From: Ignavibacteria bacterium
GTDB taxonomy: Bacteria > Bacteroidota > Ignavibacteria > UBA10030
Reading direction: 5' to 3'
DNA length: 64,000 bases
Assembly: GCA_016873805.1 (NCBI GenBank)
Contig: VGVZ01000014.1
Location: 8,522-72,521 of the forward strand
In this document: piece by piece, positions 1 through 64,000 of the stretch
How positions within the stretch are numbered: the stretch's first letter is position 1
Layout: every line of letters starts with the position of its first letter
Program-made: the position numbers and the translations under genes
The notes under the pieces: model-generated
Told to the model about the DNA's origin: nothing
Seen by the model: only the letters and a program-made list of their open reading frames with translations
Database searches by the model: none

Positions 1-488
1 ATCGTTCCTCCAAACAGGAAGCTGGTCGAGACTACCCCGCCCACTGCAATCACGCACATGATCTGAAGTTTGTCGATAAGGGCAAGAGCCAGAATCTGGC
101 TCTTGCGCAGCGCCGATATCCCAACTAACCTTCCACCGATTTCTCCGACCTTGCCCGGAGTGAGCGAGCCAACGGCAAGGCCGTAGACGAGAGACAGGAG
201 CACTTCGCGTTGAGTTGTCTCAGGCCTGGCCATCCGTACAATGCGTAGCCATTTTTGATATTGGATGCCAACGTTTGGGATCAGCAGGATCAGGGCGGCG
301 ATGATGTACCATGGTCTCGCATTGGCAATCGCATCGCCGATTTCCCGCGGATCGATCATCACAAAGAGCGCCCCGATGATAGCCAACCCGACGATGAAGC
401 GCAGAATCAACGATCGAGTTCCCTTTTTGGAAATCGTTGGGGCCACAGAAGAATTCGGGGGGGGGTGCTCGGAGGTCAGCTCTTCCAT
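1..488 (-). CDS. Partial CDS (N-terminal part; continues beyond the window start): flippase-like / UPF0104 (lysylphosphatidylglycerol-synthase TM-region family) membrane protein
   Basis: Hand-translated minus-strand frame is open from a stop at 669-671 to the window edge. Candidate ATG at 488..486 (MEELTSEH...KKGTRSLILRFIVGLAIIGALFVMIDPREIGDAIANARPWYIIAALILL...RW-like...GxxxPGKVGEIGGR). This is typical of the UPF0104 N-terminus. It overlaps the GT2 stop by ~11 nt, suggesting an operon. The ORF was missing from the supplied track because it runs off the edge. Confidence 0.45.
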   Translation of the reverse strand, partial: MEELTSEHPPPNSSVAPTISKKGTRSLILRFIVGLAIIGALFVMIDPREIGDAIANARPWYIIAALILLIPNVGIQYQKWLRIVRMARPETTQREVLLSLVYGLAVGSLTPGKVGEIGGRLVGISALRKSQILALALIDKLQIMCVIAVGGVVSTSFLFGGT

Positions 489-1666
489 TCGAACTTTCCA
501 AACAATCCGAGGGGACCAATGATGAAAATATAGAGAAGATACAAAATTTCCCAGAAGATCACGCCTGTGAGAAGTCGGATTTGTCGCGGTGGAGGCGTCG
601 CGAACAGAACAAGAAGAGAATCGGCGCCGAGTTTTAACGCCAACGCGGTTCCAGCCGTCAAGAGCGCATCACTTCCTATCGCGAGAATCGCGATGCTGAG
701 GAGGAGCACTAGATTCGAGGCGTGGAACAGCGCAATCAAGAATTGGATATGCACCGGATAGCGCGTGCCGACGGAAAAGTGTCTTCGTCGCTGGGACACG
801 AAGGCGGAGAATGTCGGTGCGGGCACGGTGTGAACAACGGCCGCGGGGGCTGTTGCGTGAGCAATGTTCCAGGACGTCAAGCGAACAACTCGCTGAAGAA
901 ACAGATCATCATCACCACTCAGGACATCCCTGATTGCCTCAAACCCACCGACCTCATCCCACACTCTGCGCCGGTAGGCCAGATTGCTCGCTTTGCACAG
1001 CCACGGAAAACCCAATCCCGTGAAACCAGCGGAGAGCGCGGCAACCTTTCGCGCTTCATAGGCAATAAAGGCGTGGAGGACCTTTTGGAGCAATCCCGCG
1101 AGCCCGCGCGTTCGCAATGCCGGCCGTATCAGCGAAGGATCATAGAGTGAATATCCCGAAACGACGCCGACGTCGTTATCAAAAAAGCTCACCATTGCCT
1201 CCACCCATTGCCGGGTCGGAATGCAGTCCGCATCCGTAAAACAGAGAATCTCACCTCGGCTGGCGCGAATTCCTTGAGTAATGGCAAATTTCTTCGGAGG
1301 CATGGTGAGCGCGGGTTCCTCGATACTTACTAGGGTGATCCGTTGATCGTGCGCTGCATAACTACGGACGATTTCCGCCGTCGCGTCCTCTGAGCGGTCG
1401 TCCACGATGATAATTTCGAGCCGGGCGTAGGTTTGATGAATCAGAATTTCGAGCAGAGGGGGAAGAGCGTGTTCCTCGTTTCGAGCGGCGACGACGACCG
1501 ACACCAGCGGTTCCTCGACGCTTCGCCCAGGTTTGAGCCGTCTCAGCCCCGCAATCAACGCGACCACAATGAAGAGATAGAGGGGGAGCGCAATCAGGAG
1601 GAGAGGTATGAGAGTCGATTCCATGGATTTGCTTTGGAACATCGCGAACAAAACTCTCTTTTCCAA
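476..1666 (-). CDS. Family 2 glycosyltransferase (membrane-anchored, multi-TM C-terminus)
   Basis: N-terminal TM helix then VSVVVAARNEE...IIVDDRSEDAT, plus DxD-like (TDADC) and QxxRW-like (QRRRH) motifs characteristic of GT2. C-terminal hydrophobic helices. Confidence 0.8.
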   Translation of the reverse strand: MEKRVLFAMFQSKSMESTLIPLLLIALPLYLFIVVALIAGLRRLKPGRSVEEPLVSVVVAARNEEHALPPLLEILIHQTYARLEIIIVDDRSEDATAEIVRSYAAHDQRITLVSIEEPALTMPPKKFAITQGIRASRGEILCFTDADCIPTRQWVEAMVSFFDNDVGVVSGYSLYDPSLIRPALRTRGLAGLLQKVLHAFIAYEARKVAALSAGFTGLGFPWLCKASNLAYRRRVWDEVGGFEAIRDVLSGDDDLFLQRVVRLTSWNIAHATAPAAVVHTVPAPTFSAFVSQRRRHFSVGTRYPVHIQFLIALFHASNLVLLLSIAILAIGSDALLTAGTALALKLGADSLLVLFATPPPRQIRLLTGVIFWEILYLLYIFIIGPLGLFGKFEWKS

Positions 1667-1751
1667 GTTTTGCTGGTTGATAAATCCGTCTCTTCCTCAT
1701 ATATTGGCGCAGAATTGCGCCGCTTCAAGACATTTTTCCGGATCGACATTC

Positions 1752-2405
1752 ATGAACACCCTCGTTGTCGGAATCGCCGGCGGAACCGGCTCAGGAAAGA
1801 CGACGGTCACGAACAAAATCCTCGAATCGATCGACAAATCGCGCGTGCTCGTCATCCAACATGATTCGTACTACAAGGATCTGAGCACCTATCACGGTGC
1901 CACACCGGATCAAATCAACTTTGACCATCCTGCTTCGCTTGATACCGATCTGCTGATTCGACATATCCGTGAACTGAAGGAGGGACAATCGGTCAATCAG
2001 CCCATCTACAACTTTACTACGCACCGGCGGCTCGAGGAAACCAAGCTCCTGAAGCCACTCGAGATCATCATCATCGAGGGAATTCTCATTTTTGTGGAGA
2101 GGGAGCTTCGCGACTTGATGGACATCAAGTTGTTCATCGACACAGATGCCGATGAACGTCTCATTCGTCGGATCAGGAGGGACATTCTCGAACGAGGCCG
2201 ATCCGTTGATTCGGTCATGCAGCAGTATACCCTGACGGTCAAACCGATGCATCTGGAGTTCGTCGAACCCAGCAAGCATTGGGCGGACATCATCATTCCG
2301 CGGGGGGCGGAGAATTCTGTCGCGATCGACATGGTGGTGACAAAGATCCGATCGATGCTCAGAATCAAGTCTGAGCGGCCGCCGGTGAGCGCGCCGATCT
2401 TCTGA
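1752..2405 (+). CDS. udk: Uridine kinase
   Basis: Walker A GIAGGTGSGKTT right after the start codon. Uridine/cytidine kinase-like body (DSYYKD...IIIEGIL...DTDADERLIRRIRRD). Start taken at the internal ATG at 1752 rather than the ORF-track start at 1608. Confidence 0.85.
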   Translation: MNTLVVGIAGGTGSGKTTVTNKILESIDKSRVLVIQHDSYYKDLSTYHGATPDQINFDHPASLDTDLLIRHIRELKEGQSVNQPIYNFTTHRRLEETKLLKPLEIIIIEGILIFVERELRDLMDIKLFIDTDADERLIRRIRRDILERGRSVDSVMQQYTLTVKPMHLEFVEPSKHWADIIIPRGAENSVAIDMVVTKIRSMLRIKSERPPVSAPIF

Positions 2406-2560
2406 TTCGCGTCCGCGCGTCAACTTCGCCGTCGCTGTGATGCGACCGACACTTTCTTGACTCTCCCTCCAAAAAAGGGTATCTTTGGACGTAATTTGAG
2501 CCAAATAGCTCTCTTTTTGGCCCTTGATCGAAGTGACATTCAAATCGGAACCCATTATAC

Positions 2561-3886
2561 GTGCGAAGGTCCAGTCCGTCCAAGCGCATCCAACAGATTA
2601 CCGAGAGGGCAATCAGCGAGGCTGAATCGAAATACCGCAAGACCATTCTTCCCAGCGGTCTGCGCGTGGTCTCCGAGCAGATTACCACGGTTCGATCCGT
2701 CACGATCGGTGTTTGGATCGAGGTCGGTTCGCGCTACGAAACTCCCACCACTAACGGCATTTCCCACTTCATCGAGCATATGGTGTTCAAGGGAACGCCG
2801 ACGCGCTCGAATCGCGAAATTTCACAAAGCATCGAATCAGTAGGTGGCTATCTCAATGCGTTCACGAGCAAGGAGCATACCTGCTTCTATGTTCGCGTTC
2901 TCGATGAATTTGCCGAACTGGGCATCGACGTGCTCTCCGATATTGTCCAGCATCCGGTGTTTCCCGGACGCGAACTCGAGAAAGAACGGGGCGTCGTCAT
3001 CGAAGAACTGAAGAATGCCGAGGACACGCCGGATGACATCATCCACGACCATCTCGAACGCGCGATCTATGGGTCCAACTCCCTCGGTTTTCCGATCATC
3101 GGACGTGCCGACAACTTGAAACGCTTCAGCCGCGAAGATCTCCTCTCACACCACGGGACGTACTATCACCCGTCTCGAATGGTCGTTGCTGCAGCGGGTA
3201 ACCTCACGCACGAAGATTTGCTCGTGCTGGTCGAAAGATACTTCCCTGCAAACGGAGGAACGCGTTCCAGGCAAATCGAAAAGCCCTTGCGGCCTCGTGC
3301 AGTCAAGCCGAAACGAACCCAACTTCTCAAGCCGATTCAACAGGCACATATCTGCCTGGGGACCTCCGCCTACAGCATCAGAAGCAAGTATCGGTATCCA
3401 CTCCTGGTCCTCAATTCCATTCTGGGGGAAGGGATGAGTTCTCGCCTCTTTCAGAACATCCGGGAGCGGTACGGCTTCGCGTACAATGTCTACAGTTTCG
3501 TCAGTCTGCTCAGCGACTCCGGTTCCTTCGGCGTTTATATCGGCACAGATGGAAATCACATCGATCGTTGTATCGAGCTCATTGAAAAGGAATTGGGGAA
3601 GCTCATTGACAAACCGGTCTCACGCAACGAGCTTGCACGAACGAAAGCACAACTCAAAGGGGGAATGATGCTGAGTCTGGAGAACATTCCCAACCGGATG
3701 CTTCGCCTCGGGAGTTCCGAACTCTACTTTCAGCATCTGGCATCGCTGGATTCGATTATCAAGGAAATCGATGTTGTTACACCTGAGCTCCTGCAGGAGG
3801 TCGCGGCAGAGTTGTTTGTGCGGGAGAGACTCGCGGGAGTGGTTTTCAAGCCAAATGGTGGTGACACCCCCACAGAATCTGCTTGA
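2561..3886 (+). CDS. M16-family zinc peptidase (insulinase/pitrilysin-like)
   Basis: Inverted zinc-binding motif HFIEHMVFKGT (HxxEH) and downstream E; ~440 aa typical of the M16B family. Confidence 0.8.
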   Translation: MRRSSPSKRIQQITERAISEAESKYRKTILPSGLRVVSEQITTVRSVTIGVWIEVGSRYETPTTNGISHFIEHMVFKGTPTRSNREISQSIESVGGYLNAFTSKEHTCFYVRVLDEFAELGIDVLSDIVQHPVFPGRELEKERGVVIEELKNAEDTPDDIIHDHLERAIYGSNSLGFPIIGRADNLKRFSREDLLSHHGTYYHPSRMVVAAAGNLTHEDLLVLVERYFPANGGTRSRQIEKPLRPRAVKPKRTQLLKPIQQAHICLGTSAYSIRSKYRYPLLVLNSILGEGMSSRLFQNIRERYGFAYNVYSFVSLLSDSGSFGVYIGTDGNHIDRCIELIEKELGKLIDKPVSRNELARTKAQLKGGMMLSLENIPNRMLRLGSSELYFQHLASLDSIIKEIDVVTPELLQEVAAELFVRERLAGVVFKPNGGDTPTESA

Positions 3887-3922
3887 GGGACAGATCACTG
3901 CCTCTGAGAATTCACCCAAAGG

Positions 3923-5185
3923 TTGATCCACATGAAATCGATTGATGTTGATCCAGGAACGCTTCCCGCTGTTGATGTCGAGAGACCCGGAATCGTTCTC
4001 TCGAAGCGTGCACAATCGATGCAAGCCTCCCCTTTGCGCAAGCTGGCGGCCCTTGCCGAGGCGCGAAAACGCCAGGGGATCAAGGTCTACCATCTCAACA
4101 TCGGCCAGCCCGATTTGCCGACCCATCCTCTAGTCTTCGAGACCATCCGAAATCTCAAGCTGGAAACGATTGCCTATGCCCCATCCAACGGGATGCCGCT
4201 GGCAGTCCAGGCCTGGAAGAAGTACTTTTCACACGTTGGGATTTCGTTCGAGGAGAGCGAGATCATCGTCACCGCTGGGGGATCGGAAGCCATCATCTTC
4301 GCGATGAGCGCGATCTGTGATGCTGAGGATGAAATCATTGTATTCGAACCGTTCTACACGAACTACAACGGCTTTGCGACGCTCAGCAACGTTCGACTGC
4401 GGCCGATTCCGCTCTCGATTGAGAACGGATTTCACCTGCCACCCCGGGCTTCGATCGAGGAGCAGATCAAGGAGCGGACAAAGGGCATTCTGATCTGCAA
4501 TCCGAGCAATCCGACCGGGACAATCTTCACGCGCTCGGAGTTGGAGACCCTCGTAAGTATCGTGCGCGAACACGATCTCTATCTCCTGGCGGACGAGGTG
4601 TACCGCGAATTTGCCTACGAGGCACCCTTTACCAGCATCATGGATTTTCCGGTAATCCACGACCGCGCAATCTTGCTTGATAGCACATCGAAGCGCTTTA
4701 ATGTCTGCGGGGCGCGCGTGGGTGTTCTTGCGAGTCACAACAAAGAAATCGTCCAGGCCGCCTTCCGCTTTGCGATGGCGCGTTTGTCCGTGGCAACGAT
4801 CGAACAGCTTGCACTCGTTCCTCTTCTGAATGATCCGCAGGCCGTCGTCCCGTCCCTTGTGGAAGAGTTCCGACGCCGGCGTGACGTCGTGTACGAAGGG
4901 CTTGCCGCCATCCCCGGTGTCACGTTCTACAAGCCGGAGGGAGCATTCTACATCGTAATCGGTCTGCCGATACGGGATGCAGACCATTTTTCCCGCTGGC
5001 TCGTCGAAGAATTTGCTGTCGAGAAGGAAACGGTGCTGCTTGCGCCGGCGCAAGGATTCTATGCTTCGGCAGGAAAAGGAACAAATGAAGTACGGCTTGC
5101 TTTCATGTTGAATTGCTCCGATCTTGAACGGTCACTGAAGATCATTGCCGCCGGACTGGAGCAGTACAAAGAGAAGTTTCAGTAG
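3923..5185 (+). CDS. PLP-dependent class I/II aminotransferase (aspartate aminotransferase-like)
   Basis: Fold-type I aminotransferase pattern (NPSNPTG, LLADEVY, SxSKRF with the Schiff-base lysine). Confidence 0.8.
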   Translation: MIHMKSIDVDPGTLPAVDVERPGIVLSKRAQSMQASPLRKLAALAEARKRQGIKVYHLNIGQPDLPTHPLVFETIRNLKLETIAYAPSNGMPLAVQAWKKYFSHVGISFEESEIIVTAGGSEAIIFAMSAICDAEDEIIVFEPFYTNYNGFATLSNVRLRPIPLSIENGFHLPPRASIEEQIKERTKGILICNPSNPTGTIFTRSELETLVSIVREHDLYLLADEVYREFAYEAPFTSIMDFPVIHDRAILLDSTSKRFNVCGARVGVLASHNKEIVQAAFRFAMARLSVATIEQLALVPLLNDPQAVVPSLVEEFRRRRDVVYEGLAAIPGVTFYKPEGAFYIVIGLPIRDADHFSRWLVEEFAVEKETVLLAPAQGFYASAGKGTNEVRLAFMLNCSDLERSLKIIAAGLEQYKEKFQ

Positions 5186-5208
5186 TCCGTTCAACTTTTG
5201 CGGGAATC

Positions 5209-6885
5209 ATGGCGACCATCACGATAAACGGAACCGAATTCCAGGTCGATGCAAAGTCGACGATCATTGAAGCAGCACGAGCGAATGGAATTCACATTCC
5301 GCATTTCTGCTGGCATCCGAAGCTTTCCGTGTCTGGCAACTGCCGCATGTGCCTCGTGGAAGTGGAACAAATGCCGAAGCTTTTGATTGCCTGTGCAACT
5401 CAGGTCGCGGACGGCATGGTTGTCAAAACGAAAAGCGAACGCGTCATCCAGGCGCAGAAGGCGGTGATGGAGTTCTTGCTGATCAACCATCCCCTGGACT
5501 GTCCGATTTGCGACGAGGCGGGGGAATGTAAGCTTCAGGAATACGCGTATCAATACAGCGTTGGATACAGTCGCTTCGAAGAGGACAAAGTTCACAAACC
5601 GAAGCGCGTTCCGCTGGGACCAAATGTCATGCTTGATGTCGAGCGTTGCATCATGTGTTCGCGCTGCATACGATTTTCCGAGGAAATTGCGAAGCAACCT
5701 GTTCTTACCTTCACGCAACGCGGTACTCACGTCGTACTTACCACCTTTCCCGGAAGCGAGCTCGACAATCCCTATTCGATGAACGTCATCGAATTGTGTC
5801 CTGTCGGCGCTCTCACAAGCCGGGATTTTCGATTCAAGGCGCGGGTGTGGGAGATGGCAGCAACCGAAAGCGTCTGCAACGGTTGTGCGCGCGGCTGTAA
5901 CATGAACATCTGGACTCGCAACAATGAGATTCTCCGGCTCACGCCGCGGCAGAACGAAGAGGTCAATTCCTCATGGATGTGCGACTACGGTCGGCTGGAG
6001 ACCTTCAAGCATGTGAACGCATCGGAACGGCTCAGTGGACCATCGGTCCGTGTCGACCGGGAACTCCGATCGATCGGATGGGAAGAGACCGTATCGGAAC
6101 TTGCGTCGGAACTTCGCGGCTTTCGGAAGAACGAGATTGCCGGGATCGGATCGGCATACGCCACCAACGAAGACAATTTTGTCTTCCAGCGTTTCATCAA
6201 AGAAGTCTTGGGCTCGAAGCACCTCGACCTTCTTCCGCATGTCATCGAACAGGTTGAAGACGACCTGCTGATCAAGGCCGATCGGACACCGAACAGCCTT
6301 GGCGCTCGGAATGTCGGAATCGAACCGTCGTCGGGAGGATTGTCCGCATCCGGAATCCGGAACGCGATCAACGACGGATCGATCAGGGCTCTATACGTTC
6401 TCGAAGATGATATCGCCGCGGATCCCGAATGGCATTCCGTTTTGCAGAAACTGAGACTTCTCGTTGTTCATTCCGCGGTTCAGAACGCCACAACCGCGCT
6501 CGCCCACGTAGTCCTTCCGGCTTCGACGTATGCGGAAAAACACGGGACGATCACGAATTTTCAGGGAAGGGTCCAGCGACTCCAACCCGCTGTCGCAACG
6601 AGCGAAACCGACCGGAGAATGGACGGACTTGCGGCAAGCCGCTGGGACAAGTTTTCATCGAAGAATGATCGGTGGGGAAGACCCGTGAAGTTTGACGCTC
6701 GCCCCAGCTGGAGAATCCTTGTCTCCGTGGCTGCTGCGCTCGGGACGAGAATGAAATACAATACTGCCGAAGATGTCTTTGGTGAAATTGCAAACGTCGT
6801 TCCGGTGTACCGAGGGATGAGCTTTGCAAGAATCGGTTCGAAGGGGGTGTTGTCCAAATCGTCCCCTGTTCCGGTAAAAACTTAG
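5209..6885 (+). CDS. nuoG: NADH-quinone oxidoreductase subunit G (short form: 2Fe-2S and 4Fe-4S N-terminal domains)
   Basis: CWHPKLSVSGNCRMCLVEV (2Fe-2S), HPLDCPICDEAGECKLQ and CIMCSRC...CPVGAL Fe-S motifs typical of the NuoG/75 kDa subunit. At 558 aa it is shorter than proteobacterial NuoG. Confidence 0.8.
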   Translation: MATITINGTEFQVDAKSTIIEAARANGIHIPHFCWHPKLSVSGNCRMCLVEVEQMPKLLIACATQVADGMVVKTKSERVIQAQKAVMEFLLINHPLDCPICDEAGECKLQEYAYQYSVGYSRFEEDKVHKPKRVPLGPNVMLDVERCIMCSRCIRFSEEIAKQPVLTFTQRGTHVVLTTFPGSELDNPYSMNVIELCPVGALTSRDFRFKARVWEMAATESVCNGCARGCNMNIWTRNNEILRLTPRQNEEVNSSWMCDYGRLETFKHVNASERLSGPSVRVDRELRSIGWEETVSELASELRGFRKNEIAGIGSAYATNEDNFVFQRFIKEVLGSKHLDLLPHVIEQVEDDLLIKADRTPNSLGARNVGIEPSSGGLSASGIRNAINDGSIRALYVLEDDIAADPEWHSVLQKLRLLVVHSAVQNATTALAHVVLPASTYAEKHGTITNFQGRVQRLQPAVATSETDRRMDGLAASRWDKFSSKNDRWGRPVKFDARPSWRILVSVAAALGTRMKYNTAEDVFGEIANVVPVYRGMSFARIGSKGVLSKSSPVPVKT

Positions 6886-6920
6886 ACCAGCCACGAATAC
6901 TTGAAATCGATGCTCTGATC

Positions 6921-7952
6921 ATGGACATCCTCATTGCTTCCACAAAAATCGCTGTTGTGCTTGCGGCAATGCTTACGTCGGTCGTGTTCCTCGTTCTTGT
7001 CGAACGACGCATGAGTGCCTTCATTCAGAATCGCATCGGCCCGAACAGAGTAGGACCGTACGGCTTGCTCCAATCGGTGGCCGATGTCGTGAAACTTCTG
7101 ATGAAGGAGGATATTGTGCCGGCAAAAGCGAACAAGCCGTTGCATGATCTGGCGCCCATCATCTCGATTGCCGTTGCGATGACAACCTTCGCCGTCATAC
7201 CGTTTGGAAATGCCATTGAGCTGTTCGGGACAACTATCAAGCTGCAAATCGCCGATGTGAACATCGGGATCCTTTACATCCTTGCGATCACATCGCTCGG
7301 CGTGTACGGACTCACGCTGGCGGGGTGGTCGTCGAACAACAAGTACTCGTTGCTCGGCGGGCTCCGTTCATCCGCACAAATGATCAGTTATGAGCTTTCG
7401 ATGGGACTTGCCATCATCGGCGTGATATTGATGGCGGGAACACTTCGGCTTGATGTCATTGTTGAGAAACAAACGGAGTATCTTTTGGGGTGGCTTCCGG
7501 CATGGAACATATTCCTTCAGCCTGTCGCGTTCATTACGTTTTTCATCGCCGCCTTTGCGGAGACAAACAGGCTCCCATTCGATTTGCCGGAGGCGGAGCC
7601 GGAACTCGTGGGAGGATTTCACACGGAATACACGGGTCTCAAGTTTGGGCTTTTCTTCCTTGCGGAATACATGAACATGATCACTGCCAGCGCGATCGTG
7701 GTGACATTGTTCCTCGGAGGCTGGCATCTGCCGTATGCAGATATGCTGGGGTTGTCCGGCTTCGCCCTGAGCATCCTGCAGGTTCTCACGTTCTGCGGCA
7801 AGATCGTGTTGGTTCTCCTGTTCTTCATTGCGATCCGGTGGACGTTGCCACGCTTCCGGTATGACCAATTGATGAGCCTTGGCTGGAAGGTGATGCTGCC
7901 GCTGACGCTTGCCAACGCGCTTGTAACGGCTCTGATTCTCCTCGCGTTCTGA
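6921..7952 (+). CDS. nuoH: NADH-quinone oxidoreductase subunit H
   Basis: Polytopic membrane protein with the NuoH/ND1 signature (RIGPNRVGPYGLLQSVAD, LAEYMNM). Confidence 0.9.
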   Translation: MDILIASTKIAVVLAAMLTSVVFLVLVERRMSAFIQNRIGPNRVGPYGLLQSVADVVKLLMKEDIVPAKANKPLHDLAPIISIAVAMTTFAVIPFGNAIELFGTTIKLQIADVNIGILYILAITSLGVYGLTLAGWSSNNKYSLLGGLRSSAQMISYELSMGLAIIGVILMAGTLRLDVIVEKQTEYLLGWLPAWNIFLQPVAFITFFIAAFAETNRLPFDLPEAEPELVGGFHTEYTGLKFGLFFLAEYMNMITASAIVVTLFLGGWHLPYADMLGLSGFALSILQVLTFCGKIVLVLLFFIAIRWTLPRFRYDQLMSLGWKVMLPLTLANALVTALILLAF

Positions 7953-7969
7953 TCTTCGAAGGATTCAGC

Positions 7970-8473
7970 ATGGGCAGAGATAATGGAAAAATGATTCGCA
8001 CGAAAGATCTCACGTTCTGGCAGAAGCTCTATCTGCCGGAGGTCTTCAAGGGATTGAGTCTGACGCTTTCTCAGATGTTCAAGCCGAAGTTCACGTACAT
8101 GTACCCCGAAGAGCGGTTTCAGCCCCCGTCCTCGTTCCGGGGCAGGCCGATACTGGTCGAGGAGAACGGCGTCGAACGGTGCGTCGCCTGCGGATTGTGC
8201 TCAAGAGTGTGCCCGGCTCTTGCGATAGAGGTTCAGGCGTCTGAAACGGAACTCGAAAAAGAACGATATCCCGTCAGGTTTGAGATCAACATGGTGCGTT
8301 GCATCTTCTGCGGATTCTGCGAGGAGGTGTGTCCGGAAGAGGCAATCATCATGAGCAAGGAATACGAACTTGTGTTTAGCAGTCAGGAAGAGGCGATATT
8401 TGGCAAAGAGCGTCTCCTGACGCCTGCGGAGCAGGTTCGCGAGCGGCTCGAGTTCCTTCGAAACAGCCGATAA
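7970..8473 (+). CDS. nuoI: NADH-quinone oxidoreductase subunit I (2x[4Fe-4S] ferredoxin)
   Basis: Two CxxCxxCxxxCP motifs (CVACGLCSRVCP, CIFCGFCEEVCP) and a NuoI-like N-terminus. Confidence 0.9.
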   Translation: MGRDNGKMIRTKDLTFWQKLYLPEVFKGLSLTLSQMFKPKFTYMYPEERFQPPSSFRGRPILVEENGVERCVACGLCSRVCPALAIEVQASETELEKERYPVRFEINMVRCIFCGFCEEVCPEEAIIMSKEYELVFSSQEEAIFGKERLLTPAEQVRERLEFLRNSR

Positions 8474-8545
8474 ATTTCGACTCCGCGGCTTCGCCGTCAC
8501 ATTGAGAGGGGAACTCACCTCACCAATCCCAGGGGGGATTCAGTC

Positions 8546-10084
8546 ATGTTTTCGCAATTGCTCAGTTGCGCCACGTACGGCGTCGACGCGTATGTTGTCT
8601 CAGTCGAGACGCATATCGAGCCCGCCCTGTTTCGCTTTTCCATCGTCGGATTGCCGGACAATGCCGTTCGCGAAAGCAGTGAGCGGGTCATTGCGGCGAT
8701 CAGAAATTCCGGATATCCGTTCCCCTTCTTTCGCATCACCGTAAACCTTGCGCCTGCCGACGTGAAAAAAGAGGGATCGGCCTACGATCTGCCGATCGCG
8801 CTCGGGATTCTCGCGTCCAGCGGCACCATTCCGGGAGATTCGCTCTGCGATTATCTTCTCCTCGGTGAGCTGGCTCTCGATGGACGACTGCGTCCTATTC
8901 GCGGAGCGCTTGTCGTGGCGCTCGAAGCTCGGTCGCGAAATATCAGAGGAATCATACTGCCGCGTGAGAACGCGCGAGAGGCCGCTCTCGTCGAAGGAAT
9001 AGAAGTGTATCCGATGGAGAGCCTTCAGGAAACCGTCGATTTCCTGTCTGGTAGAGAGAAGAACCGAACTCCGTTTCGCGTCGATGCCAAGCAGGTCTTT
9101 TCAGACGAAATGGTGTATGCGATCGATTTCGCCGATGTAAAAGGGCAGGAGAGTGTCAAGCGATCGCTCGAAGTGGCGGCCGCGGGAGGCCATAACATTA
9201 TTCTGATCGGTCCGCCAGGATCGGGGAAGACTATGCTTGCAAAACGCCTCGCGACCATACTCCCTCCGCTCTCCTTTGAAGAGGCGCTTGAAACAACGAA
9301 AATACATTCCGTTGCCGGACTCCTTCCGACCCATTCCGCACTCGTCGCGACACGCCCGTTCCGGGCTCCTCATCACACGATCTCCGACTCTGCGCTTGTG
9401 GGCGGCGGAAGCATCCCGCGGCCCGGAGAGATTTCCCTTTCTCATAACGGAGTATTATTTCTCGATGAACTTCCCGAGTTCGCCAGGAACGTCCTGGAGG
9501 TGCTGCGTCAACCTCTTGAGGATGGTCGTGTGACGATCAGTCGATCGAAGATGTCAGTCGACTATCCGGCGAACTTCATGCTCGTCTGTGCCATGAACCC
9601 CTGTCCGTGCGGACATTACGGAAACCCCCAACAGTCGTGCAGCTGCACACCACTGCAGATCCAGAAATATGTCGGAAAGATCTCCGGACCCCTGCTCGAC
9701 CGCATTGATATTCACGTCGAAGTACCGGCTGTCAAATATCAGGAGCTTTCTTCGCGGAGGGATGGAGAGCTCTCCGAACGCATACGCGATCGAGTTATCC
9801 GTGCCAGGGAGATCCAGCGTCAACGGTTTGCTTCTCCCGGATTGTATTCGAACGCCGACATGGAGACGCGTGAGATTAAGGAAGTGTGCGTGCTCGATCT
9901 GCCAGGAGCAGAGTTGTTGAAGCTTGCCATGCAGCGTTTCGGACTCTCTGCGCGCGCATATGACAGAATTCTGAAGGTCGCGCGTACGATTGCCGATCTG
10001 GAGGGAGCCGAGAACATCCGGCCTGAACATCTCAGCGAAGCCATTCAGTATCGGAGCCTGGATCGGACCTTCTATGCTGTCTGA
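8546..10084 (+). CDS. comM: YifB/ComM-family Mg-chelatase-like AAA+ ATPase
   Basis: N-terminal Lon-like/ChlI domain, Walker A GPPGSGKT, arginine finger/sensor region, and a C-terminal ComM domain (NPCPCGHYG...). Confidence 0.9.
9590..10055 (+). repeat. Direct repeat copy 1: 3'-terminal ~465 bp of comM (the intact gene copy)
   Basis: Read directly: 9590-10055 matches 16822-17290 nearly base for base. Only two substitutions were noticed, including gtacgatt vs gcacgatt. Homology starts at gccATGAACCCCTGTCCG and decays in the last ~30 bp before the stop. Confidence 0.9.
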
Positions 10085-10116
10085 GAATCGGCCCTTATCT
10101 CTCGGACTCGTATGCT

Positions 10117-13100
10117 TTATTGTTTTGAGAATTTCAGAAACAGCGCTGGGATAACAATCATATTCAAGGCGGTCGAACTCAGGAGTCCTCCCAGGATCAC
10201 AATTGCCATCGGCGACTGAATTTCGTTTCCGGGTTCATGACCGGCAATTGCCAGAGGAATCAATGCGAGTCCCGCTGCGAGGGCGGTCATCAACACCGGA
10301 CTGAGCCTCTCCATTGATCCCTGGCGAATAGCCCCGACGAGCGACTTGCCTTCCGCAAGAAGCGTATTATAATGCGAAACCATCAGGATGCCGTTCCTCG
10401 TGGCGATTCCGAACAACGTGATGAATCCAACAAGCGATGCCACACTTATGACACCGCTCGAGAAGAATACGGCGCCAATTCCGCCAATTAACGCGAGAGG
10501 AAGATTCACCATAACGACCATGGCAGTTCGCATCGACTTGAATTCGATGTACAGCAGAAGGAAGATCGTGAAGATGGCAGCGATGCCCAGCAGGGATATG
10601 ACTCGCGTCGCCTCTTGCTCGCTCTCAAACTGGCCGCCGTATTCGATAAAATAGCCCTGAGGGAGCGTTACGTTCATCCCGATCCGCCGTTGGATGTCCC
10701 CGACTACACTCCTCAAATCACGATCCGAAACGTTTGACTGAACAACAATTTTCCGCTGGACATTCTCCCGGCTAATCGTATTGATCCCTTTTTCCGAAAC
10801 AATGGTCGCCAGTTCCTGGATGGGGACTTTGACGCCCAATGGGGTGTCGAACAGTGCCTGTCGGATCTTCTCTATGCTGCCGCGGTGATTCTCATTGAAT
10901 CGAACGAGAAGATCGAAACTTTGCTGCCCCTCGAGAACCTGTGAAACGACCTCGCCATTGAACGCCACATCGAGTGCCTCGGAAAAATCAGCCACGGTCA
11001 TTCCGTATCTTGCCATCTGAAGTCTGTTTGCTTTGATTCGGATTTGCGGAACGTTCATCTGTTGTTCAGTGGCCAAATCGACAATCCCTTCGACCTGTTC
11101 CATTTGCTTCCGAACTTCTTCGGCGATTGACCGCAAGCGGAACAAGTCGGGTCCAAAGATCTTGACTGCAATGTTGGCCCGGGTACCAGAAAGCATGTGA
11201 TCAATACGGTGTCCGAGGGGCTGGCCAATTGTGATATTGGTACCGGGCACAACGGAGAGCATCTTCCGGAGATCCGACAGCACCTGCTCCTTCGACATTC
11301 CGTTAAGCTCTAACCGGGCATCCAGCTCAGCAGAGTTGACGCCCTGGGCGTGCTCGTCCAGCTCGGCTCTCCCCGTGCGGCGGGCCGTAGAGACTATCGA
11401 TGGGTGACTCAGGAGAATCTTCTCGACGTGATTTCCGATCTTGTTGGATTCGTGGAGGGAGGTCCCTGGCATTGTAACAACGCTGATGGTTAGGGACCCT
11501 TCATTGAATTCGGGAAGGAAGGCACGGCCAAGAAACGGAACAATCGCGACGGCTGCAATCAGCGAGATTCCGGCGGATACAAGGACAAGTCCGGGTCTGC
11601 TGAAAACAATGTCGAGTGTCCGGGAGTAGACCGCCTTCAAACGCAAGACCAAGAAGCTGTCCTCTTTTCGCTCCAGGAATCCAGCACGGGGGAGCATGAA
11701 GGCGCACAATGCCGGTGTAACAGTCAGCGCGATGATAAGAGACGCGCCGATTGAAGCAATATAGGCGATGCCCAAAGGACGCAGCAAACGTCCTTCGACA
11801 CCGGTCAGGAAGAAAAGAGGCAGAAACACAGCAATGATAATCAACGTTGCATTGACAATCGAAGACCGGATCTCCCGCGATGCATCGTAAATGACATCAA
11901 AGGCGGGGCGTGGGTTCTGAGCATGCTTGTTTTCCTTCAACCGCCGGAACACGTTTTCCACATCAATAATGGCATCATCAACAATCGCACCGATGGCAAT
12001 TGCCATTCCCCCGAGTGTCATGGTATTGATAGTGATATCGAAAAGCTTCATCACAAACACGGCGAAGATGAGCGACAGCGGCATTGCTGTCAGCGAGATG
12101 AAGGTTGTTCGGGTGTTTGCGAGGAACAACACCAATACAACAATGACGAGTATGGCTCCATCCCTGAGGGCGGCGACAACGTTGTCTATGGCCACCTGAA
12201 TAAAGTCAGCCTGCCTGAAGATGTGCGAATTTATTGTCATTCCTTCCGGCAGGGTTTTCTGAATCTCATCGAGTGTCTGCTCTATTCGTCTTGTGAGTTC
12301 CAGGGTGTTGGCGCCCGGTTGCTTCTGAATGGAAATCACAACGGCAGGCTTGGCGTTAACCGAGGCATCCCCGATCTTTACTGCCGCATCTATCTCCACG
12401 TCCGCGATATCTCTGACAAGAATAGGAATACGGTTTCGGATGGCGACGACCGCGCCCCTGATATCGTCAGTTGAATACACACGGCCGAGGCCTCGTATGA
12501 GATACTCTTGCCCCTTTTCCATGAACACGCCGCCCGAGGAATTCTGATTCGATTCTTCAACGGCACGTAGAACTTCTTGAAGGGAGAGACGGTATGCACG
12601 GAGCCTGTCCGGGTCGACAAGAACCTGATATTGCTTCCGGCCTCCGCCGATGGGAATGACCTGAGAAACACCCGGAACCGCGAGAAGCCTCTTGCGAATC
12701 GTCCAATCTGCAATCGTGCGTACATCGAGCTCGCTGTGATGATCGCTGGAAAGGCTCACAAGCATGATTTCGCCCATGATGGATGAAATCGGTGCAAGCA
12801 CTGGTTGGGCAACGCCGCGCGGAAGCTGTGAGCTCACAAGTTGAAGTTTTTCGTTGACGATCTGGCGGGCGATGAAAATATCGGTTCCCCAATCGAACTC
12901 AACCCAGATAATGGAGATACCCATGGCTGACGATGAGCGCACACGTCGAACGCCAGTCGCCCCGTTGACCGCTGTTTCCACAGGGAACGTGACCATGGTT
13001 TCCACTTCCTCGGTCGCCATGCCATGGGCCTCTGTGAGGATAACCACGGTTGGCGCAGTAAGGTCGGGAAAAACATCAACCGGGATCTGGGTGACTGTCA

Positions 13101-13185
13101 ACGCTCCGATAATGGATAAAGCGCCGGCGCCAATCACGACGAGAAACTTGTTCTTAAGGGAAGCTTTGATAATTCTATCGAGCAT
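10117..13185 (-). CDS. czcA: Heavy-metal efflux RND transporter, CzcA/CusA family
   Basis: 1022 aa with 12-TM RND architecture. The N-terminus (MLDRIIKASLKNKFLVVIGAGALSIIG...) and overall layout match the HME-RND family. Confidence 0.85.
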   Translation of the reverse strand: MLDRIIKASLKNKFLVVIGAGALSIIGALTVTQIPVDVFPDLTAPTVVILTEAHGMATEEVETMVTFPVETAVNGATGVRRVRSSSAMGISIIWVEFDWGTDIFIARQIVNEKLQLVSSQLPRGVAQPVLAPISSIMGEIMLVSLSSDHHSELDVRTIADWTIRKRLLAVPGVSQVIPIGGGRKQYQVLVDPDRLRAYRLSLQEVLRAVEESNQNSSGGVFMEKGQEYLIRGLGRVYSTDDIRGAVVAIRNRIPILVRDIADVEIDAAVKIGDASVNAKPAVVISIQKQPGANTLELTRRIEQTLDEIQKTLPEGMTINSHIFRQADFIQVAIDNVVAALRDGAILVIVVLVLFLANTRTTFISLTAMPLSLIFAVFVMKLFDITINTMTLGGMAIAIGAIVDDAIIDVENVFRRLKENKHAQNPRPAFDVIYDASREIRSSIVNATLIIIAVFLPLFFLTGVEGRLLRPLGIAYIASIGASLIIALTVTPALCAFMLPRAGFLERKEDSFLVLRLKAVYSRTLDIVFSRPGLVLVSAGISLIAAVAIVPFLGRAFLPEFNEGSLTISVVTMPGTSLHESNKIGNHVEKILLSHPSIVSTARRTGRAELDEHAQGVNSAELDARLELNGMSKEQVLSDLRKMLSVVPGTNITIGQPLGHRIDHMLSGTRANIAVKIFGPDLFRLRSIAEEVRKQMEQVEGIVDLATEQQMNVPQIRIKANRLQMARYGMTVADFSEALDVAFNGEVVSQVLEGQQSFDLLVRFNENHRGSIEKIRQALFDTPLGVKVPIQELATIVSEKGINTISRENVQRKIVVQSNVSDRDLRSVVGDIQRRIGMNVTLPQGYFIEYGGQFESEQEATRVISLLGIAAIFTIFLLLYIEFKSMRTAMVVMVNLPLALIGGIGAVFFSSGVISVASLVGFITLFGIATRNGILMVSHYNTLLAEGKSLVGAIRQGSMERLSPVLMTALAAGLALIPLAIAGHEPGNEIQSPMAIVILGGLLSSTALNMIVIPALFLKFSKQ

Positions 13186-13195
13186 AGTTCAATTC

Positions 13196-14218
13196 CTAGT
13201 GCGAGTGTCGCTCAAGTCCGTCGTGCGTGTGTTCATGAATACGGTGATGCTCCTCGCCCGCCAAGTCTTCGGGATCAACATGAACGAGGACATCTCCAAG
13301 GTTTTCAAACTTGTGGAGTAGCTGATGGCGAACCTCGGTTGCGATTGCATGACCCTCGGTAACGGACAGATGTGAGTCCACGGCAACGTTAATTTCAACA
13401 CGCAGGCGGTGACCCAGCCATCGTGCCCTTGCTGCTCCAACAGATTTCACCCCTTTGATATGCTGCGTTGCATGGAGAATCTCGTCGAATAATCCCGTTT
13501 CGATTCCATCGAGCAAACGAGCAACAATGGACTTTCCAGATTCCCACACGATAAAGAGAATAGCAATGGTGATGCCGATCCCGACAAGAGGATCGGCAAG
13601 CGGAAAGCCGATCCAGACGCCAATTGCTCCGACGAGAACACTTAGACTCGTCCATCCGTCCACACGAGCGTGATAGCCATCGGCAACCAAAGCCGCACTT
13701 CCGATTTGTTTGCCAACCTTGATTCGAAACAAGGCAACGGCTTCGTTTCCGAGGAATCCGACCACAGAGGCCGCGATCACCGCCCACACATATGAGATCT
13801 CTGCTGGGTGAAAGAATCTGTCAACCGCTTCATAGCCCGCCACGAATGCACTAGCAAGGATTGTAAGGACAACGGCAACGTCTTCGACGCGGCCCCAGCC
13901 GTATGTGAACCTCTTGGTTGGCGTAAGCCGGGCAAACATGAAAGCCACCGCGAGCGGCACAGCGGTAAAAGCGTCACCGATGTTATGAATTGTGTCGGCA
14001 AGCAGGGCAACGCTGTTGGAGAGAACAACCACGGCAATTTGAAGAAACGCTGTCATCATCAGTCCGACGAAGGACCATTTTACGGCCCACACTCCACGCT
14101 TGGAAGTGGCCATCAAAGGATCAACGACGCCGTGCGTGTGAGCATGATGCCGGTGGTCCTGCGAATGGTCATTATTGCCTGCTGTACCCATGACAGATCC
14201 TTGATCTCTAATGCTCAT
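13196..14218 (-). CDS. Cation diffusion facilitator (CDF) family metal transporter, His-rich termini
   Basis: Six TM helices, a His-rich N-terminus (HSQDHRHHAHTHG) and C-terminus (EEHHRIHEHTHDGLERHSH), and CDF signature regions. Confidence 0.85.
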   Translation of the reverse strand: MSIRDQGSVMGTAGNNDHSQDHRHHAHTHGVVDPLMATSKRGVWAVKWSFVGLMMTAFLQIAVVVLSNSVALLADTIHNIGDAFTAVPLAVAFMFARLTPTKRFTYGWGRVEDVAVVLTILASAFVAGYEAVDRFFHPAEISYVWAVIAASVVGFLGNEAVALFRIKVGKQIGSAALVADGYHARVDGWTSLSVLVGAIGVWIGFPLADPLVGIGITIAILFIVWESGKSIVARLLDGIETGLFDEILHATQHIKGVKSVGAARARWLGHRLRVEINVAVDSHLSVTEGHAIATEVRHQLLHKFENLGDVLVHVDPEDLAGEEHHRIHEHTHDGLERHSH

Positions 14219-15794
14219 GCCCGTGTGCTGGAAGCTGCGAAGAAAGCGAAGCCAGCCGGACCTGGTACGCCCCGACCGTCACGACGCGCTCACCTTCTGC
14301 GAGTCCGCTCAGAATCCCCACATCCGTTCCGTTCCTCTCACCCAGGGTCACATCCCGTTTTACAAACGCTTCGCCTTCCACCTGTACATAGACGCTGTAG
14401 CGTCCCTCTTCTTCGACCAAGGCAGATTCAGAAACAACGAGCGCTCTTTTTTCGTCACCTACGGCAATGCTCACTTCACCAAACATGCCCACCCGCAGGC
14501 GCCCATCCGGGTTCCGGATTTCAAAGATAACGGGGAATGTTCGGGTCTCAGGATCTATGGCTGCGCCAACGGTGACGAGCTTGCCGTTTTCTTCGCTCAC
14601 CTCGAACTGTTCGATGCCCCCGGCGAATTGGATCCAGGCCTGCCTTGGACGGCTGAGTCTTCCAATTTCAGTTGATGCAACGTTTGCCCGCATCCAAAGC
14701 GAGCCTGTGTCAATGATGCGAAATAAGGGCTCACCGGCGTTCACCTGTTTCCCGGGCACGACATTCATCTCGACGATGGTTCCGGAGAGGGGAGTTCGGA
14801 GGGTGAATCCGCCAAACGATTGACTCTCATCATTTGAACCTGCAAACTTGCGCAGCGTTTGATAGGTCGCTTCGGCTCCTTTGAATTCAGCGTCTGCTTC
14901 CTGGTATTCTTTTTCCGAAATCAGGCCCGCAGCGTAGAGTTTCTTTGCGCGCTCGAATTCTTTGGCGGTAAGATCGCGGTCTGATTGCGCCTCGATGAAC
15001 CGTGAAGCGAAGTTTTCGACACCGCCGGGAGTTTCAGCTGAGGGGAGCATCAATGCGAGTGGATCGTCGCGGCGGACGTATTGTCCAATGGTCGGAAGGT
15101 TACGGTTCTCTTCCGACGGTATTGTGCCGGTAAATGGCGCCGGGACGATTGCCTCGTTGTTGAGCTTTGGAACGATCTCGCACGCAGCCCGGATCGTACC
15201 AGTCAAGCGCATCACTTCCGCCGCCTGTGTGCGGAAATCCGTGTTCCACTGCTGTTCTTTCAGGAATGTGATGACTTGTTCGCCCTGAGACGCTTCCTCA
15301 GATGGAATTTCCTCCAAAGCTGAAAATACCCGCAGTCCTTCAACGTACAGAGTGTCCGTCGAGCCACCGTCGATGATCATCATGAGTCGATAGATCCCCG
15401 GTTGACCAAACGTTACCGTGGGTCTGAAGATGCCGGGAGAGGTTGGCTCCTTTGCTGTCGCAGTGACTGTCGATCGGCCAGCCGACGTGAACAAAAGTGA
15501 TAGCGTCCCTTCCCTCACTGGCTTGAAATCGGACAACCAAGTCAAGTGAACTGCGAAGCGCTTCTCCTCACCAACGATAAGAGGGGGATACTCCATGAAG
15601 AGCTCCGATTTATCTGTCCAGAGTGTTATCGATCCGCCGCCCTGGGCACCCGAATTCCTCGCCTCATCCGTGCGGGTGCAACCAAGCAGAGCAAGAGCGG
15701 TGATGGTGCAAATAGCAAAATGCATTACTTTCATAGTGAAAGTCCTTCGTGAACCCAAAAGAGATTTGAGTCGGCTCAAAATGGAATGAATCAC
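14208..15794 (-). CDS. Efflux RND periplasmic adaptor (CzcB/HlyD-like) with ~150 aa N-terminal extra domain and His-rich C-terminal tail
   Basis: Lipoprotein-like signal (LLGCTR). Central coiled-coil plus beta-barrel adaptor region (TPLSGTIVEMNVVPGKQV). C-terminus ends in PAHGHEH. The N-terminal ~150 aa segment looks like an extra Ig/YtkA-like metal-binding domain. Confidence 0.7.
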   Translation of the reverse strand: MIHSILSRLKSLLGSRRTFTMKVMHFAICTITALALLGCTRTDEARNSGAQGGGSITLWTDKSELFMEYPPLIVGEEKRFAVHLTWLSDFKPVREGTLSLLFTSAGRSTVTATAKEPTSPGIFRPTVTFGQPGIYRLMMIIDGGSTDTLYVEGLRVFSALEEIPSEEASQGEQVITFLKEQQWNTDFRTQAAEVMRLTGTIRAACEIVPKLNNEAIVPAPFTGTIPSEENRNLPTIGQYVRRDDPLALMLPSAETPGGVENFASRFIEAQSDRDLTAKEFERAKKLYAAGLISEKEYQEADAEFKGAEATYQTLRKFAGSNDESQSFGGFTLRTPLSGTIVEMNVVPGKQVNAGEPLFRIIDTGSLWMRANVASTEIGRLSRPRQAWIQFAGGIEQFEVSEENGKLVTVGAAIDPETRTFPVIFEIRNPDGRLRVGMFGEVSIAVGDEKRALVVSESALVEEEGRYSVYVQVEGEAFVKRDVTLGERNGTDVGILSGLAEGERVVTVGAYQVRLASLSSQLPAHGHEH

Positions 15795-15834
15795 CCGCGT
15801 CAGCAGAGTGACCCGGCGAATTGAGGGATAATTC

Positions 15835-16284
15835 CTAAGAAACAGCGGGCGGAGAGCGACCTGAGTCCGGGTGGTCTGCCCGTGCGAGAAGCGGAGGCGG
15901 GAACTCCCAGGGTAATGCGAACAGGAATGAAATCGAGAGATTTGAAAACGCCGGTTTCGTCAAGTCGACGGGAACGGTGATGAAACCGTGAATCAAATGC
16001 CCCGCCCGCAACGTCGGAGCAGGAAGAGCGATGAGTCGAACAATAGGGACTGCGTGATCATGGACCCGATCGGCAAGCACTGCACGGGTGTGACTGAAAG
16101 CAACAACCTCATCCGGATGCACATGCGCTGTCCATGAATGCGAATGGAGATTTTCGCCTTCGTGTTTGTGATTCAGCGATTCATGAAAGTGCAAACCGTC
16201 CCCCAATATCAGTCCAATTGCATAAGAGAAAACGATGGCTGACAGAGGGACAAAATGCAACGATATTCGGCGTATTGGTGACAT
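15835..16284 (-). CDS. Hypothetical small His-rich protein (possible metal-binding accessory)
   Basis: The ORF alone. His-rich stretch HFHESLNHKHEGENLHSHSWTAHVHPDE and hydrophobic segments; no recognisable family. Confidence 0.35.
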   Translation of the reverse strand: MSPIRRISLHFVPLSAIVFSYAIGLILGDGLHFHESLNHKHEGENLHSHSWTAHVHPDEVVAFSHTRAVLADRVHDHAVPIVRLIALPAPTLRAGHLIHGFITVPVDLTKPAFSNLSISFLFALPWEFPPPLLARADHPDSGRSPPAVS

Positions 16285-16336
16285 TGTCGACGTTGTTCAA
16301 TGTAGAGAATTCCGCTTCTAACTGCACGACAAATTT

Positions 16337-16732
16337 TCATGGGGCCAACTTTTTCTGAATGAGAGCTTCGCCACTAAGACTGTGCGGATGTCCCTCGTCC
16401 AAAGCCTGACTGTTGAAAAAAGCGATCAGTTTCTTGCCAACTGCACGGGAACACATCCCGTGGTTCCTCTCCAACCTGCTCAACGTCCCCGGATCTATCC
16501 CGATCTGTCGGGCAAGCTCCTTCTGCGTCATTCCTTGATCCCGCCGGTATTTCAATAGCTTCTCTCCCAACGTCTTCGGCTCATTTGGGGCAAGATCATA
16601 ACCAAGGAATTCTCGGATTGCCGGTTGATATCTGAGTGTCGGCTTCGATCTGTTCCACTCCCAGTTGCGGATCGTGTCAACCTCGACTCCAAGACGGTCG
16701 GCAAGCTGGCTCTGGGTCATCTCAAGCTCCAT
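16337..16732 (-). CDS. XRE-family transcriptional regulator with two tandem HTH_XRE domains
   Basis: Two HTH motifs: MTQSQLADRLGVEVDTIRNWE and MTQKELARQIGIDPGTLSRLE. Start placed at MELEM (16732). The ORF-track start at 16885 extends into the comM-repeat antisense sequence and is probably not coding. Confidence 0.6.
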   Translation of the reverse strand: MELEMTQSQLADRLGVEVDTIRNWEWNRSKPTLRYQPAIREFLGYDLAPNEPKTLGEKLLKYRRDQGMTQKELARQIGIDPGTLSRLERNHGMCSRAVGKKLIAFFNSQALDEGHPHSLSGEALIQKKLAP

Positions 16733-16821
16733 TCTCCGCTTCCGAATGTGGTCCCCGATGGTGTTCAGAACAGTGGGCAGTTTCGTAAGTTTTTGGGCTG
16801 TTAAGCGGATTTGACAGAAAG

Positions 16822-17290
16822 GCCATGAACCCCTGTCCGTGCGGACATTACGGAAACCCCCAACAGTCGTGCAGCTGCACACCACTGCAGATCCAGAAAT
16901 ATGTCGGAAAGATCTCCGGACCCCTGCTCGACCGCATTGATATTCACGTCGAAGTACCGGCTGTCAAATATCAGGAGCTTTCTTCGCGGAGGGATGGAGA
17001 GCTCTCCGAACGCATACGCGATCGAGTTATCCGTGCCAGGGAGATCCAGCGTCAACGGTTTGCTTCTCCCGGATTGTATTCGAACGCCGACATGGAGACG
17101 CGTGAGATTAAGGAAGTGTGCGTGCTCGATCTGCCAGGAGCAGAGTTGTTGAAGCTTGCCATGCAGCGTTTCGGACTCTCTGCGCGCGCATATGACAGAA
17201 TTCTGAAGGTCGCGCGCACGATTGCCGATCTGGAGGGAGCCGAGAACATCCGGCCTGAACATCTCAGCGAAGCCATTCAGTATCGGAGCC
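16822..17290 (+). repeat. Direct repeat copy 2: duplicated 3' end of comM
   Basis: Near-identical to 9590-10055 (see copy 1). Confidence 0.9.
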
Positions 17291-17319
17291 TGGACCGAAG
17301 TTTCTACGGCATTGTCTGA
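16825..17319 (+). pseudogene. comM: Truncated comM 3' fragment (C-terminal 164 codons, no N-terminal ATPase domain)
   Basis: Translation ([16 protein letters not shown]...LDRSFYGIV) is identical to the ComM C-terminus apart from the last few residues. It lacks the Walker A/ATPase portion. Confidence 0.8.
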
Positions 17320-17416
17320 AGAACCGATCTCGTCTTCAACACCCGCTTTCTTGTAACTCCATCACGCATTGTGTATATTCATCACACCGCCACTCATTTT
17401 GTCCACGTGGTCTCGC

Positions 17417-18427
17417 ATGAAGATTGGCAGCATCAATATCGATCGCCCCGTTGTCCTTGCTCCTATGGAGGATGTGACAGACCGTTCGTTCCGATTGATC
17501 TGCAAGCGACTCGGGGCTGATATGTTGTACACAGAGTTTGTGAACGCCGAGGGGTTGGTTCGCCAGTCCGATAAAACCCGCCGCAAAATGCTTTTCGACG
17601 ATGACGAACGTCCTTTCGGGATTCAGCTCTATGGCGGAGTCGATACGTCGATGGAGGGAGCCGCTCGGATGGCCGAAGAGCTTCATCCTGACCTCATCGA
17701 TATCAATTGCGGTTGCTGGGTGAAGAATGTCGCGATGCGGGGCGCCGGTGCCGGCTTACTGAGAGATCTGCCGCGATTGGAACAGCTCGTCTCAACTGTC
17801 GTGAAAAGCGTTTCCCTACCCGTCACTGTGAAGACTCGGCTCGGATGGGATGCCGAAAGCATTAAGATCGTCGAGGTCGCAAAGATGCTTGAACAGACAG
17901 GCATCAGGGGACTGACGATTCATTGCCGCACGCGCGCACAAGGCCACAAGGGTGAACCCGATTTCAGCTGGATTCCCGAGATCAAGCGCCATGTCTCAAT
18001 TCCGATTATTGCCAACGGTAGCCTGGAGACACCCGAACAAATTCAAAGGGTGTTCAGTGAAACCGGCTGTGACGGTGTCATGATCGGTCGAGCCGCGATC
18101 GACAATCCCTGGATATTCGAGCAAACCAAGATGTACCGTGCAACGGGATCATATGCCCCGGTATCTGTCGATCAACGGATCGAACTAATGCTGACGCACT
18201 TGGGTCTCGCCGTTCAGCACAAAGGAGAGCGAAAAGGTATCATCGAGTTTCGCAAGCACTACAGCGGGTATCTCAAGGGGATACCCAATTCCGCAAGTCT
18301 CCGCTCCGAGTTGATGCAATATACGTTGCACACGCCAATCGTCGAAAAGATCCAGCGGTTCCACGAGCGGCTCGCATCTGATTGCTCTGCCCCTCCGATG
18401 GTCCGACCAGTGAATGAAAATGGATAA
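17417..18427 (+). CDS. dusB: tRNA-dihydrouridine synthase
   Basis: Dus-family TIM-barrel motifs (LAPMEDVTDRSFR, GIQLYGG, DINCGC, IANGSL). Start taken at the internal ATG 17417 (MKIGS). Confidence 0.85.
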   Translation: MKIGSINIDRPVVLAPMEDVTDRSFRLICKRLGADMLYTEFVNAEGLVRQSDKTRRKMLFDDDERPFGIQLYGGVDTSMEGAARMAEELHPDLIDINCGCWVKNVAMRGAGAGLLRDLPRLEQLVSTVVKSVSLPVTVKTRLGWDAESIKIVEVAKMLEQTGIRGLTIHCRTRAQGHKGEPDFSWIPEIKRHVSIPIIANGSLETPEQIQRVFSETGCDGVMIGRAAIDNPWIFEQTKMYRATGSYAPVSVDQRIELMLTHLGLAVQHKGERKGIIEFRKHYSGYLKGIPNSASLRSELMQYTLHTPIVEKIQRFHERLASDCSAPPMVRPVNENG

Positions 18428-20153
18428 GAAGCATGTCGCTCACATCCTTGAAGAGATCGGCACGTTGCTCGATCTCCGCGGCGAAAACAGCTTCAAGTGC
18501 CGCGCCTATCATAATGCCGCACGCACGATTGAATCGTTGGGCGAAGATCTCGAGCAGCTCGTCCGATCCGGTGAGCTGACAAATGTTAAGGGAATCGGAA
18601 AGGGAATTGGCGACAAGATTACCGAGCTCGTCACCACGGGCCGGATGGAGTACCATGAGGAGCTCAAACGCTCGCTCCCCCCTGGTCTTCCGGATATGCT
18701 CAGAATCCAGGGACTCGGACCGAAGAAGGTCAAAGTTCTTTTTGATCAGCTCGGTATCGAATCGATCGCCCAACTGAAGCAAGCAGCGGAGGAGCACCGT
18801 CTGCAAAACCTGGATGGCTTCGGCGCCAGGACGGAAGAGAACATACTTGTCGGGATCGATTCCCTCGAGAGGCATGCCGATCGTTTTCTGTATCCAGTGG
18901 CCTCTGAGGCCGCAAGGAGGATCGTCGAATCGCTCAAGCGACTTCCGGGTGTGACGGCGTGCGAAATCACCGGCAGTTTGCGTCGGAAGAAGGAGACAAT
19001 CGGTGATATCGATATTCTCGTGAGCGCTTCGGAAAAACAGCGAAAGCCGATCATGCAGGCATTTTCATCGCATGAAGAGGTTGTGCGGGTGATTGCTCAG
19101 GGTGAGACGAAATCGAGCGTCACGCTTCGAATCGGCATCAACTGTGATGTGCGGATAGTGTCGAAGGCGGAATTCCCTTTCGCCCTCAATTATTTTACGG
19201 GCAGTAAGGAACACAACGTCGAAATGCGCTCTCGCGCCCTTGCGAAGGGATGGTCATTGAACGAATACGGCTTCTCGCCGGCAAAAGGGGGGAAGGGCAA
19301 ACGACGCATCCCGGAGTGCACAACCGAGAACGATCTCTATCGGGCACTTGGTCTTGAGTTCGTCCCGCCCGAATTACGGGAGGAGATGGGGGAGTTTGAG
19401 GCAGCCGAACAAGGGATGCTCCCCGAACTTGTCGAGCTCAAAGATCTTCGGGGAACGTTTCATTGCCACACGAACTTCAGCGACGGGGCAAATTCGCTCG
19501 CTGAGATGGTGGCTGCAGCTCAAGCCCTCGGCTGGAGCTACCTCGGTATTGCAGATCACAGCCACTCGGCCGCGTATGCCGGGGGACTTTCGCCCGCAAG
19601 AGTAAGAGCGCAATTCAAAGAGATCGAAAGCGTCCAAAAGCGGCTCAAGGGTTTTCGAATCTACAGAGGCTCAGAGGTTGATATTCTGAGTGATGGGTCG
19701 CTCGACTTCAACGACAAAATCTTGGCTTCTTTCGACTATGTCGTGGCCTCTATCCATAGCAAATTCAAGATGAACGAAGCTGAGGCAACCAAGCGCATCA
19801 TCAAGGCGTTGAAAAACAAGTTCGTGACGATGCTCGGCCATCCGACGGGAAGACTGCTCCTTAGTCGGGACCCATACCCGGTGAACATGACAGAAGTGCT
19901 TCAGGCGGCAGCAGACTACGGTAGGGCGATTGAGATCAATGCCCATCCGATGCGGTTGGATCTCGATTGGCGATTGGTTCGCCAGGCGAAAGCGAAGAAG
20001 ATCCCAATTTTCATCAATCCAGATGCGCACAACACAGAAGGATTGAGGGATGTCGAATACGGCGTGAATGTCGCGCGGAAGGGATGGTTGAGCGCTAAGG
20101 ACGTCGCAAATACGTGGAGTCAACGACAAATCGACAGATTCTTTCAGAAGTAG
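18414..20153 (+). CDS. polX: DNA polymerase X family protein with C-terminal PHP phosphoesterase domain
   Basis: HhH motifs (GIGKGIGDKI, IQGLGPKKV), a Pol beta-like nucleotidyltransferase region (GSLRRKKETIGDIDILV), and a PHP domain (HCHTNFSDG...DHSHS). Confidence 0.85.
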   Translation: MKMDKKHVAHILEEIGTLLDLRGENSFKCRAYHNAARTIESLGEDLEQLVRSGELTNVKGIGKGIGDKITELVTTGRMEYHEELKRSLPPGLPDMLRIQGLGPKKVKVLFDQLGIESIAQLKQAAEEHRLQNLDGFGARTEENILVGIDSLERHADRFLYPVASEAARRIVESLKRLPGVTACEITGSLRRKKETIGDIDILVSASEKQRKPIMQAFSSHEEVVRVIAQGETKSSVTLRIGINCDVRIVSKAEFPFALNYFTGSKEHNVEMRSRALAKGWSLNEYGFSPAKGGKGKRRIPECTTENDLYRALGLEFVPPELREEMGEFEAAEQGMLPELVELKDLRGTFHCHTNFSDGANSLAEMVAAAQALGWSYLGIADHSHSAAYAGGLSPARVRAQFKEIESVQKRLKGFRIYRGSEVDILSDGSLDFNDKILASFDYVVASIHSKFKMNEAEATKRIIKALKNKFVTMLGHPTGRLLLSRDPYPVNMTEVLQAAADYGRAIEINAHPMRLDLDWRLVRQAKAKKIPIFINPDAHNTEGLRDVEYGVNVARKGWLSAKDVANTWSQRQIDRFFQK

Positions 20154-20410
20154 AGGGTCAAGCAGATCAGACCGCGGACAATAGTGAAAGAACCGGATAG
20201 TCGCGTATACCAAACACAAATCGCTTTGGACCGATCCTTCTGGTTTACGCCATTGCGCGGTCAGTATGAGCCTCGTCGCCGGCACCATCATCGACCTCCC
20301 GGAGCACGCTGTGTGAGCGGTCGTCGCACTGGTAATTGCTGGCGATCGGTGCAATAATACGGTGGAAGGAGTTTGCCCGTTCACAAGGTGGAGTCATAGA
20401 CTTGAGTCGG

Positions 20411-21085
20411 ATGAAAGATTCCAGCAAGAAGCACGAAGAGATCAGTGTGACCCGCGTACGGACAAGGAAGATCATCAATGAACTTCAAAAGGATTTTCCA
20501 AGTTCAAAAACAGCATTACGATATCGCAATCCTTTAGAACTTCTTATAGCTACAATTCTCTCTGCTCAATGTACGGACACCCGTGTCAACATCGTCACCA
20601 AGGATTTGTTTAAGCAATATAGGAACGCTAACGACTTTGCGCGGACGAAACAGGAGAAACTGGAAGGGGAGATACGATCAACGGGCTTCTATCGGAATAA
20701 AGCCCGGAGCATCATAGGGGCATGCAGGGCAATCGTCGACCAGCACGGCGGCAGTGTGCCGAAGACAATGGAGGAGCTCATCAGACTCCCAGGAGTGGGG
20801 CGGAAGACCGCCAATTGTGTTCTAGGTGGCGCGTTTGGAATTAATGAAGGGGTTGTCGTCGATACGCATGTCCGGCGCCTAAGCCAGCGACTCGGATTGA
20901 CAGCCCATAGTGATCCGGAAGAGATCGAACAAGACCTGATGAGAGTTGTGCCTCGAGAATTGTGGTACGATTTCAGCAATCTGCTGATATGGCACGGAAG
21001 GAACACCTGTACCGCGCGAAGCCCAAAGTGTCAAACATGTTCGCTCGCGTCACATTGTCCTTCTGCAATTATATTGTCGAGATAA
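20411..21085 (+). CDS. nth: Endonuclease III (HhH-GPD DNA glycosylase with 4Fe-4S cluster)
   Basis: HhH-GPD (LPGVGRKTANCVL) and C-terminal CxxxxxxCxxCxxxxxC (CTARSPKCQTCSLASHC). Start at the internal ATG 20411. Confidence 0.85.
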   Translation: MKDSSKKHEEISVTRVRTRKIINELQKDFPSSKTALRYRNPLELLIATILSAQCTDTRVNIVTKDLFKQYRNANDFARTKQEKLEGEIRSTGFYRNKARSIIGACRAIVDQHGGSVPKTMEELIRLPGVGRKTANCVLGGAFGINEGVVVDTHVRRLSQRLGLTAHSDPEEIEQDLMRVVPRELWYDFSNLLIWHGRNTCTARSPKCQTCSLASHCPSAIILSR

Positions 21086-21177
21086 ATCGATTCAATTTCC
21101 TTAGTTCAAAGAACTTAATGCCAATGAAGTAATTGTAGATCTCAGCACTCAGCAAGCGATCATGGACGGAGGAGAAG

Positions 21178-21732
21178 ATGACTTACGCGGACGCGCTCGC
21201 CATCATGCACGAACACACACAAAGCGATGCACTTCGGAAGCACATGTATGCCGTTGAGGCCGCAATGCGAGCATACGCACGAAAATATGGTGAGGACGAA
21301 GAAAAATGGGCAACCGTAGGGATTCTCCACGATTTCGACTACGAGAAGTTTCCTGATGCTCCCGATCATCCGTTGAAGGGATCGGAAATCCTCAAGGAAC
21401 GTGGGTTTTCCGAAGAGATCCGTCACGCCATTCTCGGACACGCGAGCTACACGAATGTCTCGCGGGATACTCTGATGGCGAAAGTGCTCTTTGCGTGTGA
21501 TGAGTTGTGTGGATTCATTTCTGCCGTCTCAGTGATCCGACCGAACAAGGTGATGGACCTTGAGGTCTCCTCGGTGAAAAAGAAGCTCAAGGACAAGGCC
21601 TTTGCCAAGAACGTAAGTAGGGAGGATATCCAGCAGGGGGTGGCGGAATTGGGGGTGTCGCTCGACGAACACATCAAGTTCGTGATTGACGCGATGAAGG
21701 GGAGTGCAGAAAGACTCGGGCTATCGGGATAA
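21178..21732 (+). CDS. HD-domain phosphohydrolase (HDIG-like)
   Basis: H...HD motif (ILHDFD) and downstream His/Asp residues typical of the HD superfamily. Confidence 0.65.
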   Translation: MTYADALAIMHEHTQSDALRKHMYAVEAAMRAYARKYGEDEEKWATVGILHDFDYEKFPDAPDHPLKGSEILKERGFSEEIRHAILGHASYTNVSRDTLMAKVLFACDELCGFISAVSVIRPNKVMDLEVSSVKKKLKDKAFAKNVSREDIQQGVAELGVSLDEHIKFVIDAMKGSAERLGLSG

Positions 21733-21974
21733 GAGTCCCGATTCAGTTAATAACTGCAAGGCGTAAAAAGGGAAACAAGTGACAATGTCATGCTGATCCC
21801 GACGATTTCTGTCGGGAGACGCATCTGATCTCTCGGTGTTCAGATGCTGCGGCTGTCTCGCCGCTTGGGCTTGGCCGCTCTGCCCCGCCCGCGCCACCGT
21901 GAAACAGCAGCCCCGCCCCAAGGTGACTCAGAACGGGGTTGTTCTTTTCCAGACGGGAAAAGCAAATTGAATTC

Positions 21975-23399
<1,425 letters not shown>

Positions 23400-23512
23400 T
23401 CAAATCTAAACGAAATTGTCGCGACAAACAAGGCTCGTTGGTTCTCGGACGATCGTGCACACCAATGTCCCGGCTTGATTTTCAGTCTTCGAACGCCTAT
23501 CTTGACACGCAA

Positions 23513-24970
23513 ATGATCCGCACATCGACTCTCAAGAAGCTCCGTGACATTGTGGGGGGAGAACATTATTTCGACTCTCCCGAACAGAAACTCGTCTACT
23601 CGTACGACGCAACCCCCCTGTACGAACAACTCCCCGAAGCAATCGTCTCTCCGCAGAGCGTCGAGCAGATTTCGAAGATTCTCCAGCTCGCGAATTCTGA
23701 GGCGTTCGCCGTCGTTCCGCGCGGTTCTGGTTCGGGCTTGAGCGGGGGATCAATTCCGGTCGAAGACTGCATCGTCCTCCTCACAAATCACTGGGATCGC
23801 ATTCTTGAAATCGATGAGCGGAATCTTACCGTTACCGTTGAGCCCGGAATCATCACCGGACAACTCCAAACAGAAATGGAGAAGATCGGCTATCTCTATC
23901 CGCCTGATCCCGGCAGTTCTTCGATCTGCACCATCGGCGGAAATGTTGCTGAAAATGCGGGAGGAATCCGGGGACTCAAATACGGCGTCACGAAAGACTA
24001 TGTGATGGGATTCGAATTCGTGCTTCCGAGCGGAGAAGTCATGATGATCGGGGGCAAGAACGTCAAGGACGTCTCGGGATACAATTTGAAGGATCTTCTC
24101 ATCGGATCGGAGGGAACTCTCGGCGTTTTCACAAAGATCGTTCTGCGTCTCATCCCGAAACCCGAACACAGCAGCACTCTGCTGGCGTACTTCGATCGCG
24201 CGTCCGATTCAGCCGAGGCAGTCTCGGCCATTACGGCATCCAAGATTACCGCCGCAGCCCTGGAATTTTTGGACAATACGACAATCCGCTGCGTTGAGGA
24301 TTACGCCCGGATCGGGCTGCCGACAACCATCGAGGCCCTTCTCTTGATTGAACTGGATGGACGCAGGGGAGAGGTCGAACAGGACCTTGTTCAGGTTTCG
24401 GAGATTTGTCGGCGTCATCGCGCTTCGCAACTCCGCATCGCCAAATCTGCGGCTGAGGCAACCCAGCTGCGCACTGCGCGGAAGGCCGCCTTTGCTGCGC
24501 TTGCCCGCGTCAAACCGACGACAATTCTTGAGGACGCGACCGTCCCGCGAAGCGAAGTTGCACCTATGCTCGAGCAAATCAACGCCATAGCGTCGAAGCA
24601 TGATCTCATGTTCGGGAACTTTGGGCACGCGGGCGACGGCAACCTTCATCCTACGTGCCTGACAAACGAACACGATAAGGACGAAATCCATCGCACGGAA
24701 CTCGCTTTTCACGAAATCTATTCGGCCGCGCTCCGATTGGGTGGCACAATCACCGGCGAACATGGAATCGGGCTTTCAAAGCGGAAGTTCCTGGAGCATG
24801 CAGCATCCAGGACACATCTGGAGCTTATGCGATCTGTGAAAGCTATCTTCGATCCGAACATGGTCCTGAATCCCGGCAAAATCTTCACGACCCGTCCGCG
24901 TTGTGAAGGGCCATTACCCATCTCAAAGGAAAAGCTCAACAAATATCTTGAACTCGGCGCGTATTGCTGA
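23513..24970 (+). CDS. glcD: FAD-linked oxidase, glycolate oxidase subunit GlcD-like
   Basis: FAD-binding PCMH domain (VVPRGSGSGLSGG) and a C-terminal FAD-oxidase_C domain. Start at the internal ATG 23513. Confidence 0.8.
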   Translation: MIRTSTLKKLRDIVGGEHYFDSPEQKLVYSYDATPLYEQLPEAIVSPQSVEQISKILQLANSEAFAVVPRGSGSGLSGGSIPVEDCIVLLTNHWDRILEIDERNLTVTVEPGIITGQLQTEMEKIGYLYPPDPGSSSICTIGGNVAENAGGIRGLKYGVTKDYVMGFEFVLPSGEVMMIGGKNVKDVSGYNLKDLLIGSEGTLGVFTKIVLRLIPKPEHSSTLLAYFDRASDSAEAVSAITASKITAAALEFLDNTTIRCVEDYARIGLPTTIEALLLIELDGRRGEVEQDLVQVSEICRRHRASQLRIAKSAAEATQLRTARKAAFAALARVKPTTILEDATVPRSEVAPMLEQINAIASKHDLMFGNFGHAGDGNLHPTCLTNEHDKDEIHRTELAFHEIYSAALRLGGTITGEHGIGLSKRKFLEHAASRTHLELMRSVKAIFDPNMVLNPGKIFTTRPRCEGPLPISKEKLNKYLELGAYC

Positions 24971-24992
24971 TTTTCGTGATGAGAGTTAGTCA

Positions 24993-26342
24993 ATGCTACC
25001 TGCAAATGTTTCTGGAGAGTACTCACGGGTGATCAACATCCAATCCCTCCAAGCTCTCTCTCATCCAACGAACGAGCTCGAGAAGCTCTGCATTCACTGC
25101 GGACTCTGTCTTCCGACTTGTCCGACCTATTGCCTGACCAAATCCGAACGATCTTCGCCTCGCGGCCGGTTGAAGCTGATACGAAACAGCCGGGAGCACG
25201 GTAACTCATACACAAAGGAATTCGTGGCGGAAATGTACTTCTGTCTTGAATGCCTCGCATGTGAGTCCGCTTGTCCGGCAGGAGTCCCATTCGGTTCTTA
25301 TATGGAGAGTGCCCGCGCGGCCATCGCCGAAAAGAAAGTGCTGCCGTTGGTGACGCGTATCCTCAGATCTGCGATGCTGAAGTGGTCTTTCAAAACACGT
25401 CCGCGTCTTGTGTTCATCTCCCGAGTGCTAAGATTCGTTGCCACCAGCAGTAAGATCAAAGTATTTGAACCTTTTCGCCGGGCAGCTTCCAAGTTGGGAC
25501 TTCCCATTCGCTTGGTCGGACTCATTCCCGATGGTCGGATTGAAAGCGTATCGTCGATGAGGCAAATCCAGCCTGCCACTTCAACAGGTTCAAAGAAGCT
25601 TCGCGTTGGGTTCGTGACCGGTTGCGTCATGGACATATCGTATAGCGAAGTAAACGTTGACACTGTTGAGCTGCTCCGTCGATTCGGTTGCGAGGTGATT
25701 ACTCCCGAGAACCAATGGTGTTGCGGCTCGGTACATGCGCACCAAGGCGAAATGGTTTACGCGCGCGATATGGCAGCAGATCTCATGGAGAAGTTTGAAG
25801 TCGATAAACTTGATGTGCTAGTTGCAAACGCTGCCGGATGTTCCGGATTTTTAAAGAAATATGCTGCTCTATTTCAACAAAATGATCCATCCAGAGACAA
25901 GGCAATGGCATTTGCGGGGAAGGTGCTCGACGTGGTCGAGTTGCTCGATGCGCTCACGCGCGAGCGATATGATCTTTCACTCACGATTGAATATCAAAAC
26001 AAGCGCGTGACGTTTGACGATCCGTGTCATTTGATTCACGCCCAAAAAGTGCGACATGCTCCGAGGAATGTTCTTCGTTCGATTCAGAAGCTTGATTTTG
26101 TCGAACTCCCCGAATCTGATTGGTGTTGCGGCAGCGCGGGAATCTACAACATCACACACCATGCGGAATCCATGCAGCTCCTTGACAGAAAGATTCGGCA
26201 CATTCAGTCGATCGGTGCCGATATCGTGATCACGTCCAATCCAGGCTGCATGATTCAGCTCAAGCATGGACTGGCTGAACACGGATTGCGAACTGACGTG
26301 CTCCACATTGTGACCTACTTGCGGAGGGCTCTTGCGGCATAA
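24993..26342 (+). CDS. glcF: (Fe-S)-binding oxidoreductase, glycolate oxidase subunit GlcF-like
   Basis: Two ferredoxin-like CxxCxxCxxxCP motifs plus two CCG domains (WCCGS). Confidence 0.8.
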   Translation: MLPANVSGEYSRVINIQSLQALSHPTNELEKLCIHCGLCLPTCPTYCLTKSERSSPRGRLKLIRNSREHGNSYTKEFVAEMYFCLECLACESACPAGVPFGSYMESARAAIAEKKVLPLVTRILRSAMLKWSFKTRPRLVFISRVLRFVATSSKIKVFEPFRRAASKLGLPIRLVGLIPDGRIESVSSMRQIQPATSTGSKKLRVGFVTGCVMDISYSEVNVDTVELLRRFGCEVITPENQWCCGSVHAHQGEMVYARDMAADLMEKFEVDKLDVLVANAAGCSGFLKKYAALFQQNDPSRDKAMAFAGKVLDVVELLDALTRERYDLSLTIEYQNKRVTFDDPCHLIHAQKVRHAPRNVLRSIQKLDFVELPESDWCCGSAGIYNITHHAESMQLLDRKIRHIQSIGADIVITSNPGCMIQLKHGLAEHGLRTDVLHIVTYLRRALAA

Positions 26343-26865
26343 AAGGCTTCGTGTGTATCTCTCAGGCGGTATGGAATATGCAAAGGGAGAGGGAATAGAA
26401 TGGCGCGCCGAACTCGGAGAATGGCTCACCAGACAACTGCGCCATAGAGTGTTCAATCCGAACGCGGAAAGCGTCAAGTATTTTCGACGGAAGTCTCATA
26501 CGGTTGACTTCAGGCAATTGAAATTTCAGAACTTAGACCTTTTTTCGAAAGTCGTTCGCGGGATTGTTGATTTCGATTCTCGGGAAATCGCTCATCGATC
26601 GGACTACGTCATATGTCTTTGGGATCGGAGCGCCCAACGTGGCGCCGGCACCAAAGGAGAACTCACCATCGCACGGTTCTTCCGGAAGCCCGTCTACGTC
26701 GTGACACGGACAAAGCATGAAAACATCCCCGGATGGATTTTGGGATGCAGCACGAGGTTTTTCACGTCATTTGATGAGCTTAAGTCATTTTTGCTCGAAA
26801 GATATGGACACTCCCAACCGCTGAAGGACAACCTGAAAGGACGAAAACCATGGAAAGCAAGATGA
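26332..26865 (+). CDS. Nucleoside 2-deoxyribosyltransferase-like protein
   Basis: VYLSGGM N-terminal motif and SDYVICLWDRSAQRGAGTKGELTIARFFRKPV, resembling the NDT/Rcl family YLAGP...DSGTAFEIG catalytic-Glu motif. Confidence 0.5.
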   Translation: MRHKRLRVYLSGGMEYAKGEGIEWRAELGEWLTRQLRHRVFNPNAESVKYFRRKSHTVDFRQLKFQNLDLFSKVVRGIVDFDSREIAHRSDYVICLWDRSAQRGAGTKGELTIARFFRKPVYVVTRTKHENIPGWILGCSTRFFTSFDELKSFLLERYGHSQPLKDNLKGRKPWKAR

Positions 26866-27929
26866 AGAGGCGAGAGTTTCTCCGCTCTACGGCCATCGCA
26901 GGAATGGGAGCAGGCCTCTCAGGCGCGCTGCCACACGAACTTCTGGGTCAGCTCAAACCGACCTCCATCTTCAAACCTGTTTGCATCGCAAGTTCCAATG
27001 GTCTTCAAGCAACGGCAAAGGCCATGCAAATGATTCTTTCCGGCGCAGATGCCCTCGACGCAGTCATCGCAGGTGTCAATCTCGTCGAGGATGACCCCAA
27101 CGACAATTCGGTCGGATATGGCGGCCTTCCGAATGAAGATGGAGACGTCGAACTCGACGCTTCGGTCATGCATGGACCTACGGGTCGTGGAGGCGCGGTT
27201 GCCTCACTCCGAAATATCAAGAATCCATCAAGAGTTGCGCGACTCGTCATGGAGCGCACCGATCATGTGCTGCTCGTCGGAGCAGGGGCGCTTCGCTTTG
27301 CAAAAGCCCACGGGTTCAAGGAGGAGAATCTGCTCACCGATGAATCACGGCGCGAATGGCTGAAGTGGAAAGAGAATCTCAGTACCGACGATGACTGGCT
27401 TCCTCCACACAACATTGAGACACTCGATATCGGAGAGGGGATCAAGTCGGCTGTGCGGAACACGGGGACAATCAATTGCTGCGCGATTGACCAGCGAGGG
27501 AACATCTCTGGATGCACGACTACAAGCGGATTGGCGTTCAAGATTCCCGGACGAGTCGGCGATTCTCCTATCCTTGGTGCGGGACTCTACGTCGACAATG
27601 ACGTCGGCGCTGCGGGATCAACCGGCAGAGGAGAGGCGAATCTCCTCTCGTGCAGCAGCGTGATGATCGTCGAATACATGCGGCAGGGGAAATCTCCCGA
27701 ACAGGCCTGTCTGATGGCATGCCAGCGAATTGCTGCACAAACCAAGATGAAACGCCTTCTCGACGACAAGGGGCGGCCAACATTCAACGTGAATTTCTAC
27801 GCCGTCAACAACCGGGGCGAACATGGCGGAGCGGCAATTTGGAGCGGACCGCGATACGCCGTGAACGGGGGAGAGGCACAGAGCCGACTTCTTGAATGCG
27901 CATATCTCTACAAACGAGAGCGTCGGTAG
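26850..27929 (+). CDS. Ntn-hydrolase asparaginase-2 family (glycosylasparaginase / isoaspartyl peptidase) with Tat signal
   Basis: RREFLRSTAIAGMGAGL twin-arginine signal. Autoprocessing Thr region (GCTTTSG) and GAGLYVDN...GSTGRGE. Confidence 0.8.
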   Translation: MESKMKRREFLRSTAIAGMGAGLSGALPHELLGQLKPTSIFKPVCIASSNGLQATAKAMQMILSGADALDAVIAGVNLVEDDPNDNSVGYGGLPNEDGDVELDASVMHGPTGRGGAVASLRNIKNPSRVARLVMERTDHVLLVGAGALRFAKAHGFKEENLLTDESRREWLKWKENLSTDDDWLPPHNIETLDIGEGIKSAVRNTGTINCCAIDQRGNISGCTTTSGLAFKIPGRVGDSPILGAGLYVDNDVGAAGSTGRGEANLLSCSSVMIVEYMRQGKSPEQACLMACQRIAAQTKMKRLLDDKGRPTFNVNFYAVNNRGEHGGAAIWSGPRYAVNGGEAQSRLLECAYLYKRERR

Positions 27930-27938
27930 TTCGATCCC

Positions 27939-29171
27939 ATGCCCTGGATTGTTTCGGTTACGCTTACGATTGCACTGCCGCTGGTTGCCGTTTATGCCTA
28001 TCTCGGCCGAAAATTCTATTTCGCCCTGACACATCTCAGGAGGATGAAACGGCGGAGAGCGGCGAGACTGATCGTCGCTGTTATCCTTTCCCTGAATCTC
28101 TTTCCAATTCTGCTGCTTGCAAGTTATGTGTTGATCGGACGATCGGCCTCTGTTCTCTATTCGGGTGAACGGTTGATTCTCGATCTCTGTTTTGTCTATC
28201 CGTTTTGGTTTTCGCTCGTCATCGCTACCGAACTCAGTATCATCCTTCTCTTCAGCGACATCGCTAAATTGGTGTTGCTCCCTCTCTATCGTATCTATCG
28301 TGCGACGTGGCGCAGATTAGAGGCCACGGGAATCTTTCTTGCCGGTCTGCTTGTTTCAATCTACTGCATAGTCGTGATCTCGCTCAACACCTGGTCAATC
28401 CGGGTGACCAGACACGAGATACCCTTGCCGGAATCAGCCCGTGCTCTCCATGGACTGCGAATCGCCCTGATCGCTGATGTACAGGGGGATTGGCGAACAA
28501 CGCCGGACCGCATCAGGTCTTTTGTCAAAATAATCAACGAAGAGAGGGCCGACATGGTCCTCTTCGCAGGAGATCTGATTTCCTCCGGTACAAGGCACAT
28601 CGCCTCGACCGCAGGAATTCTCAGGTCGATTCACGCTCCGCTCGGAACAATCGCAGCTGTTGGGGATCACGACATTTTTTCGGGCAAACAACTTGTCTGG
28701 GAGCGACTGACGGAAGCAGGGTTTCATCTGGTCGAGGACTCCACGATTTCGATGACATTGAGGGAAATCGATGTTTCGTTGACTGTTCTGACACATACGT
28801 ATCGCCAGAAAACCACGCCCGCCCGGCTCCAGGCGATTCGTGACCAGCTTGACGGAAGCTACAAAATCCTCCTGGTGCATCAGCCCGCGAACCCGGTGCT
28901 TGAGTATGCCGCTGAGGCGGGGTACGATCTCCTCGTGGCCGGACATACGCACGGGGGTGGAATTGCGGTCGGCATTCCAGGTATTAAGCTGCTGGCACCC
29001 GCTCATTTTGAATCCCGATTTGTTTCCGGTATGCATCATTGGAACAATATGCACGTCGTCGTGACAAACGGTCTCGGATTTACACTCGCTCCGATTCGAT
29101 TCCACGCCCCCGCCGAGATAACGCTTCTGGAGTTGAAAAGGCCGATGGATACGGATGGTTCGCCGATCTGA
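27939..29171 (+). CDS. Membrane-anchored calcineurin-like metallophosphoesterase
   Basis: N-terminal TM helices; metallophosphatase motifs (DVQGD, GDLISSG, GHTHGGG). Confidence 0.75.
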   Translation: MPWIVSVTLTIALPLVAVYAYLGRKFYFALTHLRRMKRRRAARLIVAVILSLNLFPILLLASYVLIGRSASVLYSGERLILDLCFVYPFWFSLVIATELSIILLFSDIAKLVLLPLYRIYRATWRRLEATGIFLAGLLVSIYCIVVISLNTWSIRVTRHEIPLPESARALHGLRIALIADVQGDWRTTPDRIRSFVKIINEERADMVLFAGDLISSGTRHIASTAGILRSIHAPLGTIAAVGDHDIFSGKQLVWERLTEAGFHLVEDSTISMTLREIDVSLTVLTHTYRQKTTPARLQAIRDQLDGSYKILLVHQPANPVLEYAAEAGYDLLVAGHTHGGGIAVGIPGIKLLAPAHFESRFVSGMHHWNNMHVVVTNGLGFTLAPIRFHAPAEITLLELKRPMDTDGSPI

Positions 29172-29187
29172 CACTATTGCTTTCATC

Positions 29188-30153
29188 ATGTCTCTGGATA
29201 TCAAAAACATTTGCGACAGCATGACTGCACCGCATTTGCTGGACGTTTCCCATCGGGCGTTGCTGCGTATGCAAGGCCTCGAATCACTCGATCTTCTGCA
29301 CAGAATATCGACAAACGATCTTGCCGACCTACTTGTAGGCGGAGTCAGACACTCCATCCTGACAAACGAAAAGGGGAGAGTCATCGACAAGATCGCGGCA
29401 TTGCGGGTGGCGGAAGATCAGCTTCTGGTCTCCTGCAGTTCCAGTGATTACGCGCGCATCCAGAATTGGATGGAGAAGTTCATCATCATGGAAGAGATAC
29501 GTGTCGAAAATGCTTCAAGCGACTTCATGCATTTGCTCTTCTTCGATTCCGGTAACCAAGGAATCATCGGGTCGCGATCAGATCCATTGGGATCGTCTGA
29601 CGATAAGGAATTGATTCACCTGGAATCGGATTCGATTCCTGATGCAATTACCTGGCGGGAAAGGATCGGTCAGACCTCAGTAATTCATCTCCTGACGAAA
29701 GGAGTCACGCCAGGAATCGTTCTGCAAGAACTGGCGGCCGCGGGAATATTCGGAGCACAAACGCAAGACTTCGAGAACTTCCGCATTCGTCACGGCATCC
29801 CGGCACATCCGAACGAGCTCTCTGATAAGTACAATCCCCTGGAACTTGGCATGATGGATTACATTAGTTTTACAAAAGGATGCTATATTGGTCAGGAGGT
29901 CATCGCGCGTCTCGATTCTTATCTCAAAGTGCAGAAACGACTCGTTCGTCTCGGGATGAGTCGACAGCCGTCGGCCCTTCCCGCATCAGTCAAACATGAG
30001 GGGAATCATGTCGGTATGTTGACAAGCGTCGCGGAGACGGAGGACGGAATCACCGGTCTGGGGATTTTGCGCACTCAGTCCCTGGATCAACACGTATCGC
30101 TATATTTCGAATTGGAGGATGGACCAGTTGAAGTCAACGTCATCAAGAGCTAA
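29188..30153 (+). CDS. Folate-binding YgfZ / GcvT-like aminomethyltransferase family protein
   Basis: GcvT-like N-terminal region and the YgfZ-like motif KGCYIGQE. Confidence 0.7.
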   Translation: MSLDIKNICDSMTAPHLLDVSHRALLRMQGLESLDLLHRISTNDLADLLVGGVRHSILTNEKGRVIDKIAALRVAEDQLLVSCSSSDYARIQNWMEKFIIMEEIRVENASSDFMHLLFFDSGNQGIIGSRSDPLGSSDDKELIHLESDSIPDAITWRERIGQTSVIHLLTKGVTPGIVLQELAAAGIFGAQTQDFENFRIRHGIPAHPNELSDKYNPLELGMMDYISFTKGCYIGQEVIARLDSYLKVQKRLVRLGMSRQPSALPASVKHEGNHVGMLTSVAETEDGITGLGILRTQSLDQHVSLYFELEDGPVEVNVIKS

Positions 30154-31021
30154 GATCTCCCACAACAGACCCAAGGAACAGAAGAATCCGCTGAAGGCCT
30201 ATAAGAACGTCGAGTTCCTCAGCAGTCCCGACGCCCGCGTGATTCGAATGGTGGCGGAGTTTGTTGAGCCCCTGAGTCGTTTCCGCCATCAGGGCATCAA
30301 GGATACCATTGTGTTCTTCGGCTCGGCACGCACCAAGTCTTCCCGCAGCGCGCGAAAGAATCTGCAGACGCTCAGACAGCAGGCTGCGCGGGCAAAGACG
30401 ATCCCACCTGCGCTGGCAAGAAAGATTCGACACGCGGAGACCGATCTGCTGATGTCGCAATACTACGAAGATGCAAGCGAACTTGCCTCACTCTTGACAA
30501 AATGGTCGATGCGCCTGCACGCCGCCAACCGGTTTGTTGTCTGTTCAGGCGGGGGGCCGGGCATCATGGAGGCAGCGAATAGGGGAGCGAAGCGGGTCAG
30601 TGGCAAATCCGTTGGTCTCAACATCAGCTTGCCTTTTGAACAGGCCCCCAATCCGTACATCACGGACAAGCTCAATTTTGAGTTCCACTACTTCTTCATG
30701 AGAAAGTTCTGGTTTGTCTATCTCGCAAAGGCGCTCGTTATGTTCCCGGGAGGATTCGGAACACTCGACGAGCTCATGGAGGTCCTGACGCTCCTGCAGA
30801 CCGGGAAGATCAAGAAGAAGATGACTGTGGTCTTATACGGAGAAAGCTATTGGCGGCGAATCATCAACTTTTCGGAAATGGTGCGCCTGCGCGTCATCAG
30901 CGACTCGGATCTCAAGCTCTTTCGTTTCGCCAATTCACCGAAAGAAGCATACGATTATCTGGTCAAGGAACTTACGAAGAACTACCCGCACGAGACCACG
31001 ATGCTCGAGATCGGCACTTAG
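30119..31021 (+). CDS. LOG-family (TIGR00730) cytokinin riboside 5'-monophosphate phosphoribohydrolase-like protein, N-terminally extended
   Basis: GGGPGIMEAANRGA and PGGFGTLDEL LOG signatures. Confidence 0.8.
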   Translation: MDQLKSTSSRAKISHNRPKEQKNPLKAYKNVEFLSSPDARVIRMVAEFVEPLSRFRHQGIKDTIVFFGSARTKSSRSARKNLQTLRQQAARAKTIPPALARKIRHAETDLLMSQYYEDASELASLLTKWSMRLHAANRFVVCSGGGPGIMEAANRGAKRVSGKSVGLNISLPFEQAPNPYITDKLNFEFHYFFMRKFWFVYLAKALVMFPGGFGTLDELMEVLTLLQTGKIKKKMTVVLYGESYWRRIINFSEMVRLRVISDSDLKLFRFANSPKEAYDYLVKELTKNYPHETTMLEIGT

Positions 31022-31139
31022 GAGGCCGCTGGGCGATTTGACTCATCGTCCGTACGCTCGTCTGATGGGCCGATTGTTTGCGGATCAATCCGAGAATCGC
31101 TATCTTTGTTGTGGCGCAAGAGCTTCACCACGTATTGAA

Positions 31140-31499
31140 GGGGGTGACACGGCTTCGACGGGGATGAGGAAGCTCAGAACTGCATACCGTGGTCTCCGGG
31201 TCCACGTTAAACAATCGGTAAACCCTTAAGTGCCGACTACAACTACGCACTGGCTGCTTAATTAACTTAAGCAACCCGTTCTCTCGATCTCTCGCCCGTT
31301 GGGGATCTTGAGAACGTCGCTCAGATGGGCTAGTTCTCCATTGTTCTCAGGGATGGAGGACGAATCCGCCGCAAGCGGAACACCCTGAGATAGTGTGCGG
31401 TCAATCCAGCGTGCCGGAGTTTCCGCACATGAACCCAAAGGGCTCGCTACGTATGGAGACGTTCTGAGGGTCTTCTCTTCGGACCGGGGTTCGACTCCC
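31140..31499 (+). ncRNA. ssrA: tmRNA (SsrA); tag reading frame 31232-31261 encodes ADYNYALAA*
   Basis: 5' GGGGGTGACACGGCTTCGACGGGG (tRNA-like domain, G3 pairs with U giving the Ala identity pair). Tag ORF GCCGACTACAACTACGCACTGGCTGCTTAA. 3' T-arm GGACCGGGGTTCGACTCCCCG plus acceptor CACCTCC-A. Followed by a hairpin terminator. Confidence 0.8.
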
Positions 31500-31503
31500 C
31501 GCA

Positions 31504-31536
31504 CCTCCACTGCAAGCCCTCATCAGACCGATGAGG
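31504..31536 (+). terminator. Intrinsic terminator after ssrA
   Basis: AGCCCTCATC-agaccg-GATGAGGGCT followed by TTTT. Confidence 0.7.
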
Positions 31537-31570
31537 GCTTTTCGCGGATACATCGCCTCTCCTCACGTTC

Positions 31571-32263
31571 ATGACATCAACCATTCTCATCATCGACGAT
31601 GAACCTGACATTCGAGAGCTGCTCAAGTACAATCTCGAACGCGAAGGGTACAACGTCCTCACCGCCAGAGACGGCCGGGAGGGAATGGAGAAGATCAACT
31701 CATCGGTCCGCCTTGTAATCCTCGACATCATGATGCCGAAAATGGACGGATGGGAAGTCTTCCGCCAGCTCCGGAAGAATCCCAAGACCCGCGATATTCC
31801 TGTTATCTTTCTCACCGCTCGCGATAGCGAAATCGACGAGGTCGTCGGTCTCGAGATTGGCGCCGATGATTTTCTCACCAAGCCCGTAAAAATCCGGACA
31901 TTGCTGGCCCGCGTCCGGAAAACCCTTCAACGCCGGATCGATCATGTATCCGCTCGAAGTATCGATACGGTAATTTCCCTTGGTGCGCTCGACGTGTTTC
32001 CGCAGAATTACACCATCGCCCTCGAGGCAAAGACCGTCTCTCTTCCAAAAAAAGAATTTGAAGTGCTGCTCTTTCTGGTCCGGCACGCCGATCATGTCGT
32101 CACCAGAGAGGAGCTTCTGAACAACGTGTGGGGGCGCGATATCGTTGTCGTCGATCGGACGGTGGACGTGCACGTGAGAAAGATCCGTGAAAAGCTCGGG
32201 CGACATGCATCGATGATCGAGACGGTCAAAGGAGTCGGCTATCGGCTCAGGGGATCGGCGTGA
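31571..32263 (+). CDS. OmpR-family response regulator (PhoB/PhoP-like)
   Basis: Receiver domain (IIDDEPDIRELL, D52-like, K) and winged-helix trans_reg_C. Sits upstream of the kinase and pst genes. Confidence 0.85.
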   Translation: MTSTILIIDDEPDIRELLKYNLEREGYNVLTARDGREGMEKINSSVRLVILDIMMPKMDGWEVFRQLRKNPKTRDIPVIFLTARDSEIDEVVGLEIGADDFLTKPVKIRTLLARVRKTLQRRIDHVSARSIDTVISLGALDVFPQNYTIALEAKTVSLPKKEFEVLLFLVRHADHVVTREELLNNVWGRDIVVVDRTVDVHVRKIREKLGRHASMIETVKGVGYRLRGSA

Positions 32264-33714
32264 TGCCTTCGATCCGGACAAGAATCAGTTTCACCTATCT
32301 CCTCATTGCGGCCATTGTGCTCGTGTTGCTGGGGACCCTTCTCAGCCTCGAATTTGAGCGTTCCCTGCGCGAGAGAATCGTTGCGGAACTCAAAACGACT
32401 TCTCTTGTGGTTCACTCATTTCTTCTCGAAACCGCTCCCAAACGGGCCTGGATGCAGGAAACGCGAAAGACCCTCGAGATTATCGCATCCACGACGTCAA
32501 TCCGGATCACACTCATCGATGGGGAGGGGACTGTCCTTTTCGAATCGGCCGTACCCGATTCCATGAAGCATCTCCTCGCCAATCATCTTCAGCGGCCGGA
32601 AGTCCAACGCGCCTTGAAAAGGGGAGAGGGAACAGATGTCAGGATGAGCGAGACTATTGGCCTTGAGATGATGTACCACGCCCATCGCGTCGACCCCGTG
32701 CAATTTGAGCAGTCGATCTTTCCTCGATTGCGGTTCATCCGGTCCGGGATTCCGCTGAGCGAGGTGAACAGTCACATCGCAACGATTCGTCTCAAGATCA
32801 CAATCGCCGCGTTTCTCGTTTTTCTGGTGACACTTGTCGCCAGTCGCATCGTTGCCCGAAGAGTGACCGATCCTATTGCAAAGATGTCCGCAGATGTCGC
32901 CAGGATCAAGGCAGGAGAGATCGACATTCGACTTCCCATCCAATCTGACGATGAGATCGCCAAGCTGGCGGAGCTCATCAACGAAATGACGACCAAGTTG
33001 CGCGACGATATTGCTCAGTTGCGCAAGCTCGAACGCTACCGGACCGAATTTCTCGGTAACGTCTCGCACGAACTTCGAACGCCGATCTTTTCCCTCAAAG
33101 GCTATCTGGAGACGCTGCTTGATGGAGCCATCGACGACTCCACCGTCCGCCGATCGTTCCTCGAGAAGGCCTACCATCACGCCTCGAGGCTTGATACCTT
33201 GCTCAACGACCTGATCGAAATTTCTCGGATCGAATCGGGACAGATGAAGTTCAGCTTCCGATTCTTCGAGGTGCAGCCCTTCTTGAAAGAAGTCATTGCC
33301 GATCATCAGCACGCCAGCCAGCGCAAGAGCCAGGACCTTCGGTGCGAGCTGCCGGACGAAGCTCCCCTTGTGTATGGCGACCGCGACCGCCTGCGGCAGG
33401 CGCTCGGCAACATCATCGACAATGCTATCAGATACAGCCCGGAGGGTGCCTCGATTGTCGTCAATGCGGGTCGATCTGATGACACCTTGGTGATCTCGGT
33501 GCACGACAGCGGTCCGGGCATCGATCCAATCCATCTTTCGCGAATCTTCGAACGTTTTTATCGGATCGACCAAGATCGTTCGCGTGAGGCAGGGGGGACA
33601 GGCCTCGGACTGGCCATCTCCAAACACATCGTCGAAGCTCATGGTCAGAAAATCGTTGTGGAGAGTACTCCCGGCTCCGGGTCGACTTTTTCCTTTCACC
33701 TTCGCACATCGTAA
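32260..33714 (+). CDS. Sensor histidine kinase (PhoR-like)
   Basis: TM/HAMP region, H-box SHELRTP, and N/G1/G2 boxes (DNAIRYS, DSGPGI, GGTGLGL). Confidence 0.85.
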   Translation: MMPSIRTRISFTYLLIAAIVLVLLGTLLSLEFERSLRERIVAELKTTSLVVHSFLLETAPKRAWMQETRKTLEIIASTTSIRITLIDGEGTVLFESAVPDSMKHLLANHLQRPEVQRALKRGEGTDVRMSETIGLEMMYHAHRVDPVQFEQSIFPRLRFIRSGIPLSEVNSHIATIRLKITIAAFLVFLVTLVASRIVARRVTDPIAKMSADVARIKAGEIDIRLPIQSDDEIAKLAELINEMTTKLRDDIAQLRKLERYRTEFLGNVSHELRTPIFSLKGYLETLLDGAIDDSTVRRSFLEKAYHHASRLDTLLNDLIEISRIESGQMKFSFRFFEVQPFLKEVIADHQHASQRKSQDLRCELPDEAPLVYGDRDRLRQALGNIIDNAIRYSPEGASIVVNAGRSDDTLVISVHDSGPGIDPIHLSRIFERFYRIDQDRSREAGGTGLGLAISKHIVEAHGQKIVVESTPGSGSTFSFHLRTS

Positions 33715-33895
33715 CTTAAAGTTCGTCCACGAAAATGGGCGTACTATGCCATCCTCGTTCCCCGAATCTCCAAAGCTGACGCAAACACTGTACCCTCTTA
33801 ACAATTTCTTAACACTCCATTTCTCCTGAGTTTAAGCAGAATTTCTATCTTGAGGGCGAATTCACATTTCTACCATTGTTGGAGAGTGGAAGAGC

Positions 33896-34972
33896 ATGAA
33901 TCGAACTCTCGTGTTGGGCCTTCTCTTGACCCTTCTCGGAATATCAACGGTGTTTGCACAGCAACCTATCTCCGCCTATGCCTACCTGGACTATCTGTAC
34001 AACGTCCAACGTGATCCGTCAATCGGAACACTCTCAAACGCGGCTCTGACCGGACAATCAGCTTTTCAAGCGTTCAGCTTCCGCCGGATATATTTTACCT
34101 ACGATAATTCAATCTCCAAAGATTTTTCGGGCCGATTCCGGCTTGAAACGGAGGAGTCTGCCCTTTCAAGCGACGGAAGAATATCGGTTTTTGTGAAGGA
34201 CGCGTACATCCGATGGAAAGGTATCTTCGATGGACACGATGCAATCCTGGGAATCCAGCCCACACCGGCGTATCAAGTCTCCGAGGATTGGTGGGGATAC
34301 CGCTCGCTGGAGAAAACGATCATGGACCTGCGCGGAATCGTGTCGTCCCGCGATTTCGGCTTTTCTCTGAGGGGCAGGTTCGCCGAGAAGGAGAGATTCG
34401 GCTATCATCTCCTCGTAGCCAACGGATCAGGAAACCGACCCGAGGGCGACAAGTACAAACGATACTATGCAAGCGTTCACTACAATCCGTCAGCAGATCT
34501 TCAGGTCACATTGTACGGCGACCTGCGGGTCCGGGCCCGGATCCGAAACCCCTACAGTTCGAATCCCACCGCCACAGTGGACAACAATACCCTCACATAT
34601 GCCGCCTTTGTGGGATATCGACCTGTAAAGGAACTGACGATCGGGATGGAAGGATTCCTCAGTAGAACGCAAAACGGATTCGACACGAGATCATTGCTGG
34701 ACGACCGGACGGCGGCCGGACTATCGATCTTCGGTTCTTTGATCATCAATCCGAAAGTGACCCTCGTTGGCCGTTACGACTACTTTGGCGCAAATACGTC
34801 GCAGGCAGGCTTAGGAGATACCCGTTCCTATGTGCTTGCAGCGATCGATTGGAAAGTCAATGAGCGCGTTTCCATCATGCCCAATATTCAGTTTGAGGCG
34901 TATGAGTCGGTCGAGGGAAGAGCATTTGATCCCTCGGTCACGTCACGAGTAACCTTCTATTTCGCCTTCTAG
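33896..34972 (+). CDS. Outer-membrane beta-barrel protein, putative phosphate-selective porin
   Basis: Signal peptide, alternating amphipathic strands, C-terminal ...TFYFAF (terminal Phe). Position between the Pho two-component pair and pstS. Confidence 0.5.
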   Translation: MNRTLVLGLLLTLLGISTVFAQQPISAYAYLDYLYNVQRDPSIGTLSNAALTGQSAFQAFSFRRIYFTYDNSISKDFSGRFRLETEESALSSDGRISVFVKDAYIRWKGIFDGHDAILGIQPTPAYQVSEDWWGYRSLEKTIMDLRGIVSSRDFGFSLRGRFAEKERFGYHLLVANGSGNRPEGDKYKRYYASVHYNPSADLQVTLYGDLRVRARIRNPYSSNPTATVDNNTLTYAAFVGYRPVKELTIGMEGFLSRTQNGFDTRSLLDDRTAAGLSIFGSLIINPKVTLVGRYDYFGANTSQAGLGDTRSYVLAAIDWKVNERVSIMPNIQFEAYESVEGRAFDPSVTSRVTFYFAF

Positions 34973-35019
34973 CCAAGCGTGGTTCTTTCAACCACCGACT
35001 GACAACGAAAGGAACAAAC

Positions 35020-36045
35020 ATGATCAATCGATTCTTCGCGATTCTACTCCTGCTCACAGCTGCCGGGGCGTCGTTGACTGCCCAACTCCGATTGAACGGT
35101 GCGGGAGCGACATTTCCCTACGTCATCTATTCGAAGTGGTTTGATGTCTACTATCACAAAACGGGAGTCCAGATCAATTATCAATCGATCGGGAGTGGTG
35201 GAGGAATCAAACAGGTGATCGAGGGAACAGTCGATTTTGGCGCCACCGACGGACCAATGTCGGATGAACAGCTGGCTGATGCCCGGACCAAACGAAAGAC
35301 CGACATCTTGCACATCCCGACGGTCCTCGGAGCTGTGGCGGTTGCCTACAACCTTCCCGTGGAGGCAAAGCATATTCAACTGACGCCGACAACGCTGGCA
35401 GACATTTTTCTTGGGAAGATAACGAAGTGGAACGATTGGCGCATCGCTGAGCACAATCCGGGCGTATCGCTCCCGAATAGGCCCATCATCGTCGCCCATC
35501 GCTCCGACGGAAGCGGCACCACATTTATCTTCACCGAATACCTTGCGAAAGTCAGCAGCGCGTGGAAGAAGAATGTTGGACGCGGAACCTCCGTGAACTG
35601 GCCGATCGGCCTCGGAGGCAAGGGAAATGAGGGAGTCGCCGGTCTTCTGAAGCAAACGGTCGGAAGTATCGGATATGTGGAACTCGCGTATGCCGTGAAG
35701 AACAATATTCCATACGCTGCCATTCAAAACAAAGCCGGCGTCTTTGTCGCACCGACGATTTCATCGATCACGGCTGCCGCCGCCGGTGCATCCCGCAATT
35801 TGCCCGAGGATCTTCGCGTGTCTATCACAAATCCCGACGGCAAGGAATCGTATCCGATCTCCGGCTTCACGTGGATTCTGGTATACAAGAATCCGCAAGA
35901 TGCCAAGTCGGGTGCTGCAATCACGCAATTTCTCAAATGGGCTCTCTCGGAAGGTCAGTCGTACGCGGCGGACCTTCTGTATGCCCCGTTGCCAAAAGAG
36001 GTGGTGGCGAAATGCCTCCAACAGGTCGACAGCATTGGAAAGTGA
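35020..36045 (+). CDS. pstS: Phosphate ABC transporter substrate-binding protein
   Basis: Signal peptide, GAGATFP...SIGSGGG PstS motifs. Confidence 0.85.
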   Translation: MINRFFAILLLLTAAGASLTAQLRLNGAGATFPYVIYSKWFDVYYHKTGVQINYQSIGSGGGIKQVIEGTVDFGATDGPMSDEQLADARTKRKTDILHIPTVLGAVAVAYNLPVEAKHIQLTPTTLADIFLGKITKWNDWRIAEHNPGVSLPNRPIIVAHRSDGSGTTFIFTEYLAKVSSAWKKNVGRGTSVNWPIGLGGKGNEGVAGLLKQTVGSIGYVELAYAVKNNIPYAAIQNKAGVFVAPTISSITAAAAGASRNLPEDLRVSITNPDGKESYPISGFTWILVYKNPQDAKSGAAITQFLKWALSEGQSYAADLLYAPLPKEVVAKCLQQVDSIGK

Positions 36046-36081
36046 CTGATCACGTCGAATTCGAAAAGAGAGGAGCGAGCA

Positions 36082-37092
36082 GTGAACATGATAGCTTCCT
36101 TGGATGAGCGTATACGCACCTTGCTGCGGCGCGTTCCAGCGCCCGGTATGGGCGTCGAAAACTCCTCTCGGCATACCAATCTTGGCGATCGCGCCTTTCG
36201 GGGTGCAACGTTCCTTTTCACCTTCATGATTGTCGTTCTGTCGGGCATCATGGTCTATCAGATGATTGACGGCTCTACGCTTTCACTGCGTGAATTCGGT
36301 CTCGGATTTGTGACATCTCAAATCTGGGATCCGGTACAGGAAAAGTTTGGTGCGCTCCCGTTTGTATACGGCACGGTCGTGTCCTCACTGGTTGCACTGA
36401 TCCTCGCAATTCCTCTGAGCCTCGGCGTTGCCGTCTTTCTCGCCGAACTCGCTCCACGCTGGCTGGAACGCATTCTTTCGTTCATGGTGGAGCTCCTCGC
36501 GGCAATCCCCAGCATCGTGTACGGGTTGTGGGGAATGTTTGTTATGGTCCCCTGGATTCGTGAGACAATCGAACCGCCCCTCTCCGAGCATCTCGGATTC
36601 CTCCCCATCTTCGAGGGAGCTCCGTACGGATTCGGCATGCTGGCCGCGGGATTGATCCTCACGGTTATGATCGTTCCGATCATTGCTTCAATTTCCCGCG
36701 ATGCCTTGAAGTCGGTCCCGCGCGCTCAACGGGAAGCCGCGTACGCCCTCGGTGCAACGCGGTGGGAGACAATTACCCTTGTCGTGAAGTATGCGCGCTC
36801 AGGAATCTTCGGTGCCACGCTCCTCGGTCTCGGGAGAGCACTTGGAGAGACGATGGCGGTCACCATGGTCATCGGCAACCGCCCGATCATCTCCGCCTCC
36901 CTCTTCGACCCGGGCTACACGATGGCAAGCGTCCTCGCCAATGAATTTACCGAAGCAACAACGGAACTGTATTTGCATGCCCTCATCGAGATCGCCCTTT
37001 TGCTTTTCACCATCACGATCATTGTCAACATGCTGGCCCGTCTCCTAATGTGGACCATGTCCAGAACGATTTCACAGGGAGGAAGAGCATGA
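36082..37092 (+). CDS. pstC: Phosphate ABC transporter permease
   Basis: PstC-like TM protein with the EAA-type permease motif. Confidence 0.9.
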   Translation: MNMIASLDERIRTLLRRVPAPGMGVENSSRHTNLGDRAFRGATFLFTFMIVVLSGIMVYQMIDGSTLSLREFGLGFVTSQIWDPVQEKFGALPFVYGTVVSSLVALILAIPLSLGVAVFLAELAPRWLERILSFMVELLAAIPSIVYGLWGMFVMVPWIRETIEPPLSEHLGFLPIFEGAPYGFGMLAAGLILTVMIVPIIASISRDALKSVPRAQREAAYALGATRWETITLVVKYARSGIFGATLLGLGRALGETMAVTMVIGNRPIISASLFDPGYTMASVLANEFTEATTELYLHALIEIALLLFTITIIVNMLARLLMWTMSRTISQGGRA

Positions 37093-37943
37093 GCCGCTGG
37101 TACTACTACAAGCGAAAGGCGGTAAACGGCCTGGTGCTCTCGCTTTCCGGTGTTGCGGCAGCCGTGGTCCTCGTTCCGCTCCTGCTGATCTTCTTCCACA
37201 CGATCAGCCATGGGATTGCCATCATCAGCGTCGATTTCCTGACTCAGATGCCCAAGCCGGTGGGGGAATCAGGGGGCGGAATGGCCAATGCCATTGTGGG
37301 AACCCTCATTCTCATCGGCCTCGGAAGTGTCGTCGGAGTGCCGATTGGGGTACTTGCCGGTGTGTACCTTGCCGAGTTTGGAGAGAATCGGTTTGCTCAT
37401 GTCGTCCGGTTTCTTACCGACGTCCTCAGCGGCGTGCCTTCGATCGTCGTCGGCGTGGTAGCGTACACGATCGTCGTTTTGCCGATGAAGCAATTCTCCG
37501 CTCTCGCCGGGGGATTCGCCTTGGGAATTCTCATGATTCCAACGATCACCCGCACGACAGAGGAGATGATGAGACTTGTGCCGCACTCGTTTCGCGAGGC
37601 AGGTCTCGCGCTTGGAATTCCCCAATGGAAAACGACATTGCGAATCGTGCTTCGCACGGCTCTCAAAGGCATCGCCACGGGCATCGTGCTGAGTATCGCG
37701 CGAATCGCCGGCGAGACTGCGCCGCTTCTCTTCACTGCCCTTGGCAATCGATTCTGGTCTACCGACATTCTCCATCCCATCGCTTCGCTGACGGTCTTCA
37801 TTTACGACTACGCTCGTGCGCCGTTCGAGGAGTGGAACAATCAGGCCTGGGCGGCGGCCCTTGTTCTCATTTCAATCATCACGATCCTAAGCCTGCTCTT
37901 CCGGTTCTTTAGCAGATCTCGATACGAAGGACAGCATTCATGA
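37089..37943 (+). CDS. pstA: Phosphate ABC transporter permease
   Basis: PstA-like; ATGA overlap with the pstC stop. Confidence 0.9.
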
Positions 37944-38758
37944 TTCATACCCTTGCGCAACCACAACTCTCTGTCGTGAACGAATCGGCCAATGTACAGC
38001 CTCAGCAGAACGCCGCGAAAATGCAGGTTCTGCATCTCAGCGCGTACTTCGGGAAGACCCAGGCGCTCAAAGATGTCAGCCTGGACATTATGGAGCGTGA
38101 AGTCCTCGCCATCATCGGTCCCTCGGGATGCGGAAAGTCCACCTTCCTTCGTTCATTGAATCGCATGCACGAGGTGGCAGGGGGGAGGATCAGCGGACGC
38201 GTGCTCCTTGATGGTGAGGATATTTATCAGCGCGATCCCGTCATGGTCCGGCGGCGCGTCGGAATGGTCTTTCAGAAACCCAATCCCTTTCCCACAATGT
38301 CGATTTTTGACAACGTCGCCGCTGGCTTGCGCCTGGGCGGCATGAGCAACAGGTCGGCGCTCACGGATGTCGTCGAGGAGAGCCTAAAGCGCGCCGCGCT
38401 TTGGGAGGAAGTGAAAAACTCTCTCGATAAATCGGGGGCAAGTCTCTCGGGGGGCCAGCAACAGCGGCTTTGTATCGCCCGCGCGTTAGCCATCCGACCG
38501 GAGGTGCTCCTGATGGACGAACCGGCAAGCGCACTCGATCCGATCTCCACTGCAAAGATCGAGGAATTGATTTTTGAGTTGAAACGGAATTTCACAATCG
38601 TTATTGTCACGCATAATATGCAGCAGGCGGCCCGCGTCAGCGATCGCACAGCGTTCTTCTACCTGGGTGAACTCATCGAAATCGGCTCCACGGAAACGCT
38701 TTTCACTAAACCTCATGAAAAACGGACTGAAGACTATATCACCGGACGGTTCGGGTAA
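37940..38758 (+). CDS. pstB: Phosphate ABC transporter ATP-binding protein
   Basis: Walker [10 protein letters not shown], signature LSGGQQQR, Walker B LLMDEP. Confidence 0.9.
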
Positions 38759-38784
38759 TCTCACCGACTGCCTGAAAGGAAGAC

Positions 38785-39462
38785 ATGCCCAGACATTTTG
38801 AAATTGAACTCGACGCTCTTCGAACCAACATCATCAAAATGGGAAGTATTGTTGATGAGCAGATCGAGTGGGCGATCGACGCCATTTTGCACGGAAATCT
38901 CGAACGCATTCCGTTGATTACGGAGCGTGATTCAAAGGTGGACCATTACGATAACCTCATCGACGCGCAATGTGCACGGATCTTTGCCCTGACCCAGCCA
39001 GTGGCGGTGGACCTCCGACTGATCATGGCGGCCCTGAAGATCAACCACGAGCTGGAGCGCATCGGCGACATCGCCGTAAACCTTGCTGAACGGGCGACAC
39101 CCCTTCGGGGACATGCCGACTTGCTCGGGAGAATCCAGATTAAGGCGATGGCCGAGCGAGCCCGCCGCATGACTCGACTCTCGATCGATTCTTTTGTCAA
39201 CAATGATCCCGACGCGGCCAGGGCGGTTGTACGAGAAGATGACGTCGTAGATGAAATGAACCGACTAGTTTTTCATGAGCTTGTCAACGAAATGAAGGCT
39301 AATCGCGATCTCATCGAACCTGCGACGCATATTATTATCATGTCACGGCATCTCGAGCGGCTCGCTGATCACGCTACGAATATCGCCGAAGACGTTATCT
39401 TCCTCGTGGACGCGCAGATCGTTAAGCATCCGAAACTCCAACCGGCGTCTGGCGACGCATAG
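38785..39462 (+). CDS. phoU: Phosphate signalling complex protein PhoU
   Basis: Two PhoU repeats (E...D motifs); ~225 aa. Confidence 0.9.
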   Translation: MPRHFEIELDALRTNIIKMGSIVDEQIEWAIDAILHGNLERIPLITERDSKVDHYDNLIDAQCARIFALTQPVAVDLRLIMAALKINHELERIGDIAVNLAERATPLRGHADLLGRIQIKAMAERARRMTRLSIDSFVNNDPDAARAVVREDDVVDEMNRLVFHELVNEMKANRDLIEPATHIIIMSRHLERLADHATNIAEDVIFLVDAQIVKHPKLQPASGDA

Positions 39463-39524
39463 GGCCATTTATTTCCGTCCGAAAAAAGAGTATCTTGAGA
39501 CCCACACATCTCAGGTACCGGAAC

Positions 39525-40364
39525 ATGAAGATACCATTTGTCAAGATGAGCGGTGCGGGGAATGATTTCGTCGTCATCGACAACCGCGAACGCGTTGTGA
39601 CAAACGGACCGGAATTCGCAAAAGCAGCATGCGACCGCCGATGGGGGATTGGAGCCGATGGCCTTCTTCTCCTCGAAGCATGCAAAAAAGCCGCCTACCG
39701 GATGATGTATTACAACGCCGACGGGAGCTATGGTGGTATGTGCGGGAATGGCGGCCGATGTATTGCCGCTTTTGCTCTCTTGGCCGGAATAGCGCCCGCC
39801 CACCACACCTTTGAAGCCCTCGATCATCTCTACACCGCACATGTCGACGGAGAGACAGTATCACTCTCCATGCGAAATCCGAGCGGCGTTATGCTTGGGA
39901 CCGTGCTCCCGATCAAGGCTCTTGGAGCCACAATTGCGGCGAACTTCGTCAATACTGGCTCCCCTCATGTTGTCATCCCCACCGATGTCCTGGGCCGGGG
40001 CCAGACGCTCGACTCGTTGGATGTGATGACCATCGGCCGTGAGGTACGCGGTAACGAACGATTTGCACCCGATGGAACAAATGTGAATTTTATTGAACTG
40101 GGAGATCTTAATACAATATATATAAGAACTTATGAACGTGGCGTTGAGGCGGAGACTCTTTCTTGTGGAACGGGATCGGTTGCCGCCGCGATCATTGCTT
40201 ACATGCTCTGGAAGATCGGTCCACCGACTCGAATCCGGGTACGGAGCGGCGCGGTGCTTCAAGTCCGTTTTGAGCGTGACGGCCAAGGATTCAAGAACGT
40301 CGTGCTAGTAGGTCCAGCAGTTCGAACGTTCATCGGTCAGTTTGATGCGAAGTCGACAGATTGA
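39525..40364 (+). CDS. dapF: Diaminopimelate epimerase
   Basis: MSGAGNDFVVID N-terminal motif and catalytic Cys regions (MCGNGGRC, SCGTGS). Confidence 0.85.
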   Translation: MKIPFVKMSGAGNDFVVIDNRERVVTNGPEFAKAACDRRWGIGADGLLLLEACKKAAYRMMYYNADGSYGGMCGNGGRCIAAFALLAGIAPAHHTFEALDHLYTAHVDGETVSLSMRNPSGVMLGTVLPIKALGATIAANFVNTGSPHVVIPTDVLGRGQTLDSLDVMTIGREVRGNERFAPDGTNVNFIELGDLNTIYIRTYERGVEAETLSCGTGSVAAAIIAYMLWKIGPPTRIRVRSGAVLQVRFERDGQGFKNVVLVGPAVRTFIGQFDAKSTD

Positions 40365-40899
40365 GATGTTCCTGTACGTAGCTTGCTGACAACGATTGCC
40401 GCATAGATGATTTGCAGGATGTGTAACGCGGATTGAAACGACACAGATTCTAGTGGATCAAGGTGAACTCAGAGGAAGAACCGGATTCAAATTCCAAATA
40501 GCCACGGATGACGAAAGATAGACTTCCTCGAGAGTAAATCAAAGATACAAGCGGTTAACTGATAGAAACTCAACCCAATAGCTCAACATGCTTGATAGAA
40601 TACGAAGGGTACACGAGAGACTTGTCAATATCCGGGAGAGGCACTCTAGTTTGTCACGCGCAATCGTAGGAGGCGGGCACGCATACTGCAAGCACGTCGC
40701 ACGGTAAGCCGGTGCATCGGTAGAAATCGCGAGTCTGGAATCGGCTGCTAGCTGGAGATTATCTAGGCAGGTGATCGAGGAAGAATAAGCAAGAACGAAT
40801 GAGTTGACGAAGCGGCAGCGCGGGTCAAGAAGACATACAAAGATAATCAGTATTATGTAAACTTAAACACATAGCAATTCACGCGCCATCAACTATCTG

Positions 40900-43164
40900 T
40901 CATGCCTCCCTTCCTTCAATCCCAAACAACCCCATCACCGCGCCCTCATACTGCTCCTGCATTGCTGCAACACTGACATCGATCCAATCTTCAATAACAA
41001 GTCGACCCGAGCTTGTGACCGAACCGATGCTCTGGGAGTCCACACCCGCGTTGCCGCATCGTCGCATTACTTCGTCAACATCCGTTGCTTGCACAGTGAT
41101 GATGACGCGCGATTGATCCTCGCCGAAGAGGCAATAGTCCTTACGCAGACTCCACATGCTCAGTCCCGTTACCACCGCGCCTACACCCTTGTGGGCTCCC
41201 ATACAGCATTCAGCTAGCGCGACAGCCAGACCACCTTCAGAGATGTCATGCGCACTCTGAACCAGCCGAGATCTGATTAGCGCTAGCAGCGTCTGCTGCA
41301 GCGCTTGCTCCGCCGCCAGATCCATCTCTGGCGCGTCGCCGCGGTAGGATCCCAGCTGTCGGTGGAGATATTGGGATCCGCCCAGATGTCCCGCCGTCTT
41401 ACCGAGGAGGATGATCGCATCGCCTCGTTTGTCGAACGCGGATCGCGTGACATGGGCCAAGTCATCGATGATCCCTAACATCCCGATTACCGGCGTTGGA
41501 AATACAGCTCCCTCGGGACTCTCATTGTAGAAGCTTACGTTGCCGCCCGTCACTGGCGTTTCCAGTACGCGGCAAGCCGCCCCAATCCCCGCCACCGCCT
41601 CCTTGAATTGCCAAAAAACTTCCGGATCGTAAGGGTTTCCAAAGTTCAGGCAGTTTGTGATCGCTATTGGCTTACCGCCGCTACAAACAACATTTCGAGC
41701 CGCCTCCGCTACAGCAATTTCTCCCCCCCTACGCGGATTCAAATAGACATATGCGGCGTTGCAGTCCGTTTTCAATGCCAACGCCTTCGTCGTTCCCTCG
41801 ATACGCACCACCGCCGCGTCTGATTCTCCTGGTCCAAGTAGTGCACTCGTCTGCACCATCGAGTCATACTGCTCATATACGGGACGCTTGCTCCCTATCG
41901 TCGGTGAGCCCAGGAGCTCGAGCAGCACCTTGCTGCAATCTGCAGGTTCCATAACATCAGATGCCGCGAAGTCTCTTACTTCCGCAATATATCCCGGCAA
42001 CCGTGCCTCCCGGTGATACACTGGAGCCCCTCCACCGAGCACCAGAGTCTCAGCTGGAACTCTCGCCTTCAACCGCTCCCTTTGGAAGACTTCTACATCG
42101 GATCCCGCCGATACTTCACCTATCATCGAAACAGCTAAATCCCATTTCCTGAAGATTTTGTTGATCGCTTCTTCGTGTCCCTTCCGGGCAACAAGTAGCA
42201 TTCGCTCCTGAGACTCGGAGAGCATGATTTCGTAGCTGCTCATCTTCTGGTCACGAAGCGGGACGTTGTCGAGATTGAGACGCATGCCCACTCTTCCCTT
42301 GGCGCTCATCTCGGTGCTCGAACAAGTCAAGCCGGCTGCTCCCATGTCCTGAATACCAACGACATGCCCACTCTGAATGGCCTCCAGTGTCGCTTCAAGC
42401 AGCGCCTTCTCCGTGAAGGGATCTCCAACTTGAACTGCGGGACGCCTCGCTTCCGATTCGCCGGACAATTCAACAGAAGCGAATGTCGCACCATGGATTC
42501 CGTCTTTACCGGTCGCGGAACCGACTATCATCACAGCAGAACCCGGTTCTCCCGCCACCGCGCGTGCAATATGATCGGTCTTTACGATTCCCACAGCCAT
42601 CGCATTGACAAGCGGATTTCCATTATAGCAATCGTCGAAGTAGACCTCTCCAGCGACTGTCGGGACACCAAAACTGTTTCCGTAATCCCCTATCCCCTTC
42701 ACGACGTTTTTCAACAGGTATCGCACGCGCGCATTTTTCGGATTGCCGAAGCGAAGGGAATTTAGCGCTGCGATAGGACGTGCTCCCATCGTGAAGATGT
42801 CACGCAGAATTCCCCCCACACCCGTCGCGGCCCCTTGATACGGCTCAATCGCTGACGGATGGTTGTGGCTTTCAATCTTGAAGGCAACGGCCAAACCGTT
42901 TCCGATGTCGACCAGACCTGCGTTTTCCTCTCCCGCCCCCGCCAGCAGTCCCTTACCCTCCCGAGGCAGGGTTTTCAGGACTGCTATCGAATTCTTGTAG
43001 CTGCAATGCTCGCTCCACATGACGCTGTAGATTCCGAGCTCAGTGTAGGTCGGGGTCCGACCAAGAATGCGGAGAATCGCGTCATATTCATCCTCGGTCA
43101 AACCCAATTCACGGGCAACGCGAAGATCAACAACTGGTTCCGTCAATTCTTGACTTCCGATCAT
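40900..43164 (-). CDS. purL: Phosphoribosylformylglycinamidine synthase subunit PurL
   Basis: 754 aa; PurL N-terminus and duplicated AIR-synthase-related domains. Confidence 0.9.
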
Positions 43165-43231
43165 AGGGGATAATTTCCATAACTACAGTGCGTTATCATC
43201 TTTCAGATCAATTTGTTTCGACAATAGATTT

Positions 43232-43765
43232 CTATTCTCTCGATAGCGTAACTAAGGGTTCACCTTTTTCAACGGCCGTCCCCGCCTTGACGTGCACTGT
43301 TTGGACCAATCCGCCTTCGGTCGTTCGGATTTCGTTCTCCATTTTCATCGCTTCGAGGACGAGCAGCGGCTGGCCAGCCTTCATGTGGTTACCGATTGAG
43401 ACGTCCACCTTGACAACAAGTCCCGGCATCGGGGCCTTGACAACTATGGTCCCGGTCGCCGACTCGCGTGCTCCCTGGAGAGATTTTTTCAAGAGCGAGG
43501 TCTCGTCATCGACGATCAGCTCATACTCCCGATCGCTGATCGTCACAAAGGTATGTCGATCTGATTCAGGCGCTGCGGCTGCGTCGTTCGATCCGCTCCT
43601 CACGAAGCCCGCGTAGTGTCTTCCATCAACGCGGATCGAAAAATGACCGCCACCGAGCTCCACAAGGTCTACCCGAACGGTCCGGCCGTCGACGACAATC
43701 GTGCCCGCTTCCGATCGGGTGATTTCGTATTTCCGATTCTTCGCAGTGACGAGGAGTGTTCTCAT
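43232..43765 (-). CDS. accB: Biotin carboxyl carrier protein (biotinyl domain)
   Basis: C-terminal biotinylation motif EAMKMENEI. Start chosen at ATG 43765, forming an ATGA overlap with the upstream biotin carboxylase stop. Confidence 0.7.
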   Translation of the reverse strand: MRTLLVTAKNRKYEITRSEAGTIVVDGRTVRVDLVELGGGHFSIRVDGRHYAGFVRSGSNDAAAAPESDRHTFVTISDREYELIVDDETSLLKKSLQGARESATGTIVVKAPMPGLVVKVDVSIGNHMKAGQPLLVLEAMKMENEIRTTEGGLVQTVHVKAGTAVEKGEPLVTLSRE

Positions 43766-45282
43766 GATGCACGATACGTTCGAAGACGCTCCTGCTTCCA
43801 TTGACTGTCGCTTCCCGGTCGCTTCGCGGTTGCCGCCAACTGATCTCCGAGGGTACCCGAACCGCGGAGGAGCGCGGCAACAATAGCCGCAGCCTCCTCT
43901 TCATCCGCCGGGCCGCTGGTCAACGACTCTGGACTGAACTGGGTCTGAACGAAATGGGTATCGTAGTTGCCCGATTGAAATTGGGCGTTCTTCAGGACGA
44001 ATGTGCAGAAGGGAATGGTGGTTTTGATCCCAACAACCCGAAATTCCTGTAACGCCCGCAGCATCGTCTGAATCGCGTCGGACCGGGACTGACTCCAGGC
44101 AATCACCTTGGCAAGCATGGGATCGTAGTATACCTGCACTGTATCACCGCGCCGTACACCATTGTCCACGCGAACACAGGGTCCTTCCGGTGGAGCATAG
44201 TGAACGATTCGCCCGGTGCTCGGCAGGAAGTTGTTTTCCGGATCTTCGGCATAGATTCGGCATTCGATCGCATGACCGTCGGGTTGAACCTGCGACTGCG
44301 AGAACGAAAGCGGCTGACCGCTTGCGACTCGGATCTGCTCTTTGACAAGGTCGATCCCTGTGGTCGCCTCGGTTACAGGATGCTCGACCTGCAGTCGGGT
44401 GTTCACCTCAAGGAAGAAGAAGTTTCGGTCAGGATCGACGAGAAACTCCACGGTGCCGGCGTTCCAGTACCCCGCCGACGACGCAAGTCTCACCGCCGAT
44501 TCTCCCATCTGTGCTCTCAATTCCGGCGTCATGATCGGTGACGGCGACTCCTCAATGACCTTCTGGTGCCGCCGCTGAACGGAGCAATCCCTCTCCCCGA
44601 GATAGACGACTGTCCCACTTTGATCACCGATGATTTGGATTTCCACGTGTCGAGGCTGCTGGACGTATTTCTCCAGATAGACGCGGTCGTCACCAAACGC
44701 CCCTTTCGCTTCAGATCTCGCCGCCCGCAACGAACTGGCGAATTCTTCGCGTGACCAGACCACTCTCATCCCTTTGCCGCCCCCTCCTGCTGCAGCTTTG
44801 AGAAGCACGGGATACCCCAGTTCTTCGGCAATCTGGATCGCCGCTGCATCAGACTGGATGGCGTCGGTCGTACCGGCGACTGTCGGAACACCGAGCTTCC
44901 GGGCGAGCGTTCGTGCAGCTGTCTTGTCCCCCAAGAGCCTGATCGCACTCGAGGGGGGTCCGATGAAGGAGAGCCCCGCACGCTCAACTTTTTCGGCAAA
45001 TCCCGGATTTTCGGAGAGGAAGCCGTACCCCGGATGAATGGCATCAACAGCACTTGTCCCGGCAATTTCCAGAATTTTGTCCTGATTGAGGTAACTCTCG
45101 CTTGCTTTGACACCGCCCAACGGATATGCCTCGTCGGCCAGTTGCACGTGAAGCGCCGTTCGATCGACGTCGGAATAGACCGCCACCACAGCTATTCCGA
45201 GTTCGCGGCATGCCCGCATGATTCGCACGGCAATTTCACCGCGATTTGCAACCAGTACTTTTCGGATCGATGACTTCTTCAT
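43762..45282 (-). CDS. accC: Biotin carboxylase (acetyl/acyl-CoA or pyruvate carboxylase BC subunit) with ~55 aa C-terminal extension
   Basis: ATP-grasp BC-domain motifs (KVLVANRGEIAVRI, GGGGKGMR, EMNTR-like). Confidence 0.85.
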   Translation of the reverse strand: MKKSSIRKVLVANRGEIAVRIMRACRELGIAVVAVYSDVDRTALHVQLADEAYPLGGVKASESYLNQDKILEIAGTSAVDAIHPGYGFLSENPGFAEKVERAGLSFIGPPSSAIRLLGDKTAARTLARKLGVPTVAGTTDAIQSDAAAIQIAEELGYPVLLKAAAGGGGKGMRVVWSREEFASSLRAARSEAKGAFGDDRVYLEKYVQQPRHVEIQIIGDQSGTVVYLGERDCSVQRRHQKVIEESPSPIMTPELRAQMGESAVRLASSAGYWNAGTVEFLVDPDRNFFFLEVNTRLQVEHPVTEATTGIDLVKEQIRVASGQPLSFSQSQVQPDGHAIECRIYAEDPENNFLPSTGRIVHYAPPEGPCVRVDNGVRRGDTVQVYYDPMLAKVIAWSQSRSDAIQTMLRALQEFRVVGIKTTIPFCTFVLKNAQFQSGNYDTHFVQTQFSPESLTSGPADEEEAAAIVAALLRGSGTLGDQLAATAKRPGSDSQWKQERLRTYRAS

Positions 45283-45290
45283 TCACATGC

Positions 45291-47636
45291 CTATTTGTCG
45301 TGAAGTTCTACCACAGTCACACCGCTCCCTCCTTCGTTCCATTCCCCCAGCCGGAACGATCGGACGTATCGATACTGTTGCAGCAGTTCCGCGATTCTCT
45401 TGCGCAGAGTCCCCGTCCCCTTTCCATGGATGATGCTCACCTTCCTCAATCCCGAGACATAGGCGTCGTCGATAAAATGTTCGACTTTCTGGACTGCCTC
45501 GTCTCCTGTCATCCCTCGCAAGTCGATTTCGGACTGAGCCTGAAGGGGTAGGTCGAACACCGATCGCCGGTCTGTCTCTGCTTTTTTCTTGTCGGTTTTC
45601 TGAAGCGTTGATACTCGAACCCGGAGGATCCCGTGGCGCCAGAGGACAGTCGCATGGTTTCCCTTGATTTCTGAAATTTCCCCCACTTCCGTAGAGCCGG
45701 GCATCAGCACGAAATCTCCCACCTGCAGAGCCGCGTCCGATCTGGGGGCCATTTGCTCCTGTTCGGTCTGCAACTGCTCGCGTGTCTGTTGAATTGCCGC
45801 TTTGGCCTGTTTGATAGAGATTGAGGTGGCCCGCTGTTCCTTGATTTCCTTCACAACCTTCTCGACGGTGACTTGCGCGCGGGCGACAATATCCTCTGCC
45901 TTCCTCATTGCTTCCCGCTGAATCTCCTTCGTCTCCTTCCGCACCTCGTCCATCTTCTTCTGATATTCCTGCAGCAGCGCCGTGGTTTGCGATCGTTCTT
46001 TGGCCAGGGCGCTCAACTGCTGATCATACTTCTGCGACCGCCTCGCGAGATCGAGGAGGAGTTCTTCGAGATTGACTTTTTCGGCCCCAAGATAACTTTT
46101 GGCTCGATGAACGGTTTGTGACGGCAATCCCATCCTCTCCGCAAGTTCGATGGCATAACTGCTTCCGGGTATTCCCGCGACAAATCGATACGTCGGCCGC
46201 AAATGCTGCTGATCGAATTCCATCGAGCCGTTCATCATCCCCTCTGCCTGGTGGACAAACGCTTTGAGCATGCCGAGATGCGTTGTCGAGACTGTGATGG
46301 AACCCCGCTGTCCGAGTTCTGTGAGGATGGAGATCGCCAGCGCTCCCCCCTCCTCAGGATCCGTCCCCGCTCCGATCTCATCCATAAGCACAAGGGATTT
46401 TCCTGAGGCGTTTTGGACGATATCGCGAAGGTTGACCAGGTGAGAGCTATACGTGCTGAGATCGTGTTCAATAGACTGATCGTCTCCGATATCGACGAAG
46501 ATGTCGTCGAAGATGCAGAATTCGCTTGCGTCGCTCGCGGAAATATGGATGCCGGCCTGGACACAGAGTGCGAGGAGTCCGATGGTCTTGAGGGCGACAC
46601 TTTTCCCGCCGGCGTTCGGCCCGGTGATAACCAGCGATCGGACATTGCCTCCGAGCGAAACGTTGAGCGGAACGACCTCATCACGCCGGTGACGCATGAG
46701 AAGACCGGGGTGACGCGCATCGACGAGTTGAAGACGCACATCGTTGACAACCACCGGTGCACAGCCGATCAACTCGACTGAATACTTCGCCCTCGCAAAG
46801 ATCACGTCGAGGTCCGAGAGAGCGCCAAGCGCCACCTGGAGGGGAGGTCCGATTTCCCTCACCTGCTCGGTGAGCTCACGCAAGATGCGATCGATTTCCC
46901 GCTGTTCCTCGATGTGGAGTTCCCGGAGGCGATTGTTGAGCTCGAGCGTTTCCGCAGGTTCAATAAACGTCGTCGCTCCGCTTGCTGACGTCGAGTGAAT
47001 GAATCCCGGAACATTCCTCTTGAATTCGGTTTTCACCGGGATGACCATTCTGCCGTCTCGCGTCGTAACGATCTCCTCCTGCAAAAACTCCATCTCCGAA
47101 ACACGTTTCAGTATGGCGGCAAGACGATCTCTCAGTTGAGAGCTGACGTCGACGATTTCTCTGCGGATCGTTCTCAGCTGCTTGCTCGCGGAGTCCCGGA
47201 CCCGCGCGTGCTCGTCGATGGCCTGACTGATATTGTACTCGATCACCTTGTCCACGAGGAGGCTATTCTGAAGATCCTGGAGAGACGTGCGCTCCGGCCG
47301 TTTCTTTCCCAGGTACGTCTTCATCAGCCGGCTCGCCTGTAACGTCGAGCAGATATTGAGAAGCTCCTCTGCGGAAAGCACGGCGTTGGCGATAGAGGTT
47401 TTCTTCAACTGAGGAGTGATATTCTTCACCCCATCGAGCGGGACGCCCCCCTCCTGGATCAAGAGTTCCTTCGCGTCGGTGACTTTTTGAAGTTCTGCGA
47501 CGACGTCGTCGGGTGATCCCTTGGGGAAGAGTTGGTGGGCGCGTTCACGTCCCGGATCCGAACTGGCGAGCTGCGAAATCCGGTGAAGAATGCGGTCGAA
47601 TTCGAGTTTCTTTATTGCGGATTGAAACGGAGGCAT
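45291..47636 (-). CDS. mutS2: Endonuclease MutS2 (MutS domain V plus C-terminal Smr)
   Basis: Walker A GPNAGGKS and a C-terminal Smr domain (DLRGM...). Confidence 0.9.
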   Translation of the reverse strand: MPPFQSAIKKLEFDRILHRISQLASSDPGRERAHQLFPKGSPDDVVAELQKVTDAKELLIQEGGVPLDGVKNITPQLKKTSIANAVLSAEELLNICSTLQASRLMKTYLGKKRPERTSLQDLQNSLLVDKVIEYNISQAIDEHARVRDSASKQLRTIRREIVDVSSQLRDRLAAILKRVSEMEFLQEEIVTTRDGRMVIPVKTEFKRNVPGFIHSTSASGATTFIEPAETLELNNRLRELHIEEQREIDRILRELTEQVREIGPPLQVALGALSDLDVIFARAKYSVELIGCAPVVVNDVRLQLVDARHPGLLMRHRRDEVVPLNVSLGGNVRSLVITGPNAGGKSVALKTIGLLALCVQAGIHISASDASEFCIFDDIFVDIGDDQSIEHDLSTYSSHLVNLRDIVQNASGKSLVLMDEIGAGTDPEEGGALAISILTELGQRGSITVSTTHLGMLKAFVHQAEGMMNGSMEFDQQHLRPTYRFVAGIPGSSYAIELAERMGLPSQTVHRAKSYLGAEKVNLEELLLDLARRSQKYDQQLSALAKERSQTTALLQEYQKKMDEVRKETKEIQREAMRKAEDIVARAQVTVEKVVKEIKEQRATSISIKQAKAAIQQTREQLQTEQEQMAPRSDAALQVGDFVLMPGSTEVGEISEIKGNHATVLWRHGILRVRVSTLQKTDKKKAETDRRSVFDLPLQAQSEIDLRGMTGDEAVQKVEHFIDDAYVSGLRKVSIIHGKGTGTLRKRIAELLQQYRYVRSFRLGEWNEGGSGVTVVELHDK

Positions 47637-47717
47637 TATCGTCTCTTCACCGGCACCGGCGGGATTCCTGATCGCGATTCACACACACGGGCATGACGGG
47701 CAACAAGAACGTCAGCG

Positions 47718-48236
47718 CTACGGTTTCGGTGCCTGAGGTTTCGTCATTTCATCGATGCGTTCACGCGCCTCGGGACCCATCGTGGAGAGAAAGTCCATGA
47801 TTTGTGGGGCGATGTTCACAATCGGTTTGTAGAGTCGCGAATCCGTTTTCGTCTGGCGTGACGGAAATTCGGCCGTGGTGAAGACCATCAGCAGAACGCT
47901 CACGATGAGCATCCCCTGGAAGAGACCCAGCACGCTTCCGAGAATACGATCCGCGATCCCACCGATTTTGAAGTTGCGCGTCAGGAGGCGGTACAGGAGA
48001 GACTGGATGAAGATGATTCCGAAGAAGACGGCCAGAAAGCCGATGCTGGGAATCACACTGAGCTCCATGCTCAGAAGTCCTGCCAGGAAGTTTCCCACGT
48101 CGCTGCGAAATTCTTGGGCGACGTACATGGCGACGACAGCCGTGACAATACCGACAATCTTTCGCACCATCCCATCGCGAAACCCAAGCAACGCCAGGAG
48201 AATGAGAGGAGCGACGAGAACAAGGTCAAGTCCCAT
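47718..48236 (-). CDS. cvpA: CvpA-family membrane protein
   Basis: Four TM segments, CvpA-like. Confidence 0.65.
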   Translation of the reverse strand: MGLDLVLVAPLILLALLGFRDGMVRKIVGIVTAVVAMYVAQEFRSDVGNFLAGLLSMELSVIPSIGFLAVFFGIIFIQSLLYRLLTRNFKIGGIADRILGSVLGLFQGMLIVSVLLMVFTTAEFPSRQTKTDSRLYKPIVNIAPQIMDFLSTMGPEARERIDEMTKPQAPKP

Positions 48237-48238
48237 TG

Positions 48239-48751
48239 CTATCCACCGAGGTGTTTTCGAACCAGATCTTGAACAACTTTGCCGTCGATCTTTCCCTTCA
48301 GTTCTTTCATGGCGGCGCTCATCACTTTGCCAAAATCCATTGACGATGAAGCTCCGGTCTGCGTAATGACGGTTCTGATGACGGCTTCTGCTTCTTCCGC
48401 ATTGAGCTGTGGGGGAAGATACGCAGAAATGATTTCGATTTCCTGTTTCTCTTTGGCGGCAAGATCGGCGCGTCCCCCCTTTTCAAACATCTCGATCGCC
48501 TCTTTTCGCTTCTTGATCGCGGTCATAAGGACGGCGATTTCCTCGTCAGGCGTTATTCCCTTGTCGGACCCCCGTTTCGCGAGTTCAAGGAACTGGGCTC
48601 TCAAGGTCCGTAAAGTCTCCAGTCGAAGGGTTTGTCTCCCCTTCATCGCCGCCTTGAGATCTTCTTGAATGCTGGTCTGAATGCTCATCGCGTTCTGTCT
48701 TTCAAAACGGAACGAGGCAAGCAGGAGTGTGCTTGCCTCGTCGTGCGTCAA
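48239..48751 (-). CDS. GatB/YqeY domain protein
   Basis: YqeY-like helical protein (~150-170 aa, Lys/Glu-rich). Confidence 0.7.
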   Translation of the reverse strand: MTHDEASTLLLASFRFERQNAMSIQTSIQEDLKAAMKGRQTLRLETLRTLRAQFLELAKRGSDKGITPDEEIAVLMTAIKKRKEAIEMFEKGGRADLAAKEKQEIEIISAYLPPQLNAEEAEAVIRTVITQTGASSSMDFGKVMSAAMKELKGKIDGKVVQDLVRKHLGG

Positions 48752-48779
48752 TCCGAATTCATTGATGCCGAACAGACAA

Positions 48780-49193
48780 CTACAACTTCATCAGCGTGGA
48801 ATAGTTGATCCGCAACGCATCACCTTTTCGGAGCTGCTGCTGGATGTCGGTCACGATTCCCATCTTCGAACCCTCGTCGATTCTGAGGGACATGATTACG
48901 TTGGGAATCACCTGCCGCTTCCGAGCCGCCAAGTTTTGAATCTCCGGGATAAGCACGAGATTGTCATCAACCTGCACCCGACCGTCGCGTCCGACCCAGA
49001 TGTAGCTCACGATCCGTTTGTTGTCGATCTTTTCGATCTGTTTGGCTGCCGGGAGCGTAAATTGAACCTTGACGTCAAATTCCCGCAGTACCGTCGAGAC
49101 CATGAAGAAGATCAACAGCATGAAGATGATGTCCGGAAGCGACGCGGTTGGGACCGACTGCTTCGTTGAAGCTTGTTTTTTCTTGAATTTCAT
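48780..49193 (-). CDS. exbD: ExbD/TolR biopolymer transport protein
   Basis: Single N-terminal TM (PDIIFMLLIFFMV) and an ExbD periplasmic domain. Confidence 0.8.
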   Translation of the reverse strand: MKFKKKQASTKQSVPTASLPDIIFMLLIFFMVSTVLREFDVKVQFTLPAAKQIEKIDNKRIVSYIWVGRDGRVQVDDNLVLIPEIQNLAARKRQVIPNVIMSLRIDEGSKMGIVTDIQQQLRKGDALRINYSTLMKL

Positions 49194-49202
49194 GTCACTG
49201 TC

Positions 49203-49709
49203 CTAACGAGTTCGTTCAGGTTCAGCGATCGAGATACTTTGCTTCACAGCCTCTCGAACCTCATCCATTTGCGCCTTGGTCAGGTTCCTCAAAGGCAGGT
49301 TGAACGTCTCCATCGCATATTCTTCCCGAAGGATATTGTACGCCTGTTTGATTTCATCGAGCGCGGCAATGTATACACGATATGGTGTCTCACGGTCCAC
49401 CTTGATCGAGACGATCAGCTTCTTGTTCAGGCGGAGCTTGTTCGCCACGATCTCATGGATCTGTTGGACCGATGTCACCTCGTCATCGAGAAGGACGTCA
49501 CCGGCGGCGTTCACGAGAACGCGGATAAGGCTCTGGGTCTTGACCTTCACAATTTCCGTGTCTTCAACCGGCGGCGGAAGCACAAGGCCGATACCGGTAT
49601 CGACATCGATGGTGGTCGTCACCAGGAAGAAAAGGAGCAGAAGAAATGAGATATCGGCCATCGAACTCGTTGGGATCTCAACATCCCTGCTGGCTCGCTT
49701 GCGAATCAT
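49203..49709 (-). CDS. exbD: ExbD/TolR biopolymer transport protein (second copy)
   Basis: ADISFLLLLFFLV TM and an ExbD domain. Confidence 0.8.
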   Translation of the reverse strand: MIRKRASRDVEIPTSSMADISFLLLLFFLVTTTIDVDTGIGLVLPPPVEDTEIVKVKTQSLIRVLVNAAGDVLLDDEVTSVQQIHEIVANKLRLNKKLIVSIKVDRETPYRVYIAALDEIKQAYNILREEYAMETFNLPLRNLTKAQMDEVREAVKQSISIAEPERTR

Positions 49710-49742
49710 ACGTTTGACACCTTTCTCTCGGCGTGCGCCGCG

Positions 49743-50453
49743 TTACTTCTTGTCCGTTGGCTTGGTGGTTTTCTTGCCGGCCTTAATAAGAACGAGGGCG
49801 TCGATCAATTCGATCGAACTTTCTTCCATGTCAATCACGAGCCGGTCGATGCGCGAAACGAAGTAGTTGTAGAGCACCTGAAGAAGAATTGCGCACACGA
49901 GACCAAAGAGCGTTGTCAACAGAGCGATCGAAATTCCACCGGCAACGATTTCCGGAGAGATGTTCTTCGCCTCTTTGATTGCGTCGAAGGCCTCGATCAT
50001 TCCCTGCACGGTTCCCGTAAACCCGAGCAACGGCGCGATAGAAATCGCCAGCGAAATCCAGACGAGTCCTCGCTCCAAGAAAGCCATTTCGATTGCGCCG
50101 AAACTGATAATCGCCTTCTCGGCTGCATCGATACCTTCATCCGCGCGCATCAGCCCCGCCTGGAACACGCTCGCAATCGATCCGCGGCTGTTCGCACAGA
50201 CATCAAGCGCGGCAGGAACCCCACCTTCATCCAACGCCTTCTTGACCGATACCAAAAACTTTCGTGTGTTGACGGACGCCCGATTAAGCGTCCACAATCG
50301 CTCGATGGAGAACGCAAGACCAAAAATCAACGTCGCAAGAATGGGGTGCATGAACGCGCCGCCATCGACATACTTTTCCTGAAGCCAGTTGAGAATCCCT
50401 TCGTTCCCTGCCACGGCTTGTTGAAAGAAGGTGATGAAACCTGCCAAGTCCAT
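49743..50453 (-). CDS. exbB: MotA/TolQ/ExbB proton-channel protein
   Basis: Three TM segments and the conserved C-terminal channel region. Confidence 0.85.
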   Translation of the reverse strand: MDLAGFITFFQQAVAGNEGILNWLQEKYVDGGAFMHPILATLIFGLAFSIERLWTLNRASVNTRKFLVSVKKALDEGGVPAALDVCANSRGSIASVFQAGLMRADEGIDAAEKAIISFGAIEMAFLERGLVWISLAISIAPLLGFTGTVQGMIEAFDAIKEAKNISPEIVAGGISIALLTTLFGLVCAILLQVLYNYFVSRIDRLVIDMEESSIELIDALVLIKAGKKTTKPTDKK

Positions 50454-50638
50454 TAAGATTTCCTCCTGACAAAGATGTAATGAATTCGGACGCCGTCCTG
50501 AATAAGGCGAACTAGTATATCAAAAGAAGGCCTTAAAGTCAATCCAATTTTCGAGCTTTGGCCCATCCCCCCTCCCCGCACACCGCACCCCACCGGTCTC
50601 GCTGCCGTCTATCTCGCGGTCCTTCAGGCGCACTTCCG

Positions 50639-52906
50639 CTAGTTAAAGACTGCGATCGGCAGATGGGTGCGAACGATAATGTTCCGACCGGGATTTGAGA
50701 CACCAAACGGCTTCAAGCGGCTCAGATGATCGGTGTACCGTACATCCAAGGCGTTCTCGACCGCAAGAGATACCGCAAGGACCGAAGAACCCAGCGTGAA
50801 CTGGGCCCCCGCGTGCACCCCGAGAAGGAAATATCCCTCGCTTGGGCTTTCTCCTTCGGCGACCCTGCTCTGGGGAAACGCCCTGGTCAGCTGGAATCCC
50901 ACATAGGGGCGACCGAACACCCCCATCGAGTCCCCCAATCCTGTGAGGCCAAGTCTGATCGAGGCCGGGGGAATGAACGGGAGAGAATGTGAACGATCGA
51001 GATTCTTTCCGATCGTGATATCACCTGTGAGGTCGCCTCGTAGCCACGGCAGGATTTCCGATTCCAATGAGACCTCGAGGCCGTGAATCTGAGCCCGTTG
51101 CGCCGATCGGTACTCCTTGATCGGATACCCCGTTTCGGCATCGAGCACGCCGGTGGGCGACGGATACATGTAGTCGAAAATCAGGTTTACGTATCCGGTG
51201 ATCTCAGCTTTGGTTTTGGCGGACGAATAGCGGAGGGAGATATCATGACTCGTCGAAAGTTCCGGCTGGAGATCCTCCTTGCCGACATAGTACGTCGATG
51301 TTCCGTGATGCACCCCATCGGCATAGAGTTCGAATGGGATGGGAGCTCGCCAGCCGCGTGCGACACCGAACACCGCGGAAAAATTTGGCTGGACAAGCCA
51401 GGAGAATCCGACGGAGACTGAGAGCGCGCGAAACTTATGTCTGCCGTCGACTCCGGGAAAGGACCCGTTGTCCCGCGCCATCAACCTCCGAAAATCGTAT
51501 CGCAATCCACCCGAAAGCGTGAAGTTGTCAAGCAGCAATTCCTCGAAGACGAAGAGGGCAAGATCGTTCATCTCTGAATTCGGGACGAGCTTGTCCTCCC
51601 CCTTCGATACCACGTCCTGATGGAGATAGGAGAATCCCAGTGTCCCGGTGAATTTCCAGAACGGGCGGTGGTGTCCTTTGAGATCAAACTCATAGGTATT
51701 CGTCCGGAGCTGAATCGCCGGTTCGCCACCATGCGCATGTCCGGACTCTTCTTCTTTTTCAAATTCCTCCCGAATATTTGTCTGGGCGGCAACGTGTCCC
51801 ACAAGCCGCACTCCTTCGAGGATGACGCTGGACTGGATGTTCCACCGCAAATGCTCGATCGCCTGATTCCCCCCACCATGCTCATCATTCGCGTCGGGCG
51901 CGTCGGGTTGGTAGATGTCCAACTCGGACGCGAATCGGTCCAGTGCCCCTTCGACATACCAATTGTCCGCATGATACCCAAGCGCTATCGCTCCGTTGAG
52001 TTCGTGGAAAGATGTTCCCTCTACAAGACCGTCAGCGGATCGATAATTTCCCGCATCTCGCAGTGAGAGATTCGCTTGATATCCAAGCTTCCCTTCTGAT
52101 CCCTTCAATCCTGCACTTCCGCTCCCCTGTCGATTGTTCGAAAAGTAGTTCATAGCAAGACTCGCCTGGAGCGAGCGGGAGCCCTCGGGACTCGCAGGGA
52201 CGTGCGGCGATATCACATTGACCACGCCCCCCAGCGCATCCGAACCATACAAGAGGCTGCCGGGTCCCCGCACAACTTCCACGCGTTCAACGTGGAAGAT
52301 GTCGATTTCGGGAGCATGTTCATCCCCCCATTGCTGGCCTTCTTGTCGGATACCATCCTTCATCACGAGGACGCGCGGACCGGCAAGTCCCCTGATGACC
52401 GGCTTGGCGATCGAGACGCCCGTGCTCAGTCCGTGAACTCCCGGAAGATGGGAGATCGATTCAGTAAGAGTCTGCGATCGTTTCTTCAGCAATTCTGTCT
52501 CGTCGAGAACCGAGGTCGATTGGGTCGAAAGGAGCAGCTCCCGTGCCTGAGGTCTGGATGTGACCGTGACGGTTGGAAACGACAGAACGCTGGAATAGAG
52601 CCGGACAGAGATGTCGACGTCCCGATCGTCGAGAATGACCGTCCGGCTTTCCGGCGCGTATCCAAGAAAACTGAATGTGATGGTGTACGCTCCCTCATGC
52701 AGCCGATCAATGATGAACTTCCCATCGATATCGGTGGAGGTTCCGCGTTTCAGCGATGGGATCAGAATATTGACTCCCGGGAGCGGCTCTCCCGTCGAAC
52801 CATCGGTCACCGTGCCGGTGATCCTACCGATGAAGAACGGAGGCCCCTCAGCCCGCGCGTACCAGGCCAGGACTACAAGCAGAACAAGGAGTGAGATTTT
52901 TTGCAT
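50639..52906 (-). CDS. TonB-dependent receptor with N-terminal carboxypeptidase-regulatory-like domain
   Basis: Signal peptide, CarbopepD_reg-like domain (GTVTDGSTGEPLPGVNILIP), plug and 22-strand barrel. Confidence 0.85.
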   Translation of the reverse strand: MQKISLLVLLVVLAWYARAEGPPFFIGRITGTVTDGSTGEPLPGVNILIPSLKRGTSTDIDGKFIIDRLHEGAYTITFSFLGYAPESRTVILDDRDVDISVRLYSSVLSFPTVTVTSRPQARELLLSTQSTSVLDETELLKKRSQTLTESISHLPGVHGLSTGVSIAKPVIRGLAGPRVLVMKDGIRQEGQQWGDEHAPEIDIFHVERVEVVRGPGSLLYGSDALGGVVNVISPHVPASPEGSRSLQASLAMNYFSNNRQGSGSAGLKGSEGKLGYQANLSLRDAGNYRSADGLVEGTSFHELNGAIALGYHADNWYVEGALDRFASELDIYQPDAPDANDEHGGGNQAIEHLRWNIQSSVILEGVRLVGHVAAQTNIREEFEKEEESGHAHGGEPAIQLRTNTYEFDLKGHHRPFWKFTGTLGFSYLHQDVVSKGEDKLVPNSEMNDLALFVFEELLLDNFTLSGGLRYDFRRLMARDNGSFPGVDGRHKFRALSVSVGFSWLVQPNFSAVFGVARGWRAPIPFELYADGVHHGTSTYYVGKEDLQPELSTSHDISLRYSSAKTKAEITGYVNLIFDYMYPSPTGVLDAETGYPIKEYRSAQRAQIHGLEVSLESEILPWLRGDLTGDITIGKNLDRSHSLPFIPPASIRLGLTGLGDSMGVFGRPYVGFQLTRAFPQSRVAEGESPSEGYFLLGVHAGAQFTLGSSVLAVSLAVENALDVRYTDHLSRLKPFGVSNPGRNIIVRTHLPIAVFN

Positions 52907-52975
52907 GCCGATTCCTTCGGTTTACTGATCATGGGCGCGATGCGAAGCGGTCGCGCAAGAACTCGTGATGCAGGA

Positions 52976-53326
52976 TCAGGACGAAAGAACGGGGGGACCG
53001 CGGGGATAGATGAGATTAGTGTCGGTGACACGTGGTTTCCCGACGGAGGGATGCCGGACAATTGATACAAGTTCACTGGGCCGCTGCGGTTCAAGAAGGA
53101 CGACGGCCTCCCCGGTGCCTGCAAGCCGTGAGCACGCCAGACAGTGACCGCTCCCCATGAGCGGACGGTGGAATTCCACGTTGCCGCAATCGTGGCTATG
53201 AAGGGCATCGGCGCTGGACCACGCACTGTGGAGAATCGCATGGTCAAGCGTGAAATCGGGCTGTGCCGATTGGACTATCGCAAAAAAAAGGATAAGATAA
53301 AGGTGTGTCAGTCGTGAGAAACGCAT
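52976..53326 (-). CDS. Hypothetical secreted Cys/His-containing small protein upstream of the TonB-dependent receptor
   Basis: Signal peptide plus HSHDCGN and HCLACS motifs; possibly a metal-related accessory protein. Confidence 0.35.
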   Translation of the reverse strand: MRFSRLTHLYLILFFAIVQSAQPDFTLDHAILHSAWSSADALHSHDCGNVEFHRPLMGSGHCLACSRLAGTGEAVVLLEPQRPSELVSIVRHPSVGKPRVTDTNLIYPRGPPVLSS

Positions 53327-53424
53327 GCCTAAAAATATGGAATTGGAACGATAGTCACAATCGCGTTTGTTTGACCGTTAGCCGTGCCGAAACATTTCAA
53401 CTTATTATTCCTTCAGGAGGTTCC

Positions 53425-53961
53425 ATGAGGTTCTTCATCCTCGTTGCTCTCTGTTTTCTCCCGAGCGCGTTCACCGTGGCCCAGCCGAGCGGCATCGATG
53501 TGGGCCAACGGGCGCCCGAATTCACTCTTTCCTACGCGACACGGGATTCCGTCTCACGCGTTCCGCTCAGCCTGACGGAGCTCACTTCGAAGGGAAGCGT
53601 CGTGCTGGCCTTCTATCCCGCCGACTGGAGTGGAGGGTGCACGAGAGAGGTGTGCTCGTTTCGGGACAACTTCGCGGATCTCCAATCGCTCGACGTACAA
53701 ATCCTGGGGATCAGCGGCGACTATGTCTGGTCTCATCATGCCTGGGCCAAGCATCACGATCTTCCCTTCCGTCTGTTGAGCGATCACGACCACGCCGTGG
53801 CGAAGACATATGACAGCTACAATGAACGGTCGGGCTACAATCGGCGGACGATCTTCGTCATCGACCGAAGCGGGATCATCCGATATCGCAATCTTCAGTA
53901 CTCGGTCGCCGATTCCAAGGACTTCGAGCGATTGAAGGAGGAGCTCGCGAAAATCCGGTAA
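53425..53961 (+). CDS. Peroxiredoxin (AhpC/TSA/redoxin family) with signal peptide
   Basis: RBS AGGAGG upstream of ATG 53425. Thioredoxin-fold motif FYPADWSGGCTREVCSF. Confidence 0.8.
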   Translation: MRFFILVALCFLPSAFTVAQPSGIDVGQRAPEFTLSYATRDSVSRVPLSLTELTSKGSVVLAFYPADWSGGCTREVCSFRDNFADLQSLDVQILGISGDYVWSHHAWAKHHDLPFRLLSDHDHAVAKTYDSYNERSGYNRRTIFVIDRSGIIRYRNLQYSVADSKDFERLKEELAKIR

Positions 53962-54070
53962 TCGCGCCTGCTCTGGCGTCCCAGATTGGAATGTCTGAAA
54001 AAAATACCGTAGCTTGGGCGGTGATTTTTCTATCATCACCTCATTTACCACAGACAAGACTTCTTAAACT

Positions 54071-55108
54071 ATGGTTCATACGATTATGATGTTGCTACTC
54101 TCCTGGGGAATAACCGACACGGGAGCCCTCAGAGACGATCCGATCCATCATCCTGACGAGGCGCACTTCAAGAACGTCAGGCAATTGACGTTTGGAGGAA
54201 GAAACGCCGAAGCCTATTTCTCCTATGACGGCAAGTCGCTGATCTTCCAATCGACGCGCGATCCCTATGAATGCGACCAGATTATGAGAATGAATCTCGA
54301 CGGATCAAACCAGGTGTTGATTTCCACCGGCAAAGGAAGAACGACCTGCGGATACTTTTTCCCGGATGACAAAAAGATCTTGTACGCTTCAACCCATCTT
54401 CACGGCGTTACGTGTCCGCCGCCCACGGACCGATCCAAAGGGTACGTCTGGGGAGTTTTTTCTTCGTACGATCTCATCGTGGCCAACGCTGACGGAACTG
54501 ATCCAAAACCGCTCTTTGCTTCACCGGGATACGACGCCGAAGCGACGATCTCTCCCAAAGGGGACAAAATCGTCTTCACGTCGACACGCGATGGCGATCT
54601 CGACCTATTCACCATGAACATCGACGGCTCGAACGTGAAGCGGATCACGAGCGATATCGGATACGACGGCGGGGCCTTCTTTTCCTGGGATGGAAAGAAG
54701 ATCGTTTATCGTGCTCATCATCCGACCGATCCCAAAGAAGTTCAAGAGTATAAAGAACTCCTCGGCAACCAGATGGTAAAACCGAGTCAGATGGAAATCT
54801 TCGTGATCGATCCCGATGGGAAGAACAAGAAGCAGATCACCTCCAACGGAGCAGCAAATTTTGCTCCCTTCTTCCACCCCGATAACAAACGGATCATTTT
54901 CGGATCAAATGTCGAACGGGGGGGTCGGCAGTTCGATCTCTTCATTATGAACGTCGACGGCTCAAACCTGAAACGAATAACGAGGACGGGAGATTTCAAT
55001 TCATTCCCGATGTTCTCGAAGGATGGAAAGAAACTTGTGTTCGTCTCTGATCGTAATGCGAAAGGGAGTTATGAGTATAACGTGTTTATCGCTGATTGGG
55101 TGGATTAG
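54071..55108 (+). CDS. PD40/WD40-like beta-propeller repeat protein (TolB-like)
   Basis: Repeated SxDGxxIxF PD40 units. Confidence 0.7.
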   Translation: MVHTIMMLLLSWGITDTGALRDDPIHHPDEAHFKNVRQLTFGGRNAEAYFSYDGKSLIFQSTRDPYECDQIMRMNLDGSNQVLISTGKGRTTCGYFFPDDKKILYASTHLHGVTCPPPTDRSKGYVWGVFSSYDLIVANADGTDPKPLFASPGYDAEATISPKGDKIVFTSTRDGDLDLFTMNIDGSNVKRITSDIGYDGGAFFSWDGKKIVYRAHHPTDPKEVQEYKELLGNQMVKPSQMEIFVIDPDGKNKKQITSNGAANFAPFFHPDNKRIIFGSNVERGGRQFDLFIMNVDGSNLKRITRTGDFNSFPMFSKDGKKLVFVSDRNAKGSYEYNVFIADWVD

Positions 55109-55134
55109 GAACCCTCTGCCGAAAGGATGATTTC

Positions 55135-56943
55135 ATGAAGCATTTGATGAGTCTCCGTATTGCTGCCCTTCTGATCGTTTCATCCGTTGCACTCTCCCAA
55201 CCTGTTCGGACTCCGGACATCACGATCGACGAGCTTCGTCACCACCTTCGGTATCTGGCATCCGATGAACTCGAAGGTCGGCGCGCAGGGTCCAAAGGCG
55301 CGGATCTTGCTGCTGAGTACATCGGAAAGGAGTTCAAGGCGTACGGATTGAAACCTGCAGGCGATAAGGGAAGCTATTTCCAGGAATTCGAGTTTGTGTC
55401 GGGCGTCGAACTCGGGAAGAAGAATGTATTCGCCGCAGGAGCGGGAAAAGAGAAACATGCCTTCACACTCGGCGCCGATTTTCGGCCGCTCGGTTTCTCC
55501 TCCACCGGATCGTTCAAGGGAGGAGTGATCTTTGCCGGGTACGGCATCACGGCGACCGAAAAACAGTACGACGACTACGCCGGTATCGATGTGAAGGAGA
55601 AGGCGGTGATTTTCTTGCGGTACCATCCGGAGGGAGACAATCAGCATTCCGAATTCAACCAGTTCGCCGCGTATCGATACAAAGCCACGAAAGCGCGAGA
55701 GCTTGGAGCGAAGCTGATCATCGTTGTCACAGGACCGGCCGATTCAGACAAGGATGAACTCCTGCGCCTCAGTTACGACAACACGATCGGCAATGCCGGA
55801 ATTCTGGCAGTCTCGATGACGCGCGCATCGTTGGACAAGCTCCTCCAATCGAGCGGAACTACCGTCAAACAGCTGCAGGAAGAGATCAACACGGTGAAGA
55901 AACCGAAATCATTCAACCTTTCAAATGTCACACTCGATGTCGCGCTGGAAGTGCACGAAGTGCGGATGAAAACGAAGAATGTCATCGGTTATTTGGAGGG
56001 ATCCGATCCCGCGCTGAAGGATGAGATCGTGGTCGTCGGTGCCCACTATGACCACCTCGGGATGGGGGGCGAAGGATCGGGTTCACTGAAGCCGGACACG
56101 ATTGCCGTTCACAACGGCGCGGATGATAACGGATCGGGGACTGTGGGGATGCTCGAGCTGGCGCAGCATTTCAGTGCAAAGCGAGGTGAGCTTAAGCGAA
56201 GCATGATGTTCATGGCGTTTGCCGGCGAGGAACTCGGCCTGCTCGGCTCAGCGAATTTCGTTAAGAATCCCACCATCGATCTCTCGAAAGTCGCCGTCAT
56301 GATCAACATGGATATGATCGGCAGAATGAGCGAGCGGAAACTCATCGTGTATGGGATCGGAACTTCTCCCGGCTTCAAAGATCTTGTGAACTCGCACAAC
56401 AGCGATTCGGCGTTCGTCCTCAAGCTCAATCCCGACGGGTTTGGTCCCAGCGATCATGCGTCGTTCTACGGCAAGAACATCCCTGTCTTCCATTTCTTCA
56501 CTGATTTGCACGGTGACTACCATCGACCTTCGGACGACGAGCCGTTGATCAACTACGACGGGCTGGCGCAGGTGCTGCGATATGTCGGAGCGATTGCTGC
56601 AGATTTGAATCAGCAATCCGCAAAACCCTCCTACGTGCAGGTTGAGGCTCCGCGCCCCGCCGGTGGTGGACGCGGTGTACGGGCGTACACCGGCACGATT
56701 CCGGATTTCGGCGAGCAGTCGGAAGGGATGAAGATTTCCGGTGTGCGCGAGGGAAGTCCCGCTGCAAAAGCCGGACTTCAGGGGGGCGACGTCATCATCA
56801 AGTTTGGGAAAGTGGACATCAAGAACCTGTACGATTACACGTTTGCGCTGGGCGAGTACAACATCGGAGACGAAGTTGACATCGTCGTGAAGCGGGGGAA
56901 CGAAGTACTAACCTTCAAGATCGTGTTGGAGAGAAGAAACTAG
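55135..56943 (+). CDS. M28-family peptidase with PA and C-terminal PDZ domains
   Basis: M28 metal ligands (HYDHLG, DDNGSG, EE), C-terminal PDZ (GLQGGDVIIKFG). Start at the internal ATG 55135 with a signal peptide. Confidence 0.75.
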   Translation: MKHLMSLRIAALLIVSSVALSQPVRTPDITIDELRHHLRYLASDELEGRRAGSKGADLAAEYIGKEFKAYGLKPAGDKGSYFQEFEFVSGVELGKKNVFAAGAGKEKHAFTLGADFRPLGFSSTGSFKGGVIFAGYGITATEKQYDDYAGIDVKEKAVIFLRYHPEGDNQHSEFNQFAAYRYKATKARELGAKLIIVVTGPADSDKDELLRLSYDNTIGNAGILAVSMTRASLDKLLQSSGTTVKQLQEEINTVKKPKSFNLSNVTLDVALEVHEVRMKTKNVIGYLEGSDPALKDEIVVVGAHYDHLGMGGEGSGSLKPDTIAVHNGADDNGSGTVGMLELAQHFSAKRGELKRSMMFMAFAGEELGLLGSANFVKNPTIDLSKVAVMINMDMIGRMSERKLIVYGIGTSPGFKDLVNSHNSDSAFVLKLNPDGFGPSDHASFYGKNIPVFHFFTDLHGDYHRPSDDEPLINYDGLAQVLRYVGAIAADLNQQSAKPSYVQVEAPRPAGGGRGVRAYTGTIPDFGEQSEGMKISGVREGSPAAKAGLQGGDVIIKFGKVDIKNLYDYTFALGEYNIGDEVDIVVKRGNEVLTFKIVLERRN

Positions 56944-57094
56944 ATTTGCGCTTACGCAGAATCCCCACAAAGACGAACCGCAGAGGACACTGAGGGGCGC
57001 AGGGCACTTGCGAGGAGCGTCCTGCACAGATTGGATGGCTTTTTTTCTTGGAGATTCAGCAACCGTTCGTTATATTTGGTCTGTTTGGTTGCAA

Positions 57095-57171
57095 GGGGTC
57101 GTAGTTCAGTTTGGTTAGAACGCCTGCCTGTCACGCAGGAGGTCGCGGGTTCGAGTCCCGTCGGCCCCGCA
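57095..57171 (+). tRNA. tRNA-Asp (anticodon GTC)
   Basis: Cloverleaf read by eye: acceptor GGGGTCG/CGGCCCC, D-arm GTTC..GAAC, anticodon stem CCTGC/GCAGG with loop CTGTCAC, T-arm GCGGG-TTCGAGT-CCCGT. Confidence 0.9.
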
Positions 57172-57209
57172 AAAGCAAAAATGCCCCTCGCGGGCATTTT
57201 TGCTTTTGC
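57169..57209 (+). terminator. Intrinsic terminator after tRNA-Asp (first copy of a repeated block)
   Basis: Perfect palindrome GCAAAAGCAAAAATGCCC-ctcgc-GGGCATTTTTGCTTTTGC. Confidence 0.7.
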
Positions 57210-57299
57210 CATTGATGATGCGGCTGTGTCCCGCTCGCTTTTTGAGCGGGGTCGGCCCTCGCAGAAAGAACTTCTTTCACAGGAAGCCTTTTTTTTGTT

Positions 57300-57566
57300 G
57301 TGGCACACTGGGTTTACATCATCCAAAGTGAGGCTGATGGAACGTATTATGTAGGTTCAACGGAAAACGTTTCCGCTCGTTTGGAGCAACACAATCTTGG
57401 CTGGACACGCTCAACGAAAGCGATGCGCCCGTGGAAGGTCGTCCATATCCAAGAGTGTCAGACGAAAACTGAAGCGATGAAACGTGAACGACAGATCAAA
57501 CAAATGAAGAGCCGTGTCTATATCCAGCGGCTCATTCTGGGCGCAGGAGGTCGTCCCGATCCGTAG
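57300..57566 (+). CDS. Small GIY-YIG nuclease-family protein (YhbQ/UPF0213-like), GTG start
   Basis: WVYIIQSEADGTYYVGSTENVSARLEQHN is the GIY...YIG...R...E...N motif. The ORF's last codons and TAG stop lie inside the tRNA-like fragment at 57543-57591. Confidence 0.65.
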   Translation: MAHWVYIIQSEADGTYYVGSTENVSARLEQHNLGWTRSTKAMRPWKVVHIQECQTKTEAMKRERQIKQMKSRVYIQRLILGAGGRPDP

Positions 57567-57591
57567 GATCGGGAAGTCCCGTCGGCCCCGC
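57543..57591 (+). pseudogene. tRNA-Asp 3' fragment with the T-arm replaced by a 9 bp perfect hairpin (TCCCGATCC-gtag-GGATCGGGA), followed by a terminator copy
   Basis: GCAGGAGGTCG[TCCCGATCCGTAGGATCGGGAAG]TCCCGTCGGCCCCGC compared with intact GCAGGAGGTCG[CGGGTTCGAG]TCCCGTCGGCCCCGC. Confidence 0.7.
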
Positions 57592-57705
57592 AAAAGCAAA
57601 AATGCCCCTCGCGGGCATTTTTGCTTTTGCCATTGACGATGCGGCTGTGTCTCGCCTGTCCCGCCAGAAAGCGGCGGGATCAATTTGGTTCTTTGCAGGA
57701 CAATC

Positions 57706-57746
57706 GGGGTCGTAGTTCAGTTTGGCTAGAACGCCTGCCTGTCACG
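57706..57746 (+). pseudogene. tRNA-Asp 5' fragment (positions 1 to ~39, through the anticodon loop) directly upstream of the integrase
   Basis: GGGGTCGTAGTTCAGTTTGGCTAGAACGCCTGCCTGTCACG, then unrelated sequence. Confidence 0.7.
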
Positions 57747-57881
57747 AGTATTTCTCCACGGTTTCTTCTTCATTTCTGATTTGTTTTCCGCACAGCGCCC
57801 TTCAAGCACCTTTCACGTCTTCTGACACTTTCCAGCCTTAGAGCTCTCAGCATCACTCATCTGCCACTTTTTGGAGGAGTT

Positions 57882-58883
57882 ATGCCGAGCCTCATACGTC
57901 ACAAAAACGGGATCTACTACGTCGTTTCCACGGACAAGGGCAAGCGAATCTGGCGATCACTCCGCACGAAGAACCGAAGGCAAACCTACCAGGTGTTCCT
58001 TGAGCGAAATCCCGCGGAGGTAGAGCAACAGGCACTATGTCTACAAGAGGCGGAGAACCAGTATCTGGACTACGTAAGCACCAACTTCTCACCGACCACC
58101 GTTAACGTATATCGAAATATTTCTTCCCAGTTCAACAAGTTCATTGGAAACCCACGTATCAACGAGATCACCATACGCGATATTGAGTTATACAAGTCCA
58201 GCCGAATTCGGACTGTTTCTCCAAGTACTGTGAACCATGAACTTCGGGGACACAAGGCGTTCTTCAATCGCCTTGTTATTTGGGATCTCCTCCCAAGGAG
58301 TCCAATGAACGGTGTGAAAACGATCAGAATCACGGAGAAGACCAGGCCGTATCTCTCGAAGGAGGAACTTCAAAGGCTTCTCGACTACACGAGCGGGACA
58401 CCGCTTCACGATATCATACTTCTGACCGTTATGACCGGACTTAGGAGAGGTGAACTCATCAACCTAACCTGGGAAGATATTGACTTCGCTCGAGGCACCA
58501 TCCTCGTCAGGAGCCGTAAAAATCACCAAACTAAAGCCGGAAAGAAACGGGTCTTGCCTATGAACACGACCGCAAGAATTCTTCTGGGGCAAATGAAGGG
58601 CAGACAAGGAAGGCTTTTTTCGGGTGAACGAGGGGGATTACTTAACGGGAACCTCTTGAGAGCAAGATTCAAAAGAACGGTGAGGGCGTGTGGTTTGGAT
58701 AGCAGACTTCATTTTCACTCACTCCGACATACGTTTGCCAGTTTGTTGGTTAAGGAGGGTGTTTCTTTGTATCATGTACAGAAACTCCTGGGCCATTCCT
58801 CGCCACGAGTTACAGAAATCTACGCGCACTTAGGTGGTGCTGAGTTGCTTGGATCCGTTGAAAAACTCTGCAACGAAAGGTGA
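57882..58883 (+). CDS. Tyrosine-type site-specific integrase/recombinase
   Basis: Catalytic residues in conserved context: R (LRRGE), HSLRHTFAS, LLGHSS, and nucleophile Tyr in TEIYAH. Confidence 0.9.
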   Translation: MPSLIRHKNGIYYVVSTDKGKRIWRSLRTKNRRQTYQVFLERNPAEVEQQALCLQEAENQYLDYVSTNFSPTTVNVYRNISSQFNKFIGNPRINEITIRDIELYKSSRIRTVSPSTVNHELRGHKAFFNRLVIWDLLPRSPMNGVKTIRITEKTRPYLSKEELQRLLDYTSGTPLHDIILLTVMTGLRRGELINLTWEDIDFARGTILVRSRKNHQTKAGKKRVLPMNTTARILLGQMKGRQGRLFSGERGGLLNGNLLRARFKRTVRACGLDSRLHFHSLRHTFASLLVKEGVSLYHVQKLLGHSSPRVTEIYAHLGGAELLGSVEKLCNER

Positions 58884-58961
58884 TTGTTCAACGTCTCTTC
58901 GAGGCGGGTGGGCGTGGGCAGATCCCTGGAGAAAGGAGGCGAGGCATGTCGAAGGTGAACA

Positions 58962-59279
58962 CTAATGTGGCGTTTCTGTCTTGTACTCTCTTTGACGTAG
59001 TCGGGATCGGATAATATCATTAAGGAGAGCGCGATCGAATTCCTGAATATTGTCGACATCGATCTTCTTGGTCAATTCACCCCTGGAGTACTCTAACGCC
59101 AATTGACCGAAAATCTCATCAAAAAAGGATACCGAGGCGACCAACACATTTCCGAAGTCGATCCTTATGGTGTCAACTTTGTTCCACTGGTCAATGATCA
59201 GGTCGTGAACTACTTTCCCGTCGTCTCGAGTGACGATGTTTTTGCCACACGTTTCAATTATGTTGATCATGTATTCCAT
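58962..59279 (-). CDS. Small STAS-like (DUF4325-like) protein, putative partner of the adjacent GHKL ATPase
   Basis: 105 aa. IRIDFGNVLVASVSFFDEIFGQL resembles the DFSGV..ISSSFLDEL core of STAS/anti-sigma-antagonist-like domains. Family assignment is from memory only. Confidence 0.4.
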   Translation of the reverse strand: MEYMINIIETCGKNIVTRDDGKVVHDLIIDQWNKVDTIRIDFGNVLVASVSFFDEIFGQLALEYSRGELTKKIDVDNIQEFDRALLNDIIRSRLRQREYKTETPH

Positions 59280-59281
59280 AC

Positions 59282-60214
59282 TCAGAATATTGGCTCGTCT
59301 CGCATCTCTGATTCGAGGATATATAGCCCCTCTCCGTCGGCCCTCGCAATAATATTGACAATTGTGCCTTCAAAAGCAATCCGGAGCTTCTTCTGCCAAA
59401 TGGCGACACCATTGCCATTCTTGTAGTTCCAGTGGACCCATCCATCTCCAGACATGATATGGATTTCGCCCTCGTTGACCTTCAAGAATCTATGGATATG
59501 GGTTAATCCAAGACCAGCGAGTTTCCCAACGCGACTCGAAACGCCCTCTTCAATGGCAAGCTTAATTGCATCAATTGAATTTGTAAGATGAGCATAGGTG
59601 GGAACAGAGGACAGAGCCCTGAGGATACCACGCCCAAAATCTGTAATACAGATGTTTACGTTGCCTCGTTCGGTGTAGGATTGAGCGCAAACAAAACATC
59701 CTTCCAGTGTTTCACTATGGTCAAAGGTATTCGTCATCAGCTCGTTGATACTCAGGTGCAGGGAATCCTTCACCCCCTGGGACATAGTCAAAACACTCTG
59801 AAGAACGTTGATGATCGTGCTTGTGTATGTTGGATCCAATCCGTTGAAATGCCGTAGTTCCGCTTGGTGATGGGCATATTTCATGGCTCCATCTCGCCCT
59901 TTCCCCCATTCGTAGAATCCAATGCTTGTCAGATATTCATTGAGTTTCTTGTTGAGTGCAGGACGGTAGCTAACAACATGTCCGCGCGCGATACACGCTT
60001 TGGCGGCTCCAACAATGAAAGTGATAGCGAATGGATCGCTGAAGGCGCAATTGGACAAGTCAAACAGTATCTCCTGATCAGGGGAGAAAATTGCGGCTTG
60101 GCACCTTTCGATGATGCAATTGGCATTCCTGATGGTGAGAAGCAGCGGGAACTTTACGACATGCATATTGGAACTCGCGATGGTTGGCTCAGAGTATCGC
60201 AAAAATAGCAACAT
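59282..60214 (-). CDS. GHKL (HATPase_c) ATPase/kinase-like protein with N-terminal STAS-like domain
   Basis: N-box LSINELMTNTFDHS (ExxxNxxxH), G1 ITDFGRGI (DxGxG), G2 GKLAGLGL. The N-terminal ~140 aa (EILFDLSNCAFSDPFAITFIVGAAK) is STAS-like. Adjacent small gene separated by 3 bp. Confidence 0.55.
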   Translation of the reverse strand: MLLFLRYSEPTIASSNMHVVKFPLLLTIRNANCIIERCQAAIFSPDQEILFDLSNCAFSDPFAITFIVGAAKACIARGHVVSYRPALNKKLNEYLTSIGFYEWGKGRDGAMKYAHHQAELRHFNGLDPTYTSTIINVLQSVLTMSQGVKDSLHLSINELMTNTFDHSETLEGCFVCAQSYTERGNVNICITDFGRGILRALSSVPTYAHLTNSIDAIKLAIEEGVSSRVGKLAGLGLTHIHRFLKVNEGEIHIMSGDGWVHWNYKNGNGVAIWQKKLRIAFEGTIVNIIARADGEGLYILESEMRDEPIF

Positions 60215-60595
60215 TGGCGACCAATTTCAATTCCTGGGTTCATGAACTTTCTTCGGATGTTTTGACGACTGTCTGAGAATGACATCGGTCCCACCAATGT
60301 TGTGACAATCTGCGGGGTTGAAGATGGTGTCTTCCCGATCGCACAACTACCTCAGAAGCGATATGATCTCGGGATCGAGGAGGCAAATTGACGTGCAAAG
60401 ATAAAAACAGTCACGTCCAGCGAGGCGCTATCGCAATCAACATCATGGCGAGTGGATCGAAAAAGCACCCTCCGATTTCGGGATTAGACTTTTCGGGATC
60501 CACACAGTTAGATTTGACCCCGAGCCGGCGTAGTATGTGCTTGGAACGCCATCTGGCGAGTGATTAAGAAAAGTTATACCTTTCGAATGTTCCTT

Positions 60596-60671
60596 AGTTT
60601 GGTTAGAACGCCTGCCTGTCACGCAGGAGGTCGTCCCGATCCGTAGGATCGGGAAGTCCCGTCGGCCCCGC
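60596..60671 (+). pseudogene. tRNA-Asp 3' fragment (from the D-loop onward) with the same hairpin-substituted T-arm, followed by a terminator copy and flank repeat
   Basis: AGTTTGGTTAGAACGCCTGCCTGTCACGCAGGAGGTCG[TCCCGATCCGTAGGATCGGGAAG]TCCCGTCGGCCCCGC. Shares a 27 nt D-loop-to-anticodon-loop overlap with the 5' fragment at 57706-57746. Confidence 0.7.
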
Positions 60672-61257
60672 AAAAGCAAAAATGCCCGCGAGGGGCATTT
60701 TTGCTTTTGCCATTGACGATGCGGCTGTGTCCCGCTCGCTTTTTGAGCGGGGTCGGCCCTCCCAGAGCAGACCCAATCCCCCATCGAGGGGGTTGGGTCT
60801 TTTCTTGTAATGGGCACGTGACTCTATCCCGCCTGATTATTTTCACTTGCAGATAACTTGTGGGCGCTTAGCGTTTTCGAGAAAAAACTCTTCCGGTAGT
60901 GTCGTTACTCCAAAGAGATAAAGGATGCCTGTCGCTCCCCCACCTTGCAAGATACAACTACCCCTTCCGGCATGCGGCAAGATGTCTTCCTTTCGTTGAT
61001 CCAACCTCTCGACGCTCATCAGCATCGATGACACGGCCTTCCCGTCGAAACAGACCATGGAACGTTGATCCTCCTGAGTCTGCTGGAGATTGTTCCTTTC
61101 CGTCCTCTCTTGCAACACCAACGTGTGGAACGATAACGTACTTTTCCGATGTTCATCTGAGCGACAGTTTCCGGCAGCAATTCTCATTTTTGCTTCTCAG
61201 GAGTTATTTGTATATTAAGCTGATTTTTTCAGACCGCATGAAGGACAGAAGACGTAG

Positions 61258-62289
61258 ATGAGCACGAGCACAACCGAGGTCGAGCAGAAGAACACCAGTT
61301 CCCGCACGATGGGTCTCCCGAAAAAGACGCTTCTCAAGTGGTACGATGAGATGCTGCTCATCCGTCGATTTGAGGAAAAGTGCGCGCAACTCTACGGCAT
61401 GGGCAAGATCGGGGGGTTCTGTCACCTCTACAACGGGCAGGAGGCCGTTTCCACAGGTTCTATTGGAGCGATAACGGAGAACGACTACGTCATTACCGCC
61501 TATCGCGATCATGGACACGCAATCTCCAAAGGAATCGATCCGAATGCGATCATGGCCGAGATGCTCGGGAAGTCCACCGGGACGACGAAGGGAAAAGGGG
61601 GTTCGATGCACCTGTTTGATCACCGGAAGAACTTCCTCGGTGGACATGCGATCGTCGGCGGCCATCTCCCGATCGCAGCCGGTGTGGCGTTCGCCATCAA
61701 GTACCGGAACGAGCAAAAGGTTATCCTGTGCTACATGGGGGACGGCGCAACCAACATCGGATCGTTTCACGAATCGATGAACATGGCATCACTTTGGAAG
61801 CTACCGGTTATCTTCATCATCGAAAACAATCGATACGGGATGGGGACTTCCGTCGAGCGTTCGTCAGCCGTCACCGATCTACACAAGCGTGCGGTAAGCT
61901 ACAACATGCGTGACGCAGTCATAGACGGACACGACGTGCTGGCTGTGTACAAGGCAACCAAAGAGGCGGTCGATCACGCCAAAAGGACGCATGAGCCGAC
62001 ACTCCTTGAGATGCGCACCTTCCGTTACCGCGGCCATTCCATGTCCGATCCTATTCACGGCCACTATCGGACAAAGGACGAGGTGGAGTCGCAGAAGAAG
62101 CTTGACCCGATTGAACTCTTTGCCGATATCCTGCGTACCGAAGGCCTCGCCGATGCGTCCTATTTCAAGGATGCAGAGAAGCGAATCAAGAAGATCGTTG
62201 AAGAATCCGTCACATTTGCAGAGCAGAGTCCCGAACCTCCGCTCGAAGAACTCTACACAGACGTATATCGAGAATCGACCGGAGAGTAG
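61258..62289 (+). CDS. pdhA: Pyruvate dehydrogenase E1 component alpha subunit
   Basis: TPP-binding motif GDGATNIGSFHESMNMA...ENNRYGMGT. Confidence 0.85.
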   Translation: MSTSTTEVEQKNTSSRTMGLPKKTLLKWYDEMLLIRRFEEKCAQLYGMGKIGGFCHLYNGQEAVSTGSIGAITENDYVITAYRDHGHAISKGIDPNAIMAEMLGKSTGTTKGKGGSMHLFDHRKNFLGGHAIVGGHLPIAAGVAFAIKYRNEQKVILCYMGDGATNIGSFHESMNMASLWKLPVIFIIENNRYGMGTSVERSSAVTDLHKRAVSYNMRDAVIDGHDVLAVYKATKEAVDHAKRTHEPTLLEMRTFRYRGHSMSDPIHGHYRTKDEVESQKKLDPIELFADILRTEGLADASYFKDAEKRIKKIVEESVTFAEQSPEPPLEELYTDVYRESTGE

Positions 62290-62292
62290 GGG

Positions 62293-63282
62293 ATGCCGAC
62301 AGTAAGTTTTCGAGAAGCACTGAATCAAGCGATGGATGAGGAAATGGCGCGCGATGAGCGCGTCTTCCTAATGGGTGAAGAAGTTGCGTACTACCAGGGT
62401 GCGTACAAGGTAAGTCAGGGGCTCCTCCAGAAATACGGCGATCGACGCATTGTCGATACGCCCATCGCGGAAGAAGGATTTGTCGGAATCGGAATCGGCG
62501 CCGCGATGGTCGGCCTTCGTCCCATCATCGAAGTGATGACATTCAATTTTTCGCTCGTGGCCTACGATCAGATCGTCAACCACGCGGCAAAGATGTATTC
62601 GATGTCTGGGGGACATTACTATGTCCCGATGGTCATTCGCGGTCCCGGCGGCGCGGCGCACATGCTCGCGGCTACACACTCGCAGTCCCTCGAATCGCTC
62701 TATGCCCATATTCCGGGACTCAAAGTCGTCATGCCCTCGAATCCGAAGGACGGAAAGGGGCTCCTGAAGTCCGCGATCCGCGATGAGAATCCGGTTATCT
62801 TTATTGAGAGCGAGATGATGTACGGAGACAAGGGGGAGATTCCTGAAGGCGAGTACACCATTCCGATCGGCGTCGGAGAAATTAAACGCGAAGGAACCGA
62901 TGTCACAATCGTTGCATGGTCCAAGATGCTCACTCGCGTCGCCGGAAAGGCAGTTGAGGAACTTGCCGGGATGGGAATCAGCGCGGAGCTCATCGATCCC
63001 CGCACGATCAGACCGATGGATTGGGATCTGATTGTGAATTCTGTGAAGAAGACGAATCGGCTCGTCGTCGTTGAAGAAGGATGGCCCTTCGCGGGCGTCG
63101 GCGCCCAGATTTCCCATGAAGTCATGCAACGTGCGTTCGACTATCTCGATGCACCGATTGAGCGAGTGACACAGGAAGATGTCCCGCTCCCCTACGCGCA
63201 CAATCTCGAAGTCGCATCTCTTCCAAGCGTCGAGAAAGTTGTCAAGGCAGTGAAGAACGTTATGTATCAGAACGGAAAATAG
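62293..63282 (+). CDS. pdhB: Pyruvate dehydrogenase E1 component beta subunit
   Basis: Transketolase-like pyrimidine-binding and C-terminal domains; 329 aa. Confidence 0.9.
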   Translation: MPTVSFREALNQAMDEEMARDERVFLMGEEVAYYQGAYKVSQGLLQKYGDRRIVDTPIAEEGFVGIGIGAAMVGLRPIIEVMTFNFSLVAYDQIVNHAAKMYSMSGGHYYVPMVIRGPGGAAHMLAATHSQSLESLYAHIPGLKVVMPSNPKDGKGLLKSAIRDENPVIFIESEMMYGDKGEIPEGEYTIPIGVGEIKREGTDVTIVAWSKMLTRVAGKAVEELAGMGISAELIDPRTIRPMDWDLIVNSVKKTNRLVVVEEGWPFAGVGAQISHEVMQRAFDYLDAPIERVTQEDVPLPYAHNLEVASLPSVEKVVKAVKNVMYQNGK

Positions 63283-63291
63283 AGACCCCGA

Positions 63292-64000
63292 ATGGCTACG
63301 AAAGTCCTGATGCCCAAGCTGAGCGACACAATGACCGAAGGAGTCATCCTCAAGTGGCTGAGGAAAGAAGGAGATGCGGTCAAGCAGGGGGAGATTCTTG
63401 TCGAAATCGAATCCGACAAAGCCGATATGGAACTTGAGGCGTACGACACGGGAGTGGTGCGCAAGATATTCGTCCCCGTCGGATCAAAAGCACCAATCGG
63501 AGAAGCGATAGCGATCATCGCGGATGCCGACGAGGATATCTCCGGTTTGCTCCAACCGTCAGCTCCATCCGCGGGAGTGAAGGCAGCGACGCAAACAGAG
63601 GTCTCCACCGTTTCTTCTCCATCGCAATCTGCACCGGCTGTCCCGGCACCCTCGGCTCTGGCAACCGATGGTCGTCTGAAGGCTTCTCCCCTTGCTCGTC
63701 GCATCGCTGAGGAGAGACAAATCGATTTGCGCCTGGTCGCCGGATCAGGACCACAGGGGCGAGTTGTGAAACGTGATCTGGAATCAGTCTCCGCCGCCGC
63801 GAAGCCATCGGCTTCACCGACACCAGCGATCCCTTCCGGCGTCTCCGCTCGTATCGAGCTCTCCCCTATTCGAAAGACCATCGCGCAACGGATGGCCCAG
63901 AGCAAGGCCACGGCTCCGCATTTCTACGTCACGGTCGAGATCGACATGAAACACGCGATCGCGTTTCGTGACCAGCTCAACAGCGTGAGCGACGCAAAGA
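63292..64000 (+). CDS. Dihydrolipoamide acetyltransferase E2 (partial; runs off the window end)
   Basis: Lipoyl domain (IESDKADMELEA), Ala/Pro-rich linker, E3-binding domain (SPLARRIAEERQIDLRLVAGSGPQGRV), start of the catalytic domain. Not in the ORF track because there is no stop within the window. Confidence 0.8.
   Translation, partial: MATKVLMPKLSDTMTEGVILKWLRKEGDAVKQGEILVEIESDKADMELEAYDTGVVRKIFVPVGSKAPIGEAIAIIADADEDISGLLQPSAPSAGVKAATQTEVSTVSSPSQSAPAVPAPSALATDGRLKASPLARRIAEERQIDLRLVAGSGPQGRVVKRDLESVSAAAKPSASPTPAIPSGVSARIELSPIRKTIAQRMAQSKATAPHFYVTVEIDMKHAIAFRDQLNSVSDAK

What the first reader, a model, noticed from the sequence alone, without database searches (positions are those of the whole stretch)
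58962..60214. Candidate novel two-gene cargo: STAS-like domain fused to a GHKL ATPase, plus a small STAS-like (DUF4325-like) partner, carried next to the integrase
The 310 aa protein has clear Bergerat-fold N, G1 and G2 boxes (ELMTNTFDH, DFGRGI, GLGL) like RsbW/SpoIIAB-type serine kinases. It is preceded by a STAS-like N-terminal domain. The adjacent 105 aa protein carries a STAS-like core (IDFGNVLVASVSFFDEIFG). This resembles a partner-switching kinase/antagonist pair but with a fused architecture and no sigma factor or PP2C phosphatase nearby. It sits as the only cargo of a small integrase-bearing element. Such compact ATPase + small-partner pairs on mobile islands are typical of anti-phage defence or toxin-antitoxin-like conflict systems. 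I do not recognise this as a named system.
Basis: partly seen in the sequence, partly recalled or inferred. Interest (0 to 1): 0.8.

Follow-up and report, generated by a model that had tools for sequence, protein, structure and literature searches.

The report
Effector-less VapK/VapS-like kinase–STAS cassette
The two genes are real and encode a DNA-damage-sensor-type serine kinase and its small STAS-domain substrate, relatives of the CapKS/VapKSC systems published in 2026, but in a two-gene form with no toxin or DNA-binding output that travels on a 2.9-kb integrase element, on phages and on transposon repeats.

Summary
On the minus strand, 59282-60166 encodes a 294-aa protein (K; the ORF runs to 60214) and 58962-59279 a 105-aa protein (S).

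- **S:** Pfam DUF4325, with a STAS fold and a long conserved C-terminal helix.
- **Setting:** the pair is the only cargo of a 2,877-bp tyrosine-integrase element. The element is bounded by a 28-nt direct repeat inside a tRNA-Asp-like copy.

The pair is not without named relatives.

- The S profile hits PDB 9z7o "Escherichia VapS" (E 4.5e-12).
- K aligns over both domains with VapK (hhalign 99.3%, E 3e-20), including the ssDNA-stacking aromatic residue.
- CapKS and VapKSC were described in EMBO J 2026 (PMC13373217).

What differs is the output.

- There is no VapC (PIN) toxin, no HTH domain and no downstream operon.
- All 26 genome loci with readable downstream sequence keep K and S adjacent, with otherwise unrelated neighbours.
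- Close relatives sit as accessory insertions in two different phages, and as three copies of an IS-associated repeat.

My verdict is a new two-gene variant of a known kind. The sensor, kinase and substrate steps are well inferred. The output is unknown.

The parts
59282..60166 (-). K: a 294-aa STAS-GHKL serine kinase, a VapK/CapK homologue. The ORF extends to 60214, but homologues start at 60166.
58962..59279 (-). S: a 105-aa single-STAS (DUF4325) protein, a VapS homologue. S49 is invariant and S51 nearly so, at the start of helix alpha2. A conserved C-terminal helix (80-101, motif DRALLNDIxxSR) is followed by a basic tail.
60202..60230 (-). Promoter-like site upstream of K: TTGAAA-17-TATTTT, with TATTTTTG on the minus strand.
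   Evidence: and direct reading. This is a consensus match only. I recognise the TAnnTTTG form as the Bacteroidota-type -7 element from my own knowledge.
57882..58883 (+). Tyrosine recombinase (integrase) of the element, convergent with K and S.
   Evidence: Pfam Phage_integrase 2.7e-35 and Phage_int_SAM_4 1.1e-7. NCBIfam XerA/XerC-like hits are below cut-off.
57719..57746 (+). attL: the left copy of the 28-nt direct repeat AGTTTGGCTAGAACGCCTGCCTGTCACG. It lies within the 5' half of a second tRNA-Asp-like copy (57706-57746).
60596..60623 (+). attR: the right copy of the repeat, with T in place of C at one position. It is followed by the tRNA-Asp-like 3' half and a terminator hairpin.
   Evidence: Rfam gives a tRNA match below threshold at 60588-60652 (21.7 bits).
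60215..60595 (.). Non-coding arm of the element between K and attR. It holds three TTTCGGGAT-type repeats (60367-60375, 60476-60484, 60491-60499), which may be integrase arm sites.
   Evidence: The ORFs in this stretch have no Pfam match. Any function is inferred.

Best explanation
The locus is an autonomous two-gene cassette of the CapKS/VapKSC kinase-substrate family.

**Parts**
- K is a Bergerat-fold (SpoIIAB-type) serine kinase. Its own N-terminal STAS domain is not a substrate: the phospho-acceptor position is occupied by the motif D-P-F.
- By homology, that STAS domain and the kinase domain together form the groove that senses single-stranded DNA.
- S is K's single-STAS substrate.

**Proposed working (inferred by homology, not shown)**
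1. ssDNA produced by DNA damage or phage replication binds K. It stacks on F42 and contacts the basic loop at about residues 165-168.
2. K then phosphorylates S at the start of helix alpha2, on S49 or S51.
3. Phosphorylation switches which partner S binds, through its STAS face and its invariant C-terminal helix.

**What differs from the known systems**
- In VapKSC the partner of S is the VapC toxin.
- In CapKS, S binds DNA through a winged helix-turn-helix domain.
- This cassette encodes no output at all, so the partner must be supplied in trans. It could be a conserved host or phage component, or K itself.

**Likely role**
The cassette behaves like a mobile accessory, addiction or defence module. 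It is carried by a minimal integrase element, by phages and by IS-associated repeats. I think a stress- or infection-triggered growth-arrest or exclusion function is the most likely role.
For: **Homology to the characterised system**
- The S profile hits Escherichia VapS (PDB 9z7o) at E 4.5e-12.
- K against VapK gives hhalign 99.3%, E 3e-20, over both the STAS and GHKL domains, and BLASTP E 7e-17.
- K also matches D. gobiensis VapK, a VapKSC listed in Dataset EV3.

**Fold**
- STAS fold for S.

**Conserved functional residues**
- Catalytic boxes are invariant.
- The aromatic residue equivalent to VapK F54 and CapK W68 is F or W in 25 of 25 sequences.
- S49 is invariant and S51 nearly invariant at the N-cap of alpha2.

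**Strict pairing with variable surroundings**
- K and S are adjacent in all 26 genome loci with readable downstream sequence.
- No Pfam family occurs in more than 4 of the 130 neighbouring ORFs.

**Mobility**
- Integrase element bounded by att repeats.
- Insertions in two unrelated phages.
- Three copies of a repeat of at least 5.2 kb carrying a DDE transposase in one MAG.
- Distant two-gene versions in Marinitoga phage MPV1, in Streptococcus prophages and in Francisella phage KIRK.

**Constraint on S**
- S is more conserved than K in 18 of 20 loci.
- The most conserved stretch of S is the C-terminal helix, which lies outside the Pfam domain. This fits S being the output-carrying part.

**Mechanism of the relatives**
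ssDNA activation, Ser phosphorylation and partner release are documented in PMC13373217.
Against: - No biochemistry exists for this branch.
- The column that aligns with the VapS phospho-serine (S48) is an invariant Val (V50) here. The acceptor must be shifted by one residue, to S49 or S51.
- No effector is encoded. In VapKSC, protection required the VapC nuclease, so K and S alone may not give a phenotype of that kind.
- Association with defence genes is modest, and several loci lie between housekeeping genes.
- Four copies look frameshifted (L023, L027, L028, L029). These may be pseudogenes or long-read assembly errors.
- I could not run a K-S complex prediction with these tools.
- I found no empty integration site and no circular form of the element.
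Confidence: 0.6

Rival explanations
1. K is the effector, in a kinase toxin / STAS antitoxin pair. S acts as a pseudo-substrate or antagonist that keeps K occupied, as SpoIIAA and RsbV do for their anti-sigma kinases. Once K is activated, or S is exhausted, K phosphorylates or sequesters an essential host or phage protein and stops growth.
For: - K is closest in fold to the anti-sigma kinases SpoIIAB and RsbW, which bind a second partner.
- The cassette spreads like a toxin-antitoxin module: solitary inserts, IS- and integrase-linked, phage-borne.
- K and S are tightly spaced, which fits co-translation.
- K carries a conserved, disordered, acidic C-terminal tail ending in [IVL]F. This could be a docking motif.
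Against: - S, not K, is the more conserved partner.
- In both characterised relatives the output runs through S, not K.
- No second substrate is known.
Confidence: 0.2
2. The pair regulates the life cycle of the element that carries it. It would be a DNA-damage sensor that controls excision or integration of the 2.9-kb element, or prophage induction, through S acting on the recombinase or on a repressor.
For: - The pair lies next to recombinases or lysogeny genes repeatedly: the window integrase, L009 and L019, L051, the Marinitoga MPV1 serine integrase, and the Francisella KIRK CI-to-integrase region.
- An integrase remnant 52-64% identical to the window integrase lies 2.7 kb from the pair in L001.
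- ssDNA and DNA damage are the classic induction signals, and CapKS is a damage-responsive transcriptional switch.
Against: - S has no DNA-binding domain.
- Many loci have no recombinase or phage genes nearby.
- In phage L056 the pair is an opposite-strand insertion inside the packaging operon. In Streptococcus prophages it follows the lysin gene. Those are accessory-gene positions, not regulatory ones.
Confidence: 0.12
3. It is a decayed VapKSC that lost its VapC toxin: a non-functional remnant.
For: - The closest characterised relative has three genes.
- Four copies appear frameshifted.
Against: - The two-gene form is conserved at 32-71% identity across 27 genome loci in several phyla and in phages. 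Catalytic residues are invariant and the C-terminal helix of S is family-specific and invariant.
- More distant two-gene members also exist: P0140, P0262, P0188 and the phage examples.
Confidence: 0.04
4. It is an ordinary housekeeping partner-switching module that controls a sigma factor encoded elsewhere.
For: The fold resembles SpoIIAB/SpoIIAA and RsbW/RsbV.
Against: - No sigma factor or PP2C is nearby.
- It is rare and patchy: 27 loci among 185,579 species genomes.
- It lies on mobile elements and phages.
- The STAS-kinase fusion and the DUF4325 partner are those of the CapK/VapK family.
Confidence: 0.03

Closest known systems
VapKSC toxin-antitoxin / anti-phage system (Chambers et al., EMBO J 2026, PMC13373217)
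   Same: - K has the VapK architecture: STAS plus GHKL, about 300 aa, no HTH. It is homologous over both domains.
- The ssDNA-stacking aromatic residue is conserved.
- S is a DUF4325 single-STAS protein with a short C-terminal helix, homologous to VapS (PDB 9z7o).
- Gene order is K then S, tightly spaced.
- Both are frequently found on mobile DNA.
   Different: - No VapC (PIN) gene lies in the element or beside any of the 26 readable family loci.
- The VapS phospho-serine column is Val here, flanked by conserved serines.
- The C-terminal helix of S has a different invariant motif, DRALLNDIxxSR, against I[KE][ER]VVENA in the two VapS sequences I compared.
- K is only about 25-30% identical to VapK.
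CapK/CapS regulators of immune operons (same paper)
   Same: Both pair a STAS-GHKL kinase with a STAS substrate, and both have the damage/ssDNA-sensing aromatic residue (CapK W68).
   Different: K has no N-terminal HTH. S has no winged-HTH DNA-binding domain. No CBASS, Bub or Thoeris operon lies downstream.
Classical partner-switching pairs: SpoIIAB/SpoIIAA and RsbW/RsbV
   Same: These are the best structural matches: a kinase of the Bergerat fold phosphorylating a STAS protein at the start of helix alpha2.
   Different: The kinase here is fused to its own non-phosphorylatable STAS domain. There is no sigma factor and no PP2C phosphatase. The context is mobile rather than a fixed regulon.
N-terminal HATPase + DUF4325 module of some DISARM DrmA proteins (PADLOC PDLC02567)
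   Same: K and S hit consecutive parts of that model, positions 139-243 and 332-398. This shows that the two domains also occur fused in a defence protein.
   Different: There is no helicase and there are no other DISARM genes. The hit covers only that module.

Membership tests
VapKSC | VapK-type kinase: STAS domain fused to a GHKL kinase, with no HTH | tested here: met
VapKSC | VapS-type single-STAS protein with a short C-terminal region, encoded immediately downstream | tested here: met
   PDB 9z7o_A VapS at E 4.5e-12. DUF4325 at 1.5e-10. The model shows a STAS fold plus helix 80-101. K and S are adjacent in all 26 genome loci with readable downstream sequence.
VapKSC | VapC (PIN) toxin as the third gene | tested here: not met
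   The 2,877-bp element has no room for one and no such ORF. No PIN family appears in more than one of the 26 neighbourhoods. tblastn with D. gobiensis VapC finds nothing in the window or in any fetched locus.
VapKSC | Absolutely conserved Ser/Thr at the VapS S48 position | tested here: inconclusive
   The aligned column is an invariant V50. Invariant S49 and near-invariant S51 flank it at the N-cap of alpha2.
VapKSC / CapKS | Aromatic ssDNA-stacking residue in the kinase's STAS domain (VapK F54, CapK W68) | tested here: met
   F42 aligns to VapK F54, and the column is F or W in 25 of 25 sequences.
VapKSC / CapKS | ssDNA-activated phosphorylation of the STAS partner; anti-phage or damage-response phenotype | not testable with these tools
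   This needs biochemistry and genetics.
CapKS | N-terminal HTH on the kinase, and a winged HTH on the STAS protein | tested here: not met
   K starts directly with the STAS strand. S is 105 aa with only a C-terminal helix.
CapKS | Located upstream of an immune operon (CBASS, Bub, Thoeris and others) | tested here: not met
   In the window, the gene downstream of S is the convergent integrase. Downstream genes in other loci are unrelated to each other.
Classical partner-switching module (RsbW/RsbV, SpoIIAB/SpoIIAA) | A cognate sigma factor and/or PP2C phosphatase in the operon | tested here: not met
Pfam DUF4325 (STAS-like) | Score above the curated cut-off | tested here: met
   41.0 bits against a cut-off of 23.
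Pfam HATPase_c / GHKL fold | Bergerat-fold ATP-binding domain with N, G1 and G2 boxes | tested here: met
DISARM (DrmA) | DrmA helicase together with DrmB, DrmC and methyltransferase genes | tested here: not met
   Only positions 139-243 and 332-398 of the 1,750-position model are matched. No such genes are nearby.
tRNA-targeting tyrosine-integrase element | Integrase plus flanking direct repeats derived from a tRNA gene | tested here: met
   The target is a tRNA-Asp-like copy whose 3' half has a 21-nt hairpin in place of the T-loop.
tRNA-targeting tyrosine-integrase element | Evidence of excision: an empty site or a circular junction | tested here: not met
   The empty-site pattern gave 0 hits in the metagenome collection. 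A looser pattern hit only an unrelated tRNA-Asp. The 3-kb contig L036 is the integrated form, cut at the repeats.

The most novel reading that the evidence does not exclude
The K-S cassette is a self-sufficient, effector-less conflict module. In this reading the small STAS protein is itself the output. Its phosphorylation state, set by an ssDNA-sensing kinase, decides whether its invariant C-terminal helix and basic tail engage a universally conserved host or phage target.

That would be a new two-gene abortive-infection or exclusion system, which phages and minimal integrative elements carry as their only accessory cargo.

A related possibility concerns the acidic, SSB-tip-like C-terminal tail of K ([DE]-rich, ending in [IVL]F at the C-terminus). 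It may be an autoinhibitory mimic that ssDNA displaces, or a hook for proteins that bind the SSB tail.
Probability: 0.3. Interest if true: 0.7.

Novelty: new variant of a known kind. Interest (0 to 1): 0.45.

Why it matters
CapKS and VapKSC showed that one ssDNA-activated kinase and STAS substrate pair can be connected to different outputs: a repressor domain in one case, a PIN toxin in the other.

This locus, and the many two-gene relatives found here, show a third form with no output in cis. They occur in at least 27 genome loci, in two unrelated phages of the close family, and in distant versions in Marinitoga, Streptococcus and Francisella phages.

Finding what the small STAS protein or the kinase acts on would have two payoffs.
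- It would reveal either a new effector mechanism or a regulatory link in trans between mobile elements and the host.
- It would explain why a 2.9-kb integrase element carries this pair and nothing else.

It also gives the poorly annotated Pfam family DUF4325 a concrete role as a kinase substrate.

Tried and rejected
- **K against PDB sequences.** Searching with K alone or as a profile gave only spurious hits: 'Cake' designer proteins and NDC80. VapK has no solved structure.
- **NCBIfam.** Nothing for K.
- **PADLOC.** Only a partial DrmA-model hit and a weak PDC-M65A hit. I rejected both as membership.
- **Search for a conserved third gene.** Negative in three ways: Pfam and PADLOC on 130 neighbouring ORFs, targeted Pfam on immediate neighbours, and tblastn with D. 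gobiensis VapC.
- **ResIII hits.** These looked like restriction genes but turned out to be the housekeeping helicases PriA and HrpB.
- **Empty site and circular form.** Negative or uninformative.
- **Plasmid collection.** It returned one true VapKSC (D. gobiensis), which I used as a reference, and no close relatives of the window pair.
- **K-S complex prediction.** Not possible. The structure tool takes one chain, and the two genes are in different frames.
Full report
**1. What is in the sequence**

The window comes from an Ignavibacteria MAG; the large protein is 100% identical to an NCBI 'Ignavibacteria bacterium' hypothetical protein.

On the minus strand there are two adjacent ORFs: 59282-60214 (310 aa) and 58962-59279 (105 aa), separated by 2 nt.
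- Every homologue of the large protein starts at the internal Met, giving 294 aa (start at 60166).
- A promoter-like site sits just upstream of that start, at 60230-60202 on the minus strand (TTGAAA-17-TATTTT).
- I call the proteins K (294 aa) and S (105 aa).

In a 25-sequence alignment the following are invariant: the N box (E142, N146, D149, H150), G1 (D176, G178, G180) and G2 (G218, G220, L221).

Pfam places S in DUF4325 above the curated cut-off (E 1.5e-10). K scores only below cut-off for HATPase_c, HATPase_c_2 and STAS_2.

Structure prediction settles the folds.

**2. The carrying element**

A tyrosine recombinase gene (57882-58883, +; Phage_integrase 2.7e-35) converges on S.

A 28-nt direct repeat with one mismatch lies at 57719-57746 and 60596-60623 (AGTTTGGyTAGAACGCCTGCCTGTCACG) and encloses 2,877 bp.
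- The left copy lies within the 5' half of a second tRNA-Asp-like copy.
- The right copy is followed by the matching 3' half and a terminator hairpin.

Nothing else in the element has a Pfam match.

I could not find an empty site or a circular junction. Mobility of this particular element is inferred from its structure, not shown.

**3. Relatives and their contexts**

The word-indexed protein search found 56 K homologues and 57 S homologues. The hits that carry an organism name, and all 27 genome loci of the next search, come from environmental MAGs.

A scan of one genome per species found 27 loci among 185,579 species. They come from Ignavibacteriota, Bacteroidota, Nitrospirota, Thermodesulfobacteriota (including Syntrophobacteraceae), Binatia, Elusimicrobia, a Brevinema MAG and a short contig binned as Nitrososphaera.
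- S lies directly downstream of K in all 26 loci where that sequence is readable; the remaining contig ends at K.
- S is more conserved than K in 18 of 20 loci.

The neighbours are not conserved.
- Among 130 flanking ORFs, no Pfam family occurs more than four times.
- The four 'ResIII' hits include the housekeeping helicases PriA and HrpB.

Contexts fall into five kinds:
- The integrase element in this window.
- A temperate phage, with the pair between the replication genes and the Mom and terminase genes (P0021, 63% identical to K, seen on 24 or more contigs).
- A second, unrelated, lambda-like phage, with the pair inserted on the opposite strand between the large terminase and portal genes (IMG/VR contigs).
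- Three copies of a repeat of at least 5.2 kb carrying a DDE transposase in one Bacteroidota MAG, two of them at contig ends.
- Islands rich in toxin-antitoxin genes, IS elements, HEPN genes and an OLD-family nuclease, and solitary insertions next to hrpB/priA, rho, recO or lepA.

PADLOC finds some defence genes nearby (a type I restriction enzyme, a type III methyltransferase, mad3 and mad8), but only in a minority of loci.

More distant two-gene K + DUF4325 pairs occur in:
- Marinitoga phage MPV1, next to its serine integrase.
- Streptococcus prophages, after the lysin gene.
- Francisella phage KIRK, as 293-aa and 112-aa DUF4325 proteins beside the CI repressor (PMC7924643).
- Other metagenomic contigs.

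A profile search of 1.84 billion representative proteins finds 7,917 clusters at E ≤ 1e-3 and 107 at E ≤ 1e-30. Most of the 150 best are 280-310 aa long. The STAS-GHKL architecture is therefore a large superfamily, and the window's family is a small branch of it.

**4. What is known**

A full-text search led to Chambers et al., EMBO J 2026 (PMC13373217). That paper describes two systems.
- **CapKS.** CapK (HTH-STAS-GHKL) phosphorylates CapS (STAS-wHTH repressor) when activated by ssDNA. This de-represses downstream immune operons.
- **VapKSC.** VapK (STAS-GHKL) phosphorylates VapS (STAS plus a short C-terminal region; Ser48). This releases the PIN toxin VapC and protects E. coli about 100-fold against phage Bas42.

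My tests of the relationship:
- The S profile hits PDB 9z7o_A 'Escherichia VapS' at E 4.5e-12.
- I transcribed the VapK sequence from the paper's AlphaFold 3 file.
- K against VapK gives BLASTP 25% identity over 253 aa, E 7e-17. The family profile gives hhalign probability 99.3%, E 3e-20, across both domains.
- VapK F54 is the ssDNA-stacking residue and corresponds to CapK W68. It aligns to K F42, and that column is F or W in all 25 family members.
- A basic loop at about residues 165-168 occupies the position of VapK K180/K181. Whether it also corresponds to CapK K237/K239 is my estimate from their spacing after the N box, not an alignment.
- A true VapKSC listed in the paper's Dataset EV3 has the expected ATP-binding, STAS-like and PIN genes (D. 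gobiensis plasmid P5). I used it as a positive control.

**5. How this pair differs from the known systems**

- **No output gene or domain.** There is no PIN gene in the element, and none beside the family's loci. tblastn with D. gobiensis VapC finds nothing. K has no HTH and S has no wHTH.
- **Shifted phospho-acceptor.** The column that aligns with VapS Ser48 is an invariant Val (V50). Invariant S49 and near-invariant S51 flank it at the N-cap of helix alpha2. The acceptor is probably shifted by one residue, but this is not proven.
- **Different C-terminal helix in S.** The helix carries an invariant motif, DRALLNDIxxSR, which the two VapS sequences lack (I[KE][ER]VVENA). Several other two-gene S proteins share its N and R positions. 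In VapS this region contacts VapC. A different conserved motif suggests a different partner.
- **An acidic tail on K.** K ends in a disordered acidic tail with an invariant [IVL]F at the C-terminus.
  - An aromatic C-terminal residue, usually preceded by acidic residues, is found in 60 of 113 full-length superfamily representatives.
  - An acidic tail ending in F or W is also present in D. gobiensis VapK and in the two phage K proteins, but not in Escherichia VapK.
  - It resembles the SSB C-terminal tip (my own knowledge). The paper does not mention it.

**6. Mechanism**

Shown by computation:
- The folds of K and S.
- The catalytic motifs.
- Homology to VapK and VapS.
- Strict pairing of K and S.
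- The mobile contexts.

Inferred from the characterised homologues:
- ssDNA activates K.
- K phosphorylates S at S49 or S51.
- Phosphorylation changes the partner that S binds.

Unknown: the partner. The only conserved neighbour of S is K, and S is under stronger constraint than K. I therefore favour S as the output. Its target would be supplied in trans, as a conserved host or phage component, or would be K itself.

The main rival is that K is a kinase toxin held in check by S. A role in controlling excision or induction of the carrier is possible, but it fits the loci that lack any mobile-element genes poorly. Decay of a VapKSC, or a housekeeping sigma-factor switch, is unlikely.

**7. Verdict**

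This is a new, effector-less, two-gene variant of the CapKS/VapKSC kind. It has a clear and testable open question: what is its output? Interest is moderate (0.45).

Noticed in passing
window 59282-59320 (C-terminus of K); also the superfamily representatives P0114-P0262: K ends in a disordered acidic tail with an invariant [IVL]F at the C-terminus (here ...ESEMRDEPIF). Of 113 full-length representatives of the STAS-GHKL superfamily, 60 end in an aromatic residue, usually after acidic residues (for example ...TDEDELPF). D. gobiensis VapK has an acidic tail ending in F, but Escherichia VapK does not. The tail resembles the SSB C-terminal tip. It could be an autoinhibitory mimic of ssDNA or a docking motif. 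The CapKS/VapKSC paper does not mention it.
   Followed up: partly
window 57095-57746 and 60583-60735; L033 and L034: The tRNA-Asp region is a tandem array of a 611-nt unit. Each unit holds a tRNA-Asp or tRNA-Asp-like copy, a terminator hairpin and an 88-aa GIY-YIG ORF (57300-57566). The last codons and the stop of that ORF lie inside a tRNA-Asp 3'-half-like segment, in which a 21-nt hairpin (TCCCGATCC-GTA-GGATCGGGA) replaces the T-loop. The number of units differs between strains: L033 and L034 carry an extra GIY-YIG unit. This may be a GIY-YIG cassette that copies part of the tRNA gene.
   Followed up: partly
window 60588-60652: At attR, sequence supplied by the element (TGTTCCT...) together with the tRNA-like 3' part gives an Rfam tRNA match below threshold (21.7 bits against a gathering score of 29). 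The match has no T-arm. This is probably not a functional tRNA, so the element appears to sit in a pseudo-tRNA copy while the intact tRNA-Asp at 57095-57170 is preserved.
   Followed up: partly
L006, L007 and L020 (one Bacteroidota MAG, MFD01188.bin.1.46): Three copies, 98.8-99.9% identical, of a repeat of at least 5.2 kb. The repeat starts about 118 nt upstream of K and contains K, S and a convergent 333-aa DDE transposase (IS1/IS240-like). Two copies lie at contig ends, so the full extent of the repeat is unknown.
   Followed up: partly
L004, L013: Two solitary K-S insertions lie next to priA and recO. As I recall, the products of both genes bind the SSB C-terminal tip. Given the SSB-like tail on K this is curious, but with two loci out of about 26 it is likely coincidence.
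   Followed up: no
L001 7098-7300: A fragment of an integrase gene lies 2.7 kb upstream of a K-S pair in another Bacteroidota genome. Its two pieces are 64% and 52% identical to the C-terminus of the window integrase. This suggests a decayed element of the same type.
   Followed up: no
window 31140-31510: ARAGORN finds a tmRNA gene with tag peptide GKPLSADYNYALAA. It is unrelated to the finding.
   Followed up: no
L053 (P0169): A 568-aa relative of K has two stretches that match the K profile. It is followed by a DUF4325 gene and by a third ORF, cut at the contig end, with no Pfam match. This may be a duplicated or fused variant.
   Followed up: no
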